Shown: positions 1-64,000 of the stretch, piece by piece | Layout of the letters: the number at the start of each line of letters is the position of its first letter | How positions within the stretch are numbered: the first letter of the stretch is position 1 | Assembly: GCA_038747425.1 (NCBI GenBank) | Contig: JBCDJV010000003.1 | Coordinates: 26,857 to 90,856, forward strand | DNA: 64,000 bases | Origin: Bacteroidota bacterium | GTDB taxonomy: Bacteria > Bacteroidota > Rhodothermia > Rhodothermales > JBCDJV01 | Reading direction: 5' to 3' | Translations under genes and position numbers: made by a program | The notes under the pieces: model-generated | Database searches by the model: none | Told to the model about the DNA's origin: nothing | Seen by the model: the letters and a program-made list of their open reading frames with translations, nothing else

Positions 1-342
1 CTGGATCAGCGCCGTGTCGGCCTCGGACTTCATCACATACCCCCGGGCCCCGGCCTTCAGGGCCCGATCGGCGTAGAGGGTTTCGTCGTGCATGGAGACG
101 ACCACGATGGGCAGGTCCGGATCCTCAGCCTGCAGGGTTTTGATGAGTTCAAGGCCGTGCATACCGGGCCCCAGAGATAGGTCACAGATCACCAGGTCAG
201 GATGGAGGGCTCGGATCTGCTGGAGGGCGTCGAGGCCGTTGCTGGCTCCGCCACACACCACGAGGTCGGGCTCGCTTTGGGTCAGATACGCGTAGCCACG
301 CCGCATGATGGGATGGTCATCCACAATGAAGAGGCGATACAT
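1..342 (-). CDS. Response regulator, NarL/LuxR-class receiver domain (5' part only; gene runs off the left edge of the window)
   Basis: Absent from the ORF track because there is no stop in the window. My reverse translation from the ATG at 342..340 gives MYRLFIVDDHPIMRRGYAYL...PDLVICDLSLGPGMHGLELIKTL...PIVVVSMHDE...LKAGARGYVMKSE. This is a canonical receiver: DD pair, phospho-Asp context, conserved Lys. Confidence 0.85.
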   Translation of the reverse strand, partial: MYRLFIVDDHPIMRRGYAYLTQSEPDLVVCGGASNGLDALQQIRALHPDLVICDLSLGPGMHGLELIKTLQAEDPDLPIVVVSMHDETLYADRALKAGARGYVMKSEADTALIQ

Positions 343-1435
343 GGGCTCGAGGGGGGGCCGGTGAAGGAAAGACCGTGGTTGAGGCGGCCTCAACCACGAG
401 GCCAGGCAGCGGAGGGAGCCAACAGGTGACGCTCGTGCCGCCCGAGGGGGGAGTCTCTACCGTGAGCCGAGCGCCCAGGCAGGCGGCCCGGTACTGCATG
501 GTGCGCAGGCCGAGACCATGAGCGGCCTGCTGGGCCCCTGTTGGCCGCCCCGCTCCATCGTCTTCGATCTGCAGAAACAGGCGCCCGCCCTCCTGTCCCA
601 CACGCAGTACCAGGTGGCGGGCCTGAGCATGTTTGAGGGCATGGGTGACGGCTTCCTGGGCGATTCGGATCAGGTGCCGCACGGCAGACTCTTTGAATGG
701 GGGCCAGGCCGCCTCCACGTCGAGGCGCCCCGTGAAGCCAGCCGCGCGTTGGGCCGAGGCCAGCAGGTCTTGGAGCGCCGGCACGAGCGGACAGGCGCCG
801 GCACCTGGTGCCCGGAAGGTGTGCGAGAGGGCGCGCACGTGGTCCACCCCTTCGCGGAGTAGCGCCATGAGCGCCTCCAGTTCGTCTGTGGTAATCGCCT
901 GGCCTTGCTCAGACCGGCGAACCAAGGCGTGCCCGGCCCGCAAAGCGCTGGTCAGGGAGGCGTCCACGCCAGCAGGCCCGGTACGCTCCAACTCGTGCTG
1001 AACCGGCCGGTGCGGGTCGGGGGGCATCTCCACGATAGACAAGGCCGCCAACGCCAGAGGGCCGGACCGCGCCAGGCGTCCACGCATCAAGGCCTGACGC
1101 ACCGCCGAGGGATCGGTCCCGTCCACCTCCAAGTCGGCCGACGCCACCCACGGCGCGGCGGCCTTCGAGGGGTGCTCCTCGAACCGCACAGCCAGCACGA
1201 AGGGTGCCAGGCGTTGTTCGGGCGCCCGCGGGCGCCGGGTAGCAGGGCGCGGGCGGCGGCGTGAAGCCAGTCGCGGGGGCCCGTCTACATCAATCAGCAC
1301 CACGTCCGGTGCCTGACCGAACGCTTCCGTCTCGCCCAGAGCATCGGAGATCTGCGCCTCGTAGCCCCAGGAGGTCAACCAGGTGCGCAGGGCCTGTCCG
1401 TGAGGGAAGGATCGGGTGAGGATGAGGGCACGCAT
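317..1435 (-). CDS. Cytoplasmic histidine kinase (HisKA_3-like plus HATPase_c) with an N-terminal receiver-like domain
   Basis: ORF 317..1582; start chosen at ATG 1435 (MRALILTR...). C-terminal ATPase boxes are IAQEAVTHALKHA, IEDDGAG and HGLGLRTMQYRA. The N-terminus has receiver-like topology (VVLIDVDG) but lacks the N-terminal acidic pair. No TM segments. The 3' end overlaps the response-regulator start by 26 nt. Confidence 0.75.
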   Translation of the reverse strand: MRALILTRSFPHGQALRTWLTSWGYEAQISDALGETEAFGQAPDVVLIDVDGPPRLASRRRPRPATRRPRAPEQRLAPFVLAVRFEEHPSKAAAPWVASADLEVDGTDPSAVRQALMRGRLARSGPLALAALSIVEMPPDPHRPVQHELERTGPAGVDASLTSALRAGHALVRRSEQGQAITTDELEALMALLREGVDHVRALSHTFRAPGAGACPLVPALQDLLASAQRAAGFTGRLDVEAAWPPFKESAVRHLIRIAQEAVTHALKHAQARHLVLRVGQEGGRLFLQIEDDGAGRPTGAQQAAHGLGLRTMQYRAACLGARLTVETPPSGGTSVTCWLPPLPGLVVEAASTTVFPSPAPPRAHVSPLHCG

Positions 1436-1820
1436 GGATCGTCTCCGCAAGAAGCTTGGCCTGTGACGACACGGAAGGGTCCTGGCGTCGCACGGCGGGC
1501 CATCTCGTGCATCGAGGCTGTCTGCCCATACCGAGCCGCCCTCCAGACGGCTTCTTCGGGGATCCTCAGCCACGCTCTGCATGCTAGGACCTAGGCGTAA
1601 CCTAGCGCCCGGATTCTCCCGGCGCTAGGCGGAAAAACCTGCGTGGGGCACCAGGGTGGCCCCTACGTGTCGGTCGCGCTCTTGTGTGGAGGTGATGGGG
1701 GCTGCGCGGCCCGCTTGACGGATGGCTGCGCGGGGCCTCTCGCGCGTGCGAGTTCTCCCCACACGCTGAGCCGCCTTCATCCTACACGGCTTCACGGAGC
1801 CCACGTCCAGCCCCCTCGCT

Positions 1821-1843
1821 GATTTCCACCTATGTTGGAAATC
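1821..1843. promoter_or_regulatory. Perfect 8-bp inverted repeat GATTTCCA-N7-TGGAAATC, candidate operator upstream of the usp gene
   Basis: Read directly from the sequence. Lies in the roughly 540-bp divergent region between the kinase start (1435) and the Usp start (1975), flanked by CCACGT direct repeats. Confidence 0.25.
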
Positions 1844-1974
1844 CACGTGCCTACCCATACACATTTCGCACGCTGGAAGCGCTTTTCTATGTCAACAGAT
1901 TCATTCACTGACCGGGGCCGCTCTCCGCATGCTGTGTTCTCTTGAGCCTTCGGTCCCCCTCATCCCCCTTCGTT

Positions 1975-2910
1975 ATGCTGCACGCCCGTCCGCTACTCGT
2001 TCCCACTGATTTCACGGCAGGCGCTGACCAAGCGCTCTCTCAAGGCTTGCAATGGGCCCGTCGGCTTCATCTCCCGCTCCATCTCGTCCATGTGGCCAGT
2101 CCGGCGCTTCCCCCGTCCTACGACCCTCACCGCCACCTGCTCGATCAACTGGCCCTGCACGATCTGGAAGGGGTCACGGTGCGCCCTGTGATCCTCCGCC
2201 GGCATGGGGTGGCCAAGGCGTTGATCCACCATGCCGTCCGGACCGGAGCCGAGTTGGTGGTGATGAACGTGCGTGGCCAGAAATGGGTCACCCCGTCGGT
2301 CCCGTGGAGCCACTCGGCCTCCGTTTTTCGCCAGGCTCCTTGCGGGATGCTAGCGACCCGGGAGTCCAACCCCTCGCTCTTGCGTGACGGACGGCTGGGC
2401 CAGATGCTGGTCCTCCTTCATGCCCAGCACGAAGACCTCTCGCTGCTCCATCGGGCCTTGTACCTGGCCCGGCTCTATCGCGCCGACCTGCACGTGCTGA
2501 TGCATGCCCCAAGGACCGGGCGTTCCCTCCGTTCAGCGCCGTTTGCTCGCAACCGGGGCGTCGAACGGCAGGCGCGCATGGAGGCCCAGGTCCGCCGCGC
2601 GCGCACCCTCCTCCATGCCGAGCGGCTGACCACCCCCTCCTACCTCGACGTCACCAGCGGGGACATAGCCGACGATGCGCTCGCCCTGGCTGAGGAGCGC
2701 CACATCGATCTCGTCGTCGCGCGCAAGCATGAGTCCCTCCTCGACACGGTCCTTCACGCCGAAACCCTGGCCGCTGAGCGTATGATTCGGCTGGCTCCGT
2801 GCCCGGTCCTGGTGCTGGATCCCGTTCACGAGTCCTTGGGGTTCGCCTACAGCCGTCCACGCCACTTCAGCCGCCCCGCCACTCGGATCGAGATGCCCCT
2901 CCGAAACTGA
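1975..2910 (+). CDS. Tandem universal stress protein (two UspA domains)
   Basis: ORF 1942..2910; first ATG at 1975 (MLHARPLLVPTDFT...). Two repeats of the Usp pattern: LLVPTDFT...LVHV...ELVVMNVRG and MLVLLHA...DLVVARKHES...VLVL. Confidence 0.75.
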   Translation: MLHARPLLVPTDFTAGADQALSQGLQWARRLHLPLHLVHVASPALPPSYDPHRHLLDQLALHDLEGVTVRPVILRRHGVAKALIHHAVRTGAELVVMNVRGQKWVTPSVPWSHSASVFRQAPCGMLATRESNPSLLRDGRLGQMLVLLHAQHEDLSLLHRALYLARLYRADLHVLMHAPRTGRSLRSAPFARNRGVERQARMEAQVRRARTLLHAERLTTPSYLDVTSGDIADDALALAEERHIDLVVARKHESLLDTVLHAETLAAERMIRLAPCPVLVLDPVHESLGFAYSRPRHFSRPATRIEMPLRN

Positions 2911-2912
2911 CG

Positions 2913-3668
2913 TCAGCGGTAGGTCTTCTCCAGGCGGAGGAACGAGACGAGATCTTGCGTGCCCAGGGGCGCCCGCGGATACAGAAAGGGCTCGCCGTAG
3001 GTGGCCCCAATCTGGTAGCCGTAGTGCCGCGCCCGGCCCTCCACCCACTCGAAAAAGGTGGGGTTGGAGATGTACGTCTCGGGCTCGTCGGCGCCGGGTG
3101 TGTAGTCCGGGTTGTAGAACTGCGACTTGAACGCTTGCAGGGCCGCCACCCGTTGGGGCCACACGTCCGTCACGTCCACGACCAGGGTCGGCTTGACATC
3201 TACGGATTGGATGTACGTCAGCGCGTGGTGCGGACGCCACGGCTCCTGCGGGCTACCGTCTTCATCCACCGTCTCAATCTTACGCAAGCCGCTGTAGAAG
3301 AGCGTGTCTGTGGCCAGCCGATGGGCAGCGCCATGATCGGGGTGCCGGCATTGCAGCGGGTTCATGAGCACGATAGCCGGGCGATAGCGACGAATGTATC
3401 GCATGAGGGCCCGCTGGGTGGCGGGCGTGTTTTCGATGTGGCCATCGGGCAGGCCGAGGTTGTGACGGGCGGCCAGCCCTAGGATGCGCGAGGCCTCGGC
3501 CGCTTCCTCAAGCCGCCCCTCGGGCGTTCCCCGTGAGCCCAGCTCACCTCGGGTGAAGTCGATGATGCCCACGCGGTAGCCTTGCTGGGTCAGCGCACAG
3601 ACCGTGCCCCCTGCCGAAAGCTCCACGTCGTCCGGATGGGCCGCCAGGGCCAACACGTCTAGGGTCAT
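2913..3668 (-). CDS. bshB: Bacillithiol biosynthesis deacetylase BshB1 (LmbE/PIG-L family)
   Basis: MTLDVLALAAHPDDVELSAGGTV...GELGSRGT...RHPDHGAAHRL. Contains the PIG-L zinc-binding motifs (AHPDD, HPDH) and is colinear with Bacillus BshB1. Confidence 0.8.
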   Translation of the reverse strand: MTLDVLALAAHPDDVELSAGGTVCALTQQGYRVGIIDFTRGELGSRGTPEGRLEEAAEASRILGLAARHNLGLPDGHIENTPATQRALMRYIRRYRPAIVLMNPLQCRHPDHGAAHRLATDTLFYSGLRKIETVDEDGSPQEPWRPHHALTYIQSVDVKPTLVVDVTDVWPQRVAALQAFKSQFYNPDYTPGADEPETYISNPTFFEWVEGRARHYGYQIGATYGEPFLYPRAPLGTQDLVSFLRLEKTYR

Positions 3669-3722
3669 GGATGTACTCGTTGAGTGGTCGAAGAAGCCCT
3701 TGGCACAGCCACGAGGAACGCC

Positions 3723-5309
3723 CTACCCCGGTTCCTCGGCCACCGGTCGCCCAGGGATGGACACGGCGGCCACGGCGGCCCCCATCAGGGCCAGCGCCGC
3801 AGACACGCCCATGGCCCACCGGAAGCCGTGGACCAGCGCGCCAGCCGTGGCCGCTCGCACCGCCGCCTGCTCTTCCGGGGGCACGGCGTCCAAGGGGGCA
3901 CCGCCGCCCGGGTCCTGCCGCGCCGAGGCAACGGCTGCCAGGCTGGCCGCTGACAGATCGGCCTGGGCGGCGCGCGCATCGAGCGTGGAGGTGTAAACGC
4001 CAAAGGTCAGCGCACCGAAGAGGGTGATGGCCAACAGCTGCGCCACGCGGCTAGCGGCGTTGTTGATGCCCGAGGCGGTGCCGGCCTGATCGTCGTCCAC
4101 GGCGTTCATCACCACGGTGGTCAGGGGCGCCACGGCCACGGTCATGCCGAGCCCCAGCACCACCATGGGCACAAAGAAGGTGGTCCAGTAGCTGCCCGAC
4201 GTGCCAGGCAGCGCGAAGAGCGCGAGGCCCAGGGCGGACACCGTGGTGCCGGTGATCAGCATACGCCGCGCCCCGATCCGCTCGATGTGGCCGCCCATCC
4301 AGCGGCTCAGGCCGCCCATGAGCAGCGTAAAGGGTAAGAACGCCGCCCCAGCCGCCGTGGCCGAGTACCCATGCACCCCGATGAGCACGTAGGGAAACAG
4401 AAAGGACAGCCCGCCCAGCGCCATGTACAGAAACATAGTGAGCGCGTTGGCGCCCGAGAAGGTGGCCGACCGAAACAGGGTGAGCGGCATCATCGGGGCC
4501 GAGGTCCGGGCCTCGCGCAGGATAAAGCCGCCCAGTAGCCCCACGCCCGCGGAGACGCTCCCCCACACGCGGGGATCGGCCCAGCCCGTCTCGCCCTGTC
4601 GGATCAGCCCAAACACCAACGCCCCAAGCCCAGCGGCGGCCAGCACAGCCCCTGGTAGGTCGAGGTCGCCGTCCGTATGTGCCGCTCGGCTCTCCGGTAG
4701 GCGGAACACGGCCAACGCCAAGGCGACGGCCGCAAACGGCACGAGGGCCACGAACATCCAGCGCCAGCCCGCCACATCCACGAGGTAGCCGCCCAGCAGC
4801 GGCCCCGCAGCACTCGTCAGCGCGGCCGCCCCCGCCCACGTCCCGATGGCCGCCCCCCGCTCCTCCGGCGGGAAGAAAGCCCGTAGCAAGGCCAAGCTAC
4901 CAGGCACCAGCAAGGCGGCCCCCACTCCTTGCACCGCCCGCGCCGCAATGAGCCAGCCCGCACTCGGCGCCCACGCACAGGCCGCCGTGGCCACCCCCAC
5001 GATGCCTAGCCCCCAGGCAAAGACACGCGTCCGTCCGTAGCGATCGCCTAGCGCCCCGCCAATCAGGATGAGCCCAGCCAAGGGGAGCAGGTAGGCGTTC
5101 AGCACCCACTGCATCGTGGCCGCGTTGGTGCCCAAGCTAGACTGCATGGCCGGCAGCGCGACGTTGACCACCGACGATAACGTGAACGCCACACTCGACC
5201 CGAGCACAGAAGCCGCCAGCACCCACCGCTGCGCCGCCGAGTCTGACTGCGCGTCGTGCGCGCCACTCCGGAGAGCATCGGCTTCAGGCGCCCGGCATTC
5301 AGCAGACAT
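3723..5309 (-). CDS. MFS transporter, DHA2 (EmrB/QacA-like, about 14 TM) drug/H+ antiporter family
   Basis: ORF 3723..5444; start chosen at ATG 5309 (MSAECRAP...), because the upstream part of the ORF translates the heptamer repeat element. MFS motif A is GALGDRYGRTRVF, followed by many hydrophobic segments. Confidence 0.8.
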   Translation of the reverse strand: MSAECRAPEADALRSGAHDAQSDSAAQRWVLAASVLGSSVAFTLSSVVNVALPAMQSSLGTNAATMQWVLNAYLLPLAGLILIGGALGDRYGRTRVFAWGLGIVGVATAACAWAPSAGWLIAARAVQGVGAALLVPGSLALLRAFFPPEERGAAIGTWAGAAALTSAAGPLLGGYLVDVAGWRWMFVALVPFAAVALALAVFRLPESRAAHTDGDLDLPGAVLAAAGLGALVFGLIRQGETGWADPRVWGSVSAGVGLLGGFILREARTSAPMMPLTLFRSATFSGANALTMFLYMALGGLSFLFPYVLIGVHGYSATAAGAAFLPFTLLMGGLSRWMGGHIERIGARRMLITGTTVSALGLALFALPGTSGSYWTTFFVPMVVLGLGMTVAVAPLTTVVMNAVDDDQAGTASGINNAASRVAQLLAITLFGALTFGVYTSTLDARAAQADLSAASLAAVASARQDPGGGAPLDAVPPEEQAAVRAATAGALVHGFRWAMGVSAALALMGAAVAAVSIPGRPVAEEPG

Positions 5310-5322
5310 GGCAGGAGGGAGA

Positions 5323-5454
5323 GGAGTGGTGAATGGTGAAGTAGGAGATGGGGCTCCGCTTTTCAGTTTCACGCCCGCAGTGCACATGCCGTCTGGGAGT
5401 GGAGCTCGAAAGCAACGTCTCGCCTCCACTTCACCATTCACCACTCACCATTCA
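5323..5454. repeat. GGTGAAT-heptamer inverted-repeat element, copy A
   Basis: Left arm GTGGTGAATGGTGAAGT (5326..5342) is the perfect reverse complement of ACTTCACCATTCACCAC (5428..5444). The stem extends by GGAG/CTCC and the loop is about 76 nt. The right arm runs into the leuS stop codon (5452..5454). Confidence 0.85.
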
Positions 5455-8052
5455 ATTGACCACTAAGTTCACGATGCGGCCCGGGACGTAGATCTCGCGG
5501 CGCAAGGTCTTGCCTTCGAGGAAGCGCTGCACGTTCTCCTCAGCTTTGGCGAGGGCGAGAATAGCGTCCTTGGAGGCGCTGGCGTCTACGTCGATGTTGG
5601 CGCGCACCTTGCCGTTGACCTGGACCGGGAGCGTGAGCGTATCTTCCTTGAGATAGGCCTCGTTGAGCTCGGGCCATGGGGCGTAGGCCAGCGAGGTCGC
5701 GTGGCCGAGGCGCTGCCACAGCTCTTCCGCCAGGTGCGGCGCGAACGGGCTCAGGAGCAACACGAATGGCTCGATGACGGCCTTGGGGCACGCCGTCCAT
5801 TTCATGGCGGCGTTGACGAACTCCATCATGGCCGAGATGGCTGTGTTGAAACGCAGCCCTTCGATGTCGTCCGTGACCTTTTGGATCGTCAGGTGGAGGG
5901 TGCGGAGTTGGTCTTTGGTGGGCGCGTCGCCCGTGAGCGCAGGCGAGAGGCCGTCGGCTTCGTCGGTGATGAGGCGCCAGGCGCGGTTCAGGAAGCGGAA
6001 GACGCCCTCCACGCCGCGGGTGCTCCACGGCTTGCTCTGCTCCAGGGGGCCGAGAAACATCTCATAGAGCCGCATGGAATCCGCCCCGTACTGCGCGATG
6101 ACCTCGTCTGGGTTGACCACGTTGCCGCGGCTCTTGCTCATCTTGTACGAACGGGCGTCCAGCGTGATGGCCGGATCGGCCTTGAGCACGAAGCCCTCGC
6201 CGCGCTTCTCCACGTCGTCTTCGTCGACGCGGACGCGGGTGAGGTCAGCGTGGCCCTCTGTGTCCGTGGTGCTGATCCAGGCGCCGGTGGCGTCTTGGAA
6301 GCCCGTGTACTCCATCTCGCCCAGGATGAGGCCCTGGTGGATGAGGCGCACAAAGGGCTCGGGCGTGGCCACCACACCCGCATCATAGAGCACCATGTGC
6401 CAGAAACGGGCGTAGAGTAGGTGCAGCACGGCGTGCTCCTGGCCGCCCACGTACAGGTCCACCGGCATCCAGTACCGCTCTTTCTCGGGGTCGACCAGCA
6501 CCTCGTCATTGTGAGGGTCGATGAAGCGCAGGTAGTACCAGCACGACCCCGCCCACTGCGGCATCGTGTTGGTCTCGCGGCGGGCGGGATGGCCCGTCTC
6601 CGGGTCGGTGGTGTGGAGCCAGTCCGTAGCCAGCGCCAGGGGGCCCTCGGGGGAGCCACTGGGCTTGAACTCCTCCAGGTCGGGCAGCGTCAGCGGCAGG
6701 TCGGTGGGCGCCAGCGGCTTGTGGACGCGCTCGCCCTGGTCGTCCACGAACACGATGGGAAACGGCTCGCCCCAGTAGCGCTGGCGGCTGAAAAGCCAGT
6801 CGCGCAGCTTGTAGTTGACCTGGCGCGTCCCGTGCCCCTGAGCTTCGAGCCAGTCGATGATCGCGGCCTTGGCCTCGGCCACGCCCAGGCCGTCGAGGAA
6901 GCCGCTGTTGATGGCGGGCCCTTCGCCGGTGTAGGCCGTCCCCTCGAAGTCGGCGGGCGGCTGGACGGTGCGGACGATCGGCAGATCGTATACCTCGGCA
7001 AATTCCCAGTCGCGCTCGTCCTGCCCCGGCACAGCCATGATGGCCCCGGTGCCGTAGGAGGCCAGCACGTAGTCGGCGATCCAGACGGGGACGTCCGTGC
7101 CGGTGGCGGGGTTGGTGGCGTAGGCCCCGGTCCACACGCCGGTCTTCTCTTTCTGCAGCTCGGTGCGCTCGAGGTCGCTCTTGCGCGCGGCCTCCAGCTG
7201 GTAGGCGCGGACGGCCTCCCGCTGTGCAGGCGTCGTGATGGGGTCCACGAGGGGGTGCTCGGGCGCCAGCACCATGTAGGTGGCCCCGAAGAGCGTATCC
7301 GGGCGGGTGGTGAAGACACGGATCTGGGCGTCGTGGTCCACCATGGGGAAGCTGATCTCAGCGCCTTCGCTCCGCCCGATCCAGTTGCGCTGCATCTCCT
7401 TGGTGCTGGTGGGCCAATCGAGATCGTCCAGCCCGGCCAGGAGGCGCTCGGCGTAGGCGGTGATGCGCAGCATCCACTGGCGAAGTGGCCGGCGCACCAC
7501 CGGGAAGCCGCCGACCTCACTCTTGCCATCCACGATCTCCTCGTTAGCCAGCGTGGTGCCCAGCTCCTCGCACCACCAGACGGGGATCTCGGCCTGGTAG
7601 GCCAGGCCCCGCTCGTAGAGCTTAAGGAAGATCCACTGGGTCCACCGGTAGTAGTCCGGAGCGGTGGTGTTGATCTCGCGCTGCCAGTCGTAGGAGAAGC
7701 CCAGCGCCTTGAGCTGCTCGCGGAAACGGTCGACGTTGTTCTCGGTGGTGACGCGGGGGTGGGTGTTGGTCTTCAGGGCGTACTGCTCGGCCGGCAGGCC
7801 GAACGCGTCCCACCCCATCGGGTGGAGCACGTTGCAACCCAGCATCCGCTTGTAGCGGGCCAGGATGTCGGTAGCGGTGTAGCCCTCCGGATGGCCTACG
7901 TGTAGCCCTGACCCGCTCGGGTAGGGAAACATGTCGAGCACGTAGTACTTGGGCTGATCAGGGGTGGGTTCGTCGGGCGTGCGGAAGGTCTGATGGGCCT
8001 CCCAGTAGGCCTGCCAACGAGCCTCGATGGCCTGAAACGGATACGACGCCAT
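5452..8052 (-). CDS. leuS: Leucine--tRNA ligase
   Basis: 866 aa. Class I HIGH motif ([10 protein letters not shown]) and KMSKS motif (YKMSKSRGN), with bacterial LeuRS architecture throughout. Confidence 0.97.
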
Positions 8053-8271
8053 GGGGTCTTGGCTACATTACATGAGTGTCAGTGCGAGGTAAGCCAGCAA
8101 GATAGGGCGCAGCGGAAGGGAAAAGTGCAACGTGCGCCCAGCGGTATACAAAATGTGTGGGAGGCACCGGGACCGGCCGACCAACCCAGGCCACCGGACG
8201 AACCAACGGATCGCCGCGCCCGGCTGTCCGTACCACCTTGCCTTGCGCTACCCCCACATTTGCTCGCTCTG

Positions 8272-8685
8272 ATGCCCAACCTCCAGACGCTCTTCGCCAC
8301 CGCCCAGACCATCGCCGTGGTAGGCTGCTCGCCCAAGCCGAGCCGCACCAGCCATCAGATCGCGCGCTACCTCCAGCAGGTCGGCTACCGCATGATCCCG
8401 GTCCACCCGAAAGCTACCGAGATCCTGGGCGCCCCGTGCTACCCTACGGTCTCCGCCATTCCCGCCGACGTGCAGGTGGACATCGTCAATGTCTTCCGGC
8501 AATCCGCGTACACCGCTGGCGTCGTACGCGACGTCATCGCGCGGCGAGACGCCACGGGGCAGGCGCCCACCATCTGGACCCAGCTGGGGGTATCCAGCCC
8601 GGAGGCGCGGGCGATGGCTGAGGAGGCCGGACTGCCCTACGTTCACGAGCGGTGCATCATGGTGGATCACCGGATGCTCACGTAG
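8272..8685 (+). CDS. CoA-binding domain protein (YccU-like)
   Basis: ORF 7993..8685; ATG at 8272 (MPNLQTLFATAQTIAVVGCSPKPSRTSH...). Shows the typical IAVVG...P.R.S pattern of the CoA_binding_2 family. Confidence 0.75.
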   Translation: MPNLQTLFATAQTIAVVGCSPKPSRTSHQIARYLQQVGYRMIPVHPKATEILGAPCYPTVSAIPADVQVDIVNVFRQSAYTAGVVRDVIARRDATGQAPTIWTQLGVSSPEARAMAEEAGLPYVHERCIMVDHRMLT

Positions 8686-8751
8686 GAACCCGACGCCTCG
8701 TCGGACACGATACCTCCTGCCCCGGGGCATAGGCGCCCCTCCTACAGCGTG

Positions 8752-9675
8752 CTACAGCGAGGCCGGCGTGAAGCGATAGGCGTCACCGTCGCGGCCGACG
8801 TAGCCCGTGCTGGGGAACGGCAGGTGGGCCGCGCAAAGCGGATAGCCTTCGGTCACAGCCAGATCGAGCACACGGGTGCGCGCCGCCGCTGCCGCCTCGC
8901 GGTCCATGTCGAAGCCGAACGCCCACTCGGGGTGCTGGAACGACGTGACCGGATGTACCAGGGCGTCGCCCGCGATCAGGAGCCGCTGTCCACCGTCGTC
9001 GAGCAGAAACGCGGCATGACCCGGCGTGTGACCGTTCGCGGCCAGAGCACGCAGGCCCGGAGCCAGCTCGGCCCCATCAGCGAAGGGCTGCAACCGATCC
9101 CGCACCGGAGCTAAGGTCTGCAGCGTGTTCGCGACTGAATTGCTATCCCCCGTGAAGCCGTCGAGGAAGGCCAGCTCTGGGGCGGCGATGTGCACGCTGG
9201 CGTTGGGAAACGTGGGCTGCCCGTCGGCGGAGACAGCCCCTACATGGTCGCCATGGAAGTGGGAGATCAAGAGGCGGTCCACAGACGCGGGGTCCATCCC
9301 GAGGGCATTCATCGTGGCCACCAGCTCGGTGCCGGTCCCGGTGTCCACGAGCACGCGGACATCGCCCACATCGATGACAACCTGGCAGACATCGGTCGGG
9401 ACGCCGTCGGTGGGCAACCCGAATTCGTTGAACAGCGCGGCCGCCGCCCCGTCCGGCGCGTTGGCGACGACCTGGTCCAGCGAGAGCTGGAAGGTGGTGT
9501 CTCGGATCACGGTCACGGTGGCCTCACCGATGGTGAACGAGTGCGCCGACACGCTGTGGTGCGCCCGCAAGGGCTTCGGCGAAGCGACGGCGGCGGCCGG
9601 CAAGGTGGCCCCAAGGCCGAGGGCGGCAAAGCCACGTAGGGCCTCGCGACGAGAGAAGATGGACATGGGTGGCAT
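8752..9675 (-). CDS. MBL-fold metallo-hydrolase with Tat signal peptide
   Basis: ATG at 9675 or 9666 (MPPMSIFSRREALRGFAALGLGA, twin-arginine motif). HxHxDH motif is ISHFHGDHVGA. Confidence 0.8.
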   Translation of the reverse strand: MPPMSIFSRREALRGFAALGLGATLPAAAVASPKPLRAHHSVSAHSFTIGEATVTVIRDTTFQLSLDQVVANAPDGAAAALFNEFGLPTDGVPTDVCQVVIDVGDVRVLVDTGTGTELVATMNALGMDPASVDRLLISHFHGDHVGAVSADGQPTFPNASVHIAAPELAFLDGFTGDSNSVANTLQTLAPVRDRLQPFADGAELAPGLRALAANGHTPGHAAFLLDDGGQRLLIAGDALVHPVTSFQHPEWAFGFDMDREAAAAARTRVLDLAVTEGYPLCAAHLPFPSTGYVGRDGDAYRFTPASL

Positions 9676-9947
9676 GGCTGGATGAGGGAAGACGTGGCCC
9701 TTGCCACGCGCGAGTGGAGCCCGTGGTTTCCCCCACTGCACGAGGCCACACCGTCGGCGCGAGCCTGTGGGTCCGCGGCACATGGCCGTGCAGGCCCGGC
9801 TTCAACCTTGGATTCGCATCAGATGCTAACACGGTGGATTCGGCCGTTCAAGAGCAGCGAGCCATCTGGAAAAAACCTGCTCCAGCCTGTTCGTAGCGGG
9901 GCGCAGGCCCTACTTTGACCCCTCCAGACGCCTTCATCCCCTCCTGC

Positions 9948-12900
9948 ATGGCTGCGGCCAAGAAATTCGGTGCCTTCAGCGGGGTCTTCACGCCATCGAT
10001 CCTCACGATCCTGGGCGTGATCATGTACCTCCGCCTCCCGACGATCGTGGGGCAAGCGGGGTTGTGGACCACGCTGGGCATTGTACTGCTGGCGCACCTC
10101 ATCTCGCTCACCACAGGCCTGAGCGTCTCGTCCATCGCCACGGACAAGAAGGTGAAGGTGGGGGGCACCTACTACATGCTCTCCCGGAGCCTGGGCTTGC
10201 CCATCGGAGGGACACTCGGGTTGGCGCTGTTTGTGGGCCTCTCGTTCAGCGTGAGCCTCTACTGCATCGGTTTCGCGGAAAGCTTTCTGAGCTACTGGGA
10301 CCTGCCGGTGTCGAAAAACACGATCCGGCTCGCCGGCAGCCTCACGCTGCTCACCGTGACCGTCGTGACGCTCATCAGCACGGCGCTGGCCCTGCGGATG
10401 CAGTTTTTCATCATGGCGGCCATCCTCCTGTCGCTGCTGTCCGTCTTTTTCGGCCAGCACGAGTTCACGCCGTCTGCCCCCGCCTTGGCCCCGCTGCCGG
10501 ACGCGCTGCCCTTCATCGTGCTGTTCGGCATCTTCTTTCCGGCGGTGACGGGCTTTGAGGCCGGCGTTTCGATGTCCGGCGACCTCCAGGACCCCAAGCG
10601 AGATATCCCGCGCGGCACCTTGTGGGCCATCGGCGTAGGGCTCGTGGCGTACATCGGGCTCACGTTTTTCTTCTCCTACACCGTCGATGCCGTGGCTTTG
10701 GCCACCAACCCGCGCATCCTGGTGGAGATGGCGTGGCTGGGTCCGCTGGTGGTGGCGGGCATCTGGGGCGCTACCATCTCATCGGCGCTGGGTAGCATCC
10801 TGGGCGCCCCACGCATCCTGCAGGCCACCGCCCTGGACCGCATCACACCCCGCTTCTTCGGCGTGGGCTACGGCAAGGGGAATGAGCCGCGCCATGCCCT
10901 CATCCTCACCTTCCTGATTGCCGAGGCCGGCATCTTGATCGGGGAGCTGGACGTGATCGCGCGCATCGTGTCCATGTTCTTCATCACCACCTACGGCTTC
11001 CTGAACCTGAGCTGCGCCATCGAGAGCTGGGCCAGCCCAGACTTCCGGCCAGACTTCAAGATCCCGCGCTGGGTCAGCATCCTGGGGTCCGGGGCGTGCT
11101 TTGTGGTGATGATCCTGCTGGACCTGGTGGCCATGATCGGGGCGTCGGTGCTCCTGGCGGGCGTCTACGTCTACCTCAAGCGCAAAGAGCTGACCCTGGA
11201 GTCGGGCGACACGTGGGAGGGCGTCTGGTCGTCGCTCATCCGCGCCGGGCTTGCTCGCCTGGAGCAGAGCCGCAGCCACGAGCGCAACTGGCGTCCCAAC
11301 ATCCTGCTCTTCAGCGGGGGCACGCAGGCCCGGCCTCACCTCCTGGAGTTCGGGCAGCGCCTCGTCAAGAAACGCGGCCTGCTCTCCAACTTCGACCTGG
11401 AGGAACGACCCGACGCCCGGCGCTTGCTGTCACGCCTGGAGCCAACCCCTGAGCTGGCAGAAGAGCCGGACGGCGGCGTCTTCACCCGCCACGTGGAGGT
11501 GCGCGATGTGTATGACGCCATCGGCACCATCGCCACGTACTACGGGTTCGCGGGCGTGGAGCCCAACACGGTGATGATGGGGTGGGCCCGCAATACGGCC
11601 GAGCCGCAGCGCTTCGCCTATCTGCTCCAGACGCTCATCGACCAGGATCTCAACCTGCTCCTGCTCGACTACAAGAAGGAGCGCGGCTTCGGGGCGCGCG
11701 CCCGCATCGACGTCTGGTGGCGCGGGGGCGACAACAACATCACGCTGGCCCTGGCTCTGTTGCGATTCCTGACCACGTCCGATGAATGGCGCGAGGCCAC
11801 GATCCGGTTCCTCATCATCAACGACGGAGACACGGCGCTCAGCAGCACCCTCCAGAACCGGATGGAGTCTATCCTAGACGAATACCGGGTGGAGGGCGTG
11901 GTCCGCATCCTCAACAACGCCGTGGAGCAGCGTCCCGTGCGCGAGCTGATCGGCTTGGAATCCGCCGAGGCCGACCTGACGCTGCTCGGCGTGCCCTACC
12001 TCATCCCCGAGCACGGCCAGTCGTACGTGGAGTCGGTCAGCCGCCTAGCCGATGTCCTGGGGTCGGTCCTCTTGATCCGCGCGGCCTCGTCCTTCAACCG
12101 CCTGAGCCTGGGCTTTGAACACGTCACCCCCGTGGCCCTCCCCAGCGCTGACGACCTGGCGGACGACCTGCCCCCGGTGACGCTCCCTGACGACGAGACG
12201 CTCCAGTGGGCCTTGACGCGTTTCCAGGACAGCTTCGAGACGGTGGCCACCACCTTCGCCGACGGGCCGCTTCAGCAGGGCTTTGCCGCCTACGTGACCC
12301 TGGCCGATGAGATGCAGGACGCGGTGACGCGCACCTTCGATAGCGCAGAGCGGGCCTTGGGCGAGGAACAGCGCCTGCGCGCACGCAAGGGCCTCCAGCG
12401 CACTCGCAGCAGCTTCCTCTTCCAGGCGCAACAGCTCTGCGAGACCTTCCACGACGAGCGCCTCCCGGCCCATCGGGACCTCGTGCGCGACGGACTCAGC
12501 CAGCTTCGCACCAGCCTTCGCGACGTGCAGCGGCAGACGCCGGAAGAGGTGGCCGTGCCCCTGGATGATGCCACCCAGGCGGCCCTGCGCTCCGCCCCGC
12601 TGCTGACTCGCCTCCGCGTCGCCTTTGGTCGCCTAGCCGCTCGGCTCCAGGGCGAGCCCCCCACCTACGACGTTCCGCTGCGCGATGTGGTCACCACCAC
12701 CCTCCAAGGCCCCTATCAGCGTGAACTAGCCGAGACCCTGCACCGCTTCGGCTTTGCGAGCCATGAGGCCATCGGGGCCGTCCAACAGCTTATTGGCACC
12801 GTGGACGACAGCTTGGCTCGGCTAGACCAGGCGCTTCGTGACCCCGACCCGCTGGACGACGATCCCGTGCGACCGTTGTTGGTCCGGGAACGTCGGCGCG

Positions 12901-15068
12901 CCGAGGAGACCCTGGCTGAGATCCGGACCACCATCAACGACCATGGCAGCGCCACCAGCCGGCAGCTCGTCGCCATCACCCGTACGGCGCTCCAGGCCGT
13001 GATCCAGGCCAGCACCCCGCCGGTCACGCCCCTCCCGCGGGCCGACGCCGAGCCAGCGCGCCCCGCCACCGAGCTGATCGATGCCTGGTCCGAGAACCAG
13101 GCCCTCCTGCTGAACCGGGCCTACCTGGACCTGCGCCTCTTGGCGTTCAAGCAGCGCATGGCCACGATCGTCCATCGCTCTGAAACCGAGCTGGTGGTAC
13201 AGCTTCAAGCCCTCACCGAGCGCTTTGCCGAGTTGGACGAGCACCTGTTGGCCGTGGCCACCTCGGAGCCACAGGCCCCGCCCGCTCGTCTGGCCGCCTT
13301 CGATGCGGGCCTCCGCGTGGACGGCCCCCGCGTGGTCGAGCAGCTCAGCACCGACCTGCACGAGGCCATGGCCAATCTACCCGAGACGGTCCGCACGCTC
13401 TCCGAAGAGGCCGTGCAGCGCCTCGGCGAAACCCCGTTCGAAGAGCTGTCGGCCGTTACCGTATCTCTCCAGCGCGTGGTGGAATACCTCGTCGACATGG
13501 AGTTTCTGACTCCGCTGCGTGCCGAGGTGGCGGAATGGCCAGGGCAGACGGGCCGCGCCCGCGCCGTGGCCCAGGAGGTGTTCCGGCTGGCCACCTTCCA
13601 GCTCTACGACACCCAGGGCGACGGGACCGGTCCTCCGCTCGACGACCCTGCCACCGAGGCCTCGCTGGTGGCCCACGGCCGCGCCCGCTTAGCCGATGAG
13701 CAGGGACGCCTGAACCAGCTCTTGGCCGACCTGCAGCCCTTCGTGCGGGCACGCCTGCGCGTCACGTTCAACCAGTTCAGTGCGTACGCGGTGACCCGCA
13801 CCGAGGGGCCCATGCAGCAGTACGTGCGCGGGCATACCGGCCGCGTGGTCCGCTCCCAGGCGCGCGACGCCCTCGCTCGCGCCGGGAAGGCGATGTCAGA
13901 CCAGGTGGTGCAGCTCCTGTATCGGCGCAGCGAGGGCGTGCTCTATGCCCGACAGCTGCAGGACGCCCTCGACGTCCAGACCGCCGCCGAGGTGGGCCTC
14001 CAGGTGCGCGAGGCCATGGCCCCTCGTCCTGAGGTGCTCAAGGCCCTCCCTTTCTACTACCGGCAGCTGTTCCTGGGCACGCCGCCTCTCACCGACGACC
14101 TGTGTGTGGGCTGGGAGGATGAGCTGGGCGAAGTACGCCGGGCGCTCACGCAGCATCGCCGGGGCTTTCGCGGCGGCCTCCTGATTGTGGGGGAACGCCT
14201 GGCTGGCAAGACCTCGCTGGCCCAAGCCATCGCCCGTACGCATTTCAAGCCGCATGCCGTCTTCACGGTACAGCCGCCCCCTGGAGGCTCCACCAGCCCC
14301 GACGTGCTCCTGCAACGCCTCCAACACGCCACGGGCCTGGCCGAGCCCCCCGAGACCCTCTTCGATCACCTCCCCGCGTCGAGCGTGGTGATCGTGGATC
14401 GCCTGGAGCAGTGGTGGGCACGAACCGCCGACGGACACGCTGCCCTGAAGGTGTTGCTCGAATGGATTGACCGCTATGGAGACCGTTGCCTGTTCCTCTT
14501 CACGGCCAACCTGCACGCGTACCGCCTGATGGATCGCCTCTACGACCTGCAGGGGCACTTCCTGTCCGTGGTGGCCTGTGCACCGGCACATGCCGAACAG
14601 CTCAAAGAGATCGTCCTCCAGCGCCACCAGACCACCGGCCTGGCATTCACCCTGGACGGCACGCCCGAGGCCTCCCTGTCCGCCTGGAAGCGGGCCCAGC
14701 TCTTCACCGCTTTCTTCGACTACGCGCGTGGCAACGTGGGCGTGGCCTTGCACGCGTGGATCGCCCACATTGAACGGGCCACCCGCACCGAGCTGACCCT
14801 GCGCTGGCCCACCCCCCCCGACGCCGACGTCCTGCGCCGGCTCCCCCCCTTGCAGCAAGCCCTGCTCGTGCACTTTGTGCTCCACGGCCCCCTCACGCGC
14901 CCCCGCCTCGGCGAGACCACCACCCTGGATCCCAACGCCCTGGACGACGCCCTCCGCGACCTCATTCGTGCAGGCATCGTGGATAAGTCAGACCGGGAGC
15001 TGTACAGTATCAACGTCTTCCTCCAGCCCCACGTGACGCATCTGTTCACCCAGAAAGGATGGCTTTGA
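9948..15068 (+). CDS. Fusion protein: cation-chloride cotransporter (SLC12/CCC, APC superfamily) plus SLC12 C-terminal domain, a helical region of about 650 aa, and a P-loop NTPase (AAA_16/Arch_ATPase-like) with a winged-helix-like tail
   Basis: One uninterrupted ORF (TTG 9915, first ATG 9948). The N-terminus aligns residue by residue with CCC hallmarks: KFGAFSGVFTPSILTILGVIMYLRLP, GGTYYMLSRSLG, FFPAVTGFEAGVSMSGDL. NWRPNILLF opens the cytosolic SLC12 C-domain. Walker A GERLAGKT is at 14190..14213 and Walker B-like VVIVDRLE at 14385..14408. Lead-in is CVGWEDELGEVRRAL. Confidence 0.8.
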   Translation: MAAAKKFGAFSGVFTPSILTILGVIMYLRLPTIVGQAGLWTTLGIVLLAHLISLTTGLSVSSIATDKKVKVGGTYYMLSRSLGLPIGGTLGLALFVGLSFSVSLYCIGFAESFLSYWDLPVSKNTIRLAGSLTLLTVTVVTLISTALALRMQFFIMAAILLSLLSVFFGQHEFTPSAPALAPLPDALPFIVLFGIFFPAVTGFEAGVSMSGDLQDPKRDIPRGTLWAIGVGLVAYIGLTFFFSYTVDAVALATNPRILVEMAWLGPLVVAGIWGATISSALGSILGAPRILQATALDRITPRFFGVGYGKGNEPRHALILTFLIAEAGILIGELDVIARIVSMFFITTYGFLNLSCAIESWASPDFRPDFKIPRWVSILGSGACFVVMILLDLVAMIGASVLLAGVYVYLKRKELTLESGDTWEGVWSSLIRAGLARLEQSRSHERNWRPNILLFSGGTQARPHLLEFGQRLVKKRGLLSNFDLEERPDARRLLSRLEPTPELAEEPDGGVFTRHVEVRDVYDAIGTIATYYGFAGVEPNTVMMGWARNTAEPQRFAYLLQTLIDQDLNLLLLDYKKERGFGARARIDVWWRGGDNNITLALALLRFLTTSDEWREATIRFLIINDGDTALSSTLQNRMESILDEYRVEGVVRILNNAVEQRPVRELIGLESAEADLTLLGVPYLIPEHGQSYVESVSRLADVLGSVLLIRAASSFNRLSLGFEHVTPVALPSADDLADDLPPVTLPDDETLQWALTRFQDSFETVATTFADGPLQQGFAAYVTLADEMQDAVTRTFDSAERALGEEQRLRARKGLQRTRSSFLFQAQQLCETFHDERLPAHRDLVRDGLSQLRTSLRDVQRQTPEEVAVPLDDATQAALRSAPLLTRLRVAFGRLAARLQGEPPTYDVPLRDVVTTTLQGPYQRELAETLHRFGFASHEAIGAVQQLIGTVDDSLARLDQALRDPDPLDDDPVRPLLVRERRRAEETLAEIRTTINDHGSATSRQLVAITRTALQAVIQASTPPVTPLPRADAEPARPATELIDAWSENQALLLNRAYLDLRLLAFKQRMATIVHRSETELVVQLQALTERFAELDEHLLAVATSEPQAPPARLAAFDAGLRVDGPRVVEQLSTDLHEAMANLPETVRTLSEEAVQRLGETPFEELSAVTVSLQRVVEYLVDMEFLTPLRAEVAEWPGQTGRARAVAQEVFRLATFQLYDTQGDGTGPPLDDPATEASLVAHGRARLADEQGRLNQLLADLQPFVRARLRVTFNQFSAYAVTRTEGPMQQYVRGHTGRVVRSQARDALARAGKAMSDQVVQLLYRRSEGVLYARQLQDALDVQTAAEVGLQVREAMAPRPEVLKALPFYYRQLFLGTPPLTDDLCVGWEDELGEVRRALTQHRRGFRGGLLIVGERLAGKTSLAQAIARTHFKPHAVFTVQPPPGGSTSPDVLLQRLQHATGLAEPPETLFDHLPASSVVIVDRLEQWWARTADGHAALKVLLEWIDRYGDRCLFLFTANLHAYRLMDRLYDLQGHFLSVVACAPAHAEQLKEIVLQRHQTTGLAFTLDGTPEASLSAWKRAQLFTAFFDYARGNVGVALHAWIAHIERATRTELTLRWPTPPDADVLRRLPPLQQALLVHFVLHGPLTRPRLGETTTLDPNALDDALRDLIRAGIVDKSDRELYSINVFLQPHVTHLFTQKGWL

Positions 15069-15141
15069 GAGCGTGTGAGAGTATGGGGCCCGTAGCTCCA
15101 AACGCTCACGCTGCCTCACCCCCTCACACCCTCACCCCCCC

Positions 15142-15882
15142 ATGACTGACCCCGGCCTTCTCAACCTCTTGCCTCGGCTCCTCCTGGCCGTGTCCCTGCT
15201 GGTCGGGCTTCTGTTGCTGCGGCGGATTCTGCGCCTGCTGCGGTTGGAGCCCGATCAACAGGCTCGCCTGGACCGCTGGCGGCCTACAGTGGAGCTCCTG
15301 GCGGGCGGGCTCTATGCGGTCTGGGCGCTCATGCTGGTGCTGCCGCCCGAGCCACGTACCCGCTGGGTGGTGGCCATCGCCCTGCTCTTCTTGCTGGTTG
15401 TGGGGGCTTGGTTTGCCGTCCAGGACGTGGTAGCGGGCGTGGTCCTCCGATCCGAGCGAGCCCTGCGCATCGGGCTGGCTTTGCACACGCCGGAGGCCGA
15501 GGGCCGCCTCACGAAGATCGGCTATCGAGGGCTGGAAGTAGAGACGGACCACGGCCTCCGGGTGCAGATCCCCTACCGCCGCCTCGTCAAAAACCCGTTG
15601 GCCCTGGACGACGAGCGGGAGACCGCCTCAGCCCACACGTTCCAGGTGGCCCTACCGGCCACGCAGCCAGTCCCCGTGCTGCGGGAGCACCTCCGCGTGG
15701 CCGCCCTGAATACCTTCTGGGCCTCGGTCCAGCGCCCTCCCCAGGTCGACTACGAAGCGCACCGCCATGAGGCGCACCACTTTGAGGTGACGGTGTACGG
15801 CCTGGACGACGCCTACGGCCCCCTCATCGAAGCCCACGTGCGCGCGGCCGTCTTGCCAACGGCCGACCCTTCAGCCGGGTAG
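15142..15882 (+). CDS. Minimal MscS-family (mechanosensitive channel-like) membrane protein
   Basis: 246 aa with three hydrophobic helices, then QDVVAGVVLRSERALRIG...GRLTKIGYRGLEVETDHGLRVQIPYRRL. This matches the MscS pore helix plus beta-domain signature. Starts 73 nt after the CCC-fusion stop on the same strand. Confidence 0.65.
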   Translation: MTDPGLLNLLPRLLLAVSLLVGLLLLRRILRLLRLEPDQQARLDRWRPTVELLAGGLYAVWALMLVLPPEPRTRWVVAIALLFLLVVGAWFAVQDVVAGVVLRSERALRIGLALHTPEAEGRLTKIGYRGLEVETDHGLRVQIPYRRLVKNPLALDDERETASAHTFQVALPATQPVPVLREHLRVAALNTFWASVQRPPQVDYEAHRHEAHHFEVTVYGLDDAYGPLIEAHVRAAVLPTADPSAG

Positions 15883-16563
15883 CTCTGCCACCAGCTGCTC
15901 GAACCGGACCAGTTCGGCCTCCATACGCTGACGCAGGGGCGCTAGCCGGGGATCGTCGTGCCGCCGTGACACCTCCAGCACGGCTCGGTGGAACCAGCGC
16001 TGCCGGTCCGGCCCCGCGCTCAGGGCGCGGCGCGTGGGGGTGCTGGTGAAGATGTCGATGCCGCGGCACAGGCTCTCGTCCATCGTCCACAAGTTGTGCA
16101 GCTTGTCCGCCAGGCTGATGGCCACCCCCCCCGCCGAGGCGGTGCGCAGCTGGGCCACGTAGCCCTCCTTGCGGGCCTGCCAGGAGCGTGGCTGCCCGTC
16201 CTCGTCGTATTTCTGCTCGGTCACCTCCATCACGCGGTCCGCTACGGCCGCCCCCATCAGGCGGCTCAGTTCCTCGTATCGGAGGTCCTGCCGGTATCGG
16301 TTGCGGTCCTCCACGGTGTCATGCAGGAAAGCGGCGGCCACCGTGACCTCGTCCCAGCCGGCCCGTTGCACGGTCAGCGCCACCGTGGTGACGTGCGCGA
16401 TGACGGGGACGCGCAGCACGGCCTCGTCCGGCACAGCGAAGGCGGCCTCGCGCCAGCGGCTCTTGCGGTAGGTAGCATCGTGCCACTGGGCCGAGAGCTC
16501 GATGGCTTGCTCGACGAGCGGACTGAAGAGGCCGGCGGCCATCGCGGAGGCGTCCGAGGACAT
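15871..16563 (-). CDS. HD-domain hydrolase, RelA/SpoT (Mesh1-like) (p)ppGpp hydrolase family
   Basis: VIAHVTTVA...AAFLHDTVEDRN...ADKLHNL. ATG 16563..16561 overlaps the bshC stop (TGATG). The 3' end overlaps the convergent MscS-like gene by 12 nt. Confidence 0.7.
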   Translation of the reverse strand: MSSDASAMAAGLFSPLVEQAIELSAQWHDATYRKSRWREAAFAVPDEAVLRVPVIAHVTTVALTVQRAGWDEVTVAAAFLHDTVEDRNRYRQDLRYEELSRLMGAAVADRVMEVTEQKYDEDGQPRSWQARKEGYVAQLRTASAGGVAISLADKLHNLWTMDESLCRGIDIFTSTPTRRALSAGPDRQRWFHRAVLEVSRRHDDPRLAPLRQRMEAELVRFEQLVAELPG

Positions 16564-18221
16564 CACAGCGGGAGGACTTGGTGCTGAGTGGTGTCGAGGT
16601 CGAGCTCTTCCAGCAACCGCGGGATGAGCTCGAAGCTGTACTTGTTGAGGTAGTACAGGATGCCGTATGTGCGCTCCTGCAGGCTCCCCCCAGGCACGAG
16701 GTTGACGATGGCCTTCTCCAGCTGCGTGCGGATGATTTCCTGGTTACGCTTCTCGGCCTTGATAACGCGTCCCTTGAAGCGCCCCACCTCGTTCATCAGG
16801 GCGGCCCGCAGCGCCTCGGTGGCCTTGCCCAGCGAGGTGTCCACGGCCGTAGCCACGGGCTTGAGGGTGTTGACTGCCTCGTGCAGAGCGGGCATGGCCT
16901 TGGCAAAGGCCGCCTCCACATCCAGCTCGGACTCGCGGAGGGCTGTGTCGCGGAAGAGCACCTCCAGATCCCCCTGCAGGTCGGGCAGGTGGAGGTCGTA
17001 GCGATCCAGCACCCTCTGCACCTTGGACTCCACCAGGGTGAGGCTAGCCCGGGGGTAGACCAGGGGCATGGGGAGACCGGCCCAGGCGTAGGCGGCCCGG
17101 TATTGCCCGAAGTAGGCCACCTCGCCGGGCCCCCCTACGTACGCCACCGTGGGCAACAGCAGGTCCTGCATCATGGGCCGCAGCACCACGTTGGGGCTGA
17201 ACCGCTCGGGCTCCGCATCCAGCAGGGCCAGCAGCTCGGCCCGGGTGTACGTTCGGTCTGTCCGACGCAAGCGGAAGACCTCGCCCTCTAGGTCGAGGGG
17301 GTGGCGGCCATCTGGCTCCAGCAGGAAGAGGTTGGTCGGCTGAACATGGACCTGCGCATGGTAGGTCGTCTCCAGATCCTCGGTGACCTCCTGAATAGCT
17401 CGATAGATCCCGTGCGGATCCTCCAGCTCCCGGCGAAAGAGCGGGCGTGCCAGCGCCTTGAGAGCAGGGTCGTCCGGGGCGATGAACACCACGCCCATCC
17501 CCGCCAGGAGGCGGCGCAGGAGCCGCCCGAAGGCATCGCCGAGGGTAGCACCGGGGGCATAGGCGGCCCGGACGGCCTCCATGACTGCGGGCTTGAAGTC
17601 GGTAGGTACCAAGGCCTCGTCCACCACGGTGAGGGCGGCCTCGATCTCGTCGGTCAGCGCGAGGCGTCCCACCGGGCCGAGGTTGCCCGTCTCGGGGGCG
17701 GCCGGGCCGGGGTACGAGACCCGGATGCGCTCGTTGCGACGCTGGAGGCAGACGTGCGCCACCTCGTCGAAGTCATGGTCGCCGGTGGCCATCCAGAAGA
17801 CCGGCACCACGGGGCGTCCGGTCTCGGCCGCGACCTGCCGGGCCAGTTTCACGGCGGTCAGCGCTTTGTAGATGGTGTAGAGCGGGCCGCTGAAGAGGCC
17901 CACCTGCTGCCCGGTGACCACCGCCACCGAGGCGGGATCGCGCAGGAGGTCCAGGTGGGCGGCCACCTCGGGCTCCACCCCCCAGCGTTCGTTCTGCACG
18001 CGCAGCGCCTCCACGAGCGCCTCTCGGGGCCGCTCGTGGGCGGCTGCCCGCTCGGAGGCGGCTTGCCGGTCTGCCGGGCTCCACGGATTCCCCGCGTAGA
18101 AGGAGAGCAAGGCGGGGTCAGCCTGGACGTAGGCTTGGAAGAGGGCAGACAGGCCCAGGTCGGCGAAGGAGTGACGCGTGACCGTCGGAGCGGCTGGCGT
18201 GGGCACGGCAGATTCCGCCAT
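16563..18221 (-). CDS. bshC: Bacillithiol biosynthesis cysteine-adding enzyme BshC
   Basis: 552 aa. AVVTGQQVGLFSGPLYTIYKALTAVKLA...VPVFWMATGDHDFDEV matches the conserved BshC (YllA) core. Confidence 0.85.
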   Translation of the reverse strand: MAESAVPTPAAPTVTRHSFADLGLSALFQAYVQADPALLSFYAGNPWSPADRQAASERAAAHERPREALVEALRVQNERWGVEPEVAAHLDLLRDPASVAVVTGQQVGLFSGPLYTIYKALTAVKLARQVAAETGRPVVPVFWMATGDHDFDEVAHVCLQRRNERIRVSYPGPAAPETGNLGPVGRLALTDEIEAALTVVDEALVPTDFKPAVMEAVRAAYAPGATLGDAFGRLLRRLLAGMGVVFIAPDDPALKALARPLFRRELEDPHGIYRAIQEVTEDLETTYHAQVHVQPTNLFLLEPDGRHPLDLEGEVFRLRRTDRTYTRAELLALLDAEPERFSPNVVLRPMMQDLLLPTVAYVGGPGEVAYFGQYRAAYAWAGLPMPLVYPRASLTLVESKVQRVLDRYDLHLPDLQGDLEVLFRDTALRESELDVEAAFAKAMPALHEAVNTLKPVATAVDTSLGKATEALRAALMNEVGRFKGRVIKAEKRNQEIIRTQLEKAIVNLVPGGSLQERTYGILYYLNKYSFELIPRLLEELDLDTTQHQVLPL

Positions 18222-18308
18222 TGGGAGAGCAGGGATGAGGGCTGGTACCGCTGGCGAGGCCGGTGCCCAGAGAAAAAGCCCGTACGGGTCTGTACAGGCT
18301 TGGATACG

Positions 18309-18917
18309 TCAGTTGGCGTCGCTCTTCAAGCGCTCGATCTCATCGCGCAGCTTAGCGGCCAGTTCATAGTCTTCTTCCGAGATGGCCTTCTCCAGGTCCT
18401 GCTCCATGCGCTCCAGCGTGGAGGTGGGACGAGCCGGGGCCGCCTCGCGCTCCGACTCGGCGGCTACGCTGGAGCCAGTCGATGCTTCCAGGGGCGAGAG
18501 GCTTTCGTCCTCGGTAGGAATACCGGCTTCGTCCAGCACGGCGGGGGCGACGAAGATAGGCGCATCCACGCGGACGGCCAGGGCCACGGCATCGCTCGGA
18601 CGGGCGTCCAGCTGACCTTCCTCGCCGCCCTGCAGGTAGCGCACCTTGGCGAAAAACGTGCCGTCGCGCAGCTCGTCGATGACCACATCCATCACCTCGG
18701 CATCAAGCGCTTCGAAGGCGTCGCGGAGGAGGTCGTGCGTCATCGGGCGGGGCGGCTGGATCTTCTCCAATTCCAGGGCGATGGCTTGCGCCTCAAAGGC
18801 CCCAATGATGATGGGCAGGCGCCGGTTGCCCTCGATCTCGCCCAGCACCAACGCATAGGCGCCTCCGCTAGACGGACTCGTGGATAACCCAATGATGTCG
18901 ACCTGAATGAAATCCAT
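18309..18917 (-). CDS. Bifunctional nuclease (BFN) family protein with C-terminal UVR motif
   Basis: ATG at 18917 (MDFIQVDIIGLSTSPSSGGAYALVLGE...RRLPIIIGAFEAQAIALELE...RPMTHDL). C-terminal EDYELAAKLRDEIERLK is a UvrB/C-type motif. Confidence 0.8.
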   Translation of the reverse strand: MDFIQVDIIGLSTSPSSGGAYALVLGEIEGNRRLPIIIGAFEAQAIALELEKIQPPRPMTHDLLRDAFEALDAEVMDVVIDELRDGTFFAKVRYLQGGEEGQLDARPSDAVALAVRVDAPIFVAPAVLDEAGIPTEDESLSPLEASTGSSVAAESEREAAPARPTSTLERMEQDLEKAISEEDYELAAKLRDEIERLKSDAN

Positions 18918-18989
18918 AGCGGAAGGTGTGATGCGGCTGGGCGGTTCAGGGGAAGGCCCGCATGTATACAAGAATGACGGCCTGGGCCG

Positions 18990-20090
18990 TCAATGCAATG
19001 CCCGTTCCAACGCGGCCAAAAATGTGTTGTTCTCTTCGGACGTGCCGGCGTTCACGCGCATGTAGCCCTTCAAATCAGCATACCCACTCATGTTTCGGAT
19101 GAGGACGCCTTGCTCGCTGAGGCGGGCCAGCATCGTATCGGTCGGGTGGGGCGTCCGAAACAGCAAGAAGTTGGCCGAGGTGGGCATGACATCCACCGAC
19201 GGGAGGGCAGCCAGGGCGTCGTGGAGCTGGGCACAGCTCGTCTTCATCGCCTCCACTCGCTCCTCGATCAGGGCTGGGCGGCGTAGCAGCGCCAGGGCGG
19301 CCTGCTCGGCGAGGCGGTCCACCATGAAGGGCAGACGGGACTTAGCGATCTCGCGAGCCACGTCGGGGTGCGCCATCAGGTAGCCTAGGCGCACGCCCGC
19401 TAGGCCGAACGCCTTCGAGAAGGTACGCATCACCAGCACGTTGGGGTGGTCCTGGAGCAGCGTCTGGGCGCTGGGCTCCTCGTTGAACTCGACGTAGGCC
19501 TCATCCACCACCACGAAACCCGGCGACGCCTGGACGATGGCCTCTACCTCGGCAAAGGGCATGGCCAGACCGGTGGGGTTGTTGGGCGTGGTGACCACGG
19601 TCAGCGCGGGCTGCACGGCCTCAATCGCCTCTAGGAGCGCCTCCGTGTCGAAGCTAAGGTCGGCGCGAGGCGGCACCGAGGTCAGCGCGCCGTCGTACAG
19701 GCGCACCACCTTCTCATAGAGCGAGAACATGGGCTGCGGCAGCAGCACCGGAGCGCCCGGCGTGATGAAGCAGAGGCCCAGCGTGTAGGTCAGCTCGTTG
19801 GAGCCATTGCCCACGATGAGGCCTTCGGGGGCGTGGCCGGTGTAGGCGGCCAGCGCCTCGATGAGGGCGTACGGCTGCTCGGACGGATAGCGATGCGCCT
19901 CCAGGCCGCCCAGCGCCTCCACCAGTTCTTGCCGAATGGGGGCGGGCAGGTCGTACGGGCTCTCATTTTGATTCAGCTTGACCCGCGTGGACGGCGGCGT
20001 GGCCACCAGGTAGGGATGCTGAGCCCGGACCGAGGGCCGGATGAGCGGCATGAGCTCTTCGAGCGAGGCGGTGGCAGCAGAGGCAGGCAT
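18990..20090 (-). CDS. hisC: Histidinol-phosphate aminotransferase
   Basis: 366 aa class II aminotransferase. KLNQNESPY, GNGSNEL and the PLP-lysine context RTFSKAFGLAGVRLGY. Adjacent to hisD. Confidence 0.9.
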   Translation of the reverse strand: MPASAATASLEELMPLIRPSVRAQHPYLVATPPSTRVKLNQNESPYDLPAPIRQELVEALGGLEAHRYPSEQPYALIEALAAYTGHAPEGLIVGNGSNELTYTLGLCFITPGAPVLLPQPMFSLYEKVVRLYDGALTSVPPRADLSFDTEALLEAIEAVQPALTVVTTPNNPTGLAMPFAEVEAIVQASPGFVVVDEAYVEFNEEPSAQTLLQDHPNVLVMRTFSKAFGLAGVRLGYLMAHPDVAREIAKSRLPFMVDRLAEQAALALLRRPALIEERVEAMKTSCAQLHDALAALPSVDVMPTSANFLLFRTPHPTDTMLARLSEQGVLIRNMSGYADLKGYMRVNAGTSEENNTFLAALERALH

Positions 20091-20143
20091 GGCACGAGGT
20101 GGATGAACGCGGTGGCGGGGAGGGCGTGAACCCGAGGGTCCGC

Positions 20144-21436
20144 TCAGGGATCCAGGCGGCGGAGACGCACGGCGATGGCCTCGGCGTGGGCCGTCAGCTC
20201 CTCCGCCTGGGCAAAGGCCACGATGTCCGGGCCGGTCTGCCGAAGGCGGTCCGCGGTGTAGGAGATGATGGACTGCTTGCGGATGAAATCATCCACGCTG
20301 AGTGCAGAGGCATACCGGGCTGTGCCCCCGGTGGGCAGCACATGGTTGGGCCCCGCAAAGTAGTCGCCCACGGGCTCCGACGAGTACGGCCCGAGGAAGA
20401 TAGCCCCGGCATGCTTGATGCGCGTGAGGGTCTGCCAGGGATCTTCCACGATCACCTCCAAGTGCTCGGGCGCGAGCTCGTTGGTCATGTCCAGGGCCTG
20501 TTCCATGGTCTCGGTGACGATGAGGGCCCCGTACGCAGGAAGGGACGTCTCCATGATGGCGCGGCGGCTCAGCGTGGGCACCATCCGCTCCACGTGCGCT
20601 TGCACGGCCTCCGCCAGCGGCCGATGGGGCGTTACCAGGATGGCCGAGGCGCGGACGTCGTGCTCGGCCTGGGAGAGTAGGTCGGCCGCCACGTATTCAG
20701 GGTCAGCGGAGGCATCGGCCAGGATCAGGATCTCGCTGGGGCCGGCCACAGAGTCAATGTCTACCGGGCCGTAGACCTGCTTCTTGGCGGCCGCTACGTA
20801 GGCATTGCCGGGCCCCACGATCTTGTCCACCCGCGGGATGGTCTCGGTTCCATAGGCCAAGGCTGCGACGGCCTGTGCGCCTCCCACGGCGTAGACCTGG
20901 TCGAGCCCCAGGAAGTGCGCGGTGCCCAACACCAGCGGGTGCGGCTGGCCGTCGGCGCCGGGGGGCGAGACCAGGTGGATGGACGGCACGCCCGCCACCT
21001 GCGCTGGGATGGCATTCATGAGCAGGCTGGACGGATAGAAGGCCGCCCCTCCTGGTACGTAGAGGCCCGCTCGTTCCAGCGGCAGGACCCGCTGGCCCAG
21101 GATGACCCCGTCGCCGTCGTCCGTGAACCAGGAGCGCTGGAGCTGCTGGGCATGAAACCGGCGGATATTGTCGGCCGCGTCGGCGATGATGCGGCGCAGC
21201 GAGGGCGCCATGGCGGCATAGGCCTCCGCGAGCGCCTCAGGCGAGATCCGTAGCGCTGGCGGACGCACGCCGTCGAACCGCTCGGTGAACGCGAGCACGG
21301 CGTCATCGCCCTGGGTACGGACCTCAGCCAGGATGGCGGCCACGGCGGCGTCCACCTCCTCGTTGAACGAGGCATCCCGGCTCAGGATGGCCGTCAGCTT
21401 CTCATGGCGGTCCGCGTAGTCAACAAGCGCAATCAT
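20144..21436 (-). CDS. hisD: Histidinol dehydrogenase
   Basis: ATG at 21436 (MIALVDY...). Conserved blocks: YVPGG.A.YPSS, IVGPGNAYVAAAK, SQAEHD, GDYFAGPNHVLPT. Confidence 0.92.
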   Translation of the reverse strand: MIALVDYADRHEKLTAILSRDASFNEEVDAAVAAILAEVRTQGDDAVLAFTERFDGVRPPALRISPEALAEAYAAMAPSLRRIIADAADNIRRFHAQQLQRSWFTDDGDGVILGQRVLPLERAGLYVPGGAAFYPSSLLMNAIPAQVAGVPSIHLVSPPGADGQPHPLVLGTAHFLGLDQVYAVGGAQAVAALAYGTETIPRVDKIVGPGNAYVAAAKKQVYGPVDIDSVAGPSEILILADASADPEYVAADLLSQAEHDVRASAILVTPHRPLAEAVQAHVERMVPTLSRRAIMETSLPAYGALIVTETMEQALDMTNELAPEHLEVIVEDPWQTLTRIKHAGAIFLGPYSSEPVGDYFAGPNHVLPTGGTARYASALSVDDFIRKQSIISYTADRLRQTGPDIVAFAQAEELTAHAEAIAVRLRRLDP

Positions 21437-21459
21437 AGGGGCAAGGCAGGTAACACAAC

Positions 21460-21485
21460 GAGGCCGAGCCACAGGGCTCGGCCTC
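21460..21485 (-). other. Perfect 11-bp GC-rich stem-loop (GAGGCCGAGCC-ACAG-GGCTCGGCCTC) between the PUR gene and hisD
   Basis: Read directly. Lies 24 nt upstream of the hisD ATG on the transcribed strand and about 115 nt downstream of the PUR-protein stop. The flanking U-tract is only weak. Confidence 0.4.
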
Positions 21486-21599
21486 TCAGTATCGCGGGGT
21501 CCCGGGTGAGGTTCTGCGAGAAGGGCACCCAGCGCCCCACCACGCTACATTTTTTCAAACCTTTCAAACGGACCGCCCCCAAGGGGGTGCGGAGCCGCC

Positions 21600-21965
21600 C
21601 TACTCGTCGTAGTAGTCGGCGTCGTCAGGCACCGGTAGGTCGGGCAGGTCGCGGAACTCGTAGTCGGGCAGGTGCTCGTCCTGGATGTGGCGCACCACCT
21701 CGTGTAGGGCGGAGACGAACTTGCCGAAGTCCTCCTTGTAGAGGAAGATCTTGTGTTTCTCGTAGCGGTTCTCGTCGACGCGCTTGCTCTCCGTGATGGT
21801 GATGAAGAAGTCGGTCTCGGAGCGGGTGGTCTTGACGTCGAAGAAGTAGGTCCGCTTGCCGGCGGGCACGCGCCGCGAGTACACTTCGTCACGCCGGGAG
21901 CGGCCGCGGGTGTTGGAGTGGCCATTGGAGGACTCGCGGGGGCCAGAATCGTGCTCGTAGCTCAT
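21600..21965 (-). CDS. PUR-family (DUF3276) nucleic-acid-binding protein
   Basis: ATG at 21965 (MSYEHDSG...). KRTYFFDVKTTRSETDFFITITESKR...HKIFLYKEDFGKF is the Bacteroidota PUR-alpha-like repeat signature. Confidence 0.8.
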   Translation of the reverse strand: MSYEHDSGPRESSNGHSNTRGRSRRDEVYSRRVPAGKRTYFFDVKTTRSETDFFITITESKRVDENRYEKHKIFLYKEDFGKFVSALHEVVRHIQDEHLPDYEFRDLPDLPVPDDADYYDE

Positions 21966-22131
21966 GAAGATGGGGGTACGGCAGGGCCATGACGGGCCAC
22001 ACCCTGCCCAACTCCCTACGCGGTGAACACTCGGACGGCTGCGACGGGGCTGAGCGCCCGAGGGCGCTACTGGACCCGGCGCAGCTTCAGGACAACAAGT
22101 GGGTGGAGCCTGTGCCTGGACCTGCCACTGG

Positions 22132-22941
22132 TTAGCAAGATCGGGCGGAATATACAATGCCCCGTATCAGACGTTCAAGCGTGGTCCGGACTTGTTGCCC
22201 TACCTCCAGCACCTCGTCGTGAGACAGGGGCACCGGGCTGAGGCCGGCCGCCGGGTTGGTGATGGTGGAGAGGGCCAGCACTCGCATCCCTAACCGATGG
22301 GCCATCAACACTTCGGGCACGGTACTCATCCCCACCGCATCGGCGCCCAGGCGCGCGAAGGCCCGGATCTCGGCCTTGGTCTCGTAGCTCGGCCCCAGCA
22401 CCCACACATAGCTGCCTTGCTCCACCGCGATCCCCTCCGCCAGCGCCAGTTCCTGCACCTGCGCCCGCCAGACGGGGTCGTACGGCGAGGGGGCCGGTCT
22501 GGCCTGAGCGGCCCAGCCGGTCACCGCTAGCGGTGGCGCCGTGTGGGTCCAGTTGAGATGGTCGGTCAGCAGCATGAGGGTTCCGGGCACAAAGCGCGGG
22601 TTGATGCCACCCGCGGCATTGGTAACCAGCAGCCGCTCCACCCCCAGCGCATGTAGCAGACGCACCGGCATGGTCACCGCCTCCATGCCGTGCCCCTCAT
22701 ACCGATGGGCACGCCCCTGCACGAACACCACCGAGCGCCCCTCCAAGGTGCCGAACACGAGCCGCCCGTGGTGCCCAGACACGGTGCTCGTCGGGTAGCC
22801 GGGCACACCGGCCGTCTCGACGATGACGGGGTCTTCGGCCGCCTCGGCCAGGACGCCCAAGCCGGACCCCAGGATGAGGCCTATCTCGGGGTGTGCATCG
22901 GTGTGTTGGCGGATGTGCTGGACGGCGGCGTCGAGGGCCAT
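22132..22941 (-). CDS. Purine nucleoside phosphorylase (trimeric PNP/PunA type)
   Basis: IGLILGSGLG...GHHGRLVFG...VFVQGRAHRYEG...LLVTNAAGGIN...GMSTVPE. Confidence 0.88.
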   Translation of the reverse strand: MALDAAVQHIRQHTDAHPEIGLILGSGLGVLAEAAEDPVIVETAGVPGYPTSTVSGHHGRLVFGTLEGRSVVFVQGRAHRYEGHGMEAVTMPVRLLHALGVERLLVTNAAGGINPRFVPGTLMLLTDHLNWTHTAPPLAVTGWAAQARPAPSPYDPVWRAQVQELALAEGIAVEQGSYVWVLGPSYETKAEIRAFARLGADAVGMSTVPEVLMAHRLGMRVLALSTITNPAAGLSPVPLSHDEVLEVGQQVRTTLERLIRGIVYSARSC

Positions 22942-22956
22942 GGCGGGGTGGGTCAG

Positions 22957-25656
22957 TCAGGACAGGGAGGGTTCCGTGCGGCTCGCCTCGGCCCCGTTGG
23001 AGGGCGGGTGTAACACAGGAAGCAGCTTGAGTACCATCATGGTCATGTCGTCTTGGCGCCCAGCGGCCTCCACGAAGCGGTGGACGTCCTCGGTGACCAT
23101 GCGCAGCACTTCGGCCGCGGGCCGGTGCTGCACCTCGGCCACCTTGTCGGCCAGCCGGTCGTCGCCATAGAGCTCACGGTGGCGATCCATCGCCTCGGAG
23201 AAGCCGTCGGTGTAGAGGACCACGACGTCCCCGGGGCGCAGCGTGATCGTCACCTCCTCGATGACGTCGTCGAAGCGGGGCCCCACGCTGAGGCCGATGG
23301 CCAGCCCAGGCGGCTGAAGCACCTGGGGCGGACGGCCAACGCCACGCCCCACAATCACGGGGTTGTGGCCCGCGCGCGCGAACGTGAACGTCCCCTGCTC
23401 CACGTCCAGGACGCCGTAGATCATGGAGATGAAGGTTCCTCGGGGCACGTTGTTGAAGAACAGCGTATTGAGGTTGCGCAGCACCTCGGCCGGCGAGGTC
23501 AGGGTCCGGCACAGGGTCTGCAAGAAGCCTTTGGTGAGGGTCATGAAGAACGCCGCCTGGATGCCCTTGCCGCTCACATCGCCAATCACCACCCCCAGGC
23601 GCCCTCCGTCCAGCTCCACCACGTCGTAGTAGTCGCCGCCCACCTCCTGCGCGGCCAAGCACATGGCCGAGAGGTCTACGCCGGGCACGTCGGGCATACG
23701 CCGGGGCAGAAAGAACCCCTGCACCTGGTGGGCAATCTCCAGCTCACGCTGCATGCGCTCCTGCAAGGCCAGCTCCTGGATGTACCCCGGGACGTACTCC
23801 TCCGCCTCTTGGCTCCGCTCTGGACGCAACGCCCCCCACAACCCAACGCCTACCACCAAGCCCGTCCAAATCAGCAGCAGATACCAGTCGATCTGCGAGG
23901 GATGGTCCGTCACCAGCCAGACTTCACCCACGGTGAGATAAAGCACCGTCATCCAGCCGGCCACGAACAGGGTGAACAGGTCGAAGGTCCAGAAAATGAG
24001 CGCAGCCGCCACGCCGGTCATCACAGCCAGGATGTACTGGGCCTCCAGCGGCGCCACATCCATCGGATTCAGGCTGGTCCCGCCAATCAGCACAATGGCC
24101 ACGAGGAGCAAGGACGCCAGCCGCCCCTTTCGATCCACCAAGCCGGCCACCCCGATCAGCACCAGCCAGATAAGGATGGTGATACCGGCGGCGGCGCCGC
24201 TGATCATCAGGAAGGGCGAGATGAACTGATCAAGCAGCCGAGGACCGTCCACCTGAATGTACCAGTGGGGCACAAGGGCCACGACGCCCACATACACCCC
24301 CAAGAGCCCCCCCCCGATCAACGTACCGCGCACCAGCCCGGTCCCCACAGCTCGGTTACGCAAGCGGCCTTGGCGGAGCAGGTTGGAGGCCACCATCTTG
24401 TCAGGCCAAATCACATAGCCCAGCGAGAAACTGGCCCCGGTCACCACGACGCTCAGGGCGGTGAGGAGGGCAAAGAGAAACAAGCCCGAGGCCAAAAACG
24501 AGAGCGCCGCCGTCAGCATGGTAGACGTGGGCGCCTCCAGGTCGGCGTCAATCAAGAAGTCCAGCCCCAGAGGAAGCAGCGCGCTCACCGTGATCAGGCC
24601 GGCATCGATGAGGGCGGCCTTCGTGTCCAAGCGCCGTTTCAGCAGGCGCCGGATGAACAGGAAAAACATCACCGACAGCGCCAGCACCCCCAGGGACGTG
24701 CTGGCGATCACCGCCACCTGCCGGGGGCTGAGGCCCGTGTCGAACTCACGGGGGACCATGGCGTCGAACGTGGCGTCGAGATCGAGAAAGGCGCCGGCGG
24801 CCGTGAGGCCCACCTCAACCTGGGCGTTCTGCCCCAGCCACGGCTCGGTGAGCGCGAAGCGGACGCGGGCTACCTGGCCTCCGCCTTCCACGGGCACCCA
24901 GGTGGAATCCCTCACCAGATCGCGCTCACCCCAGACGGTCCGGTCCAGGTGGTGCCGCGCCATGGCTTCCGTGGCGCCTTCACTCCATCTGAAGAACCCT
25001 CCACCCGCTAGAAACCGGGCCACAAGGCTATCGGGCGACAGCGTTGAGGCCGCCTCGGCCGTGGCCTCGAAGGTCATCCGATCGGTGAGGATGGAGTCCG
25101 GCAGGGCGGAGAGCACCGTATCGGGCACCAGCAGGCCGGCGGCCTGTTCGGCCTCGAACGCCGCCACCAGCGCGCCGCGATTGAGACGCGTCTGCAGTGC
25201 CTGGCGCAGGTACAACCGATCCGTGGCTTCGCTGTGCTCCACCTTCCAGATAGCGCCCTGCTGCGTCAGGGAGATCACGTATTCGCGATCGTCGTCCTCG
25301 TCCTCTGGCGTCCACGTCACACGCCACCCGTAGGCGGGGAACTGCTGTCCGGCGTCGCTGGCCAGTGCGGCCAGGCCTTCAGCGCGACCCAGACGGCGCT
25401 GCAGCGAGTCGATCAGCGTGGTCTGGCGCCGGAAGTTCACGGTGGGCTCCAGGCCCTGGGCTTCCAGCCCAAACCGGAACAGCGCCTCACGTGCGCGCTG
25501 CCTAGCGTTGTCTTCGCCCAGCGCAAAGGTGGCCGTTGCGTTAGGGCTCAGCCCAGGCAGCACGAGCACGTAGACCAGCACCCCGGCGGCCGCCAGAGCA
25601 GCCAAGATCAGGTCGATGCGGCCAATACGTCGAAACGGGCGAGGGGCCTTAGCCAT
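22957..25656 (-). CDS. Membrane-bound SpoIIE/PP2C-family serine phosphatase with a large N-terminal extracytoplasmic domain and a multi-TM region
   Basis: 899 aa. One N-terminal TM, an extracytoplasmic region of about 290 aa, about 10 hydrophobic helices, then the PPM core (GGDYYDV...GDVSGKGIQAAFFM...LYTDGFSEA...DDMTMMVLKL). Confidence 0.85.
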   Translation of the reverse strand: MAKAPRPFRRIGRIDLILAALAAAGVLVYVLVLPGLSPNATATFALGEDNARQRAREALFRFGLEAQGLEPTVNFRRQTTLIDSLQRRLGRAEGLAALASDAGQQFPAYGWRVTWTPEDEDDDREYVISLTQQGAIWKVEHSEATDRLYLRQALQTRLNRGALVAAFEAEQAAGLLVPDTVLSALPDSILTDRMTFEATAEAASTLSPDSLVARFLAGGGFFRWSEGATEAMARHHLDRTVWGERDLVRDSTWVPVEGGGQVARVRFALTEPWLGQNAQVEVGLTAAGAFLDLDATFDAMVPREFDTGLSPRQVAVIASTSLGVLALSVMFFLFIRRLLKRRLDTKAALIDAGLITVSALLPLGLDFLIDADLEAPTSTMLTAALSFLASGLFLFALLTALSVVVTGASFSLGYVIWPDKMVASNLLRQGRLRNRAVGTGLVRGTLIGGGLLGVYVGVVALVPHWYIQVDGPRLLDQFISPFLMISGAAAGITILIWLVLIGVAGLVDRKGRLASLLLVAIVLIGGTSLNPMDVAPLEAQYILAVMTGVAAALIFWTFDLFTLFVAGWMTVLYLTVGEVWLVTDHPSQIDWYLLLIWTGLVVGVGLWGALRPERSQEAEEYVPGYIQELALQERMQRELEIAHQVQGFFLPRRMPDVPGVDLSAMCLAAQEVGGDYYDVVELDGGRLGVVIGDVSGKGIQAAFFMTLTKGFLQTLCRTLTSPAEVLRNLNTLFFNNVPRGTFISMIYGVLDVEQGTFTFARAGHNPVIVGRGVGRPPQVLQPPGLAIGLSVGPRFDDVIEEVTITLRPGDVVVLYTDGFSEAMDRHRELYGDDRLADKVAEVQHRPAAEVLRMVTEDVHRFVEAAGRQDDMTMMVLKLLPVLHPPSNGAEASRTEPSLS

Positions 25657-25741
25657 GCAGAGGGTGGAGGGTCAGCAGCACATGAGCGGTGTGGGACGCG
25701 GGATCCACGGTCCGTGGCACCACAGCCCGAAGATACGATCT

Positions 25742-26425
25742 TCAGTCACATAGATCGTCATCGCGTTCCAGTTCCTCCACCAGTTGGCGGATCACGTCGT
25801 ACTCGAACCCCCTCCGCACCAAGAAGTCGGACAGCTTTCGGCGCCGCTTGTAGGCATCGGGCTCATGAACCAGGCGGCGCCACCGGCGCCGCGCATGGCG
25901 GCGGGCCGCCTCCAGCGGGTCGGCCTGCTCGGCCAGTTCAGCCAGGGCCTCGTCGATGAGTGGCGCCGACACCCCGCGCCGCCGTAGCTCGTCGCGGATG
26001 CGGCGGGGGCCGTAGCCTCGGCTCCGGTAACGCGCTTGGGTGTAGGCCCGCGCATAGGCCGCGTCGTTGAGATAGCCCAGCTCGCGCAGTCGATCGAGCG
26101 TCTGCTCGGTCACCGCCTCCCCGAAACCCACCTGCCGAAGCTTGCGCCGCACTTCCTCCTCGGTGCGTCCGCGGTGGGCCAGAAAGTGAAGAGCCCGGGC
26201 CCGAGCCAGATGATACTGGTCGGCCGCCAGCACCGCCTGCTGATCCTCCACGGAGAGCCTCTGCCCTGGGTACAGGCCTTGCTCCAACACCACATCCTGG
26301 TAGACCCCAAAGGCAAAGGCTCCGTCGAGGAAGACCGACAGGCGATGGGGGTTCTTTCGCTGCGGCTGGAGGTCGGTGATGGTGCCCGGGCCCTGGGGCT
26401 CGTAGCGTTCAGGGGCGTCGTCCAT
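25742..26425 (-). CDS. recX: Regulatory protein RecX
   Basis: 227 aa. Repeated three-helix RecX pattern (ARARALHFLAHRGRTEEEVRRKL..., YLNDAAYARAY..., KLSDFLVRRGFEYDVI). Confidence 0.8.
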   Translation of the reverse strand: MDDAPERYEPQGPGTITDLQPQRKNPHRLSVFLDGAFAFGVYQDVVLEQGLYPGQRLSVEDQQAVLAADQYHLARARALHFLAHRGRTEEEVRRKLRQVGFGEAVTEQTLDRLRELGYLNDAAYARAYTQARYRSRGYGPRRIRDELRRRGVSAPLIDEALAELAEQADPLEAARRHARRRWRRLVHEPDAYKRRRKLSDFLVRRGFEYDVIRQLVEELERDDDLCD

Positions 26426-26480
26426 GGCGGCGAAGCGTCAAACGGTAAAATGGGACCACTGATACGAACCGGCTGGGGGG

Positions 26481-27368
26481 TCAGGATCCAGGCAACCCAG
26501 CCACGGACACCGGCAGGCGCAACGTATCGAGGGCCACCCCCACAGCCACCCCTAGCCCGCCCTCCACGTTGGTTACGGGCTCACGCCGCTCCGGGGCGTC
26601 TCCGCTGGATAGGAAGCGGGCATAGGCCTCCGTGCCTCGGAGGACCGCCACGCGGAGGGTGTGCTGTGGCAGTGGAGTCGCCGGGGTCTCCACCGCCAGC
26701 GCGTACACCCCGGTCCAGCGACGGCTTCCCGTGGCCTGTCGCTGGTAGGCGACCTCCCGCTTCACCTCCTCGGTGCGCAGGAACAGGTCCACCACGCCGG
26801 AGGACAAAGCCGCCTCACTCTGCAGTTGAGCACGCACCCAGTAGAGGCTATCGGGGTCCAGGGTAGGCACCCAAGACAGTTCGACTTCAATCAGGTACAC
26901 AAAGGCCGAGGCCGCGGGGCCGCCCAGCGAATCGATGAGCACCGCTTCCACCGGGGTCTCAGGCGCCCGGACCGCCACGCTATCCAGGCGGATGGGCGGC
27001 GGAATTCGATCCTGCGCACGGGCCTCCCCGCCGGCCCAACGCACCGCCATCGAGAACGTCCTCCCGGCCGGGAGGACGGACTGATCGCCTGCGGGTACAA
27101 ACAGGCCGTCTCCGGCCGGCTCATACCGTACCGTGCGCCCCTCTACCTCCAGGGTGAGCTCAGCCTCATCAAGGCCTGCCAGATCTCCATCGAGGCTCGT
27201 AGCCTCCAGCGCTTGAGTCTGGCGCAGCAAGACGGAGGGCGGCACCTCATCTGGACGCACGAATGCTTCCACCACCAGTTGCCCCGCCTCGTCCGTGCCG
27301 GTCCCGTCGCACCCGTTCAGGCTGTAGGTCAGGAGCACAAGCAGGACTGCTAGGGCGCACCGTCTCAC
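26481..27368 (-). CDS. DUF4249-like lipoprotein (partner of the upstream TonB-dependent receptor)
   Basis: Lipobox LLTYSLNGC. GTG start overlaps the receptor stop (GTGA at 27365..27368). The position downstream of a CarboxypepD_reg-type TonB receptor is typical of this family. Confidence 0.55.
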   Translation of the reverse strand: MRRCALAVLLVLLTYSLNGCDGTGTDEAGQLVVEAFVRPDEVPPSVLLRQTQALEATSLDGDLAGLDEAELTLEVEGRTVRYEPAGDGLFVPAGDQSVLPAGRTFSMAVRWAGGEARAQDRIPPPIRLDSVAVRAPETPVEAVLIDSLGGPAASAFVYLIEVELSWVPTLDPDSLYWVRAQLQSEAALSSGVVDLFLRTEEVKREVAYQRQATGSRRWTGVYALAVETPATPLPQHTLRVAVLRGTEAYARFLSSGDAPERREPVTNVEGGLGVAVGVALDTLRLPVSVAGLPGS

Positions 27369-30046
27369 AGGGACACCTCTAGCTCCAAGAACGGCAGCAC
27401 CCCTACGCCGTGCAGATCGGTGGCTTGGATCCCCGCCCGGGTGGGGTCATACTCGCGCTCCAGCACGTTCTTGCGGTTGGTCAGGTTGTGCAGGGTCATC
27501 TGCAGGCGCCAGTCCGCCCCCGCCAACCCAAACCTGTACCCCACCAAGGCATCCAGTCGAAGATAGACCGGCAGGCGGCCGTTGTTGCGCTGCGGACGAT
27601 GCAGGTATGGCGTGGGCTCGGCATCGAGTGGGTCTTGGACCACATAGCGACCCACCGGCGTCGATTCTGGGTAGCCGCTGCGAGCGTCGGCCGAGAGGGA
27701 GAGGGTCCACCGGCGATGGTCGTAGGTGAGGACACCTCGGAACGCCTGCGGCGCATCGAAGCGAGCAGGCCGGTACCGGGTCTCCCCTTGCTGAGGAGCC
27801 CGGGTCCAGGAGCGCGCCAGGACCAGGCTGCCCCAGGCTTGCCAGGGCGCCCGCTCGGCCCGCGCCGTCAGCTCGACGCCGTACTGACGCGAGCGTCCGG
27901 GCGTATACTGCCCCAGCAACGCACCGACCTCTACGCCGGGGCCTTCGAGTCCGTCTTTGGTCCGGTAGGTATCCTCGGGTAGCAAGATGTGCCGAGAGAT
28001 CGTCCCGTAGACATCCACGCCGACCTGAAGCCAGGAGCGGGGGTACACTTCGGTGCCCATGCTGGCTTGGATGCTGCGCGAAGGCCGGACCGCGCTACTT
28101 GCGGGGACCCAGCGCTGCGAGACGAGGTCGTAGATGTAGGAGTATCGATCCCGCAGCCGGTGGAGGTACTGCACCTGGCTGCCCACAGCAGCTCGGAGGG
28201 CCACCTGGCGGGGGCTGATGGTATACTGCGCGGTGAAGCGCGGGCTCAGCCGGGCATAATCACCCCGGGTGAAGTAGCTGGCCCGTAGGCCGGGCTGCAG
28301 GCGCCAGGCGGGCGTAGGCTGCCACGTATCCTGGAGGTACGCCACCACCTCCCACGCGTCCAGCACGCTCGATTGCTGCAGCGTGTCCACGGTGGCCGTG
28401 GAGCGCTCGATGGTGGCATCGAGCCCACTCTCGAAGGCCCGGTGGATCACCTGCACCCCCATCCGGAGCTGGTGCGCCAAGGCCAGGTAGGCATCGGCAT
28501 CCACCTTGACGCCCAGGTCCCGTAGCTGGACCCGGTAGTCGGAGATCAGCTGCGACTGGTCCGTGGGGCGCAGCACCGCCGCCTCCTGGGCGCGATAGCT
28601 GGTTCGATACAGCGTGGTGGTCACAAACCAGCGGGACGACGGCAGGTATTGATGCCGGAGGCTGAAGAGGCGATTGCTCCAGAAGTGATCGATGTCGAAG
28701 AACAGGTCCGGCGGATCCAGCGACGAGAAGAAGTCCAGGGAGAAGCCATCCAGCGAGAGGTCGAAGGGTAGGCGGAGGTCTAGGTTATCCTTCCCGTGGT
28801 AGTAGCTGAAGGATACCTGATGCTGGCTGTTGGGCCGCCACGTCAGCTTGGCGCTCTGGTCGTAGAAGTAGTAGCCTGTGCGCAGGGTGTCTCGGGCCCC
28901 GTCTGGGCTGGACACGGGGTGCGTCTCTCCGATGAGTTTGTCGATGTAGGACCGGCGCCCAGACACCATGAAGGAGGTGGTCCGGGTGGCCGGACTCTCG
29001 ATGACGAAGCGCCCACTCAGCGGGCTCACCGCCCCCACGAAGCTCGGCTGGCGGCGGCTGCCGTCTTTCATCTGCGCATCCAGCACCGCCGAGAGGCGCC
29101 CGCCATGCTCGGCGGGGAAGGCGCTGCGATACAGCTTGATGTCCTTGAAGGTGTCGGCCTGGAACGTAGAGATGAGGCTGAAGGCGTGCCAGGGGTGGTA
29201 GACGGGCGCACCATCGAGGAGGTAGAGGTTCTGGTCGGGAGCCCCCCCTCGCACCATCAGCCCCCCGTTGATCTCGCCTACGCGCTGGACCCCGGGGATC
29301 CACTGCAGGGCCTGGAAGAGGTCGCGGTCTCCGGGAAAGGCCGGCAGTACCTCCAGGTCACGCACAGCCGGCGCCACCAGGCCGGGCAGCAGCGAGAGGT
29401 CCACCCGCTCGTCGCGCCGGCTCTCGACTACCAGGCTATCCGAAGACAGCGTCGTGGGCTTCAGCGCGATACGGGCACGCCCGGCACCCGCCTCCAGGAG
29501 CGTGTCTGTGCGGGCGTAGCCCAGGTACGAGATGCGCACACGGTACGCGCCGGGCGGCAAGGCTGGCAGGGCAAAGTAGCCGGCTGCATTGCTGATCACC
29601 CCTAGGCGCAGATCGCGCACCATGATATGGGCCCCAGGCAGTTCCTCCCCGGTCTCCGCGTCCAGCACGTAGCCACTCAGGATGACGCGCTGCGGGGTGG
29701 GGGCCGCCGGCGTAATCTGGACCAGGACGTACTGGTGCCGCCGGACACGCCGCGCCTCCAGGCCCGTTCCGCGCAGCAGGCAGGCCAGCGCGTCGACGGG
29801 CACGGTGCCGTTGTAGCGGCACGCGGTGCGGGCTTCCCGCACCAACCGCTCGGCATACACTAGATCCAGCGAGGTCTGCCGCTGGAGCAGTTGGAGTCCT
29901 TCCTGGAGGGGGCCGGTGGTGTCCAGTTGGATCGTCTGGGCGTTCGCGCGCGCGCCCACGAGGGCCCACAGCAGCAGGGCGCCTCCCAGCACCACGAGGC
30001 CACGACGGGACAGCAACCAGGCGGAAGAGGGGAAGCGACACCACAC
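27365..30046 (-). CDS. TonB-dependent receptor with N-terminal STN signalling domain and carboxypeptidase-regulatory-like domain
   Basis: 893 aa. STN-like segment (LDLVYAERLV...VDALACLLRGTGLEARR), then ILSGYVLDAETGEELPGAHI...YRVRISYLGY, then a plug and beta-barrel with a terminal aromatic-rich strand. Confidence 0.85.
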   Translation of the reverse strand: MWCRFPSSAWLLSRRGLVVLGGALLLWALVGARANAQTIQLDTTGPLQEGLQLLQRQTSLDLVYAERLVREARTACRYNGTVPVDALACLLRGTGLEARRVRRHQYVLVQITPAAPTPQRVILSGYVLDAETGEELPGAHIMVRDLRLGVISNAAGYFALPALPPGAYRVRISYLGYARTDTLLEAGAGRARIALKPTTLSSDSLVVESRRDERVDLSLLPGLVAPAVRDLEVLPAFPGDRDLFQALQWIPGVQRVGEINGGLMVRGGAPDQNLYLLDGAPVYHPWHAFSLISTFQADTFKDIKLYRSAFPAEHGGRLSAVLDAQMKDGSRRQPSFVGAVSPLSGRFVIESPATRTTSFMVSGRRSYIDKLIGETHPVSSPDGARDTLRTGYYFYDQSAKLTWRPNSQHQVSFSYYHGKDNLDLRLPFDLSLDGFSLDFFSSLDPPDLFFDIDHFWSNRLFSLRHQYLPSSRWFVTTTLYRTSYRAQEAAVLRPTDQSQLISDYRVQLRDLGVKVDADAYLALAHQLRMGVQVIHRAFESGLDATIERSTATVDTLQQSSVLDAWEVVAYLQDTWQPTPAWRLQPGLRASYFTRGDYARLSPRFTAQYTISPRQVALRAAVGSQVQYLHRLRDRYSYIYDLVSQRWVPASSAVRPSRSIQASMGTEVYPRSWLQVGVDVYGTISRHILLPEDTYRTKDGLEGPGVEVGALLGQYTPGRSRQYGVELTARAERAPWQAWGSLVLARSWTRAPQQGETRYRPARFDAPQAFRGVLTYDHRRWTLSLSADARSGYPESTPVGRYVVQDPLDAEPTPYLHRPQRNNGRLPVYLRLDALVGYRFGLAGADWRLQMTLHNLTNRKNVLEREYDPTRAGIQATDLHGVGVLPFLELEVSL

Positions 30047-30145
30047 AGGAGGCCGCGAGGGATGGTGGGCGGGGCAGCTAGGCCATCAGGATTCTGGCCT
30101 GCGCTTCTATACCCTCTGCCCACAGGCAGGTTGCCACCTCAGCCC

Positions 30146-31309
30146 TCAGGGCAGGGCAATTCGGTAGACCCCTTCGGCACGTTCCGTGCTCGTGCCTCCC
30201 ACCGCCAGAGCCAAGACCTCCAGGATCTCGCCGACAGGCGTCGTGTCCTCGAAGCTGCCGGTCACCCGTTCCTCCATCAGGTCGTCTTCCACCTCGATGG
30301 TCACTTCGTAGTGCTCTTGGAGGCGCTCCACCGCTTTGGACAACGGGGTGGCGTGGAAGTGGATGCGTCCTGACCACGCGAGCCGGGCCAGCAGGTCCAC
30401 CGGCTCGGGAGCCGTGGGAGCCTGGGCCTGCACCACACGGCTGGCTTGCCCCGGCTCCAGAACCACGAGGGCGTCAGGCGCCAAACGGGGCGCCAGCGAG
30501 AGCCGTCCGGAGGCCAACACCACGTCGGTGGCCTCGCCCGCGGCTTCGACGCCAAAGCTGGTGCCCAGCACGGTGAGGAGCGCCTGCTCCGTCGTCACGG
30601 TGAACGGTACCGGACCCGTGGCCACATCGAAGTAGGCCTGCCCGCGCAGGGTCACCTGCCGGACCGAGGCGCCCTCGCCACGTTGATACTGGAGCTGAGC
30701 CCCAGGCTGGAGGCGAATCGACGTCCCGTCGGCCCAGGAGAGGGACTCCGGAGCAGGTCCTTCGGCGGTGACGGTGATCTGGCCAGCGTCTCGCTGGAGG
30801 AGCACCACGGCGAGGCCCACAAAGAGGACCAGGGCCGTTCCTACGGCCGTGCGCCAGATCCAACGCCCGCGGCGACGCGACGACGACGGCCGGGCGGCCC
30901 GCGGCGTGGCCGGGCGGGGGTCAGGCCTCGCTTGGGCGGTGGTCTCTGCCCAGGCCGCATCAAACAGGGAGGCATCGCGCCGAATGTCGTCGACCACCAG
31001 ATGGAGGGCCGGGAACGCCGCCAAGGCTTGGTCCAGGCTGGGCTTGGCATCCAGTAAAGCCTGGCGCTCTTGCGGACTGAGATCCTCCTTGGGCAGCAGG
31101 GCATCAGGCCCCTCCGTGAGGGCATGCAAGACGAGCAGTTGCCGGTCAGGGAGGTGGAGGGCCAGGTCCCGACGCAGGGCGTGACGCACCTGCATGAGCT
31201 GGGCCACCTGGGCCTGCAGGTCGGGGCGCTCGGCCACCAAGGCTTCGACGGCCTGGCGCCGGGCAGGCGTCAGGTCCTCAGCGTACAGCAGGTCGATCAG
31301 GTCGTGCAT
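30146..31309 (-). CDS. FecR-family anti-sigma factor / transmembrane sensor
   Basis: 387 aa. N-terminal anti-sigma helix region, one TM (WIWRTAVGTALVLFVGLAVVLL), FecR domain (VTLRGQAYFDV...LGTSFGV), and a C-terminal DUF4974-like segment (LSKAVERLQEHYEVTIEV). Confidence 0.8.
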   Translation of the reverse strand: MHDLIDLLYAEDLTPARRQAVEALVAERPDLQAQVAQLMQVRHALRRDLALHLPDRQLLVLHALTEGPDALLPKEDLSPQERQALLDAKPSLDQALAAFPALHLVVDDIRRDASLFDAAWAETTAQARPDPRPATPRAARPSSSRRRGRWIWRTAVGTALVLFVGLAVVLLQRDAGQITVTAEGPAPESLSWADGTSIRLQPGAQLQYQRGEGASVRQVTLRGQAYFDVATGPVPFTVTTEQALLTVLGTSFGVEAAGEATDVVLASGRLSLAPRLAPDALVVLEPGQASRVVQAQAPTAPEPVDLLARLAWSGRIHFHATPLSKAVERLQEHYEVTIEVEDDLMEERVTGSFEDTTPVGEILEVLALAVGGTSTERAEGVYRIALP

Positions 31310-31414
31310 GGGGGGCGGGGCGCTACATCACCCGGCTTCGGAGGCGTTGGGATGGTGTAGCCGTGCCGAGCCGCGGAAAAGTAACAGCGAGGCCCTGAAT
31401 TAGCGCGTGGCCGC

Positions 31415-31984
31415 CTACCAGGTGGAGACGTGGGCGCTCAGCGCCGCCCAGAGCAGGCTAGCCAGCGCCGCTCGCATACGCTCCAAGGCTCGCTTGACCT
31501 GCATCTTGATGGCAGCCTCGGTGGAGCCGATGGTGCGGGCGATCTCTTCATAGCGATAGCCGTATTCGCGCAGCTCCATGATGCGCCGTGCCTTGGGCGA
31601 GAGCACAGCAAGGGCACGCTCCAGGTCCAGACGTGCTCCCAGGTTGGGCCCCTCCGCTGAGCGCTCTGGGAGATGACCCGGCTCGAAGAAGGTCTCTTTG
31701 GCATGGTAACGCCCTCGGTAGAGGTCCTGCACCTCGAACAGCGCGGCCTTCATAGCGAATGCTTTGAGCCGAGCGGGGTCGTTGAGGTCCGCCAAGCTCG
31801 TGTGGACACGCAGCAGTGCATTTTGTACCAGATCGTCCACCTCGGGCTTTCGCCCCACCCGCTTGATGAAGAAGGCCCGCAGAATGGGCTCCAGGAAGGC
31901 CAGCACCTGCGTCCGCTCCGCGTCTCCGCCCGCCTGGGCGCGGGCCACCACGTCAGGGTCGAGACCGGAGAAGGAAGTAGCCAT
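31415..31984 (-). CDS. ECF (sigma-70 group IV) RNA polymerase sigma factor
   Basis: 189 aa. Region 2 (DDLVQNALLRVH...) and region 4 HTH (RRIMELREYGYRYEEIARTIGSTEAAIKMQVKRA). Confidence 0.88.
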   Translation of the reverse strand: MATSFSGLDPDVVARAQAGGDAERTQVLAFLEPILRAFFIKRVGRKPEVDDLVQNALLRVHTSLADLNDPARLKAFAMKAALFEVQDLYRGRYHAKETFFEPGHLPERSAEGPNLGARLDLERALAVLSPKARRIMELREYGYRYEEIARTIGSTEAAIKMQVKRALERMRAALASLLWAALSAHVSTW

Positions 31985-32202
31985 ACAGGGATCAGCAGCA
32001 ACGGTGGGGACGTGGGGCGTATGGCCTTACGGGGCAGGGCGGGACGGGATTCAGCCTCTCTGTGGAAAGCAGCCGCCCTCTGAAGCATACGTCCATCGGA
32101 AGAACCTTTTTAGGTATTTTTCCCTATAATATATGGTGCCGCTTTCTCCACGCCTTTTTTCGGCGGCCATTTCTGTCACGTTTCACCAACTTACTTTTAT
32201 TC

Positions 32203-32499
32203 ATGCGCAAGTTCACGCTTCAGTCGGCCACGCTCGGGGACATCGACGGACAGGGCTATGCCTTCACCAAACGAACCTTCGAGGGACGTGAGGTTCAGGG
32301 CATTTTATTTGTCGACGATGAACAGGATGTGGAAGCGCTCCAGCAGGAAGACGAACTGATTTACGAGGGGGCGCTCTACTACCGTCGGAAGACGCAAGGG
32401 CCGCGCGAAGAGCATGAATCCTTCCCGGTCGAGATCACCGGTGTGTTGTCCACCGGCATGGGTCACCGCGTGTCGTTCTCAGCCGTGGAGACCGTATAA
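32203..32499 (+). CDS. Hypothetical 98-aa protein (no family recognised)
   Basis: ATG 32203 within ORF 32062..32499 (MRKFTLQSATLGDIDGQGYAFTKRTFEGREVQGILFVDDEQD...). Preceded by an unusually AT-rich leader and followed by a strong intrinsic terminator. GC3 is lower than in neighbouring genes. Confidence 0.5.
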   Translation: MRKFTLQSATLGDIDGQGYAFTKRTFEGREVQGILFVDDEQDVEALQQEDELIYEGALYYRRKTQGPREEHESFPVEITGVLSTGMGHRVSFSAVETV

Positions 32500-32548
32500 G
32501 CTTGACGCCTGCAGCCCCCCAGGGCGCGGCGCACCAGACTCCACCCTG

Positions 32549-32594
32549 CCCGAGGCCAGGTCAGCTTTTGCTCGACGTGGCCTCGGGTTTTTTG
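32549..32594 (+). terminator. Rho-independent terminator
   Basis: 10-bp perfect stem CCCGAGGCCA (32549..32558) / TGGCCTCGGG (32578..32587), followed by T6 (32588..32593). Confidence 0.8.
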
Positions 32595-32686
32595 TGACCC
32601 TGCGCCGCGATGCGCCGACCTCTCCTACCCACGTTCCGGCTCTCTTGTGCAAGAACCCGCGCGCCTGGCCAGTCGGCCCCGAGTCA

Positions 32687-33190
32687 TCACATCTCCTCGA
32701 ACCGATTCGCTGCCCGATTCTTGCGTACATGATCGGGGGAGAACACCTGCCCGTTCATGGCCACATAGACGCCACAGGGCAGCGTCTGTACGGCGGACCA
32801 CGCAAAGCCGATGTTGAACACGGCATCGGTCCCCTTGAAGCGCGCCGGCGTCAGCGAACCCACCAGGACGACGGTCTTGTCCCCCACTGGGTAGAGCGCT
32901 TGCGCGGTGTGCACCATGGTATCGGTGCCATGGGTGATGAGCACGCGCCGGCTGGGCACCGCCCGCACTCGCTCAGCAATAGCCGCGCGGTCTTCGTCCG
33001 TCAGATCCAGGCTGTCCTTCTGGAAGAGGGTCTCCAGGCGATAGGTCACCTGGATGTTGGCCTCGTGCAAGATGCTCACGATCTGCGGCGCGCCCACGTG
33101 GTAGGCGCTCTTCGCGTCGAAGTACTCTTTGTCGATGGTCCCCCCCGTGGTGAGCACATGCACGACGGGCGCCACATCAGCGTCCAGCAT
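32687..33190 (-). CDS. Asparaginase N-terminal-domain-only protein
   Basis: 167 aa. HVLTTGGTIDK (Thr nucleophile motif) and LITHGTDTM (second Thr-Asp motif). No C-terminal asparaginase domain is encoded. Confidence 0.7.
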   Translation of the reverse strand: MLDADVAPVVHVLTTGGTIDKEYFDAKSAYHVGAPQIVSILHEANIQVTYRLETLFQKDSLDLTDEDRAAIAERVRAVPSRRVLITHGTDTMVHTAQALYPVGDKTVVLVGSLTPARFKGTDAVFNIGFAWSAVQTLPCGVYVAMNGQVFSPDHVRKNRAANRFEEM

Positions 33191-33295
33191 AGGGAAAAGA
33201 GGGATTACAGGGCGTGGATGGTCTGTGGTGGGCTCCGCGAAGCCCGCTGGTGATCCGTCGCCTGTTTGATGGATCAGCCATCCAGGATGAGCCGA

Positions 33296-34516
33296 TCAAA
33301 TGCCGGAGGCAATGAGGAGTTCAACGTCCCGGTACGGCATCCCGAACATGGTGGCCAGGCTCTTCTTGGTGAGGTGCTTGCGATACACGTAGGTCCCGTT
33401 GCGCAGGCCGGCATTGCCCCACAAGGCCTCGTTGATCGACCCGGCGTCGCCGATCTGGAGGAGATAGGGCACCAGCACATTGGTGAGCGCATACGTGGCG
33501 GTGCGGGCCGCGTTTGAAGGCATGTTCGGGACGCAGTGATGGACCACGTCGTGCAGCACGAAGGTCGGCTCCGAGTGGGACGTGGCTCGGCTGGTCTCGA
33601 TGCAGCCTCCCTGATCAATGACCACATCCACGATCACCGAGCCGGGGCGCATCGAGGCCACCATGTCCTCCGTGACCAGCACGGGCGAGCGTTGCCCGGC
33701 CGAGATCATCGCACCCACCACGACATCGGCCGAGGCCACAGCGCTGCGGGTGTAGGCGTCGGTGGCCATGGCGGTGGTGATGCGGCGATCCAGGTAGTGC
33801 TCCAGCGCACGCAGGGCGCTCAGGTCGGTGTCCAGCACGATCACATGGGCCCCGTAGCCGAGGGCCGTGCGCGCGGCCCACTCGCCGACCACCCCCGCCC
33901 CGATGATCACCACCGACGCTGGCGGGACTCCCGAGATGCCCCCCAGCATGATCCCTTTGCCACCGCCATCGCTCTCTAGGTAACGCGCCGCCACCTGGAT
34001 GGCCATCGACCCCATGATCTCGTGCATCATCCGCACAATGGGGAAGGTGCCGTCGGGGTCTCGGATGAACTCGAAGCCGATGGCGGTGATGCCCAGCTTC
34101 ATGAGGCGGCTCAAGAAATCGGGGGTGGTCCCCCCCAGGTTGAGCGCAGAGATCAGGATCTGCTTCTCCTGGAGATACTGCAGCTCCTCGTGAGCGGGCG
34201 GCCCGACCTTCACCACCAAGTTCGACTTGGCGTAGAGTTCAGCGGGGTCGTCCACCACGTCGGCCCCTGCCTCGGTGTATTCAACATCGCTGAAGTGGGC
34301 CGAGGTACCGGCCCCCGCCAAGACGCAGACCTCATGGCCATCGGCCACCAGGGTGGCTACGCCGCTAGGGGTGAGTGAGACGCGGCGCTCCTCGTTCACT
34401 AACTCGCGAGGCACACCGATGCGAAGGGCCTGATGCTGCTCGCGGAGCAGAGCGGGCTTCTCCATCGTCATCAGTCCCCGCTCCGCCGCTATGCCCTGAA
34501 GGGCGGGTATTTCCAT
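33296..34516 (-). CDS. ald: Alanine dehydrogenase family protein (AlaDH/PNT)
   Basis: RIGVPRELVNEERRVSLTP..., Rossmann motif VVIIGAGVVGEWAA. Start uncertain: ATG 34516 chosen; the ORF extends to TTG 34606 and further ATGs lie at 34471 and 34465. Confidence 0.8.
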   Translation of the reverse strand: MEIPALQGIAAERGLMTMEKPALLREQHQALRIGVPRELVNEERRVSLTPSGVATLVADGHEVCVLAGAGTSAHFSDVEYTEAGADVVDDPAELYAKSNLVVKVGPPAHEELQYLQEKQILISALNLGGTTPDFLSRLMKLGITAIGFEFIRDPDGTFPIVRMMHEIMGSMAIQVAARYLESDGGGKGIMLGGISGVPPASVVIIGAGVVGEWAARTALGYGAHVIVLDTDLSALRALEHYLDRRITTAMATDAYTRSAVASADVVVGAMISAGQRSPVLVTEDMVASMRPGSVIVDVVIDQGGCIETSRATSHSEPTFVLHDVVHHCVPNMPSNAARTATYALTNVLVPYLLQIGDAGSINEALWGNAGLRNGTYVYRKHLTKKSLATMFGMPYRDVELLIASGI

Positions 34517-34637
34517 GCCCGAGATAGGTGGGTCAGAAGGGTCAAAAGGGCTGACCGTGGCTCCTGACCACCGCACGTAGTCAGGAACCTGGTATTCACG
34601 GGCCAAGATACACGCGTAGGCCCACTATTCCTATTTC

Positions 34638-35420
34638 CTAGTGGGTCGCCGGCCGATGCCAACGGTGCAAGAGGATGCTGCCAGCGATGGCCACGTTGAG
34701 GGACTCGGTCCCGGCTCTGCCGGGCGCGGCCTCGATGCAGACGCAGCCCTGTACGGCCTCACGCACAGCCGGGCTCAGCCCATGGGCCTCGCTGCCCAGA
34801 ACGAGGACCGTCTTGGCCGGTGGCGCCCACGCCTGGGCGGGCGTCCCCTCCACATCGGCCCCGTAGCAGGCATAGCCCGCCTCTCGAAGTGAGCGTAGGG
34901 CCCCCGCCAGATCGGCCGTCGGGGCCAGCGCTACCTCCCACAGCCCCCCCATCGTGGCCCGCACCACTTTGGGGTTGAAGGGATCCACGGTACCAGGCCC
35001 CAGCAGCACGCCGCGTAGGCCAAACCAGGCCGCCGAGCGGATCAGCGTGCCCACGTTGCCCGGGTCTTGCACGGCATCCAGGGCCAACACCGCGCCTGTG
35101 AGCGCCTCCGGAGCCACCGTCGCCACCTGGGCGACCGCCACCAGGCCCTGCGGCGTCTCGACGGCCGATACCGCCTGGAGCACCGAAGCGGGCACCTCGT
35201 GCACCACGACCTCCATGGCGGCCACCCGCTCCAGCACGTGCTGCACGCGAGGCTGCATCTGCGCATCCGCCGTCACCAAGACCTCCCGGAGCGGGGCCCC
35301 AGCCAGCACCGCCGCCTCCACCGCCCGTACACCGTCGATCAGGTATTCGGCGTAGCGGGTCCGGTATTTGCCCTGGTGCAACGAGACCAGCTCCTTCTGT
35401 CGTTGCCGCGTCAGAGACAT
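34638..35420 (-). CDS. TrmH/SpoU-family RNA 2'-O-methyltransferase
   Basis: ATG 35420 (MSLTRQRQKELVSLHQGKYR...). SpoU motifs: LDAVQDPGNVGTLIRSAAWFG, LVLGSEAHGL, ESLNVAIAGSILL. The longer track ORF (to 35687) overlaps the upstream gene and is rejected. Confidence 0.85.
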   Translation of the reverse strand: MSLTRQRQKELVSLHQGKYRTRYAEYLIDGVRAVEAAVLAGAPLREVLVTADAQMQPRVQHVLERVAAMEVVVHEVPASVLQAVSAVETPQGLVAVAQVATVAPEALTGAVLALDAVQDPGNVGTLIRSAAWFGLRGVLLGPGTVDPFNPKVVRATMGGLWEVALAPTADLAGALRSLREAGYACYGADVEGTPAQAWAPPAKTVLVLGSEAHGLSPAVREAVQGCVCIEAAPGRAGTESLNVAIAGSILLHRWHRPATH

Positions 35421-35425
35421 AGGCG

Positions 35426-37510
35426 CTATTGACGGGTGGCCATGAAGGTGCCGTTGGGTTGGATGAACTGCGCCCGCACCACCGCGCCCTCTTCTTCGAG
35501 GAAGCGCACACGGTAGCCGGATAGATCCGCCAACCCGAACAGATGATCCGCCACCGGCTCCAGCGTGTAGGTGGGCTGGCCCGGCACCGTCATGCGCAGC
35601 GCCTCGCCCTGGCGCTCGACGGTGATCAGCACCTCGTTGAAGGCATACCGCCCGACGAACGCCTCCAGGTAGGCTGGGTCCTGCCACTCGGCCTCGGCCT
35701 CCCGCTCGAAGACGATGGGCTCGACCCCCACCTCCAACTGGGCCGTCATCGCCTCGATCTGCCCATCGAGGTCGGTCTGGAACTGGATGCGGCGGCCGGC
35801 CAGTGCTCCTGTGTTCAGGGCGAAGACCTCGTAGTGGACATGCTCCAGGGTGGCGGCCTCGAACGCCGGATGGTTCAGCACCAGGCTGTCTCGCTCTACC
35901 TCGATGGCCACCGCGCCATAGGCCGGATGAGCATAGCGGCCCGCGTAGGCGGTGAGCGGGTGCGCCGGTGTCGTCCCCGTCACGCGCACATCGGCCTCGT
36001 CCACGTCCTCTTCACGGTCCGTCTCTTCCTCCTCCTCGGTAGATGGCTTCATCTGGTCGACCCAGTTGACCCCGCCGTCCAGGTACCGATCAAAGATGGT
36101 GCGCATGAGCGCCGTGGGGGCGCCCGACCCGTTTTTGTTGGTCAGCACCACCACGGCCAGGTCATCGTCCGGCAGAAACCCGACCATCGCTGAGAAGCCA
36201 TCGATGTTGCCGCCATGGTGCAGCATCTTGTGGCCACGGAAGGGTTGTACAAACCAGCCCAGGGCGTACATCTGGTAGGTGAACGCCTCGCCACTGGCCT
36301 CGCCGAGCACCATCTGTGGGCGATGCAAGGTCTCTAGGGTGCCCGAGGCCAATACCTCGGCGCCCCCAACGGTGCCATCGCTGAGTTGGAACTGGGCCCA
36401 CTTGGCCATGTCGGTGATGTGGGCGTTGATGGACCCGGCCGGGCCGATGGCGTCGATGTTGCGGTAGTCATCCATCGGCTCGATGCGATCGGTGCCACCG
36501 GCATAGGGCCGCGCCCGGTCCTCGGCCGACCGCATGGTCTCGATGGAGAAGTTGGCCTCGGTCATGCCGAGGGGCGCAAAGAGGCGCGTCTGGACCGCGT
36601 CTTCCCAGGTCGACCCGTCAAGGTGACCCGCCAGGACGCCCGCCGTCATGTACATCAGGTTCTGGTACTGCCAGCGCGACCGGAAGGGCGCACTCGGCTC
36701 CAGATACTGCAGCCCCTCCAGCAAATCGGCCCGGCTGGCTTCCGTCCCGTACCAGGCCAAGTCGTGGCGGGGCAAGCCGGAGCGGTGCGTGAGCAGATCC
36801 ACGGCCGTCATCTCGGCGGTGGCCACAGGGTCATACAGGGCAAAGGAGGACAGGTGCTCGCGCACGGGGTCCTCCCAGTCCAGGAGGCCCTCGTCCACAA
36901 ACGTACCCAGGACGGCTGCGGTGAAGGCCTTCGTGGACGACCCGATGGCGAAGAGGGTCTGCGGGGTCACCGGCGCCTCCGATTCCACCTCGCGAAAACC
37001 ATAGCCGCCGATCCTGAGCACCGTGTCCTTTCGCACCACGGCGAGGGCCAACCCCGGCACCTTCCAGGCCTCCATCGCCGTGGCCACCAGGGTGTCCAGG
37101 TCGGCCAGGCGCTCGGCGTCGCGCGTGGCCTCCTCAGCCTGAGCGGCCGCCGCGCGGGCCAGGGTGAAGGGGAAGGCAGCGTTGCCCTGGGAAAAGGTGC
37201 CTGTCACGTGGTCGGCATCGGCGTCATGGGCACCGCGAAAGGTGGGGCGCCCAGGCACGCCCTCCATCGCGAAGTGGACGCTGTCCGCCTCCACCTCGAC
37301 CCCGCTCAAGGCAAAGTCACGCAGGTTCTGAGCCGGGATGTTGATCGTGCCGGCCCAGGCCCCCTCGGCGGTAGACAGGGAGACCTCAATGGCCAGGGGG
37401 GAGCCCGGGATCTCGATGGCCCCCTCCCACTCACCGGCGATGGACTGGGCCCCCACGGGGGCGACAATCAGACAGAGGACGCAACAGGCCAGCAGGAAGG
37501 CGGAACGCAT
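35426..37510 (-). CDS. Secreted beta-lactamase-family serine hydrolase (S12-like) with extra N- and C-terminal domains
   Basis: ATG 37510 with signal peptide (MRSAFLLACCVLCLIVAPVGAQS). SxxK motif in FAIGSSTKAF. The C-terminal region of about 200 aa resembles lipocalin-like add-ons seen on such hydrolases. Confidence 0.8.
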   Translation of the reverse strand: MRSAFLLACCVLCLIVAPVGAQSIAGEWEGAIEIPGSPLAIEVSLSTAEGAWAGTINIPAQNLRDFALSGVEVEADSVHFAMEGVPGRPTFRGAHDADADHVTGTFSQGNAAFPFTLARAAAAQAEEATRDAERLADLDTLVATAMEAWKVPGLALAVVRKDTVLRIGGYGFREVESEAPVTPQTLFAIGSSTKAFTAAVLGTFVDEGLLDWEDPVREHLSSFALYDPVATAEMTAVDLLTHRSGLPRHDLAWYGTEASRADLLEGLQYLEPSAPFRSRWQYQNLMYMTAGVLAGHLDGSTWEDAVQTRLFAPLGMTEANFSIETMRSAEDRARPYAGGTDRIEPMDDYRNIDAIGPAGSINAHITDMAKWAQFQLSDGTVGGAEVLASGTLETLHRPQMVLGEASGEAFTYQMYALGWFVQPFRGHKMLHHGGNIDGFSAMVGFLPDDDLAVVVLTNKNGSGAPTALMRTIFDRYLDGGVNWVDQMKPSTEEEEETDREEDVDEADVRVTGTTPAHPLTAYAGRYAHPAYGAVAIEVERDSLVLNHPAFEAATLEHVHYEVFALNTGALAGRRIQFQTDLDGQIEAMTAQLEVGVEPIVFEREAEAEWQDPAYLEAFVGRYAFNEVLITVERQGEALRMTVPGQPTYTLEPVADHLFGLADLSGYRVRFLEEEGAVVRAQFIQPNGTFMATRQ

Positions 37511-37564
37511 AGGGGTGGGGTGCAAACGTGATACAGCCAGACAGGCGCCGCCCTTCACCGCGTC

Positions 37565-38674
37565 TCAAGGATGCCCATTCACAGCACCGGCGCGCGAGGA
37601 CTCTACGTACAGGGTCTGGGTAGGATACGCAAACGCGATCCCCTCTTGCTCGAACCGGCGAAAGATGCGCAGGTTGATCTCCTGCTGCACATCCATGAAG
37701 ACCACGTAGTCCGGCACGAGCACGTGGTAGACGGTCTCGAAGTTGAGCGAGAAGTCGCCGTAGTTCTTGAAGTGGCACCGGTCGAAGCGGACCTGATCCA
37801 TGCTCTCCACCACCTCACGGATCACCGTGGGGACACGCTCCAAGGTGTCGGCCGGTGTGTTGTAGACGATCCCGAGTTGGAAGGCGATGCGGCGTTCCTG
37901 CATCCGCTTGTAGTTACGGATGCGGCTGTTGAGCAGATCGCTGTTTGAAAAAATGAGTTGCTCGCCCGAGAGGCTGCGCAAGCGCGTGGTCTTGAGGCCG
38001 ACTTTCTCCACGTTGCCCACCATGCCCCCCACGTCCAGAAAATCGCCCACCACGAAGGGCTTATCCAGGATGATCGACAGCGAGGCAAAGAGATCACCGA
38101 GGATGTTCTGCAACGCCAACGCCACCGCGATGCCGCCAATGCCAAGGCTGGCTACCAAAGCCGTGATCTCCACCCCAAAGGTAGCCAGCGCGGTGAGCGC
38201 CACCACCGTGTAGAGCACCAGCCGCCCGATGAAGGCCAGCGCCTGCATGGAGGTCACGCTCGACGGATCCGTCTCTAGCTTGCGCCGCTCATAGTCCTTG
38301 ACCCAGAACGAGATGAAGCTGCTGCCCCACTGGATGGTCTGGAACAGCAAGACCACGATGGCCAGCCGCCCGGCATAGCGAGTCAGCCGCTCCGGCATCC
38401 CCGTGACCTCGAAGGCCAGGTAAAGCGCCACGCCCGCAAACAGGTAGCTCTTGGTTTGCCTCAGCATGTGGACCATGGCGTCGTCCACGCTGGTGGCCGT
38501 ACGGCGGACCAGCCGCTGGGCCACCCGGTCCACCCGGCTGATCACGAGCCGCCCAGCCAGGCTCAGGACAAGCGCAAGGACGAGCCACGTGACCACCACC
38601 AGGATCCACGCCTGAAGGGGGGCACCGAGGACCTGGGTCTGGAGCGCGTCGGCGCTCATCCATTCTTGAAGCAT
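37565..38674 (-). CDS. Mechanosensitive ion channel, MscS family
   Basis: ATG 38674 (MLQEWMSADAL...). Pore and beta-domain signature: NILGDLFASLSIILDKPFVVGDFLDVGGMVGNVEKVGLKTTRLRSLSGEQLIFSNSDLLNSRIRNY. Confidence 0.88.
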   Translation of the reverse strand: MLQEWMSADALQTQVLGAPLQAWILVVVTWLVLALVLSLAGRLVISRVDRVAQRLVRRTATSVDDAMVHMLRQTKSYLFAGVALYLAFEVTGMPERLTRYAGRLAIVVLLFQTIQWGSSFISFWVKDYERRKLETDPSSVTSMQALAFIGRLVLYTVVALTALATFGVEITALVASLGIGGIAVALALQNILGDLFASLSIILDKPFVVGDFLDVGGMVGNVEKVGLKTTRLRSLSGEQLIFSNSDLLNSRIRNYKRMQERRIAFQLGIVYNTPADTLERVPTVIREVVESMDQVRFDRCHFKNYGDFSLNFETVYHVLVPDYVVFMDVQQEINLRIFRRFEQEGIAFAYPTQTLYVESSRAGAVNGHP

Positions 38675-38689
38675 GAGAGAGCAGGATGC

Positions 38690-38711
38690 GTGGGTGGTGG
38701 GTGGTGGGTGG
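38690..38711. repeat. Tandem heptamer (GTGGGTG)x3, possibly a degenerate relative of the GGTGAAT elements
   Basis: Read directly. Sits 16 nt upstream of the MscS ATG, so it would be C-rich in that mRNA leader. No inverted partner found nearby. Confidence 0.6.
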
Positions 38712-38825
38712 ACCGGGCGCCTCATTTTTCGGTTGGCGTGCCGGAACCGAGGCGCGCTCTAAACTTACGCCACGGAGCGCCGTTTCGCTGCCGCTCTTCC
38801 ATCTCCCCTCGACCACGTCCCCACG

Positions 38826-38918
38826 ATGTCCGTCGGCTCCACCGGTTGGTACTTGCTGCTTCTCTTGGCTGGGCTCATCACCGGGGCGCTGGTAGCGTGG
38901 TTCAGGCGACAATCGTAA
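38826..38918 (+). CDS. Candidate 30-codon small membrane protein (below the ORF-track length cut-off)
   Basis: ATG 38826 to TAA 38916..38918 encodes MSVGSTGWYLLLLLAGLITGALVAWFRRQS: one hydrophobic helix with a basic C-terminus. A 7-bp hairpin (GCGACAA/TTGTCGC, 38906..38930) spans the stop. Confidence 0.3.
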   Translation: MSVGSTGWYLLLLLAGLITGALVAWFRRQS

Positions 38919-39029
38919 CCCTTTTGTCGCTGTACTCCCCTCTTTGACAGGGCATGCGTATACATACGGTAGGAGGGCCCTCGTCTTGCCCATTCCCCTC
39001 GCCCCGACGCGCTCCTAGCCTCCCCTCTC

Positions 39030-39497
39030 ATGGATAGCATTGCCTCCTCCCGCACGCCTCCTTCCGTCTCCAAAGACAAGTGGCTCACCCACATCCGCCG
39101 CAAGCTGGCCAAAGGCTACGTGGTCATCGTCAACGATGAACGCAAGACGGCCAACTTTTTCAAGCCCGGAAAAGGGTACGAGAGCTGCGCCTTCCAGGCG
39201 GCCCAGGCCATGATCGAGAGCGGGGAGCTGGTGCACACCGGCCAACGCCCCAACGGCCTCAAGTACGAACTGAACGACGCGCCCCCAGCTCCTCCGCCCG
39301 CCCCCGCCCAACAGCGGGTGGTGGTGGACGATGACGACGACGAGGAGGAGGACACCGCCCAGGATGAGTTCAACGAGCTGCTCGGAGACCTCGACAGCGA
39401 CACCGAGGAGGACGAGGTCGACGACGACATGGACGATCCAGAGCCCGTCTCAGCGGACGATCACTACCCCTACGCCGACGAGGAGGACGACGACTAG
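39030..39497 (+). CDS. Hypothetical protein: basic N-terminal domain, Pro/Ala linker and poly-acidic C-terminal tail
   Basis: 155 aa. KWLTHIRRKLAKGYVVIVNDERKTANFFKPGKGY..., then APPAPPPAPAQQ, then from nt 39327 an almost pure D/E tail (DDDDDEEEDTAQDEFNELLGDLDSDTEEDEVDDDMDD...YADEEDDD). Confidence 0.6.
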   Translation: MDSIASSRTPPSVSKDKWLTHIRRKLAKGYVVIVNDERKTANFFKPGKGYESCAFQAAQAMIESGELVHTGQRPNGLKYELNDAPPAPPPAPAQQRVVVDDDDDEEEDTAQDEFNELLGDLDSDTEEDEVDDDMDDPEPVSADDHYPYADEEDDD

Positions 39498-39569
39498 CGC
39501 AGGCTAGACGAAGCATGCCGGCGGGCGATGAGCCCTACGCGGGATCATGAGGCCTGGGTGGGTGGACCG

Positions 39570-40769
39570 TTACTCGACCGGTCCCAGATCCTTGGGCAGG
39601 CGGTTGCACAGGGGCTTGATGGACCAGAAGCCGCGGACAGAGAGATCCTGCGGGTTGAGCACCTCGCCGGTCGGAGAAAAGCGGAGGACCCCCGTGCTGC
39701 TGCCGAGCCATGAGGTCTCGTCGCCATGCGCGATGCCGATGAACTCGGCGGCGGTGTTGTCCACCGCGCGCAGGTACTGCACTTTCATCTCCCGATCCAG
39801 CACAAGGAGCTGCTCGCGGGGCTCCTCGCCCTCGCGGAGATAGTCGGAGGTGTCAATCACACGAGGCTCTGGGCGCCGCTCGGTGCCTAGCGCCAGGTTG
39901 GTGGACTGCCGCATCACCGATCCACCAAACACCGTGTAGCCTTCCCGGGTGGTGCGGTCCACCGCCACCGCGGCCAAGAAGTGGTTCAACGAGCCCTGAT
40001 AGACCCGTCGGCGGTTTCGCTCCCAGCCGGCGGTCTCTTTCTCGTTGGCGGGGGTCAGGGGCTCAAAGTAGGGCACGCTCTCGTGCTGGAGGCTGTAACC
40101 TCGGTTGCCTTCGGTGAGACTGAACGACTCCAGGACGACCTCAACCTCGTACCCCAGGTACCGGTTTTCGAGGCGAAGGGGCTGAAGAGCGGTGGCGGTG
40201 ATCACCTCGCGGTTGCTCTGCTGCTCACGGCTGAAGGTGAGCGCCTCCGGGTTGATCAGCCGACATTCGTCCACGCGGTCGGTGCCCAGGTAGAGACGAC
40301 GGAACAGCTCCAGCTCTTCGGACGATCCACCGGACTGCGCCTCCAGGCGCTGCAGCTCGGCCTGGAGCGTCTTGATCTGATCGCGCACCCTCTCGAGCCG
40401 CTCAGCTACGTTGGCCTCATCCAAAGCAGGCGTTTCCTCGGTGGCTCGCGGCAGGTAGACCTCCACCTGCGCGCCGTCGGCCTCGACCACGATGTCCTCG
40501 ACGTACGGCCCCGACCCCGGCATCACGATAGCCAGCTGGTGCTGCCCCATCGGGACCTCGGCAAACGAGAACGTGCCTGTGCTATCGCTGGGGGCCTGCA
40601 GGCTGGTACCGCCCACCCGCACCTCGGCGGCCGAGACGGGATCGCCGGTGCCTAGTTCGATCAGGGTGCCTGTGAGAGGCGCCCGTGGGGCCGGCTGATC
40701 GGTGATGAGACGACTACCGCCACACCCCGCCAGGAGCAGTGACGCGCAAAGAAGAGAAGCCAGACGCAT
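39570..40769 (-). CDS. Lipoprotein with carboxypeptidase-regulatory-like (CarboxypepD_reg) domain and coiled-coil segment
   Basis: ATG 40769 (MRLASLLCASLLLAGCGG, lipobox). LTGTLIELGTGDPVSAAEVRVGG...TGTFSFAEVPMGQHQLAI. Confidence 0.6.
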   Translation of the reverse strand: MRLASLLCASLLLAGCGGSRLITDQPAPRAPLTGTLIELGTGDPVSAAEVRVGGTSLQAPSDSTGTFSFAEVPMGQHQLAIVMPGSGPYVEDIVVEADGAQVEVYLPRATEETPALDEANVAERLERVRDQIKTLQAELQRLEAQSGGSSEELELFRRLYLGTDRVDECRLINPEALTFSREQQSNREVITATALQPLRLENRYLGYEVEVVLESFSLTEGNRGYSLQHESVPYFEPLTPANEKETAGWERNRRRVYQGSLNHFLAAVAVDRTTREGYTVFGGSVMRQSTNLALGTERRPEPRVIDTSDYLREGEEPREQLLVLDREMKVQYLRAVDNTAAEFIGIAHGDETSWLGSSTGVLRFSPTGEVLNPQDLSVRGFWSIKPLCNRLPKDLGPVE

Positions 40770-40960
40770 GGGAAACCGGTGTGAAGCAATGAGCAAGGGG
40801 GGGAGCAAGAGTGTCGTATGCATGACACACGGAATACGGCGAATACCTCGCCTGTTTTCATTCAAAAGCACAGGGTTACGACATTGGTACGTATGGGATG
40901 CGCTGTCCTGGGGGATCGGCCGTCCTGGGACCGCGGCGCCTCCCTGGGCGTCAGTGGACG

Positions 40961-41044
40961 TTGAGAATGGTGAGTGGTGAACGGGTGCCGGTCCGGCGCA
41001 AACGCTCGGGCGTGGCGAGATACCTTCACCATTCACCATTCAAA
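40961..41044. repeat. GGTGAAT-heptamer inverted-repeat element, copy B
   Basis: TTGAGAATGGTGAGTGGTGAACGG (40961..40984) versus CCTTCACCATTCACCATTCAAA (41023..41044). The core GAATGGTGA(G/A)TGGTGAA is complementary at 17 of 18 positions. Lies about 55 nt 3' of the TolC-like gene stop. Confidence 0.8.
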
Positions 41045-41098
41045 CCGCCGATTCGGGTTTGTTGAGGCGCTAAACACATACGACGATGTATCGGGGCC

Positions 41099-42424
41099 CT
41101 ACCGTCCCACCTGGTTGCTCAGCCGGAGCAGCTCCGTCTCGGCTTGCTTGGCCGCGAACTGGACGCCCAGCAGGCGGCTCTCGGCCAGGGTGAGCGATTC
41201 CTGCACCTCGCGCAGCTCTACGGACGTGATCGTGCCCAGGCGGAAGCGCTCCAGGGCCACGTCTACGTTGAGGCGGGTGTTCTCCAGGTTCTCCCGCTCT
41301 AGGTCCACCAGCTCCAGGCTCGTGGCGTACTGCCGGTAGAGCGTGGCGGTGGCCGTGCGCACGTCGCGCGCGGCCTCCTCTTGGGCGCGCTCCGCCTGCT
41401 CGGTGGCCAGGGCGGCGTTGCTCAGGCGGCGGCGGCGGTTGAGGCCGTCGAACAGCGTGTAGCGCGCCGTGAGGCCGTACGATAACGAGAAGCTGCGGCT
41501 CGTGGCTAGAAAGCCGGACTCGCTGTCCAGGAACGAGTAGTCGTAGCCGGTGCTCAGGTCCACGGTGGGCAGGCGCTCGGCGCGGATCTCGTCCGCCTCT
41601 AACTCAGTCACGCGCACCTCGGCGCGGGCCTGGCGGAGCGTCGGGTTGTCGGCCTCGGCGCGCTGCCGGAGGGCGTCCGCCTGGAGGCTGGGGTCCACTA
41701 GGATGGTATCCTGCACCGCGTAGGCCTGATCCACCGGACGGCCCAGCAGCAGGTTGAACGTGGTCTTGGCGTTAGCCAACGCCGTCTCTTGCTGCAAGAG
41801 CGCCACCCGGTCCGTGTTGAGGTCCACCCGCGCCTGCCGCACCTCCAGTTCGGAGGCGGATCCCAGGTCGCGCCGCAGTTCGGCGATGCGGAGGCGCTCC
41901 TCGGAGATGGTCACGGCGTCCTCGAACACTTGCACCTGCGCCTGCTGCCGGATCAGGTCCGCGTAGCCGATGATGACGTCGGCGGCGATGAGGTTGGTCT
42001 GCGCCTCGGTGAGGGCTTCCTCTTGGTCGAGCAGCGTCTCCAGCCGGGCGTAGGTGGCACGCCGCGCGAAGCCATCGAACACCGTCCACGCCGCTGTGAT
42101 GCCCGCGTTGCGCCGCGCGTTGACGGCCCCGGTCACCTCGATGGGATCTCGCCCCTGGAACGTCTGCCGGGTGTTGGTCAGGTCCCCCCCGTAGCCGCCA
42201 TCCAGCGACACCGTGGGCAGGTACCCCGCGTTGCCACGCGTCACGTTGTTCTCCGCCACCGCCAGCCGGTTCAGCGCCGTCTGCACATCGAAGTTACCCG
42301 CTAGCGCCTGCGCAAGGGCCTCGTCCAGCGTGAGGACCGGCTGCGCCTGGGCCCCCGAGGCGAGGGCCGTTAGCATGCCCAGCACCAGCCCCCAGCGCCG
42401 TACGTCGTACCACCGTTGTCTCAT
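41099..42424 (-). CDS. TolC-family outer membrane efflux protein
   Basis: ATG 42424 (MRQRWYDVRRWGLVLGMLTALASGAQA), overlapping the pump stop as ATGA. Two OEP repeats. The 575-aa track ORF is an N-terminal over-extension. Confidence 0.85.
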   Translation of the reverse strand: MRQRWYDVRRWGLVLGMLTALASGAQAQPVLTLDEALAQALAGNFDVQTALNRLAVAENNVTRGNAGYLPTVSLDGGYGGDLTNTRQTFQGRDPIEVTGAVNARRNAGITAAWTVFDGFARRATYARLETLLDQEEALTEAQTNLIAADVIIGYADLIRQQAQVQVFEDAVTISEERLRIAELRRDLGSASELEVRQARVDLNTDRVALLQQETALANAKTTFNLLLGRPVDQAYAVQDTILVDPSLQADALRQRAEADNPTLRQARAEVRVTELEADEIRAERLPTVDLSTGYDYSFLDSESGFLATSRSFSLSYGLTARYTLFDGLNRRRRLSNAALATEQAERAQEEAARDVRTATATLYRQYATSLELVDLERENLENTRLNVDVALERFRLGTITSVELREVQESLTLAESRLLGVQFAAKQAETELLRLSNQVGR

Positions 42425-45400
42425 CCGGCCTCGACCGTCTGGAGGAGCGTTGCTTCGTCCACGGCTACCTTCGCGGGCTCCTTGCGGGTGAGGTAGAGGT
42501 AGGTGGCGGGCACCACGTAGAGCGTCAGGACCGTGCCGATCAGGAGGCCGCCGATGATGGCCACGCCCATCGGCACGCGGCTTTCGGCGCCCGCGCCCAG
42601 GGCCAGGGCGATGGGCAGGATGCCGAGCGACGTGGAGCAGGCCGTCATCAGGATCGGGCGGAAGCGGGCCGCCGCGCTGTCCCGGATGGCTTCGGCGATG
42701 TCTAGGCCCGCGGCCTTGCGCTGGTTGGCAAACTCGACGATCAGGATGCCGTTCTTGGTGATGATCCCGATCAGCATGATCATGCCGATCTGGCTGAAGA
42801 TGTTGATCGAGTGGTTGAAGTACCACAGGGCGAACAGGGCCCCGCTGAGGGCCAGCGGCACCGTGAACATGATCGTGAGCGGGTCGCGAAAGCTCTCAAA
42901 CTGGGCCGCCAGGATCAGGAACACCAGCACCAGTGCGAAGAGGAAGACGAACGCCAGGTTGCTGGCGCTCTCCGCAAACTCGCGCGAGGGGCCCGCCAGC
43001 GTGGTCGTGAACGACTCGTCCAGCACCTCCTCTGCAATGCCGTCCATCACCGCCAGACCGTCGCCGATGGTGAAGCCGGGCGCGAGGCTGGCCGAGAAGG
43101 TGGCACTCACGTAGCGATCCGTGCGGTAGAGCTGCGGCGGGCTGCTCTCCTCGGTGACCGTCACCAAGTTGTCCAGCTGGATGGACTCCCCGGCGGCGTT
43201 GCGCACGTAGAGCGAGCGGAGGTCCAGCGTCTCGTTGCGGTCCTGCCGCTCCACCTGGCCCACCACCTGATACTGCTTGCCGTCCATCACAAAAAACCCG
43301 ATCCGCTGCGCGCTGAGCGCCAGCTGGAGGGTTTGCGCGATGTCCAGGGCCGCCACCCCAGCGGCACGCGCCCGGTCGCGGTCGATGGTGATGCGCAGTT
43401 CGGGCTTGGTGAACTTGAGGTTGACGTCCGTGAAGACAAACTCCGGGGCCTGCCGGGCGGCGTCCAGGAAGGGCGGGATGACCTCCTTGAGGCGATCCAG
43501 GTTGGGCGCCTGCACCACGTACTGCACGGGGGCCCCGCCGCGGCGGTTGCCAATCGACTGGGGCTCGCTGACGAAGGCGCGGGCGTTGGTCAGGGACTGG
43601 ATGTCTCGCCCCACCTGCGCCGCGATCTCGCTCTGCGTGCGCTCGCGCTCATCTGGGTCGTTCAGGACGAGGAACCCAAAGGCCGAATTCACGGACCCCG
43701 CCGCCGAGAACCCGGGCGAGGTGACGGTGATGATGGCATCCGCCTCGGGGGCCGTCTGCTCCGCAATGTCGATGAAGGCATCCACGTACTGGTCCATGAA
43801 CTCGAACGTGGCGCCCTCGGGGGCCGTGGCGAACATGCGGACGCGACTGCGGTCCTCGGTGGGCGTCAGCTCCTGCGGCAGGATGTTGAGGAAAAGGTAG
43901 ATCAGCCCAAAGCAGGCCAGGACAACCGGGAACGCCAGCCAGCGCCGCTTCAGGAAGCCCTCCAGCGAGCCTCGGTACGCCTCCGTCAGACGCTCGAAAA
44001 ACGGCTCGGTGGCGCGGTAGAACCACGGCTGCTGCGCGCGCTTCTTGAGGAGCCGCGTGGACAGCATGGGCGTGAGCGTGAGGGCTACGAACGACGAGAT
44101 GACCACCGCCGCGGCCAGCGTCACGCCAAACTCGCGGAAGAGGCGCCCCGTGAGGCCGCCCAGGAACAGGATCGGCAGGAAGACGGCCACCAAGGACAGG
44201 GTGGTGGCCACCACGGCGAAGAAGATCTCCTTGGCGCCCACGATCCCCGCCTGCACCGGGTCCATGCCCTGCTCAATCTTGGCGTAGATATTCTCCAGCA
44301 CCACGATGGCATCGTCCACCACCAGCCCGATGGCCAGCACGATGCCCAGCAGCGTCAGCACGTTGATCGAGAACCCAGCCAGGTACATCACAAAGAACGC
44401 CCCGATGAGCGACACCGGGATCACGATCACCGGGATGACCGTCGTCCGCCAGTCGCGCAGGAAGAGGAAGATGATGAGGATGACCAGCAGGAAGGCGATG
44501 AAGATGGTCTGCTGCACCTCGCTGACGCTCTCCCGGATGAAGTCCGTGACGTCGAACCCCACGCCCAGCTCAATGTCCGGGGGCAGGTCCGCGCGGATCT
44601 GGTCGACGCGGCGGTAGAACTCGTCCGTGATGGCGATGTAGTTGGCGCCAGGCTGCGGCTGGAGCACCACGCCCACCATGGGGATGCCACCGCGCTTGAG
44701 GATCGTGCGCTCGTTGAGCGGCCCCAGCTCGGCCCGCCCGATGTCTCGCAGGCGCACCACGCGGCCGCCATCTTCCTTGACGATCAGGTTGTTGAACTCC
44801 TCGGGCGTCTCCAAACGGCTGAGCGTCCGGACGGTCAGCTCCACGTCCCGCCCCTCGATGCGGCCCGAGGGCAGCTCCACATTCTCCCGCGCGAGAGCGG
44901 TGCGCACGTCGAGCGGCGAGAGGCGGTAGGCGGCCAGGCGCGCCGGGTCAATCCAGATGCGCATGGCGTACTCTTTGTCGCCCCAGATCTGGACGGAGCT
45001 GACGCCGGGGATGGTCTGCACCCGCTCTTTGAACACCTCGTCCGCCAGGCGCGAGAGTTCCAGCAGGTTGCGTTCGTCGCTCTTGATGTTGAGGAAGACG
45101 ATAGGCTGCGCGTCGGCGTCGGCCTTGGACACCGTGGGGGGGTCGGCGTCGGGCGGCAGGCTGCGGACGGCCCGGCTGACGCGGTCCCGCACGTCGTTGG
45201 CGGCGGCCTCCAGGTCGGTGTCGAGGTCGAACTCGACGGTGATCGTGGAGCGCCCTTCGCGGCTCACGGAGGTCAGCGTCCGGATCCCGGCCACGCCGTT
45301 GATCGACTCCTCCAGCGGCTCGGTGAGCTGGTTTTCGATGACCTCGGCGTTCGCCCCCGGGTAGTTGGTGCTGACCGTGATGACGGGCGGGTCCACGGCC

Positions 45401-45513
45401 GGGTACTCCCGCACCCCCAGAAACGTGAACGCGATCACGCCAAAGAGCACGATCACGATCGTCATCACCCAGGCCAACACCGGCCGCCGAATCGAAAGCG
45501 AGGAGAGAGACAT
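42421..45513 (-). CDS. RND efflux transporter permease (AcrB/HAE1-like)
   Basis: 1030 aa. MSLSSLSIRRPVLAWVMTIVIVLFG..., 12-TM/two-loop RND architecture, and conserved TM4 VVDDAIVVLENI. Confidence 0.93.
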   Translation of the reverse strand: MSLSSLSIRRPVLAWVMTIVIVLFGVIAFTFLGVREYPAVDPPVITVSTNYPGANAEVIENQLTEPLEESINGVAGIRTLTSVSREGRSTITVEFDLDTDLEAAANDVRDRVSRAVRSLPPDADPPTVSKADADAQPIVFLNIKSDERNLLELSRLADEVFKERVQTIPGVSSVQIWGDKEYAMRIWIDPARLAAYRLSPLDVRTALARENVELPSGRIEGRDVELTVRTLSRLETPEEFNNLIVKEDGGRVVRLRDIGRAELGPLNERTILKRGGIPMVGVVLQPQPGANYIAITDEFYRRVDQIRADLPPDIELGVGFDVTDFIRESVSEVQQTIFIAFLLVILIIFLFLRDWRTTVIPVIVIPVSLIGAFFVMYLAGFSINVLTLLGIVLAIGLVVDDAIVVLENIYAKIEQGMDPVQAGIVGAKEIFFAVVATTLSLVAVFLPILFLGGLTGRLFREFGVTLAAAVVISSFVALTLTPMLSTRLLKKRAQQPWFYRATEPFFERLTEAYRGSLEGFLKRRWLAFPVVLACFGLIYLFLNILPQELTPTEDRSRVRMFATAPEGATFEFMDQYVDAFIDIAEQTAPEADAIITVTSPGFSAAGSVNSAFGFLVLNDPDERERTQSEIAAQVGRDIQSLTNARAFVSEPQSIGNRRGGAPVQYVVQAPNLDRLKEVIPPFLDAARQAPEFVFTDVNLKFTKPELRITIDRDRARAAGVAALDIAQTLQLALSAQRIGFFVMDGKQYQVVGQVERQDRNETLDLRSLYVRNAAGESIQLDNLVTVTEESSPPQLYRTDRYVSATFSASLAPGFTIGDGLAVMDGIAEEVLDESFTTTLAGPSREFAESASNLAFVFLFALVLVFLILAAQFESFRDPLTIMFTVPLALSGALFALWYFNHSINIFSQIGMIMLIGIITKNGILIVEFANQRKAAGLDIAEAIRDSAAARFRPILMTACSTSLGILPIALALGAGAESRVPMGVAIIGGLLIGTVLTLYVVPATYLYLTRKEPAKVAVDEATLLQTVEAG

Positions 45514-45700
45514 TTAAATGGTGAATGGTGAGTTGAGAATGATGAATGGTGAATGAGGAGTGGGCTTGAGGTTGGTGGAGCCTGTTGGGGCTACTTGAAC
45601 GTGGATACCTCGTCCATGCGGGGAGGATGGCGCGTCGGGGTCGTTGGGCAGCCGTTCACCATTCATACTTCACCACTCACCATTCACCGTTCACCATTTA
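45514..45700. repeat. GGTGAAT-heptamer inverted-repeat element, copy C (largest; intra-operon)
   Basis: Left arm from 45514: TTAAAT GGTGAAT GGTGAGT TGAGAAT GATGAAT GGTGAAT GAGGAGT. Reverse complement of the right arm (45652..45700): TTAAAT GGTGAAC GGTGAAT GGTGAGT GGTGAAG TATGAAT GGTGAAC. Fills the gap between the adaptor stop (TAA 45698..45700) and the pump ATG (45513..45511). Confidence 0.88.
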
Positions 45701-46786
45701 ATCTCCTGTCAACGTGGCGGGGAGCCCTACGGTGACGGGGAGGCCGGGGCGGAGTTGTTGGATGCCGGAGGTCAGCACGGTGTCTTGAGGGGCCAGGCCA
45801 GACACGATCTGAACACGGTCTGCCAAGCGGATGCCGGTCTCGACCTGCCGGGGCATGGCTTGGCCGTTCTGGTAGACGTACAGCTTCTGGCCGCCCAGCT
45901 CGGGGATGACGGCGATGGTGGGCACGGTCAGGGCGTCTTCGATGGTCTCGAAGACCAGCTCGACATCCGCGAAGAGGCCCGGGCGCAGGACGCCGCCGGG
46001 GTTGGCCGCACGGGCCCGCAGGCGGACCGTGCGGGTATTGGGGTCCACGGTGGGCTCGTAGGCGAAGACGCGGCCGGTGTACGGATCCGTCTGGCCGACC
46101 ACACGAAACACGATCTCATCGCCCACCTGGACGCGGTTGGCATAACGCTCGGGGATAGAAAACTCGACCTTGATGGAGCCCAGGTCCTGGAGCGTGGCGA
46201 TGCGGGTGGTGGGCGAGATGTAGGCGCCGTCGCTGACGTAGCGAAGCCCCACCACGCCGTCGAACGGCGCCCGCACCTCGGTGCGGCGGATCTCGGCGTC
46301 GATCAGCTCCAGCTCAGCGCGGAGCACGTTGAGTTCGTTGAGGGTCTCGTCGTATTCCTGCTGGCTGATGCCGCCTTTGTCGAGCAGGGCCTGCTGGCGA
46401 GTCTCGCGGCTCTCGGCCAGCCGCAGGCGGTACTCAGCTTGGCGGTAGCGCGCCTGGAGCTGCTCGTCGTTGATCTTGACGAGCAGAGCGCCGGCCCGAA
46501 CGGCGCGGCCCTCTTCAAAGAGGATCTGCGTGACTTTGCCCGAGGTCTCGGCGGTGAGGTCGACCTGCTCATTGGCGAGCAGCGTGCCGGTCGCTAGGAT
46601 GCGATCATCGAGTGCTTCTTCGGTGATGATCTGGGCATTGACGCGCAGGCGGGTGTCGCTGGGCCGGGCGGCTGGCGCGGCCTCGGCCGTGTCGGCGCGG
46701 AGGTCGGGCAGCTTGGGCCAGGCCAGTCCTACGATCACCACGACGGCCACGAGGCCCCAGAGTACACGTTTCAGGATCGGGCTCAT
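45698..46786 (-). CDS. RND efflux periplasmic adaptor (membrane fusion protein)
   Basis: ATG 46786 (MSPILKRVLWGLVAVVVIVGL); the ORF extends to a GTG at 46813. Has lipoyl, coiled-coil and beta-barrel segments typical of the HlyD_D23 family. Confidence 0.88.
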   Translation of the reverse strand: MSPILKRVLWGLVAVVVIVGLAWPKLPDLRADTAEAAPAARPSDTRLRVNAQIITEEALDDRILATGTLLANEQVDLTAETSGKVTQILFEEGRAVRAGALLVKINDEQLQARYRQAEYRLRLAESRETRQQALLDKGGISQQEYDETLNELNVLRAELELIDAEIRRTEVRAPFDGVVGLRYVSDGAYISPTTRIATLQDLGSIKVEFSIPERYANRVQVGDEIVFRVVGQTDPYTGRVFAYEPTVDPNTRTVRLRARAANPGGVLRPGLFADVELVFETIEDALTVPTIAVIPELGGQKLYVYQNGQAMPRQVETGIRLADRVQIVSGLAPQDTVLTSGIQQLRPGLPVTVGLPATLTGD

Positions 46787-47011
46787 GGGTACGAGGGGAA
46801 CGATGGGGGACACGCCAGCAATGCGTGGCGCCCGTCGAGGATTCGAAGCGACCTCGCCCTGAGTCAGGTGTTACAAGGGTGTTGCTAGCTTTCCCAGGAT
46901 CCAAGAGCCACCGCTTGGACCTGACCCTCTACCGGATCGCTCCCCGGCGGCTCCCTGAGAGACGGTGAGGCGCACACCCGGCACGCCCAATCGCACATCG
47001 ATGACACCAAG

Positions 47012-47035
47012 CGATGACCGCCGCGGCGGTCATCG
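47012..47035 (-). terminator. Perfect 24-nt palindrome CGATGACCGCCGCGGCGGTCATCG spanning the cellulase stop codon (candidate terminator hairpin, no clear U-tract)
   Basis: I verified the reverse complement as identical. The GH5 stop codon (47030..47032) lies inside the stem. Confidence 0.4.
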
Positions 47036-49027
47036 TTTGAGGATAGCATCCTGCCACATCACGCGGCCTTGATCCATGAGGCGGACCACGTAGAGCCCGG
47101 GGGCCAGATCGCCCAGCGGGATGTCTTGGCGCATCGCCGAGAGCGAGGTGCGCAGCACCCGCCGGCCCAGCGCGTCGTACAGCTCGAGGGTCTGGCCGGG
47201 CCCCCAGCGGTCGATTTGAACGGAGAGCGTGGTGCCTACGGGATTCGGATACACCGCGACGGCCGTGTGCGGGACGTCTGGCTCCGTGGCCGTGGCTTGT
47301 ACCGCCGTCAGCTCGAAGCGGTCGATGTTGAAGGGGCGTGCCACGAGGATGCTGAGCCGCAGGATCTGCTGACCGGCCTCCAGGTCCAGCGTGGTCGTCA
47401 TCGGGGTGAGCGTCTGGTCGTCGCCGGTGGGAGTCACGCGGAGGGCGCGGCTGTCCACGCCACCGGCTTCGAACCGGAAGCGCCCACCGCCCTCGGTGGC
47501 CGCCACGTAGGTCGTGATCTCGTAGGTCCCGGCCTCTTGGACGTCAACCGTGTATTCGAGCCACTCCCCCGTGGCCGTGCGCACCACCTGGAAGCCGCCG
47601 TCGTCGCGGGCGGCGATGTCCACAGCCACACCGGGGCGGTAGGCGCCCGGGGTGTTGAGGGGGTCATCGTCATGGTAGGTGAAACCGTCGCCGCCTTGGT
47701 CGAAGTCCTCCGCTTCGATGACGCCGGGCACCGGAAAGGCGGCGCCCTTGAAGAGGACGCGCATCGGGAGCCGCTCGATCTCGATGGGGTAGGAGATCCG
47801 ATCTGGATCCCCTTCGGCCACCGTCACGACCCGGTAGAGATACGGGATGCCGCCCTCTACCAGAGAGGCATCGGTGAAGGACGTGGCCTCGGCGGGCAGG
47901 GTGGCCACGGTCTCGAACGTGCCCCCCGGCCGCCGACGCTCAATCCGGATAGCCTGGGCCGAGGTCAGGCGGTTTTCCCAGGTCAGGGTAATGGTCGTGT
48001 CTTGAGCCGTTGCACGCAGCAGGGTCGGGCCGTCCGGGTAGGCGTGCAGCAGGATGTCTTTCTCCTCGTTCCAGGTCCGGCTGGACCGTCTGTACACCTC
48101 AAACCACCCCCCGTCGTCCCAGGACTGAAACGCCATGCCCTGCCGAAGGGCCTCCTCCACGTAGGTCGCGTAGAAGGCCATGCGCGAGTTAAAATCGGCC
48201 TCGCGCACGGTCCCGAACTCGCTGATCATCACCGGCATGTTGTTCTCGTCGGACCAGTCCGCCACGTCCTGGAACATGCGGCGGATGGCCGCCCGCTGAG
48301 GGCTTGTGCCCCAGGTGCCTTGCCCCTGGCCTGCAAACGACCAGGGGTCGTAGGCGTGGAAGTAGGCCATCAGGTAGGGATCATCGGGGATGGCGGCATT
48401 CATCAGGTCCTGGGCACTACTGTAGCCATTGCCCGAGTAGATGACCAGACGCGTCGGATTGGTCTCGCGGATGATGGGCAGGATGCGCGCGTTCAGATCG
48501 TCGACCTCAGCGGTGGTCAGGCCAAAGGGTTCGTTGATAATCTCGAACAGCAGCTTGGCCGGCTTGTCCTGGAAGCGGTTGGCAATCTGGACCCAGATGC
48601 TGTCAAAGCGCGCCCGAAGCGCGGGGTTGCTGTAGTTCTGCTTGATCCAGTCGTCGTGGTGCGTGTTGAGGATGACGTACAGATCACGCTCCAGGCCCCA
48701 ATCGATCACCTGCTCCACGCGATCCATCCAGGCCTCGCTGACCGCATACGGGGGGGTGTTGGCCGTATGATTGTCCCACCGCACGGGCACACGGACGGTG
48801 GTGAAACCGGCCGCCACGTAGTCGTCGAAGTAGCGCTCCTGCGCGGGCCCGTTGTTCCAGGCCCCTTCGAGCGGAGGCTCCAGGGTGTTGCCCAGGTTGA
48901 TGCCACGCCCCATCGCCTGCAGGGTCTCGTGGGGGTCGAGCGTGGTGGGCTGAGCGTACGCGGCCGCGGTCAGGATCAGGGCGCTGGCTAGGGCACCCAG
49001 GGTGCGCCGGAAAACAAGACGAAGCAT
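47030..49027 (-). CDS. Secreted GH5 endoglucanase (cellulase) with Fn3-like and CBM6-like modules and a T9SS C-terminal sorting domain
   Basis: ATG 49027 with signal peptide (MLRLVFRRTLGALASALILTAAAYAQ). GH5 acid/base in FEIINEP and nucleophile in MISEFG. CBM6-like segment: IEAEDFDQGGDGFTYHD...WLEYTV. T9SS tail: VYPNPVGTTLSVQI...GLYVVRL. Confidence 0.85.
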   Translation of the reverse strand: MLRLVFRRTLGALASALILTAAAYAQPTTLDPHETLQAMGRGINLGNTLEPPLEGAWNNGPAQERYFDDYVAAGFTTVRVPVRWDNHTANTPPYAVSEAWMDRVEQVIDWGLERDLYVILNTHHDDWIKQNYSNPALRARFDSIWVQIANRFQDKPAKLLFEIINEPFGLTTAEVDDLNARILPIIRETNPTRLVIYSGNGYSSAQDLMNAAIPDDPYLMAYFHAYDPWSFAGQGQGTWGTSPQRAAIRRMFQDVADWSDENNMPVMISEFGTVREADFNSRMAFYATYVEEALRQGMAFQSWDDGGWFEVYRRSSRTWNEEKDILLHAYPDGPTLLRATAQDTTITLTWENRLTSAQAIRIERRRPGGTFETVATLPAEATSFTDASLVEGGIPYLYRVVTVAEGDPDRISYPIEIERLPMRVLFKGAAFPVPGVIEAEDFDQGGDGFTYHDDDPLNTPGAYRPGVAVDIAARDDGGFQVVRTATGEWLEYTVDVQEAGTYEITTYVAATEGGGRFRFEAGGVDSRALRVTPTGDDQTLTPMTTTLDLEAGQQILRLSILVARPFNIDRFELTAVQATATEPDVPHTAVAVYPNPVGTTLSVQIDRWGPGQTLELYDALGRRVLRTSLSAMRQDIPLGDLAPGLYVVRLMDQGRVMWQDAILKR

Positions 49028-49168
49028 ACAGGAGTCGCCGCGGTTGAGCATCAAAACGGGAGGCGGTGGATGATACGTGCCTGCCCCCTCACGGACAAGG
49101 GGCGGGCCTGTCACGGACGGGCCAGGCTACCGGATCAAGCCGAGGCGGGGCCCCGCGGGCCGCCGTCC

Positions 49169-51205
49169 TCAGTCTTCCGGATGGTCTACGTTCAGGTCCT
49201 CCGGGAGCGCGGGGCTGGGCTCGCCATCCCCGGCCGGCATCGCCTCGGAGGAGGCGGCCACGAGCGGGGCCTCCGCTGGGCGCTGCATGCTGTCTTCGAG
49301 AAGCTCGTCCGCGATCTTCATGAAATCATACTCGGTGATCATGCCAAGGAGTTGGCCTTCGCTCACCACAGGCAAGGCGCTCACCTTGTGCTGGCGCATC
49401 AAGGCCAGGGCATCGGCCGTGAGGGTCTCGGGAGCTACCGAGATGGGCTTGGTGATCATGATCTCTTTCACGGGCGTCCCCACGCCGTCCTCCTCTTGGC
49501 TCTGATAGCGCGAGAGGTAGCGGATCAGGTTGCGGTGGGACACCAAGCCCACCAACCGATGCTCCAGGTCTTCCACCACCACGTGCCGGATACGGCGCCA
49601 GTCCATGAGGCAGGCCACCAGCTCCACGAGCTCATTTTCGTTGACCGTGAAGAGGTCGGTGGACATGAAGTGCTCCACCCGCGTCTTCTGCATGTTGCGC
49701 ATGCTGGTGTGCCGCTCCAGGCGAGCGGGAGGCCACATGTGGACCGGCTGGCCTTCCTGCTGCTGCTCGATCATGCTGGACACTACGGCGGTGAGGCGGT
49801 CTGAGCGAGACCCCCCTTCGCGCTTCATGCTGTTCAGCGAGTGAAGCATCCATTGCGACCCCGTGTGCTGAGACGCCACCCGCTCCCGGATGATGTTGAG
49901 GTAGCGGTCGATGTCTCCCGTGTCGATGCCCGCGTGCGCCAGGCCCTGCTGAGCCAGCGGCAGGATGTGGTCCAGCAGGAGCGTCGTGGCCGGGATGCGG
50001 GTCCCATCCAGCCAAGTCATCGCCGTGTTCAAGCCCAGGCGGGCCGCCGACACGAAGTTGTACTTGGCGTGGTCGAAGTCCATATGCTGCGTGATGTCGT
50101 CGTAGGTCATGGCCAGGCCACTTACGAGGCCGAACCACAGCGCGGCGTTGGCCACCTCATCCACCGCCGTGGGCCCCGAGGGCAGCACCCGGTTTTCGAT
50201 GCGGAGGTGCGGCTTCCCGGTGTCCGAGATGCCGTAGCAGGCCCGGTTCCAGCGGTAGACGGTGCCGTTGTGCAGCATGAGCGCACGCAGCTTGGGGATG
50301 CCGCCAGCCTGCAGCACGTCGAACGGGTCGTCCAGCCGATCCTCGGCCCCCAGCAGCACCCGGAAGCGGGCGATGTCCTCACGGAACAGCTCCATCACAG
50401 ACTCCCGCATCCACTCGGACCCGAAGTGCACGCGGGGACTCATCTCGCGCAGATACAGGTTGCTGCTGCGCGTGTCCACCGCCTGCTCGAAGAGCGCAAT
50501 GCGGGTCTCCTGCCACAGCCGCTTGCCGAAGAGCACGGGCGAGTTGACCGCCGCCGCCAGGACGGGCCCAGCCACCGCCTGCGCGATGTTGTAGTACTTG
50601 GCAAACTCGTGGGGCGACACCTGGAAGTGGGTCTGAAAGCTGGTGTTGCACCCTTCCAGCATGATGGAGTCGTGCTTGACGAACAGCTCATCCATCCCCC
50701 GAATCTGGAACTGGGCCGGCCCCCCTCGCAGGTTGCAGATGGTGTCGTTGAGAGCATAGTAGCGGGGCTTGGGCATCATGTTATCCATCGACAGATCCGA
50801 GAGGTGGATCGTCGGCAGGATGCCCACCATGGCAATGTCACCACCGGCCCCCTGCGCTAGCGCACGCGTGTGATCCAGGAGTTCGTTCAACTCCTGCTCC
50901 ATCTCGGACAGGCAGGTGCCTTCGAACACCCGGGGGTTCATGTTGAACTCCAGGTTGAAGCGCGTCAGCTCGCTGACCAGGCGCTCCTCGGTATTCGTGG
51001 CCAGGACTTCCTCGGCGATGGGCGCCGGCTGCCACTGGTGATCGACCAGAAACAGCTCTTGTTCAGCCCCAATGCGGGTGATGCCGGTCTCGAACATCTG
51101 CTGATCGAGCATGTGTTCCAAGGCGCGGACGTCCTCAATCAGCTGGCGCGTGAACCGGCGGAGGGCGGCGTCGTCTTGGAGCCGCGCGACGTTGTGATCA
51201 CCCAT
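49169..51205 (-). CDS. Glutamate-cysteine ligase family 2 (GCS2/carboxylate-amine ligase)-like enzyme fused to a C-terminal CBS pair
   Basis: 678 aa. N-terminal IGAEQELFLVD...FNMNP...GCNTSFQTHFQV is a GCS2-type fold signature. The C-terminus carries two CBS motifs (HFMSTDLFTVNEN...VVVEDLEHRLVGLVSHRNL and VKEIMITKPISVAP...LPVVSEGQLLGMITEYD). Confidence 0.7.
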   Translation of the reverse strand: MGDHNVARLQDDAALRRFTRQLIEDVRALEHMLDQQMFETGITRIGAEQELFLVDHQWQPAPIAEEVLATNTEERLVSELTRFNLEFNMNPRVFEGTCLSEMEQELNELLDHTRALAQGAGGDIAMVGILPTIHLSDLSMDNMMPKPRYYALNDTICNLRGGPAQFQIRGMDELFVKHDSIMLEGCNTSFQTHFQVSPHEFAKYYNIAQAVAGPVLAAAVNSPVLFGKRLWQETRIALFEQAVDTRSSNLYLREMSPRVHFGSEWMRESVMELFREDIARFRVLLGAEDRLDDPFDVLQAGGIPKLRALMLHNGTVYRWNRACYGISDTGKPHLRIENRVLPSGPTAVDEVANAALWFGLVSGLAMTYDDITQHMDFDHAKYNFVSAARLGLNTAMTWLDGTRIPATTLLLDHILPLAQQGLAHAGIDTGDIDRYLNIIRERVASQHTGSQWMLHSLNSMKREGGSRSDRLTAVVSSMIEQQQEGQPVHMWPPARLERHTSMRNMQKTRVEHFMSTDLFTVNENELVELVACLMDWRRIRHVVVEDLEHRLVGLVSHRNLIRYLSRYQSQEEDGVGTPVKEIMITKPISVAPETLTADALALMRQHKVSALPVVSEGQLLGMITEYDFMKIADELLEDSMQRPAEAPLVAASSEAMPAGDGEPSPALPEDLNVDHPED

Positions 51206-51381
51206 ACAGATACCCTAGGAGCTATCAAGTTAGAATTTATGGTGTGTAAAATAATGATATAGAGGCAAATTGTTGCATAATCTAGAGCTAATTGGGGGGA
51301 TGTAGAGCGAAAGCACACGCGCTACGGGCCGGGTCTATCCTGAGGCGATTCAGTTCGGCGGCTCGGGCATCGCCCAAGCTC

Positions 51382-53445
51382 TCAGCGCACCAGCACCAGC
51401 CGCGCACACGTCCGCCCGGCCCTCTGGGTCACGCAGGCCACGTACACGCCGGCCGCTTGCTCAGCCGGCATCTGCCAGACCACCTGGTGAGTCCCCGTCG
51501 AGCGCCAGCCCCAATCCGCGTGGAAGACGCGGCGCCCCAGCAGGTCGAACACGTCGAGCGCGACGGGGCCTGGGGCCGCCACCACTAGGCTCAGCGTGGT
51601 CCGGCCTGACGTGGGCACGGGGTGCCAGGAGAACGTCGCACCTTCTGGCCCCGGTGGCGATTCCTTGGTCGAGGACGGCGCGGCCGCATCGCGGCTGAAG
51701 GCGGCTACGTCGCCGAAGAGGACGCTCAGGCGCGCACGGTCCAAGGCCAGGTTCTGCCGCGCTGGACGGCCGGCGTATCGCTGCGGCCTCGCCATCGTGG
51801 TGGCCTCTGTGGCATCCAGCACCAAGGTGAGTGGCTCGGCCGATAGGCTCTGCGTGTTGGCCGCCCGCCCCCCGGCCGACGATCCCAGGACGCCCTCAGC
51901 GCCGTCGGCCACGAGCACGCCATAGGCCGCCTGGGCCTGCCCGACGCCCCAGAGCCATCCCGCCAGGTGGTTTTCCTGGAAGCGATAGTCGGTCGGTGGG
52001 GCCTCGGGGTACAGGCCGGTCATGAAGACGGTCTCGGGGACGAGACCCGTGGCCGGGGCCCAGGTGAGCGTGCCTCGGAAGGCCGCGTCCTGACGGGCTT
52101 CGGTACCCTGCACGTGCCCTGCCCCGGCCACCTGGAGGTCGTCGCCCAGAAACCACGTGGCGAGGCCGTCCTCTTCGGCAGCGCGGGCGCGGAGCGTGGC
52201 CCCCACGGCGCGGGTGGGGTCGAGGAAGGCGGTCAAGGCGGCGGGGTCGTTGTCCACAAACACCGCCAGCCGGGCGGCTTCCAGCTGGGCCACCAGGTCG
52301 GCGCGGTGGGCCTCGGCTTCGTTCACGAGGATGAGGTCCAGCGGGATGCCGCGTGCCTGCCACGCCGTGGCGAGGCGGTCCGCCACCGGGCTGTTGGCGC
52401 GCGTAAACAGGAGGACGGGCGGCCGCAGCGTCTGCGGCAGCAGACGGTCCGGGGCCAACCAGTCCTCGACGGTGCCGCCTACGCTGAAGCCCGCCACCCA
52501 GGGCCACCGCGCCGAGGCCGCGCTGAACGGCTCGGCCGAGGCCGGCGCTTCCACCACGGTGCCCGCGGTGAGGTCCAGCACGAACCCGGCCGTCGCCTGC
52601 ACGAAGGGTACGTCGCGGAGGTCGAGCGATCGCCGCCGATCCTCGCGCAGCGGGGGGGCCGCGGCCGGACGGAGAAGCGCCACCACACCCGCGCCCAGGA
52701 CTTCGGCCTGCCCATCGGGCCCGACGCCCAGGGCGGTGCCATCGTCCACGCCCACGCCCTGTACCCACCGGCCCGTATCCACCTCGTAGCGGGCGAGTAA
52801 GGCGGCCAGCCGCGGAAGCCGGCCGCGCTCGTAGAGATGGGTCTCCACCAGGACGCCGGGGAGGAGACCCAGGAAGGTGTCGCGCAGGGTGAGGCGCACG
52901 TCCAGCGGGTTCGCCAGCGACTCGCGCGCGAAGACGGTCCCTTGCTCGGCCGCAAAGACAACCTCGCCCAGCACCATGGCCCCAGCGCTGGTGCCTCCCA
53001 CCACCCCCCCACGGTCGAACACGGCGCGGATGGCGGCCTCGGTACGCGTGCTGCGCCAGAGCGCCAGGTATTGGGCCTGATCGCCACCCGGCAGGAAGAT
53101 CCCATCGGCGGCCTCGATCTGCGCGGCCACGTCGCCCCGGTTGGCCGTGGCCCGGCTGGCGATGGGCAGGTAGGTAGCCGTGGCCCCAGCGGCCTCGAAA
53201 GCCGCCGGGTGGGAGAGTGCATCCTCGCGGTAGTCCACCACCACAATCTGGCGGTTGGGAGCCCGCTCCACCATCCAGGCATAGGCCTCCTCCGGTACCG
53301 TGCCTCCGCCCACGAGGAGCACATGACCTTGGGCCACAGCCATCCCCGGTATCAGCAGCCAGCATACACCGAGCAGACCAACCCAGCCGCAGCGTCCCTG
53401 ATAGTGGCGGGGGATCCGGCCTCTCAAGCGACCCAGAATGTCCAT
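51382..53445 (-). CDS. Secreted tandem peptidase S51 (cyanophycinase-like) protein with T9SS C-terminal sorting domain
   Basis: ATG 53445. The first S51 module has the nucleophile motif GGTSAGAMV. The second S51-like module lacks the Ser (GDDLQVAGAG). The C-terminal beta-rich tail (LSLVVAAPGPVALDVFDLLGRRV...AGVYVACV) is T9SS CTD-like. Confidence 0.7.
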   Translation of the reverse strand: MDILGRLRGRIPRHYQGRCGWVGLLGVCWLLIPGMAVAQGHVLLVGGGTVPEEAYAWMVERAPNRQIVVVDYREDALSHPAAFEAAGATATYLPIASRATANRGDVAAQIEAADGIFLPGGDQAQYLALWRSTRTEAAIRAVFDRGGVVGGTSAGAMVLGEVVFAAEQGTVFARESLANPLDVRLTLRDTFLGLLPGVLVETHLYERGRLPRLAALLARYEVDTGRWVQGVGVDDGTALGVGPDGQAEVLGAGVVALLRPAAAPPLREDRRRSLDLRDVPFVQATAGFVLDLTAGTVVEAPASAEPFSAASARWPWVAGFSVGGTVEDWLAPDRLLPQTLRPPVLLFTRANSPVADRLATAWQARGIPLDLILVNEAEAHRADLVAQLEAARLAVFVDNDPAALTAFLDPTRAVGATLRARAAEEDGLATWFLGDDLQVAGAGHVQGTEARQDAAFRGTLTWAPATGLVPETVFMTGLYPEAPPTDYRFQENHLAGWLWGVGQAQAAYGVLVADGAEGVLGSSAGGRAANTQSLSAEPLTLVLDATEATTMARPQRYAGRPARQNLALDRARLSVLFGDVAAFSRDAAAPSSTKESPPGPEGATFSWHPVPTSGRTTLSLVVAAPGPVALDVFDLLGRRVFHADWGWRSTGTHQVVWQMPAEQAAGVYVACVTQRAGRTCARLVLVR

Positions 53446-53581
53446 CGTGGTGGGCGTCTTTGATCGTTGGGACGCATACAGGCGGCCCCATGGAGGGGGG
53501 CCGAGCACACAGCCCGTGGGGGTCTATCCACCGCCGCGGGAACGGCAGCAGTGGCTGCGTGCACAAGGTCGGTGTTTCGGC

Positions 53582-56167
53582 TCAATTATACCGTAGCACA
53601 TCGGCGGAGTTGACCCGGACCAGCCGGGTGGTCTGCAGCGAGAGAGAGACCGCCGCCAGCAGAAAGACCAGGACGTTGGTCAGGACGAAGGGCGTGGTGC
53701 TCAACGGGATGTCCACGGGAGCAAAGCTCAGCAGGAAGCGGAGCCCCGCATAGCAGAGCGGCGTAGCGATGAGCGTGGAGATCGCCAGCATGACCAAAAA
53801 GCTGCGGTTGACCAGCAGCGCCACCTGCGTGGCTGAAGCGCCCATCGCTTTGCGGATGCCCACCTCCTTGATCCGCCGAGCCGCTCGCTGAGAAGCCATC
53901 CCGAAGAGGCCCATACAGGAGATCAACAAGGCGAAGAGCCCCAGGTACCGGGTGAACTGCAAGGACAACTCGAGGACCAGGTCATACTCGCCAAAGACCT
54001 CTCGTTGCGGATAGATGTCGAAGGGGATCTCCGGAAAATGCTGATCCCAGATGGACTGGAGGGCGGCGGTCACCTGCGGGATCGCTCCATCTCCGACGCG
54101 CACCATCACAAACCGGTACTGTGCGGGCGGTGTCAAGCCGAACACCACAGGGTGTGCTTTGCCCGCCAGCGGGTGCACCAGGAAATCTTCGACCACCCCC
54201 ATCACGGAGAAGGTATCGTCTCCCAGGCGGATCGGTTGCCCAATGGGATCCGCCCACCCTTCTTGCTGCGCCAGTGTTTCGTTGATGACCACCCCCGTGG
54301 CCGAGTCCGCCGAGTCCTCTGGATCGAACGGCCGGCCAGCGGCCATGCGGAGCCCCAGGACCTCGAAGTACGAGGGGCCGACAGCGTAGTGGAGGACCTG
54401 CTTCTCCGTCCCATCCACCACGATGGAGGCCGTATTTAACGAGGCGCCCACGTGGTGCTGCGCCCCCACGACCTGCACGACCTGGGCGAGCTGCAGCCCG
54501 TCCTGGCGCAGGCGGTTGTATTGATCCACACTGGCCTCAGGGATCACCAGCGTCTGGGCATCGGCATAGCCCCAGTCTGTGCCCGTCAGCGCGTCGTCCA
54601 GGGAGACGAGAAACAGAGACAGACTGATCGTGATGATAGTCAGCACAAACTGGACGGTGGTCAGGGCGCGCGTCAGCCCCTTCTTTTCGGCCAGCTTCAG
54701 GGTCCCGCGCAAGATCTCGGCCGGCTGAAACGACGCGATGTAGAAGGCGGGGTAGGCCCCCGAGACCACCCCGATGAAGGCCAGCAGCCCCACCAAGAAG
54801 AGCCACAGCCCCTGATTGCCTAGCAAATCAAGGTGCAGCTGCATCGATGTCAGGTGGTGCATGTAGGGGATCACGACCGCCCAGGCGATGAACAGCCCAC
54901 CGATCAACGCCACGCCGCACAGCAACAGGTTCTCCGTCAGAAACTGCACCACCAGATGCCGCTGCTCCGCTCCGGTGGTCTTGCGCACCCCGATCTCTTT
55001 GAGCCGCCGCGCCGCCGACCCCAGCGCGATGGTGATGTAGTTGAAGCACGCGATCAGCAGCACCAGCAATCCAATCAGGCCCACTCCCACCGTCTCCCAG
55101 AACGGCGGCGCCATCAAGGCTCGGTCATGGATGTCCCAGGCGCGCCGCAGGTCGGGGCGAGCGATGTTGTCCAGGAAATAGGCCTGCACAGGCTGCGAGA
55201 CATCGGCGGCCTGCTGGGCCGGCAGATACCGGCTGAGCTGATCGGCGACAAACGCTTGATCCTCGGCCCGCTTGAGTTTGAGGAAGGTGCCGTCTGTGAG
55301 AGCCGCCCAATCCTCGGCGTGCGTGCCAGCCGCTCCCAGCAGCGTCTCATAGCCCACCAGCACATCGAAGGTCAGGCTGCTGCGTGGGGGGAAAGGCTGA
55401 GCCACCCCGCGAATGATGAACGACTGGATGGCCCCGGTGCCGAAGGTCACCGTGAGCACCTCACCCAGGGGGTCGCGGTCACTGAAGTATTTCGAGGCCA
55501 TCCTCGAGCTGAGGATCACCGCGCCGGGGTCGGCCAGGGCCGCGGCGTCCCCGTCGGCCAGCGGAAACGTGAGCACGTCGAAGAAGCCAGGGTCGGCAAA
55601 GGAGACGGTCTCCCGAAACGCATGGCCTTCGGTCTGGACGAGGGCCTGCTCCTCGGCGTACCGCACGGCCTGCTCAACCTGGGGCCAGTCCGCAGACAAG
55701 GCGGGCCCCAGCGGTACGGGCGAGGTGCCCCATAACTGCTCTCCTCCCTCGTGCTCAATGGCATGGCCCACCAAGAACACGCGGTCGCCCTGTTCATGGA
55801 AGTCGTCGAACGTGTTGATCTCCTGCGTGAACAGAAAGATCACAACCGCAATACCCACCGCGGCCGACAAGCCGGCGATGTTGATGACAGACGCGACTTT
55901 GTTCGTGCGCAGCGTGCGGATGCCCAGCACGACGTAGTTCTTGAGCATGAGAGCGCCCCAATAGGCTTTCTCGTAGAGCCGGTCAGGCAGGAGCCGCAGC
56001 ACCTGGCCGCGATACCACCAGCGCGCGTGGCGTTCGCCGTGGGTGGCCGCTAGCTGGTTGTAATACTCTTCGTAGTCTCCGGCCCCCGTCTCCCAGACGT
56101 CGGTGAGTAACCAATTCAGGAGGACTGAGGCCCACCGGGGCGGGGTGTAGTGCTGTTGTTTGCTCAT
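53582..56167 (-). CDS. Duplicated FtsX/MacB-type ABC transporter permease (ADOP-like)
   Basis: ATG 56167. Two 4-TM FtsX modules, each preceded by a MacB-like periplasmic domain. Starts 5 nt downstream of the padR stop. Confidence 0.85.
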   Translation of the reverse strand: MSKQQHYTPPRWASVLLNWLLTDVWETGAGDYEEYYNQLAATHGERHARWWYRGQVLRLLPDRLYEKAYWGALMLKNYVVLGIRTLRTNKVASVINIAGLSAAVGIAVVIFLFTQEINTFDDFHEQGDRVFLVGHAIEHEGGEQLWGTSPVPLGPALSADWPQVEQAVRYAEEQALVQTEGHAFRETVSFADPGFFDVLTFPLADGDAAALADPGAVILSSRMASKYFSDRDPLGEVLTVTFGTGAIQSFIIRGVAQPFPPRSSLTFDVLVGYETLLGAAGTHAEDWAALTDGTFLKLKRAEDQAFVADQLSRYLPAQQAADVSQPVQAYFLDNIARPDLRRAWDIHDRALMAPPFWETVGVGLIGLLVLLIACFNYITIALGSAARRLKEIGVRKTTGAEQRHLVVQFLTENLLLCGVALIGGLFIAWAVVIPYMHHLTSMQLHLDLLGNQGLWLFLVGLLAFIGVVSGAYPAFYIASFQPAEILRGTLKLAEKKGLTRALTTVQFVLTIITISLSLFLVSLDDALTGTDWGYADAQTLVIPEASVDQYNRLRQDGLQLAQVVQVVGAQHHVGASLNTASIVVDGTEKQVLHYAVGPSYFEVLGLRMAAGRPFDPEDSADSATGVVINETLAQQEGWADPIGQPIRLGDDTFSVMGVVEDFLVHPLAGKAHPVVFGLTPPAQYRFVMVRVGDGAIPQVTAALQSIWDQHFPEIPFDIYPQREVFGEYDLVLELSLQFTRYLGLFALLISCMGLFGMASQRAARRIKEVGIRKAMGASATQVALLVNRSFLVMLAISTLIATPLCYAGLRFLLSFAPVDIPLSTTPFVLTNVLVFLLAAVSLSLQTTRLVRVNSADVLRYN

Positions 56168-56172
56168 GTGCG

Positions 56173-56502
56173 TTACCCTTCCAAAGCCAAGCCGGTGATG
56201 CCCGACCACATGGCCTGTTCAACGGTGCGGATGTGAAGCAGCGCATGCCGTCCTTTGGCCGTGAGCGTGTAGATGCGCCGGGGACGCCCCCCCCGCTCAG
56301 GCAAGGACGCCGTCAGCCGGGAGGTCACCAGCCCCTTCCTCGTGAGCCGATCCAGCGGGGTGTACACCGAGCTCAGCGACCAGGTGTACCCAACCAGGGC
56401 CGACACCTGCTCGCGGATCGGCAGGCTGTAGGCGTTATCTTGCAACCGCCAGATGGCCAACATGACGAACTCTTCCGGACGCGTGAGCAGCTTCATGGAC
56501 AC
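56173..56502 (-). CDS. PadR-family transcriptional regulator
   Basis: 109 aa. EFVMLAIWRLQDNAYSLPIREQV...SSVYTPLDRLTRKGLVTS...RRIYTLTAKG is a winged-helix PadR signature. Confidence 0.88.
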   Translation of the reverse strand: MSMKLLTRPEEFVMLAIWRLQDNAYSLPIREQVSALVGYTWSLSSVYTPLDRLTRKGLVTSRLTASLPERGGRPRRIYTLTAKGRHALLHIRTVEQAMWSGITGLALEG

Positions 56503-56521
56503 TGTCTTTTTCTATCCAAAG

Positions 56522-56558
56522 TGAAACAATGCGTACGGCGTAAAAATCGAATGTTTCA
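56522..56558. promoter_or_regulatory. 7-bp perfect inverted repeat TGAAACA-N23-TGTTTCA upstream of padR (candidate operator)
   Basis: Read directly. Located 20 to 56 nt upstream of the padR ATG, in an AT-enriched divergent region. Confidence 0.25.
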
Positions 56559-56684
56559 GTCGCCACACTTTTTTGTGTCGCTGCGCTGTGTCTCGGCCAC
56601 CTGATCCATTGATGGCGCCACGCAACGAAGCGGGGGGCTCCGACGTTAAGGCAGGGCTCATCCTCTCTCGCCTTTGCCTCGCAC

Positions 56685-58388
56685 ATGCGCGTCGCCCTCG
56701 TCGCCCTGCTGCTTTTTGGTCTTGTCCCGCTGCCGGGCGCGGCCCAGGTCGTCTCCAGCGAGGCGGCGGAGGTCCGCGCCCAGCAACTCTTGGTCCGCGG
56801 CCTAACCCGCGCCTACCTCGACGATCACGAGGAGGCCCTCATCCTCTTCACCGAGGCGCTTCGCTACGAGCCACAGCAGGCCAGCCTGCTCTCGGCGGCC
56901 GCCCGGTCCTACGAGGCTGTGGGCGACGCCACCAACGCCCGCTTCTATGCCGCCCAGGCGGTGGAGCAAGCACCCGATGCACGGTTCTATCAAGAGGAAC
57001 TGGCCCAGCTCCACCTGCGCCTGGGCGAGACCGACGAAGCCGTGGCCACCTACCGGCAGCTCGTGGACCGCTTCCCAGACGCCCTCGATGTGCGCTTCGA
57101 ACTCGCGCGCTTGCAGATCTTGAGCGGGGCCTACGAGGAGGCCGTGACCACCTACGAAGACCTGCTCACCCGCACGGCGGAGGTGGAGGCCGTCTACGTT
57201 CAGCTCCTCCAGCTCTACGCCCGCTTGGGCGACGATGGGCGGACCGAAGCGGCGCTACGTGGCTTGATCGAAGCGGCGCCCGACGCCGCCGAGTATCACC
57301 GGATGCTGGGTGACCTCCTGCGCCAGCGCAGCGCCTACGAAGAGGCCGCCTCAACCCTTGAAGAAGCCCTGCGGCTGGCCCCAGCCGACGTGGCCACGGC
57401 TCTGGTCCTGGGCGATGTCTACGAAGCCCTGGGCGACTCGACCCGGGCCGCAGCGCTCCTTGATCAGACCCTGGACACCGAAGGCGCCAGCGCCGACGCC
57501 TTGGTGGCCCGAGCCACGCCCCTGTACGCTCGTTCCGAGATCGATCCAGCTGCGGCTGATGTGGCGGCCCGGCTGCTTGAGCAAGCGCTGAACCAAGACC
57601 CCGCCCAAACCGAGGCCTTGCTCATGCTGGGCGACCTTCGCTACCGCGCCGAGCAGTACGAAGAGGCGGCCCCCCTCCTCTATCAGGCTGTCCAGGCCAA
57701 CCCGCGCGACCTTCAGATCTGGACCCAGGCGGCCGCCGCCTATCTCCAGAGTGGCGCGCCGCTTCGTGCCGCCGACGTAGCCGATGAGGCCTTGCTGCTC
57801 TTCCCCGGCCAATTCTCGCTCTTGCGGCTCGCCGCCTACGGGCTGATGGACGGCTACCGCTCCGACGCGGCGCTTCGGCGCTTCGAGGAAGCCCTGGCTG
57901 TGCTCCGCGAAGAAGCCCCAGGGCAAACCACAGAGGCCTCTGACCTGGTGGCCTCGATGGCGATGCTCCACAGCCGGAAACAGAACACGACAGCCTCAGA
58001 TAGCCTGTACGCCGAGGCCTTGGCGCTCGACCCCGAAAACGTGCTGGCCCTCAACAATTTCGCCTACAGCTTGGCCGGCCGCGGCGAACGGCTGGACGAG
58101 GCGCTGGACATGGCCCAGCGGGCCGTCGACCTGAACCCAGGCACCGCCTCGTTCTACGACACGCTGGGCTGGGTCCATTACCAGCGTGGCACGCTGGAGG
58201 AGGCCGAGCAATGGATTCGGGAGGCCCTGGACGCCGGTGGTGCCAGCGCGCTCGTCTACGAGCATATGGGGGACGTCCTCCATCGTCAAGGCCGGACGGA
58301 CGAGGCCCGCCCCTACTGGCAACAGGCTCTGGACCTCAACCCAGACAACGCCGCCCTCCGCGCCAAAATCGAACAACCCCCCGAGTAG
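56685..58388 (+). CDS. Secreted tetratricopeptide-repeat (TPR) protein
   Basis: 567 aa. Signal peptide (MRVALVALLLFGLVPLPGAAQ) and many 34-aa A/L/Y-patterned repeats. Confidence 0.85.
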   Translation: MRVALVALLLFGLVPLPGAAQVVSSEAAEVRAQQLLVRGLTRAYLDDHEEALILFTEALRYEPQQASLLSAAARSYEAVGDATNARFYAAQAVEQAPDARFYQEELAQLHLRLGETDEAVATYRQLVDRFPDALDVRFELARLQILSGAYEEAVTTYEDLLTRTAEVEAVYVQLLQLYARLGDDGRTEAALRGLIEAAPDAAEYHRMLGDLLRQRSAYEEAASTLEEALRLAPADVATALVLGDVYEALGDSTRAAALLDQTLDTEGASADALVARATPLYARSEIDPAAADVAARLLEQALNQDPAQTEALLMLGDLRYRAEQYEEAAPLLYQAVQANPRDLQIWTQAAAAYLQSGAPLRAADVADEALLLFPGQFSLLRLAAYGLMDGYRSDAALRRFEEALAVLREEAPGQTTEASDLVASMAMLHSRKQNTTASDSLYAEALALDPENVLALNNFAYSLAGRGERLDEALDMAQRAVDLNPGTASFYDTLGWVHYQRGTLEEAEQWIREALDAGGASALVYEHMGDVLHRQGRTDEARPYWQQALDLNPDNAALRAKIEQPPE

Positions 58389-58391
58389 CGC

Positions 58392-59231
58392 ATGAGCCCT
58401 TCTTTGCCCTCTTCACCTCTGGCTCGGCCCGCTTCGTGGGCCCGCGCTGGGGCCGGGCTTCTGCTGGTGGCCCTGGTGGTCGTAGCTGCTGGCTGTGGCG
58501 GCACGCGCCGGGTGGCCCCGCCCACCGCGCTGCCCGAAGCGTTCCCCAACCACACGATCGACCAGATCCACGCCCAGATCGCCCAGGCGGCGGACACACT
58601 CACCGGGTTCTCGGCGCGCGCCAGGCTGTCGATCAACAGCCCTGCTCAAAAAGGCAGCTTCTCCAGCTCGATCCAACACCGCCGAGCCGACTCGCTCTAC
58701 ATGTCGCTGAGCCCTGGCCTCGGCATCGAAGCCGCGCGGGCCCTCATCACCCCAGACAGCTTCTTCGTCTACGACCGCATCAACAGCCGGGTCATCTACG
58801 GAGACTTTGCCTTGGTCACCGCCTTCTTCCCCATCTCCGGCGAGGACCTGTTTCAAAATATGCTCGGGCTGGTGCAGCCCCCCCGCGATCCCACCTGGGC
58901 CCTGACCAACGACAGCACCTACTATTACCTCCGCGCCCCAGACGGCACCGAGCGGTACACCATCGACCCGGCCCTGTGGCGCGTGGTCCGCTACGAGCAG
59001 CGTCGTCCAGATGGCACACTCCTTGAAGATCGAGCCTACCTAGAGTTCGACCAGTTCGAGGGCCTCTTCTTGCCGCGCCGCCTGGTGCTGCGCCGCCCAG
59101 AAGACGCCTCAACGGCCTCCATCTATTACCGTGATGTCAACCTCAACCCTCGGTCCTACCGGTTTGCCCTCGACGTGCGCAGCAGCGCCACGTGGATCCC
59201 AGCCGAGACCCTCCAGGAGTCTGGGGACTGA
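58392..59231 (+). CDS. DUF4292-like (LolB-fold) lipoprotein
   Basis: Lipobox VVVAAGCGG. Position between the TPR protein and the M23 peptidase matches the conserved Bacteroidota triad. Confidence 0.6.
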   Translation: MSPSLPSSPLARPASWARAGAGLLLVALVVVAAGCGGTRRVAPPTALPEAFPNHTIDQIHAQIAQAADTLTGFSARARLSINSPAQKGSFSSSIQHRRADSLYMSLSPGLGIEAARALITPDSFFVYDRINSRVIYGDFALVTAFFPISGEDLFQNMLGLVQPPRDPTWALTNDSTYYYLRAPDGTERYTIDPALWRVVRYEQRRPDGTLLEDRAYLEFDQFEGLFLPRRLVLRRPEDASTASIYYRDVNLNPRSYRFALDVRSSATWIPAETLQESGD

Positions 59232-59253
59232 GGCGCTCGGCCCGCTTCGCCTG

Positions 59254-60468
59254 ATGACTCGGCTCCTCGCTCTCCTGCTGTTCAGCTTGCTCCTCAGTCC
59301 TTCGGCCTGGGCCCAAAACCAGTCGTCGGCCGAACTGGAAGCGCAGCGGGTGGCCACCGAGCGGCGGCTGAACGATCTGCAGCGGCAGGTCCGTCAGGAA
59401 GAATCGGCGCTGTCCGCCGCCCGCGATGAGGAGCAAGCCTCGATGGCGCGCCTGGAGAGCGTCGAGCGAGAGATCGCGATTCGGCAGGAGCTAGCGTCCA
59501 ACTACCAGCGGCGGCTGAGCCAGCTCAACGCGGAGGCAGACGAAATCCGGTTGTCGCTCGAAGATCTGGAGGAAGACATTGCCCGCCTGAAGCGGCAATA
59601 TCAGGGGCGGGCCGTCCACGCCTACAAGTATGGGCGGCTGCACGATGTGGCCCTCATCTTCGCGGCCCGGTCCATCAACCAGATGCTGGTCCGAGCCCGA
59701 TACCTGCGTCAGTTTGCCGACGAGCGACGCGGCAAGCTGTCGGAGATCGAGGAAGCGGGCGCCGCGCTGGCCGAGCGCCGCGAAGCCCTGGAGACCACCC
59801 GCGGGCGCACGGAGGAACTGCTGGTGGCCGCCGAGGACGAACGGCAGACCCTCCAGAACCTGCGCCGTGAACGTTCGCGTGTGATTCGCTCGCTACGCCA
59901 GGAACGCGTGGCCATCGAAGCCTCCATCGAGCAGGCGCGTGAGGACATCTCGGCCTTGCAAGAGCGCCTCAACGCCCTGGCGGAGGCCGCCGCCCGGGCC
60001 CAGCGGGCTCGCGTGGCCGAGGACCCCAACGCCGCCGCCGCCTACACTGCCCTGACTGGCTCCTTCCAGGAGAACGAGGGGCGCCTCCCGTGGCCTAGCT
60101 CGGGCGTGGTGACCGTGCCCTTTGGCAACTACGTCAACCCCGTCCTGGGCACCCAGACCCCCCACCCCGGCATCATGATCGCCACGCAGCCCGGTGCCGC
60201 CGTGCGATCCGTGTTCGACGGCGAGGTGATCGAGATCGACGTCATGCCGGACTACGGCCGCTACGTCATCATCGCTCACGGTGCATACCTGACGGTCTTC
60301 GGCAACTTCTCGCTCCTCTACCTCGGCGTGGGGGACCAGGTGCAGGCGGGCCAGATCATCGGCCGCGCCGGGACCGACGCTGAGCCGCGCGGCAGTGGCT
60401 TGTTCTTCGGCCTGTTCCAGGCGGCTTCGGGGGCCATCGACCCTATCCCGTGGCTCCAACCGCAGTAG
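59254..60468 (+). CDS. Coiled-coil M23 peptidase / EnvC-like murein hydrolase activator
   Basis: ATG 59254 (MTRLLALLLFSLLLSPSAWAQ). Long coiled coil, then the M23 core (HPGIMIATQPGAAVRSVFDGEVIEID...YVIIAHGAYLTVFGN). Confidence 0.85.
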   Translation: MTRLLALLLFSLLLSPSAWAQNQSSAELEAQRVATERRLNDLQRQVRQEESALSAARDEEQASMARLESVEREIAIRQELASNYQRRLSQLNAEADEIRLSLEDLEEDIARLKRQYQGRAVHAYKYGRLHDVALIFAARSINQMLVRARYLRQFADERRGKLSEIEEAGAALAERREALETTRGRTEELLVAAEDERQTLQNLRRERSRVIRSLRQERVAIEASIEQAREDISALQERLNALAEAAARAQRARVAEDPNAAAAYTALTGSFQENEGRLPWPSSGVVTVPFGNYVNPVLGTQTPHPGIMIATQPGAAVRSVFDGEVIEIDVMPDYGRYVIIAHGAYLTVFGNFSLLYLGVGDQVQAGQIIGRAGTDAEPRGSGLFFGLFQAASGAIDPIPWLQPQ

Positions 60469-60790
60469 CTTCCTGCCCGTGAGCCCGGCGGTTCCTTGAG
60501 GTCTCGTGGACCGTGTGGCGCACGCGGCTCGGGCCAATGGCCTGGCGTGACACGCCCCAACGCCCCGACGGTGTCCTCCCAAGCGCCGTCGGCGGATCTG
60601 CTGGCGCCCCCCGTAGCTCCGGTACGACGAGTCCTCGATACGCCACCGCCGAGGCGGGACGCCTTCCCCCCTTCGCACTGCTGCCATATTTCACATAACC
60701 TTAGGCCGCGCGGAGCTTCGGGGGTGCAAACCGGGACGTATACTTATCCTCTACCGTCCCCTCCTGTGCTCCTGAATCAAACCCTCAGCT

Positions 60791-62215
60791 ATGGCGAAGA
60801 ACGCGAAATACGACCTCGTGGTGATTGGCAGCGGCCCCGGTGGCTACGAGACGGCCATCCGCGCCACCCAGCTCGGCTTCAAGACGGCCATCATCGAAAA
60901 AAACAAGCTCGGCGGCGTCTGCCTGAACATTGGGTGCATCCCTACCAAGGCCCTCCTCAAAAGCGCAGAGCTCGTGGCCTACAGCAGCCACCTGGCCGAC
61001 TATGGCCTGGAGTTGGAAGGAGCCATCAAGCCCAACTTCGGCAAGGTCATCGACCGTAGCCGCAAGGTGGCCAGCAAGATGAACAAGGGCGTCAATTTCT
61101 TGATGAACAAGAACAAGATCGACGTTCTCTACGGCCACGCGCGCCTCGAAGAGCGCGGCTTGATCGACATCCAGCCCTCCACCAACATGGACGGCCAGGA
61201 GCAGGGCGAAGCCATGAAGGTGGCCGCCGACCACATCATCGTGGCCACCGGCGCCCGCGCCCGCGAGATCCCTCCCCTCCCGCTCGATGGTATCAAGATC
61301 GTCTCCTACAAGGAGGCCATGCTCCAGAAGACCCAGCCGAAGCGCCTGGTGATCTGCGGCGGCGGCGCCATCGGTGTCGAGTTCGCCTACTTCTACCACA
61401 ACATGGGCACCGAGGTCACCCTCATCGAGCTCCAGGACCGGATCGTGCCCGTCGAGGACCCGGACGTGTCCAAGGAGCTGGCCCGCTCGTACAAAAAGTT
61501 GGGCGTCAAGGTGATGACGGGCGCGCAGGTACAGAGCGTGGACACCAAGGGCAAGACGCTCAAGGTGCAGGTCAAGACCAAGAAGGGCGAGGAGACGATC
61601 GAGTGCGATCAGGTCCTCTCGGCCGTCGGCGTGGTGGGCAACATCGAGAACATCGGCCTGGAGAAGCTGGGCATCAAGACGGGCCCGGGCCACATCGAGG
61701 TCGATGAGTTCTACCGCACCAACGTGCCGGGCATCTATGCTATCGGCGATGTGACGGGGGCACCCTGGCTGGCGCACAAAGCCAGCCATGAGGGCATCCT
61801 GTGTGTCGAGAAGATCGCCGGGCACGATGTGCGGCCGATCAACAAGCGCCGCATCCCGGGCTGCACCTACTGCCAGCCGCAGATCGCCTCGGTGGGCTAC
61901 ACAGAAGCCGCCGCCAAAGAGGCGGGCCACGAGATCAAGGTCGGTAAGTTTCCCTTCTCGGCCTCGGGCAAAGCCTCGGCGGCCGGGCACGCGGAGGGCT
62001 TCACGAAGATCATTTACGACGCCAAATATGGCGAGCTGCTGGGCTGCCACATCATCGGGCACGACGCCACCGAGCTCATCGCCGAGGTGGTCACGGCCAT
62101 GGAATTGGAGACCACCCACCACGAGATGATCGAGGCCATCCACCCGCACCCGACGCTCTCGGAAGCGGTCATGGAGGCCACCCGCGCCGCCATCGGCGAA
62201 CCGATCAACATCTAA
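60791..62215 (+). CDS. lpd: Dihydrolipoyl dehydrogenase (E3)
   Basis: 474 aa. FAD motif VVIGSGPGGY, redox-active disulfide GGVCLNIGCIPTK, and C-terminal HPHPTLSE. Confidence 0.95.
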   Translation: MAKNAKYDLVVIGSGPGGYETAIRATQLGFKTAIIEKNKLGGVCLNIGCIPTKALLKSAELVAYSSHLADYGLELEGAIKPNFGKVIDRSRKVASKMNKGVNFLMNKNKIDVLYGHARLEERGLIDIQPSTNMDGQEQGEAMKVAADHIIVATGARAREIPPLPLDGIKIVSYKEAMLQKTQPKRLVICGGGAIGVEFAYFYHNMGTEVTLIELQDRIVPVEDPDVSKELARSYKKLGVKVMTGAQVQSVDTKGKTLKVQVKTKKGEETIECDQVLSAVGVVGNIENIGLEKLGIKTGPGHIEVDEFYRTNVPGIYAIGDVTGAPWLAHKASHEGILCVEKIAGHDVRPINKRRIPGCTYCQPQIASVGYTEAAAKEAGHEIKVGKFPFSASGKASAAGHAEGFTKIIYDAKYGELLGCHIIGHDATELIAEVVTAMELETTHHEMIEAIHPHPTLSEAVMEATRAAIGEPINI

Positions 62216-62220
62216 GAAAC

Positions 62221-62250
62221 GAGGGAGGCGCTTTCGAAGGCGCCTCCCTC
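62221..62250. terminator. 11-bp GC-rich hairpin between convergent genes (bidirectional terminator candidate)
   Basis: GAGGGAGGCGC-TTTCGAAG-GCGCCTCCCTC, starting 6 nt after the lpd stop. Confidence 0.65.
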
Positions 62251-62274
62251 GCGTTTCCACGAGCACAGGTCGCC

Positions 62275-63147
62275 TCAGCTCGTGCGCGGCTCTACGGCAT
62301 CGCCCAGGCTAGCCGCCGTGAAGCCGAAGGGCACCCGGTCATGCCGGACGTACAGGTAGAGGGCAGAGCGGAAGATGGACTGCAGCGCCGTCACCACCAC
62401 GGTGGCCGCGATGTATGCGGCCCCAGCCAGGAGGCTCACCCCGTAAGCCAGGGCCGACTGCGGCGCCGAGACCCATACCACGGCGACCACGGCCACGAAT
62501 GGAAGCGCGACTAGCGCGGTGAGCAGGCCAAAGCCGACGTTGAGGGTGACCTGCTCGCCCCAGGTCTGCCGGATGAGCGTGGTCGAGCGCTTGAGCGCCT
62601 CGCGGGCCGTGCAGTCCTCGACCACGATGACCGGCACCACGAGGAAGCTCGCGAGGGCCCAGGCGAGGCCGGCCAGCCCCACCAGTAGGGACCCGAGCCA
62701 GGATGCGCGCTCCTGCACAGCCTGGAGCACCACGCCTACGGTGGCAGAGATAAACGCCCAGCCCAGGATCGCCCCGATCCGCCGGTTGGCAATCCGCAAA
62801 CCGTCCTCCACGGTGGCCGGCCGTCCAATCATGTGAAGCGTGGCGCACGCCATGAGGGCCGCGTTGAAATAGGTGGTGATAAAGTAGGTGCCGAGGTAAA
62901 AGAGGAACAGCAGACCGTAGAGCCAGAGCGTGGTCTCCCCAGCACTCGGCTCCGTGTAGGATACCGCCAACGTCCACAGGTTGAAGTGGTAGATAGGCAG
63001 GATAAACGACGCCGCGATGAGCAGGCAGCAAAACCCCGAAAGAAGGGGAAACGCCAGCACTTCGCGATCCTCGCGAAGCACGGTCCAGGAGGCCCGTGTC
63101 AGCTGCCAGGTTCGCTGTAACGTCGCCAGGAAAGGCATGGGAGGCAC
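62275..63147 (-). CDS. Polytopic membrane protein, DUF6159-like
   Basis: 290 aa. TLQRTWQLTRASWTVLREDREVLAFPLLSGF... plus about 6 hydrophobic helices. Start is GTG 63147 or ATG 63138. Confidence 0.6.
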   Translation of the reverse strand: MPPMPFLATLQRTWQLTRASWTVLREDREVLAFPLLSGFCCLLIAASFILPIYHFNLWTLAVSYTEPSAGETTLWLYGLLFLFYLGTYFITTYFNAALMACATLHMIGRPATVEDGLRIANRRIGAILGWAFISATVGVVLQAVQERASWLGSLLVGLAGLAWALASFLVVPVIVVEDCTAREALKRSTTLIRQTWGEQVTLNVGFGLLTALVALPFVAVVAVVWVSAPQSALAYGVSLLAGAAYIAATVVVTALQSIFRSALYLYVRHDRVPFGFTAASLGDAVEPRTS

Positions 63148-63195
63148 CAGAGGAGTGGATAGGGCACTGGTAGGGCCTTCAAATCCAATGCCGTC

Positions 63196-64000
63196 CTACC
63201 GCTCAGCCAACACCCAGCCGTCAGGATCGATAACAGGGGTCACGCCTTCCGGCACGGTGACCGTGCCCCGTCCCCCCGTCATCTCCACCCACACGACCTC
63301 GCCACCGACCTGTACCTCAACGGGCATCGGAAACGGCAGCGCCTCGGGGGTGTCCCAGCGGAGGCGCAGCGTGTCTCCGTCGCGCTCGGTGCGAAGGAGC
63401 GGGAGTGCAGGCTGGCGGAGGTAGAGGTCGAAGAACCAGTCCAGGGGCTGGTCTGCCAGTTCCTCGGCGAGGCGAATGAACTCCTCGGAGGAGACAAAGC
63501 GGGTCTGCCCCCCTCCCGTACGCGCTTCCCAGGCGGGCGCAGGATAGGCAAACCGCCGCAGCGCCTGGAAGAACGGCTCGTCGCCCATGAGGTAGCGCAA
63601 CGTGTGCAGGATCCAGGCGCCTTTGTAGTAGACATCGTTGTCGGTCACCCCTCGCACGGTGTCAGAGAAATACATGTCTTGAGTGGTCTGCGAGGTCCTG
63701 GGGGCCACCGTGCGGCGGTTCTGGAGGTAGGTGCGCGTGGTGGCCATGTACGCCCGGTAGCGCTCCGGCCCGAAGAGGCGCTCGGTGTAGAGGGCTTGCA
63801 TGTAGGTGCAGAAGCCCTCGTGGATCCAGAAGTCGCGCCAGTCGGCGGCCGTCACCAGGTTGCCCCACCATTCATGGCCCAGCTCGTGGTGATGGAGCCA
63901 GTCAAAGCCATAGGGCGTGTCGTCGAAGTCGTCGCCGTAGGCGATGATGGTCTGGTGCTCCATACCCAGGTGTGGCGTGTGGGCCACGCCGTACTTCTCC
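63196..64000 (-). CDS. M1-family zinc aminopeptidase (3' part only; gene continues past the right edge)
   Basis: HHELGHEWWGN...WIHEGFCTY is the HExxH-x18-E gluzincin motif. The frame stays open to nt 64000, and the track 'M' at 63987 is an internal GTG. Confidence 0.85.
   Translation of the reverse strand, partial: EKYGVAHTPHLGMEHQTIIAYGDDFDDTPYGFDWLHHHELGHEWWGNLVTAADWRDFWIHEGFCTYMQALYTERLFGPERYRAYMATTRTYLQNRRTVAPRTSQTTQDMYFSDTVRGVTDNDVYYKGAWILHTLRYLMGDEPFFQALRRFAYPAPAWEARTGGGQTRFVSSEEFIRLAEELADQPLDWFFDLYLRQPALPLLRTERDGDTLRLRWDTPEALPFPMPVEVQVGGEVVWVEMTGGRGTVTVPEGVTPVIDPDGWVLAER

Follow-up and report, generated by a model that had tools for sequence, protein, structure and literature searches.

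What fills the gap between the first two genes of an RND efflux operon, and does it serve that operon? In the 64,000-nucleotide stretch of DNA analysed here (the 64-kb window), three genes of a tripartite RND system follow one another on the minus strand. The adaptor (membrane-fusion) gene at 45698..46786 was identified as an open reading frame with the Pfam domains HlyD_D23 and HlyD_3 and ends with a TAA at 45698-45700. The pump gene at 42421..45513 (Pfam ACR_tran/MMPL) starts with an ATG at 45513-45511, and the gene for the outer-membrane factor (OMF) at 41099..42424 (Pfam OEP) shares a 4-nt overlap with the pump stop. Between the adaptor stop and the pump start lie 184 nt, which the initial annotation had described as filled by two inverted arms of about six GGTGAAT-like units each. 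Direct reading of the sequence, Tandem Repeats Finder (TRF) and an inverted-repeat search all bear out this description.

The 5' arm (45654..45701, minus strand) is G-rich on the sense strand and consists of TTAAAT followed by six heptamers (45695-45654: GGTGAAC, GGTGAAT, GGTGAGT, GGTGAAG, TATGAAT, GGTGAAC), with AT between the TAA and the first unit. The 3' arm (45514..45561, minus strand) is C-rich on the sense strand and consists of six heptamers (45561-45520: ACTCCTC, ATTCACC, ATTCATC, ATTCTCA, ACTCACC, ATTCACC) followed by ATTTAA at 45519-45514, which abuts the pump ATG. Both arms were identified by the sequence itself, by TRF (5' array 45655-45698, period 7, 6.3 copies, 72% matches; 3' array 45517-45555, period 7, 5.6 copies, 75% matches) and by an inverted-repeat call, which pairs 42-nt arms at 45514-45555 and 45660-45701 with 79% complementarity and offers several alternative registers offset by 7 nt. 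Each arm is a direct heptamer array and is not self-complementary, as judged by sequence and by the inverted-repeat search. The terminal inverted repeat TTAAAT/ATTTAA takes in the adaptor stop codon and adjoins the pump ATG, as had been stated earlier and can be read directly; the stop TAA within TTAAAT occupies the TGA position of a degenerate 'zeroth' unit. The arms enclose a spacer (45562..45653, minus strand) of 92 nt, which is unique and, on the sense strand, rich in C (45%, against 19% G). A separate central segment had thus been recognized correctly, while its length of about 90 nt has to be replaced by 92-104 nt, according to how the degenerate units are delimited. Arrays of this kind are rare by chance: a scan for 21-nt heptamer arrays returned 3 sites in the 64-kb window as compared to 0-1 windows in 20 shuffles, and a 12-mer search of the window returned 18 matches against 4.2 ± 2.1 expected.

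The same element is present in an independent assembly, GCA_039197235.1, with one substitution and one inserted G (TTTA-G-AATG) that interrupts the TTTAAA beside the pump ATG, and an assembly artefact is therefore excluded; complete isolate genomes also carry members of the class. The contig of the second assembly encodes the adaptor as a called gene of 362 aa with RND-MFP domains, and its gene calls place the OMF at 10812-12137 and the pump end at 10815.

Two further copies were located in the window, and the analysis of the source genome covers the three copies in these 64 kb. The first of them, element 1 (5324..5456), has perfect arms of 19 nt and a spacer of 85 nt and takes up most of the gap between leuS and a gene for an MFS transporter (flanking genes assigned by Pfam as LeuRS and MFS_1). 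The leuS stop TGA (5452-5454) falls inside its degenerate first unit, ATTGAAT, and the ATG of the MFS gene is at 5307-5309. Element 2 (40962..41044) has 17-nt arms and a 43-nt spacer and is located 54-57 nt 3' of the OMF stop. All three copies lie between co-directional genes, and the distance from the stop to the G-rich arm is 2 nt, 2 nt and 54 nt. Their arms vary in length, from 2 to 6 units per arm, and BLAST detected no similarity of their spacers (85, 43 and 92 nt) to each other or to any other compared sequence. The adaptor-pump spacer matched only itself and its counterpart in GCA_039197235.1, without a homologue among the compared sequences; on these searches, an origin of the spacers by copying of one another or of DNA elsewhere in the genomes was rejected. 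The flanks, read directly, show no target-site duplication and no direct repeat shared by the three copies (GAT/TAAAT...ATTTA/AATG, CAAT/TGAAT...ACTCC/TCTC and GCGG/TTTGAAT...ATTCTCA/ACGT, with slashes at the element boundaries).

Comparison with orthologous operons answers whether the element belongs to the operon. The nearest named relatives of the pump protein are Rhodothermus marinus pumps (73-74% identity), followed by those of Rhodothermales and Balneolales. The adaptor-pump gap is 14 nt in R. marinus DSM 4252 (CP001807; pump identity 74%), 13 nt in L234 (73%), 36 nt in L232 (77%) and 122 nt in L231 (CP030158; 82%). None of these four gaps contains a GGTGAAT array, and the two longer ones, when folded, show no unusual structure (z = +1.45 for 122 nt and +0.36 for 36 nt). 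As the element is missing from the orthologous gaps of four relatives, it was gained in the Rhodothermales-like lineage of the window and stands outside the conserved design of the operon; being a recent, lineage-specific gain, it is no regulator conserved with the operon. The data do not support a role dedicated to adaptor:pump stoichiometry, which had been put forward in the initial annotation, since the relatives manage with gaps of 13, 14, 36 and 122 nt free of arrays and the same type of element occurs in unrelated contexts. The operon of L231 does carry heptamers of other kinds, with CTTCGAT arrays in the pump-OMF gap and GCTGACG-type units straddling the OMF stop. Similarity between the adaptor-pump spacer and the 122-nt gap of L231 is marginal (p = 0.024) and not collinear.

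The RNA of the adaptor-pump element is predicted to fold into a hairpin of -71.8 kcal/mol as compared to -48.7 ± 4.4 kcal/mol for shuffled sequences (z = -5.2), and none of 200 shuffles was as stable, in agreement with the earlier description of a hairpin-forming element. In the predicted fold the adaptor UAA lies in the closing stem, and the G of the pump AUG together with the next five bases pairs with AGGAGA just upstream of the adaptor stop, an arrangement which predicts occlusion of the pump start codon. Elements 1 and 2 are likewise predicted to be structured (-63.2 kcal/mol, z = -4.77, and -42.6 kcal/mol, z = -3.35, respectively). Folded alone, the adaptor-pump spacer is unstructured (z = -0.62), as the spacers of the class generally are (median z = -0.66). 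A U-tract scan found no terminator-like site at the adaptor-pump element, and the flanks of 349 arms in the class are not T-rich. No promoter was found in the spacer by a scan for the sigma-70 consensus, outside which the Bacteroidota-type promoters fall. The covariance models of Rfam 15 gave no match at gathering score anywhere in the 64-kb window, and a tRNA scan of the window found nothing; sub-threshold Rfam matches of related elements to a plant miRNA hairpin were set aside as meaningless. Among the mismatches between arms, read on the sense strand, G.U is not in excess over A.C (32 versus 27 positions, in 13 versus 14 elements), and there is therefore no sign of selection specifically on RNA pairing; a role at the DNA level, or no role, is equally compatible with these data.

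Inverted pairs of the GGTGAAT-type heptamer are not confined to this lineage, and were found in at least 14 phylum-level groups. A single-arm pattern matched 110 stretches in IMG/VR, where a scrambled unit of matched composition gave 10 and the Xanthomonas unit 55, and a two-arm pattern matched at least 119 stretches in a collection of species-representative genomes against a calculated chance expectation of about 0.5. The two-arm matches listed include Gemmataceae and other Planctomycetota; among Alphaproteobacteria Mesorhizobium, Phyllobacterium and Devosia, some as complete isolate genomes; among Acidobacteriota Pyrinomonadaceae and Chloracidobacterium; among Bacteroidota Chitinophagaceae, Saprospiraceae, Mucilaginibacter and Rikenellaceae; and also Gemmatimonadota, Verrucomicrobiae, Chloroflexi, Nitrospinae, Nitrospirota, Cloacimonadota, Armatimonadota, Cyanobacteriota and several Gammaproteobacteria. 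A single archaeal match (Thermoplasmata, locus L117) has two units per arm and was not relied on. Genome GC of the class members ranges from 36 to 73%, arms elsewhere in the class contain from 2 to more than 30 units, and the contexts include gaps between tRNA genes. With this distribution, with the two further copies in the window and with its predicted structure, the element is neither unique to the window nor unstructured. In the collected loci, tandem repeats of period 7 (937 arrays) far outnumber those of period 6 (171) and period 8 (186); these loci are biased by the pattern used for their selection, yet more than half of the period-7 arrays are composed of other units. One low-GC family (loci L005, L006, L027, L055 and L092) retains a 78-nt core that is 72-89% identical between copies with different flanks, two of which lie on the same contig.

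A strict polarity runs through the class. The regularities given here are drawn from about 180 pairs, in which the G- or purine-rich arm is almost always 5' and the C-rich arm 3', on either strand. In the single-arm set, which is unbiased in this respect, 44 convergent pairs stand against 0 divergent ones. Among TRF-defined GGTGART pairs the G-rich arm is 5' in 146:1, and among pairs of unrelated heptamer units, which had not been selected by the search patterns, in 49:2. The two-arm pattern gave 6 matches in IMG/VR and 0 when its halves were swapped, and a C-first pattern matched 13 stretches in 241 million metagenome records, mostly neighbouring tandem elements or other palindromes. Ordinary perfect inverted repeats at the same loci are G-first in 141:113; the polarity is therefore specific to array hairpins, and the idea that all hairpins in these genomes are G-first is ruled out.

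The position of the elements relative to genes follows a similar rule. Among 107 classifiable pairs, 63 are flanked by co-directional, 34 by convergent and 10 by divergent genes. The median distance from the upstream stop to the G-rich arm is about 4 nt (50 of 62 within -19 to +17 nt), and that from the end of the C-rich arm to the next in-frame start is 23 nt. Stop triplets cluster in the degenerate first unit, 4-6 nt ahead of the first complete one, and in element 1 and the adaptor-pump element the stop is placed exactly at the TGA position of that unit. Solo arrays obey the same rule, being G-rich on the sense strand near a stop and C-rich on the sense strand near a start. At one locus shared by two Mesorhizobium species the spacer is 89% identical, while the arms contain 2 versus 5 and 6 versus 4 units. 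Arms thus evolve by gain and loss of whole units, as replication slippage predicts, and elements of this kind stay at a locus through speciation.

Several causes of the polarity were considered and rejected. Telomere-like polar growth would leave a decay gradient from the outer to the inner units, and none is seen; the centres are the most homogeneous part of the arrays. A G-rich arm placed first because it provides stops in all frames is rejected on the unrelated units, whose first arm has a stop in 25 of 49 cases against 26.9 expected by composition, and wobble pairing as the cause finds no support in the arm mismatches, which show no bias between G.U and A.C. Candidate causes of the purine-first order are avoidance of Rho, a weak hybrid of pyrimidine RNA with purine DNA after the stem, an oriented binding protein, slippage linked to R-loops where ribosomes exit from the mRNA, and avoidance of AUG, GUG and SD-like strings before starts.

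The element is of a known but unexplained kind, for which the GGGAATC heptamers of Xanthomonas, paired in convergent orientation, are the nearest precedent (PMC4692102). The initial annotation had pointed to the STRR heptamers of cyanobacteria and to REP/BIME elements; both analogies are apt, and the Xanthomonas pairs come closer (PMC4692102). GGGAATC repeats are intergenic, found mainly between aligned ORFs and rarely between divergent ones, and are mostly transcribed; no function was found (Rehm 2015, PMC4692102). Each Xanthomonas genome contains 70-75 convergent inverted pairs able to form stem-loops. Within 50 bp downstream of a stop the G-rich strand is the sense strand, and immediately ahead of a start it is the antisense strand, so that polarity relative to genes has already been noted there (PMC4692102). 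The repeats form G-quadruplexes in vitro, four units being preferred, and the Nostoc heptamer GGGGA(C/T)T has few inverted pairs (PMC4692102). Like the Xanthomonas pairs, the elements described here consist of tandem 7-nt units in intergenic, convergent inverted arrays with the G-rich strand after a stop (PMC4692102), and, as in the Xanthomonas and Nostoc heptamers, the number of units varies between relatives while the type of repeat is preserved. Unlike GGGAATC, the units GGTGAAT and GGTGAGT have no GGG runs but only GG, so that neither the argument from G-quadruplexes nor the preference for four units can be transferred to them. The GGTGAAT unit also occurs in many phyla, with a Rhodothermales-like host here, rather than in one genus, and the adaptor-pump element differs from the Xanthomonas pairs by its 92-nt spacer and its place inside an obligatory operon, where it touches both stop and start. 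We found no paper on GGTGAAT or GGTGAGT arrays, and did not find described the polarity across units, its absence from ordinary hairpins or the use of one unit across phyla.

Heptamers are the most abundant class of long SSRs in most prokaryotic genomes according to Mrazek 2007, for which polymerase slippage is the hypothesis, as cited in PMC4692102 and PMC4679880. Those of the cyanobacterial STRR type include CCCCAGT, TTGGTCA and CAACAGT, and TAACTGA repeats are known from Beggiatoaceae, Cyanobacteria and Bacteroidetes, with one indirect set among 170 (MacGregor 2015, PMC4679880). The present elements share with them the heptameric unit, the intergenic position near start or stop codons and the patchy phylogeny (PMC4679880). 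However, STRR and TAACTGA repeats are overwhelmingly direct arrays, mostly upstream of starts, and are made of other units.

Hairpin-forming sequences of other kinds share some of these features. REPs are imperfectly palindromic over 20-40 nt, carry a conserved GTAG at the 5' end and are mobilised by the Y1 transposase RAYT, and a REPIN consists of two inverted copies with a spacer. The elements resemble the REP, BIME and REPIN sequences of Enterobacteria and Pseudomonas as multi-copy intergenic hairpin repeats at gene 3' ends and inside operons; unlike REPs, their arms are non-palindromic tandem arrays with a free number of units, and no RAYT was linked to them within the 64 kb analysed. With intrinsic terminators they have in common a stable stem-loop 3' of stop codons and an enrichment between convergent genes, but the U-tract is missing, the stem of 40-50 nt and the loop of 92 nt are unlike those of a terminator, and the downstream genes of the operon must be expressed.

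On balance, the adaptor-pump element is probably one copy of a multi-copy intergenic foldback repeat, with inverted arms of GGTGAAT/GGTGAGT microsatellite and a non-conserved spacer. A generic heptamer-microsatellite foldback that acts at most in the manner of a REP hairpin is the best reading of the data. Slippage, which would account for the changes in the arms, cannot create the unique 92-nt spacer. Since adaptor, pump and OMF form an obligatory operon, with a 4-nt overlap of pump and OMF, the element would be transcribed and read through, and in the mRNA it would form a stem-loop some 190 nt long. At the base of this stem-loop, one strand would contain the adaptor UAA and the other would adjoin the pump AUG, so that folding would leave stop and start only a few nucleotides apart. 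On terminating at the adaptor stop, a ribosome would have to melt the stem base and would thus free the initiation region of the pump, and this opening would maintain the translational coupling given by the ancestral 14-nt gap; with coupling preserved by the fold, the insertion would be tolerated.

Any further effect would be similar to that of REP and BIME elements, in which the hairpin would shield the adaptor segment from 3' exonucleases, or part of the downstream transcript would be lost, so that adaptor would exceed pump. Tripartite RND pumps assemble as 6 adaptor : 3 pump : 3 OMF, and a bias toward the adaptor would suit this 6:3:3 stoichiometry. As the element is absent from the relatives, we consider such an adaptor-favouring effect incidental to a generic genome-wide element and not the work of a regulator that evolved for this operon. 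At the adaptor-pump junction we infer the RNA hairpin, the coupling and any stabilising effect, and translational coupling is irrelevant for the one third of the class that lies between convergent genes (34 of 107). For the RND operon, the hairpin is a recent passenger instead of a conserved device for subunit ratios; in this strain it may nevertheless shift the expression of adaptor and pump.

The element could instead be mobile but non-autonomous, in the manner of a MITE or of a bacterial 'foldback' transposon, with heptamer arrays as its ends and insertion beside stops at TTAA/TAA-like sites, as had also been proposed earlier; we regard this as unlikely, though it accounts for several observations. 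The element is present here and absent from four orthologous junctions, it is multi-copy with TIR-like arms, the low-GC family places a conserved 78-nt core in different flanks, some spacers are AT-rich within GC-rich genomes, and fixed transposon ends would yield the observed polarity. Like the MITEs Correia and Nezha, it has inverted ends around a short non-coding core and is present or absent between lineages, and eukaryotic Foldback transposons have inverted repeats of short tandem units in variable number with heterogeneous middles, a resemblance of architecture only. However, unlike MITEs, the element lacks a target-site duplication and a shared core, and no transposase linked to it was found in the 64-kb window. 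No two of the three cores in the window are related and no copy is flanked by direct repeats, arm length is unequal and highly variable, and the indel in GCA_039197235.1 breaks the proposed TTTAAA target, all of which speaks against a MITE directed to TTAA/TAA. In addition, the heptamer units at the corresponding gene ends of the L231 operon are different ones, and unrelated units share the polarity, which is hard to reconcile with one transposase acting on one end sequence.

The near-absolute polarity and the recurrence of one unit across phyla suggest a specific mechanism or factor beyond the slippage-built foldback favoured above. It is conceivable, albeit doubtful at present, that the GGTGAAT/GGTGAGT foldbacks and their relatives are pan-bacterial, polar 'gene-boundary' elements, made or kept by a specific conserved mechanism and not by generic slippage. 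Such a mechanism could be a heptad-reading protein, or a generation of repeats linked to transcription or termination at the place where ribosomes leave the mRNA. If true, it would account for one unit in at least 14 groups, for the purine-rich arm being 5' in about 98-99% of pairs whatever their unit and for the start of arrays within a few nucleotides of stop codons; the predominance of heptamers among long prokaryotic microsatellites would be explained as well.

We consider it quite improbable that the element is a cis-regulator dedicated to the RND operon, be it an attenuator, a partial terminator or an element of RNA stability, and that it evolved to keep adaptor above pump. The exactly intercistronic position and the very stable predicted hairpin sequestering the pump start codon would fit such a regulator, a 2:1 bias would be sensible for a pump assembled as 6:3:3, and the malE-malF REP, which stabilises the upstream mRNA, provides a precedent. 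Against it, four relatives with pumps 73-82% identical have no comparable element, and their 122- and 36-nt gaps are not unusually structured; the same type of element occurs in unrelated contexts (between leuS and the MFS gene, after the OMF gene and between tRNA genes); no U-tract or terminator-like site is found at the element; and the sense strand is without G.U-tolerant covariation.

A function at the level of DNA, in which the arrays would be oriented sites for a heptad-reading protein, as in the heptads of the omega repressor and in centromere-like arrays, or would mark gene boundaries by a cruciform or quadruplex, is likewise quite improbable. An identical unit across 36-73% GC and many phyla, an orientation rule as strict as that of oriented protein sites and strand-symmetric transition mismatches are in its favour, as are the quadruplexes formed in vitro by the related GGGAATC repeats (PMC4692102), but there is no candidate heptad-reading protein, many unrelated units behave identically, the unit number varies freely, the GG runs of GGTGAAT give it weak quadruplex potential, and the tight relation to stop and start codons points to constraints at the level of the transcript.

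Irrespective of its cause, the class provides testable rules for heptamer repeats: a unit shared across phyla, near-absolute polarity, abutment to stop codons, unit-wise change of the arms and stable spacers. The repeats are also of practical concern, as they break short-read assemblies and give false extensions of ORFs. Two ORFs of the window, of 573 aa and 489 aa, begin inside arrays and are false extensions of this kind.

In the RND operon of a sister Rhodothermales genome (CP030158.1), which encodes a pump 82% identical to that of the window, arrays are also present, but of other heptamer units and at other junctions than in the window. A CTTCGAT array of 4.3 units (13181-13210) lies inside the 121-nt gap between the pump and OMF genes, and TGCTGGC/CGGCTGA arrays (14524-14608) span the OMF stop. 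Gene ends are re-used as array positions, with units specific to each lineage. At the scale of one locus, two Mesorhizobium species carry an orthologous element (L121, 2226-2331; L213, 2236-2348), with 89% identity between the spacers but arms that differ in unit number, one having 2 vs 5 units and the other 6 vs 4. In both species, the upstream gene terminates at the TGA of the first unit.

A low-GC family from IMG/VR contigs (~39% GC), in which GTGTGAATGGTGAATGGTGAATGATG arms flank a conserved AT-rich core of 78 nt, behaves like a dispersed MITE-like element, in contrast to the copies in the window. The core is 72-89% identical among sites whose flanks differ, and two copies are found on a single contig. 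Copies are located at 1116-1235 in L005, 198-322 and 3832-3950 in L006, 3174 and 8489 in L027, 836 in L055 and 4530 in L092.

Foldbacks are also tolerated in untranslated, co-transcribed RNA operons, since GGTGAGT hairpins (864-1132) are located between tRNA genes of the metagenome contig Ga0182033_10105740, where 13 tRNA genes are packed in 2 kb on one strand. Among the very few genuine pairs with the C-rich arm first is that of OGWH01000722.1 (2520-2635), where ~50 nt of spacer separate (CCACTCA)n(CCACTTT)n from the inverse arrays that come after it, and the whole lies in a longer palindrome. This exception to the usual polarity could be informative.

The loop of the efflux-operon element (45562-45653, minus strand) is 45% C and 19% G on the sense strand, a base composition resembling that of a Rho utilisation site, which may have arisen by chance. 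An 8-codon mini-ORF, ATGGACGAGGTATCCACGTTCAAGTAG, is present within the same loop and may likewise be a coincidence.

Short-read assemblies appear to be broken by the heptamer repeats. The contig of the second assembly (GCA_039197235.1) terminates 7 nt past the OMF stop (12137-12144), about 50 nt before the position at which the downstream element starts in the window, and many further arrays from the single-arm and two-arm pattern searches are located at contig ends. Heptamer arrays can also make gene calls over-extended. Two mechanically called minus-strand ORFs, of 573 aa (3723-5444) and 489 aa (39570-41039), have their start codons within the C-rich arms, where no frame is closed by a stop codon, and their translations begin MVNGE. 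The true starts are further downstream, at the MFS ATG (5309) for the former and, for the latter, near 40823, where the start is lipoprotein-like. A short period-7 array of 3.1 GTGGGTG units is also present at 38690-38711, with no inverted partner noted.
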